Positions 1-20,000 of a stretch of DNA of 20,000 bases are shown piece by piece. The DNA is taken from NCBI GenBank assembly GCA_013239625.1, contig MU053556.1:113003-133002 (forward strand), written 5' to 3'. Below the pieces are notes generated by a model. It was not told where the DNA came from. It ran no database searches and was given only the letters and a program-made list of their open reading frames with translations. The number at the start of each line of letters is the position of its first letter. Position 1 is the first letter of the stretch. The stretch is from Lama guanicoe. Taxonomy: Eukaryota. Both the position numbers and the translations under genes were made by a program.

Positions 1-464
1 TCGGTTTGTAAATACTCACTTTGTAACTTGTCATTTAAAATTGTAATTATTAAGTACTTGTTCCAGAATGCTTTCTTTTCTGTTTTTAAAAGTTTGTTTC
101 CAAGATTATCAAAATGGTCATAGCTAAGTAGTACACGTGGGGAGACAGATGGAGAGAGGTAGTGTGGTTCATGTACAAACTGTGAGCAGTTTCATGGCTG
201 CCTTTAGGCTGGAGAAGCCACAGAAGAGTCCAGGAAAGACCAGGGATAGCTTTGTATGCACTTGAAAGCCAGCTTTCCTGCCTTTATGGAGAAGCCTGGT
301 GCGCGTGGCAGGTAGATGATCAAGGTCCGTTGGAGGTCATTGGCTGGACACAGCACTGTGTCTGTGAGAAGTGGAGACCAGTGCCATGGGAAATGCTTGG
401 TGGCAGGAACACTGCAGGGGAGCTGGGTAGCCTATGCGTTAAGGATTTTCCAGTCCTGGGAATT

Positions 465-665
465 GGAAGTTCAGACTCTGCATTCAGATCTGAGTTTGAA
501 TTCATCCTCTCTTGTTTACTGGTCCTCAGACTTTTGCCAAGTTATATACCCTCTTTGAACTCCTGTTTTCTTGTCTCTCAAAATAGGAGAATTACGCCCT
601 GCTGCTAGAGTGTTTGATCAGGGTAAATGATTTGTGTCTGTAACATGCCACGTACAGTCACAAGC
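465..665 (+). mobile_element. MIR SINE fragment (ancient, degenerate)
   Basis: Resembles the MIR core and 3' part: tctgagtttgaattc...ttgccaagttatataccctctttgaactcctgttttcttgtctctcaaaatagg...taaatgatttgtgtctgtaacatgc. Boundaries approximate. Confidence 0.65.
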
Positions 666-982
666 TCAGTGAGAAATGGGCTGTCGCCTCTTCTTCTGCA
701 ACTCAGTGCTTGACAAGACATGGGAGAAAGCCAGTCCCTAATTTGTGTGTGATGCAAGAAGGAACAAAATTAATGTCTTGCCTATCCCAGCAGTATTCTT
801 ACTCCTTAGCTTCATTTACTTCTTTCCTCCTTTCCTTTCCCCTTTCCCCTCCTCCACCAAAAGAGCCTGAGACTCTCTGAGAACACTAGATTCAAATCAC
901 TTTAAAGGTTGGCTCATCCTCATGAAATGATAGTAACATAAAAAAAATCTGTACACATCCCAGAATTCATTGTATTTGATTT

Positions 983-1023
983 ACACACACACACGTGCAC
1001 ACACACACACGCACACACACACA
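983..1023. repeat. (CA)n microsatellite, interrupted
   Basis: acacacacacacgtgcacacacacacacgcacacacacaca is directly visible. Confidence 0.95.
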
Positions 1024-1734
1024 ATCAGGGTACCTCCCACTTGCTGAGGGAGGAGGACCACTTTTTCTGAGTTTTCATTCAGTGAGCGTGAGAATAAAGT
1101 CTCTTATGTAGACATTCACCCGGCTTCGTGCATGGTGTTTTCAATTGGATTTCTGCTTTGTGGCCATAGAAATATTCTCCTAATAGAACACAGTAAGTGG
1201 AGACATAGACATTTTGCTGAGATATTGGTGTCATCATATTTGAGTTGGAATGGGCTTGAGACAGCAGAGTCATAACTTTTTATGGGTGAGAATCCATTAA
1301 AGTGTAACTTGGACAAAGACCTGGGTCTTCTGCCATCGTGTCCAAGCAGATGAAGAGGCAAATGGTTGTGGGATGGCAGGGATCCTTCTTGCTTGGGTTC
1401 CAGGGTCTTGCTAGTTTTCATTGCTCAGCTGCCTTTAGTTTATATCCATGTGGCCTCTCATGGGAAGGTCACTCTGTCCTTATAGACTGAGTTTCTAATC
1501 AGCAAAAAGCTCTGGATCCACTCATATTTCTCAGAGTTTTTCTGCTGACCTGCTGACACTTTATATAAATGAGACCTAAGAAACTACTGGATATAAAATC
1601 CTTACTGTTATCACTTGCCCTCGATTTCCATAGGAATGGGGTGCTGTCTCAGGCTGTCTAAGGCTATATTTGAACAATGATAGGGTGTTAGGCTGTGCTA
1701 CTGGACCCTCCACAGTCGAATGGGATTTCCACCT

Positions 1735-1900
1735 TAGTTTTTAGAATCAGGCAGACGCTTTCAAATCTTGCCTTTACCAGTTACTAGCTTTGTGACCTTG
1801 GGGAAGAAACTGCACTTATTTGTGTCCAATTTTCTTTATATGTAAATAGGTTCAGTATTTATTTTAATGTTTTTGTTATAGAATTGAATGAGCTAATTCC
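1735..1900 (+). mobile_element. MIR SINE fragment
   Basis: ttagaatcaggcagac...ttcaaatcttgcctttaccagttactagctttgtgaccttgggg...tgtaaatagg...gaattgaatgagctaa resembles the MIR consensus. Boundaries approximate. Confidence 0.75.
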
Positions 1901-2404
1901 CTCATTTATACCTAAAATACTGATCGTGTGGTTCAATGGTGGTGCCTTGGTAGTTGATTACTAAGGAACTCGGCAGTGAGAATAGGGGTGGGGGACCCCT
2001 GGATCATAGAGCTTATATTCCAGGATATGCTTGTAAAAGACTGGATGTGCAGTGGATTTTTAGTAAATATCCATTCCCTTCCTAATCCGCATTGATTGTT
2101 TATAAATCTTTATATTAATATATGAGCAATTTTTATTGCAATTTAAATCTCTTTGTAGTATTTAATATATGTAGCTATAACAAAAATACGTGAAATAAAA
2201 TGATTTGATTTTTTTCAATAAGCAAAACAAAAAAATAGAAAAGAAAAAATGTTTTGAAAGAGTAGAAATAATTTTATTTCCGTGGAATCAATTCCCAAGA
2301 TAGGTTTTTTGGTTGTGTTGTCAAACAGCAAATAAAATTGATAGGTTGTGACATAATGGAAATGAGGAAACAGTGGAGACATACTACCTCCAATACAGTC
2401 ATTT

Positions 2405-2944
2405 TGTTATCAAGTCCAATCTCGTTCTGCTTACTGCATGACAGGCCAATAAATCGGGAGATGAGCTGTTGGAGCAAGGAATAGTGACTTTATTTGAAAA
2501 GTTGGCAGACCCAGAAGATGGCATACTGTTATCCTGGGGAACCCTCTTCCCCAAGTCAGAATTCCGTCTCCTTTTATACTAAAAAGAGGTGGCGGTGTGG
2601 TTGGTTGTTGCAAACTTCTTGCTGTACGAATTGTTTGTCCTTGGAATCCTTTGTTCTTGCAGCTGTCCATGTGGATCAAATCATGGTGCCCCTGAAAAAC
2701 CTCCAAAAAAAACCCAAAGTTTATTCTCTGTTTTACAACTTGTCATCCCTATATAAGTGAAGAAGAGTTAACAGTCTTAAAGATCAGAGCCCGGAGAATA
2801 GGCTCTCCTGGATATTTCAGGCTAAAGGCAACTTTCTTTTACAAAAGGTGCAGAGCTAGCAAGTCTGAGCCTAGAAACAGGGCACACGGTTAAAGCCCAA
2901 GGAACACTTCTAACATGGAGTCAAATTTTTTCTTTTCTATTACA
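2405..2944 (-). mobile_element. ERV1-type solo LTR (540 bp) with 4-bp TSD ATTT
   Basis: TG...CA termini (tgttat at 2405, ttaca ending at 2944). Identical ATTT flanks at 2401-2404 and 2945-2948. Minus-strand TATAAAAG near 2571-2578, followed by AATAAA near 2488-2493. Confidence 0.85.
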
Positions 2945-4099
2945 ATTTCTTTTTCCACCTCATAAATAATTTTAGTAAGAAACATGAACAATTTTTTTAT
3001 TTTTGGTTCTTAATAACGGATAAGTGGGCCAACTACATTTTTGTGATCAGGGATGCTGTTCGGGCCTTGGGGTCACAGCAAACTCTTGTTGGGGGTGGTC
3101 AAACCTGCAACATGTCTGATGCCCCGTAAGTGTTGGTGAGGGTCCCCCTAACCAGGGGCTGCCTTCAGGAACCAGCATATGGGCATTGACCTCTGGAGAC
3201 CTCTTTTTCAGCTGCAGGAAATTTTTTCAGATACTGTGATTGAAAAATCATTCCAGCTGGGGATAATTAGGGAATAAAGGAAGAGGAAAAGGGCTTGGTG
3301 TAGAGTAGAAGAGAGGGACAGAAGATCAGAGAGCCTGGGGAATAGGCAGCTGGGCCTCGGGAAAGAGAGGAGCAGAGGTGGGGAGGGGCACGACCCTGGA
3401 ACCAGCTCCTGCACCGTCCCCGCACCCAAGCCACACAGCTCTTAATTGGTCCAGGATGCTCTCCTGTCTGGATGTCACCCTGGGCAGAACCATGAGAATC
3501 GAATGTAAGGGGTGGGCAGCACTCACATAGGGGTCACTGAGGACTTTGATCAAGTCCACAGTGCCTTTTCTGGTCATGTGTCTTCCCTTGCCCTTTATCT
3601 TAGGATCTGAAAAGCAGGAGCAAGGAACTCATGGAGAGATCCAGGAAGACATCTGACTGTGTAAGATACGACAGTCACAGCGACACGGGGAATGAAGACC
3701 CTTGCAGCAAAGTAAAATAACTTCACAACTATTGCATCAGAGCTGCAGGTGTGAGAGAGCCTAAGCCTGTCTCAGAGTGCAGGGGACAAAAGAAAAGGAA
3801 TGATTAAATTACCACTGACAATTGAAATTTTATTAAATAGCCTGCTCCTGTTAATTGTATCAATTGATTATGTGTAGGTGTATTTCTGTGAGCATTTATA
3901 TGTTCAAACAACCCCACCAGCCCCTCTTGCCCACATCGGGGATGGGCTTTCTCAAGCAGAGTGCCCCACCTGCTTGGGTGGGCCACACTGCGGGTCCTCG
4001 CCTGGGGCCGGGCTGCTGCTGGGCATTGAGTCCCCGAGGCCCGGCCTGTGAGACACGGCCCCAAAGCTCTTGACTGAGGGCCTCCTTTTCCTCCTGCAG

Positions 4100-4223
4100 C
4101 GTAAGAATGCTGGTGACTCAGTTAGAAGCATGCTTCGAAGCTGTCCGTGTCCTTGCCATCCAGAAGCAGAGCCTGGAAGCTTCCAAATTTCTCCAGAATG
4201 CGGTTTACTTTCACCTTCGACAG
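4100..4223 (+). pseudogene. TRAPPC9: Frameshifted, diverged copy of an internal TRAPPC9 (NIBP, TRAPPII subunit) coding exon
   Basis: Acceptor cctccttttcctcctgcag (AG at 4098-4099) and donor CAG|gtgagt (GT at 4224-4225). Translates as RKNAG, then in a shifted frame [37 protein letters not shown]. Recalled human TRAPPC9 is [42 protein letters not shown] (42 codons = 126 nt). This exon is 124 nt, implying a 2-nt deletion at the G-V codons (~4113-4114). Confidence 0.85.
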
Positions 4224-4864
4224 GTGAGTGTATGTCCACTTACAAGTGGAGGAATTACTGCAGTTTTTCTGAAACTTACTCACCACTAGTCCATCTGATT
4301 TTCCTGTGCTAGGATTCAGTATGACATGCTAAAAATTCTGGAGTCAGATCTTGAATCCCTGATGAAGAGGATTATTTATTTTATTTCTTTATATGATAGT
4401 ATTTTACTTTCAAAATTCAGAGTTTTCTGTTCTTTGAGGAATTTTTTCGGGGGTTGGAGAAACAACTTTGCTCTTACCATCTTTGGGACCTGTTTCTATA
4501 TGCCTCTCACATGTCTTGTCACTTGTGAGGCAGTTCCATTTGTGACCCTGTGCGGGTTGTTCATGTTATAAAATATAAAGCCTGTAAAAGTACAGTCCCT
4601 CTTACTTCGAAGATATTCCACAAATACTACTTAAATCTGGGTATGGTTTTAAGCATACAGAATCATTAGAACATGTACTTGCAGGTTGCTAGTGCAAAAT
4701 CCCCAAATCAATAGTCTAGCTCAACATCTAAAATCTTTCTAATCTTCCTTGGATTTGTGTACATAAGTGAAGCAGTTTGCCAAGAACTCAAGACCAGGTT
4801 TAGAAAACAGGCTGGTGTAGCTCAGCAGGTCCTCAGAAGCTGATGCTCTGCCAGAGGGCGGGGC

Positions 4865-5340
4865 CGAGGGGAGAGGGCGTGTCCTGCCCTCCCTGAGCTG
4901 ACAGTTTCATGGTAAAGACCTTCACCAGGTGAAGAACTGGGAGTTTCTTCTAAGAAGAGTGGGTTTGAAAAGAGTCCTAAGAGCACGGGAGTGACACAAT
5001 CCCATTTGTCTCAAGTAGGGGAGAGCGGCTGTGGGGCCACTTGGGAGACTCGTGAGCCCAGGTGGGCAGTGTTGGTGGCTTCCCCTTGAGCTGTGGGACG
5101 GTCAGTGGGTAAAAGTGAACAGAATGAAGGCATGTTTAGATGGTTAAAAGGAAAGGATGAATGCTGTCTGTGAAGGTAGGATGGAGTAAGGCCCAGGTTT
5201 CTGTGTGGATTAATGAGGTAAATGATTGTCATGCTGTGCTCTGAGGAGAGAAACTGCAGAGGGAGTTCTGGGGGGGAACTAAAGAGTTCAGCTCTGGGTA
5301 AAGTGAAAGGCTGTTCGATGTGTGATCTGGGAGCTCTGGT
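4865..5340 (-). mobile_element. L2 LINE fragments (very degenerate)
   Basis: Purine-rich text resembling antisense L2, e.g. tcctgccctccctgagctgacagttt and gagttcagctctgggtaaagtgaaaggctg. Boundaries approximate. Confidence 0.45.
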
Positions 5341-6339
5341 GAGAGCCAGTAGTGTGTAGGGGGAGAGGAGAGAGACTTTCAAATCATTTTGTCTTGTGAA
5401 CATACAAATAAGTATGAGTAATGACAGACTTAACACCTCTATATTCTGGATTTAAAGCCCTGTAAACTTTTGCTATATTGACTGCAGAGGTTCTTAATTT
5501 TTTTTTAATAGAAATAAAATAAATGGAAACTAAATAGTGTATTTAATGAACATCTAAGAGTTGATGTTTGTCCTTGTATGTATTTTGATACCTCATCTGT
5601 TTATAAACATAATCTACAAAAAGTTAGCTTGCTTAGCATAAGAGTTAAAAAGAGGGACGGGGCACACAATGTTGGGGGTTGAGGCTGATCTTCTTGGGCA
5701 AATTTTGTAGGCTTTCTGTGCCTTAGTTGCATCTTCTGTGACTGCCCCCGGCCCCCTCATCACAGCTGATTTCCTAGACTAGATGTTGGGAGGGAGGCTG
5801 CTGAAAGGAGTAAGAAGTGGCAACTGTTAGGGATACTGAAGAGAGAGACAAAAACAGATTAAGCCGATAAACTGAGTACAAATACCCTCAAAAGAGAAAG
5901 AATCCTGCAGTGTTTTGAGCCCCTTAGCATAAGGGAAACAAGATCAAGTGGACCCAAACTGTTAGAATGTGAGTATTGTGGGTGGGAGGGTGTCAGAAAA
6001 TGGTTGAGAAAAGGCCTTTTGGTTTCCCTTGACGTTTCCAGTAAGGATGGGACGCAGAAGCGAAAGCCCCCCTGCTTCACAGCGGAAGCTGCTGTTTTGT
6101 GCGAAACTGACCAAAGTTTGGAAACCAGTCATCAGTGGTGCTGGCAAATGAAGAGACTTCTGGATTGGGTGGGGCACTTGCTGTGACTTCCAGGTGACCT
6201 GCTGGCTGGGGGCTGTGAGGCGGACAGTAGGTTTGCAGGGTGGCCCGGGCATGATCCCTGGCTCTAAGGCTGCTGTTCTGATTAGCAGACCTTGGCACCC
6301 ACAGTCCTAATGGGGCAGCTCGTGATGTGGCCTGGGACA

Positions 6340-6660
6340 CCTGCCATGCTGAGGGGGAGAAGAGGGCTCCCCTGAGTTGGTGTCCCTGCGGAGAGTGGAA
6401 ACGTCCTCCTGCAGGGGAGGAAGATCCTCTGTACAGGTGGCCGAATGCATAGGCAAGACCAGCCTGAGCACGGAGGGTTTGGGGAGCTGGAAGTCATACA
6501 GTGGCCCGAACAGCCTTGTTCCTGAGAGACTGGAGGGAAAAGATGCTGAAAAAGGCAGGCTAGTGTCTGACCCTGTGGTGGGTTATGAGTGACAGGAAAG
6601 GACTGGCCAGGCAGGCACAAGAGAACCCTGTGAGCGTCCCAACTGGGGCGTCTCGCTGGA
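6340..6660 (-). mobile_element. Probable L2 fragment
   Basis: ggaagatcctctgtacaggtgg...gcataggcaagacc...gatgctgaaaaaggcaggctagtgtctgaccctgtgg loosely resembles antisense L2. Confidence 0.35.
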
Positions 6661-6679
6661 GGGAGTAGCAGAGTTATAG

Positions 6680-6760
6680 ACTTTTCAACTTATTAGCTGT
6701 GTGACTTTGAGCAATATCACCCCACTTCTCTCTCTATATATCTTGATGTGTAAAGTGACA
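6680..6760 (+). mobile_element. MIR core fragment
   Basis: acttattagctgtgtgactttgagcaa is a close match to the MIR core (acttactagctgtgtgaccttgggcaag). Confidence 0.7.
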
Positions 6761-7467
6761 GAGTGACCAGCTCGTGTCATCAGAAGGCTTAGTTTAGCTC
6801 TGATCCTCTGTGTCCAGTCCTGTCAGTGCTGCCCTGCAAGGTTCTGCAGCGGCTGCACTTACCCTGAGATGGGAGGGTGTAGAGGGACATTGTAGCACAC
6901 GAGGACAGGAAGGGACTGCTTTAGAAGCAGACATGTAGCCTGCTGAAGCTGCAGACCTGCAGGCAGTTTGGTTGATGGTCGTGGAGAGGACTTTGGAGGC
7001 CTTAGCGTCGTCTTAAGACTTGTTTTCCCTTGGGGACCGGATTTGCCTTTGCAGAATAATATTGAAGATTTGGGCTTCTGGCAAAGCTGTTTTCAGAGAT
7101 GGGTATATACGTAACATATCGTATAAAACAAAATGATTTATTTAACTTGTGGGACTTTGCAGCTGTTGGGAACAGCTCTGTTGGCCTGGTCTCCACGGAG
7201 GACACTAGGGGTCAGCAGAGCGTGCGTTAGGGCAGGCAGCCCGCAGTGCTGCTGCGGGGGGTTCTCCCCAGTAGGGCGCTCTGCTGAGTTGACTCTTCTC
7301 TGAGTTTGGATGCCAGATGAGCAGACAGCAAAGTAATGAGTTCTGGTGGGATTGTATAATGACAGGTAGAAAGAGGAACCCGTAGTTTTTGGGACTAGAA
7401 CAGGCTTCTGGTTCCTGAACCCGTGTGTTCCATGACAGAATTGATGAGTTTTGTCTATTCTGGGATT

Positions 7468-7956
7468 TGATTGAAATAAACGTTCAGCCTAAAAGTTAAG
7501 AGTTATGTTTTATTTGGCGGGAAGACTCGAGCCGGGATGACAGCCTCTCAGATCACTCTGAGGGACTACTCCCAAGGTGTATGGGAGGATCTAGGATATA
7601 TAGGAGCTTTACAACAAAGACCAGGTAGTTGGAACAATAAAACATTGCTTGTTATCTAAAGAAAGCCAGGTGTCTCAGGTTCAAGAATTTAGTGCTTTTC
7701 TATGTATGGGAGGAAGCAAACATTTTGGTCATTGAATTCCTTCCTTCGACAAGCACCTAGCTATCTAGGGCCAGTGTCCTGTCGTTTCTTATTCTGAGTC
7801 CGCTCAGAGGGCACCACTGTGAGTGGCTAAGAGGTTGGGCTGCAGGCATGTCCTCGCTGGAGGGTGGCAGCAGCCGCTGATGACTTGGTTTCAGCATTCT
7901 TTGTTTACTGACATGGTTGCAGTATTTTCATTCACATTGTAGTACTTTCATTCACA
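7468..7956 (-). repeat. 3' LTR of the provirus
   Basis: About 88-89% identical to 14058-14549. On the minus strand it starts TGTGAATG, with AATAAA near 7509-7514. The left terminus is uncertain by ~3 nt. Confidence 0.92.
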
Positions 7957-7970
7957 GTGCTCCCCCTTGG
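7957..7970 (-). promoter_or_regulatory. Polypurine tract (PPT)
   Basis: Minus-strand CCAAGGGGGAGCAC immediately precedes the TG of the 3' LTR. Confidence 0.75.
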
Positions 7971-8218
7971 TCCTAAATTCGACCAATATTTTGAGAGACA
8001 TTTCATGACCAATTTTGTCCCACGGTGCTAGGATGGCTCATTCCTAGTTCAGGTGAAGAATCTTCTGAACTGCCATTCAAGGTGTTAGGTGTTTTTATCA
8101 GGCCCTGTTCATACTAAAAGTTCTCTGGATCTCCTGTCTTACTAGTGTATTATGATCCAGGAAATGTTCACCCTTCGTTGGTCATTCCCATACCTAGAAT
8201 CACACTATAACAATTATT

Positions 8219-8389
8219 TTATGCAGGGCTATACATTTTATCTATTTCTTCAAGATGTTTAGCCATCATCAATCTTGTAGGCCTAGTTACACATAGGGAA
8301 ATGTAACAGACAACAATTTTATAAAATAGACAGGATATAAGTAATACAGCTAGTAACGTTAATAAAGTCATGAGTAAGAATTTAATAGC
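8219..8389 (-). pseudogene. env: ERV env remnant: TM membrane anchor plus cytoplasmic tail
   Basis: Minus-strand translation AIKFLLMTLLTLLAVLLISCLFYKIVVCYISLCVTRPTRLMMAKHLEEIDKMYSPA* is a hydrophobic span plus short tail, ~250 bp before the PPT, where env is expected to end. Confidence 0.7.
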
Positions 8390-8577
8390 CGAGAAGTTAT
8401 ATTTTTGGGTTAAAATTTTTCTTGTGTTTCTAATTGAGTTTGAGTTACCTTATGAGAAATTTCATATTTATGGGCAGGGTCAGAGCAGGTATTATTTGGC
8501 CAGGTGAGGTCACCCACCTTGTAAGATCAACAGTGGCCTAAAGAGAACTATAATTTCCTTTTTAGAAGAACGTTTCT

Positions 8578-8649
8578 GAGGGCTATCTAGTTAGAGCCTT
8601 TGAGTAGGGAAACCCACCAAAGTAACACAGAAGTACTAGATATAGGAGG
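8578..8649 (-). pseudogene. env: ERV env remnant: SU N-terminal segment
   Basis: Minus-strand PPISSTSVLLWWVSLLKGSN*IAL resembles the recalled class I env motif LPxSSxSGLPWWVSPLQGSDW, which follows the CWxC motif. Confidence 0.55.
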
Positions 8650-8769
8650 GTCAGCTGTTCAGATGTCGTCTTCTTCTCATCCTGGCCTGGTAGCTTTTAC
8701 TCCATTTGGGCATTATTTTAAGGTGAGCAGTGCTCTATAGGCCAGTGCACTGTAGGGTCTGTTTCTGAT

Positions 8770-8920
8770 CTGAAATGAATCTGAAAGTCCGTTTCCTTCA
8801 GCCTTGGTTTGTATGGTCTAGTTAAGAGTACCTGATAAAGGGTCCTTCCATTCAGGATGGAGACAGTTCTTTAAGTCATGCCTGTTCCAGTATGTATAAT
8901 CCCCTGGCTGCAGGTCATGG
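8770..8920 (-). pseudogene. pol: ERV pol remnant: integrase C-terminal GPY/F region, frameshifted
   Basis: Minus-strand HDLQPGDYTYWNRHDLKNCLHPEWK, then after a frameshift YQVLLTRPYKPRLKETDFQIH. This matches the class I integrase C-terminal pattern HxxQPGDxVxxK...LxPxWKGPYxVLLTxPxAxKxxGxxxWIH. Confidence 0.8.

Positions 8921-20000: not shown

Follow-up and report, generated by a model that had tools for sequence, protein, structure and literature searches.

Results

A TRAPPC9 Segment with Its Introns in the Window

The window analysed here, a stretch of 20,000 nucleotides from the guanaco (Lama guanicoe), was found to be colinear over its entire length with introns 6 and 7 of the TRAPPC9 gene at 67–78% identity, this colinearity being broken by retroviral and other repeats. 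Such an alignment of the flanks with the true TRAPPC9 introns had been proposed as a check in the original prediction. The following features were recognized in it:

1..4099, plus strand: copy of the 3′ part of TRAPPC9 intron 6, with a solo LTR inserted (alignment to the parent)
2405..2944, no strand assigned: solo-LTR-like insertion of 540 bp, TG...CA ends, 4-bp target duplication ATTT (sequence, empty site in the parent)
3604..3802, plus strand: cryptic exon from intron 6 (RNA-contig joints, alignment)
4100..4223, plus strand: frameshifted copy of TRAPPC9 exon 7, 124 nt, AG/GT kept (BLASTN, alignment)
4107..4223, plus strand: family-specific ATG (ACG in the parent), placed in frame with TRAPPC9 codons 342–378 by the 2-nt deletion (alignment, start of NCBI "TRAPPC9-like" models)
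4224..19713, plus strand: copy of the 5′ half of TRAPPC9 intron 7, with a provirus and other repeats (alignment to the parent)
7468..14549, no strand assigned: decayed endogenous provirus, two LTRs, flanked by a 4-bp target duplication (self-BLAST, empty site in the parent)
14551..14605, plus strand: second cryptic exon, 55 nt, at the 3′ junction of the provirus (sequence, tblastn, NCBI models)

Positions 5–2338 and 2945–7465 of the window aligned with positions 31,058,275–31,051,389 of the parent at 77%, and the blocks of the intron 7 copy with positions 31,051,390–31,047,308 at 67–78%. The insertion at 2405–2944 has no counterpart in the parent and is common to the family of copies described below; it would correspond to an LTR, as judged from its ends and target duplication and not from a repeat library. 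It provides two splice donors, one at 2552 (in an NCBI model) and another at 2847 (in an RNA joint), and a tblastn search with the Bactrian camel model P0008 matched it at 2418–2552. A second solo-LTR-like insert, 70.6% alike and in the opposite orientation, was detected in the same tandem array (L043, 2410–2892), near the head-to-tail junction of contig C1175, on which the window lies. The cryptic exon from intron 6 has its acceptor at 3604 and a donor at 3748 that is kept in the window copy, and its other donor, at 3802, has mutated to AT in the window copy; 17 of 20 copies have GT at this site and the parent has GC.

The two LTRs of the provirus (7467–7957 and 14060–14550 by self-BLAST) are 88.6% identical, at a K2P distance of 0.12, and its longest stop-free stretch is 108 codons. 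Its 5′ junction was spanned by all 40 scored matches; the provirus was thus in place before the amplification of the family and was multiplied passively with the duplicon. At its 3′ end, the provirus contributes the acceptor CAG (14548–14550) of the second cryptic exon, which has an ATG at 14558 and a GT at 14606. P0008 matched this region too, at 14536–14562; in several NCBI models from alpaca and camels, this exon is joined to exon 8, and models P0157, P0161, P0162, P0164, P0165, P0168, and P0171 start with a peptide homologous to it.

Further downstream, an insertion missing from the corresponding parental position (16849–17479) is probably another LTR-type element; it is 70% similar to a repeat that precedes exon 2 of the parent (31,095,596–31,094,963). 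The region 18375–20000 contains a 306-N gap and, after it, an AT-rich repeat that matches the parent region at many places and that we take to be LINE-like. The window comprises the final 20 kb of C1175 (133,002 nt). Measured in parent sequence, the contig stops about 4 kb short of the junction found in its upstream unit and about 6.5 kb short of exon 8; such an end is to be expected where a block in many copies is difficult to assemble.

The Exon 7 Copy and Its Intact Parent

The exon-like sequence at 4100–4223 follows a pyrimidine tract and CTGCAG, and GTGAGT comes directly after it. With its flanks, it was identical to the parent at 187 of 228 aligned positions (BLASTN E-value of 2e-57), as anticipated for a frame-switched, AG/GT-bounded TRAPPC9 exon of 124 nt. 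In comparison with the guanaco's own parental exon, two nucleotides are deleted from the G-run of codon 341 and 10 residues are replaced (Y337R, I343T, E344Q, V349F, K350E, R360Q, M362L, E366K, I374F, and N375H). Both the deletion and the number of replacements were exactly as predicted, but the camelid parent has V, not the I assumed, at position 349.

The intact exon 7 of 126 nt (42 codons), whose presence beside the 124-nt copy the original prediction had asked to verify, was found on the minus strand of contig C55226 (31,054,740–31,054,615) of the same genome. It corresponds to residues 337–378 of the 1148-aa TRAPPC9 and matches named vertebrate TRAPPC9 proteins at 95–100% (804 of 806 candidates passed). 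Around it, 14 exon-sized tblastn blocks were found in order, covering residues 1–867 in the 200 kb of C55226 examined, and a genome search with the PF08626 profile at a stricter filter returned a single parent exon, on C55226. A weak histone-fold ORF (E-value of 8.5e-4), presumably CHRAC1, lies head to head upstream of the parental gene. TRAPPC9, CHRAC1, KCNK9, and AGO2 occur together in 18 publications.

The parental exon has the sequence ACG at the position of the ATG at 4107, which was present in all the 20 exon 7 copies that we aligned, these being the best-scoring loci, by likeness to the window copy, of at least 69. The length of 124 nt and the same 2-nt gap were also found in 20 of 20; as these copies are about 10% apart, an error of sequencing or assembly was ruled out as the source of the deletion, in agreement with the earlier argument that the changes were too many for it. 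A processed retrocopy was discarded as well, as introns are retained and exons unjoined. The reading as a DNA-level, unprocessed duplicate that is not the functional exon was thus borne out by colinear introns 6 and 7 and an intact parent. On the other hand, the intactness of the splice sites, presented as notable in that prediction, does not imply function: the exon 7 donor GT is kept in 15 of the 20 copies and lost in 5, as drift allows. The 36-aa peptide of the window, too short for such searches, had no match in Pfam or PDB.

Copy Number, Extent of the Duplicon, and Its Neighbour

A 401-nt query for exon 7 gave 121 candidates, and 40 of 40 scored matched at 86–100%. With a protein query, 118 matches were obtained (150 scored of 159 candidates), which, split by query position, include at least 69 paralogous exon 7 matches and at least 47 paralogous exon 8 matches besides the parent. 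Exon 2 yielded 116 candidates, with 39 paralogs among 40 scored, the matches being mostly 10 or about 22 nt short, and exon 8 yielded 53 candidates, with 40 paralogous matches. All these copy counts are lower bounds. No exon 8 match identical to that of alpaca model P0003 was found in the assembly, the best one being 90% over residues 48–89. Most copies are about 89–90% alike, at the edge of the 90% conventionally used for segmental duplications.

Exon 9 was detected only in the parent, as a single copy in the genome. Two CpG-rich stretches lie upstream of parent exon 2, one at 31.093 Mb (4.5 kb upstream), within the duplicon, and the other at 31.098–31.099 Mb (9.7 kb upstream), found once. 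Since exon 2, the nearer CpG-rich stretch, and exon 8 are multi-copy and exon 9 and the farther stretch are single, the duplicated unit, as delimited by these sequence matches, extends from intron 8 back to about 7 kb before exon 2. Contig C1175 carries two such units head to tail, with a junction near 76.3 kb and an exon 7 period of 58.8 kb; the first of them ends in intron 7, without exon 8, and continues there into sequence that precedes exon 2. Exon 6, with a stop codon, lies just upstream of the window. The neighbouring exons had been sought in vain within the window, and exon 6 is indeed outside it, but the small duplication offered as one explanation does not hold, nor does the proposal of a small paralogous segment: the window contains one of at least 69 copies of a duplicon of about 60 kb.

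The same data bear on the proposals of a single small duplicate, of a tandem dead exon inside TRAPPC9, or, if no other copy existed, of gene loss or exon skipping. With at least 69 copies in the genome, the window on C1175, and one intact exon 7 in the parent on C55226, these possibilities have a practically negligible probability.

The copies form multi-kb blocks, both in tandem (about 59 kb) and dispersed, mostly on small contigs, and fragments of unlinked genes are joined in them, as in mosaic duplicons. The second gene fragment is an exon of an O-fucosyltransferase (O-FucT), a candidate POFUT2-type gene by the name used in a GWAS table discussed below. Of its 33 matches, 4 correspond to a multi-exon locus, 1 to the best-scoring single-exon locus, and 28 to others, 18 of which are located on 14 contigs that also harbour copies of TRAPPC9; the two fragments, where measured (eight cases), are divergently oriented and 24–45 kb apart. 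No O-FucT exon was found on the parent contig.

Clusters of copies were also observed on larger scaffolds (G000:C6476 at 42.9–43.4 Mb, C2129 at 7.6–7.8 Mb, C7845 at 6.1 Mb, C5183 at 3.6–3.7 Mb, and C1686 at 1.2 Mb), which are useful anchors for the chromosome placement of the family. A near-identical sister of the window copy (L002, on G000:C4132), 98.5% alike over 3.1 kb and 99.6% at the exon, is either a recent duplication or the other haplotype.

Divergence of the Copies

In the introns, the K2P distance was 0.246 between parent and copies (0.212 without CpG) and 0.102 between copies, and the distance between copies in exon 7 was 0.100. The CpG observed/expected ratio was 0.28 in the copy and 0.47 in the parent. 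The tree shows a branch of 0.19 to the parent, followed by a star-like burst with tips of about 0.04–0.05. With a mammalian rate of about 2.2e-9 per site per year, the founder would date roughly to 55 My ago and the burst to 23 My ago; a distance of 0.25 to the parent would allow a founder older than the camelid lineage. The split between camels and South American camelids is placed at 11–25 My in PMC13751797. A burst before or near this split is consistent with these dates and with the models found in four camelid species.

Selection on the New Reading Frame

The combination of frameshift and new ATG suggests another reading, in which the copies would be a young camelid core-duplicon gene family encoding a short protein (TRAPPC9 residues 342–450, exons 7 and 8), with amplification favoured by selection on some of them; such a protein, expressed from LTR-derived or cryptic upstream exons, could compete with full-length TRAPPC9 for partners. 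We consider this improbable. Selection was analysed in the 39 codons that follow the new ATG, for 17 independent copies left after dropping the near-sisters L002, L008, and L013. In this frame, 42 nonsynonymous, 23 synonymous, and 4 stop changes were distinct, and at the lineage level 5 stop changes were observed for about 5 expected. The difference rate per lineage was 0.054 in exon 7 and 0.055 in the introns. A codon maximum likelihood analysis of the 39 codons in all 20 copies gave an omega of 0.82, not different from 1 in a likelihood ratio test of low power (p = 0.38; p = 0.065 in a codon model without transition/transversion parameter). As exon 7 changes at the intron rate, with omega not different from 1 and stops as frequent as expected, this former coding sequence drifts neutrally, as observed for exon 7 only, in 20 of at least 69 copies. 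Together with the loss of the donor in 5 of the 20, these results speak against a coding family.

In favour of it, the ATG is present in 20 of 20 copies (17 of 17 independent ones, P ~0.06, 0.057) and no exon 7 indel was found in the 17, the exon being the longest stretch free of indels within 2.7 kb (P of 0.007 at the overall intron rate, and 0.07–0.10 allowing for query ascertainment or homopolymers). The absence of indels and the retention of the ATG are weak hints against neutrality. For exon 8, which is common to most of the protein models described below, 21 of 39 match lengths were modal and 13 of 39 showed non-triplet offsets, in a span that takes in some intron.

Family-Level Transcription and Splicing

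Four of the 24 listed RNA runs were aligned to positions 1–7400 of the window at 82% likeness, one of which (X24) aligned 0 reads and provides no test. A joint between 3802 and 4100 was detected at a depth of 1912 in X1 (reproductive-system RNA) and of 24 in X4. Two further joints, both GT..AG, were 3748 to 4100 in X1 and 2847 to 3604 in X4, the latter starting from the solo LTR that the parent lacks. Loose contig ends were also found at 4101 and exactly at 4223 in X1 and X4. None of these GT-AG joints was present among those listed for X11. Spliced joints were thus seen in two of the four runs, whose contigs carry neither strand nor level and may include DNA. Depth over exon 7 was excluded as evidence of paralog expression, as parent mRNA also passes the 82% threshold. 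The joints are a family-level observation, the aligned contigs being mostly less than 95% alike to the window copy, which has lost the donor at 3802 and keeps the sites at 2847, 3604, 3748, 4100, and 4223. These joints into the exon 7 acceptor and the loose ends at 4223 would be expected from the short-protein family outlined above, but the cryptic exon of the window copy contains two short, out-of-frame upstream ATGs and the upstream unit of C1175 lacks exon 8.

RNA coverage across the family, with splicing, and the tandem units of about 59 kb on mostly small contigs would also fit a non-coding role, either as a repeat unit of camelid heterochromatic arms or as a source of lncRNA or small RNA touching TRAPPC9 expression, and similar pseudogene-rich blocks are described for repeat-rich alpaca regions in PMC13751797. 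However, DNA or pre-mRNA may account for the coverage of all 30 bins observed in three runs, and an identity of about 82% with the exon of the parent leaves little room for long perfect pairing. A role of this kind is very unlikely, more so than the short-protein family.

"TRAPPC9-Like" Protein Models in Camelids

Among 116 protein matches, 60 were camelid models annotated as "TRAPPC9-like", from Vicugna pacos, Camelus dromedarius, C. bactrianus, and C. ferus. The parental EEEKI motif was absent from all 60 and present in 54 of the 56 others, and an entry without organism name (P0140) has the family form of this region. By these sequence features, the NCBI and UniRef camelid "TRAPPC9-like" proteins correspond to the pseudogene family described here. 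The restriction of the family to camelids is weakly indicated, within the scope of annotated proteins of 74–238 aa.

Residues 1–39 of alpaca model P0003 are identical to the frame of the window from 4107, and model P0004 aligns to TRAPPC9 342–450 at 75%. These similarities and the existence of models in alpaca, dromedary, Bactrian, and wild camel would be compatible with a short coding gene, but the ends of the models are not conserved: the 60 vary widely in start, end, and length, the exon 7 ATG motif lies inside 23, and the 9 that begin at this ATG range from 89 to 149 aa. A Pfam search of the short models, which are too short for it, gave no match. In the Bactrian camel model P0001/P0002/P0008, two exon 7 copies of adjacent tandem units are strung through an LTR-derived exon, a predicted read-through across these units.

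Discussion

The segment in the window is very probably one member of a family of unprocessed TRAPPC9 pseudogenes, which arose by an ancient partial duplication, decayed and received retroviral insertions as a founder, expanded in a burst as a mosaic duplicon, and is now neutral and partly spliced. The features of unprocessed pseudogenes are all present: a parent intact to residue 867, colinear introns, disabling lesions (the 2-nt deletion in 20 of 20 copies, the stop in exon 6, and the truncation before exon 9), and a neutrally evolving exon 7. From the features of a core-duplicon coding family, spliced transcription was found at the family level, and a conserved frame under selection was not.

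The history began with a single DNA-level duplication of the 5′ part of TRAPPC9, which covered the stretch delimited above, between a point about 7 kb before exon 2 and intron 8. The founder would then have decayed for a long time as low-copy sequence, gaining the states shared by the copies: the 2-nt deletion in exon 7, the change of ACG to ATG, the loss of one codon in exon 8, the solo LTR, the provirus, and the joining of the O-fucosyltransferase exon. A burst of segmental duplication, both in tandem and dispersed, would have produced many dozens of copies before or around the time when camels and llamas separated, plausibly through non-allelic recombination in repeat-rich DNA, with pericentromeric or short-arm regions as the probable candidate location. 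The copies now drift neutrally, and the joints indicate that some are transcribed, with exons of LTR-derived or cryptic origin spliced to exon 7. The family gives no working TRAPPII subunit and, at most, non-coding RNA or short unconserved open frames. Given the spliced RNA, a subset of copies may have a regulatory or peptide role. More speculative, and improbable, is a new short gene (TRAPPC9 342–450 under LTR-derived 5′ exons) that seeded a camelid-specific core-duplicon family, translated from a subset of copies in reproductive tissue and modulating TRAPPII or NF-kB signalling, or a copy number effect behind the growth and body-measure associations credited to "TRAPPC9" in dromedaries.

Dromedary GWAS have reported "TRAPPC9, POFUT2" at chr14:31,079,211 and 31,079,246, two SNPs with genes assigned within 50 kb by BLAST (PMC10357240), and TRAPPC9 at 14:31,371,259 in a table of PMC8027435, from which, as in a table row of the review PMC12351130, it is taken as a growth gene. 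In the guanaco assembly, TRAPPC9 and O-FucT are paired only in the duplicon, so that these "TRAPPC9" signals may mark copies of the pseudogene, or variants between paralogs, instead of TRAPPC9 itself. The parent lies at 31.04–31.09 Mb of its contig, numerically like the chr14 position of 31.08 Mb, a likeness between two assemblies that we consider fortuitous, since the search for O-FucT exons gave no match on the parent contig. The family would concern GWAS candidates, collapsed or mis-mapped reads, and about 60 spurious or doubtful "TRAPPC9-like" protein entries, and it shows that a dosage-sensitive gene, single-copy in mammals, has left a fragment of about 60 kb in dozens of copies, amounting to several megabases, across camelid genomes.

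No description of a camelid TRAPPC9 paralog or pseudogene family was found in the open literature searched, in line with the original prediction, which had not foreseen that NCBI automatic annotation contains many "TRAPPC9-like" camelid proteins. These are automatic single predictions, for which no analysis of origin, copy number, or selection was found. No mention of TRAPPC9 was found in passages of the alpaca Y paper (PMC7830431) and of the preprint on copy number variation in South American camelids (10.1101/2025.08.28.672513).

Compared with the parental TRAPPC9 (NIBP; Pfam PF08626), the copies have the same splice sites and are colinear in exon 7 and introns 6 and 7 at about 77–82%, but comprise only coding exons 2–8, with exons 2, 6, and 7 broken, and are multi-copy and neutrally drifting. 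The closest camelid case is that of the repetitive blocks rich in pseudogenes on alpaca chromosomes 11, 17, and 36, with fragments of ATF5, FMN2, NEK10, ACTB, and ABHD17A, as described in PMC13751797. As in the TRAPPC9 family, pieces of unrelated genes are present in them in many copies within repeat-rich DNA, a pattern interpreted in that article as segmental duplication and decay. Neither TRAPPC9 nor POFUT2 appears in the text of that article or in its text supplement, and the alpaca blocks are reported there as reduced in camels, whereas the TRAPPC9 family has models in both lineages.

Among primates, mosaic segmental duplications gave rise to core-duplicon families such as NPIP/morpheus, TBC1D3, and GOLGA8. 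By analogy, the camelid family would be of a similar type, with intron-containing gene fragments in a mosaic, amplified in one lineage and transcribed with new exons. In contrast to the primate families, no signal of positive or purifying selection was detected in the 39 codons tested in the TRAPPC9 copies, and the family is older and more diverged (10% between copies), offering a non-primate case of mosaic duplicon formation and of new exons gained from LTRs.
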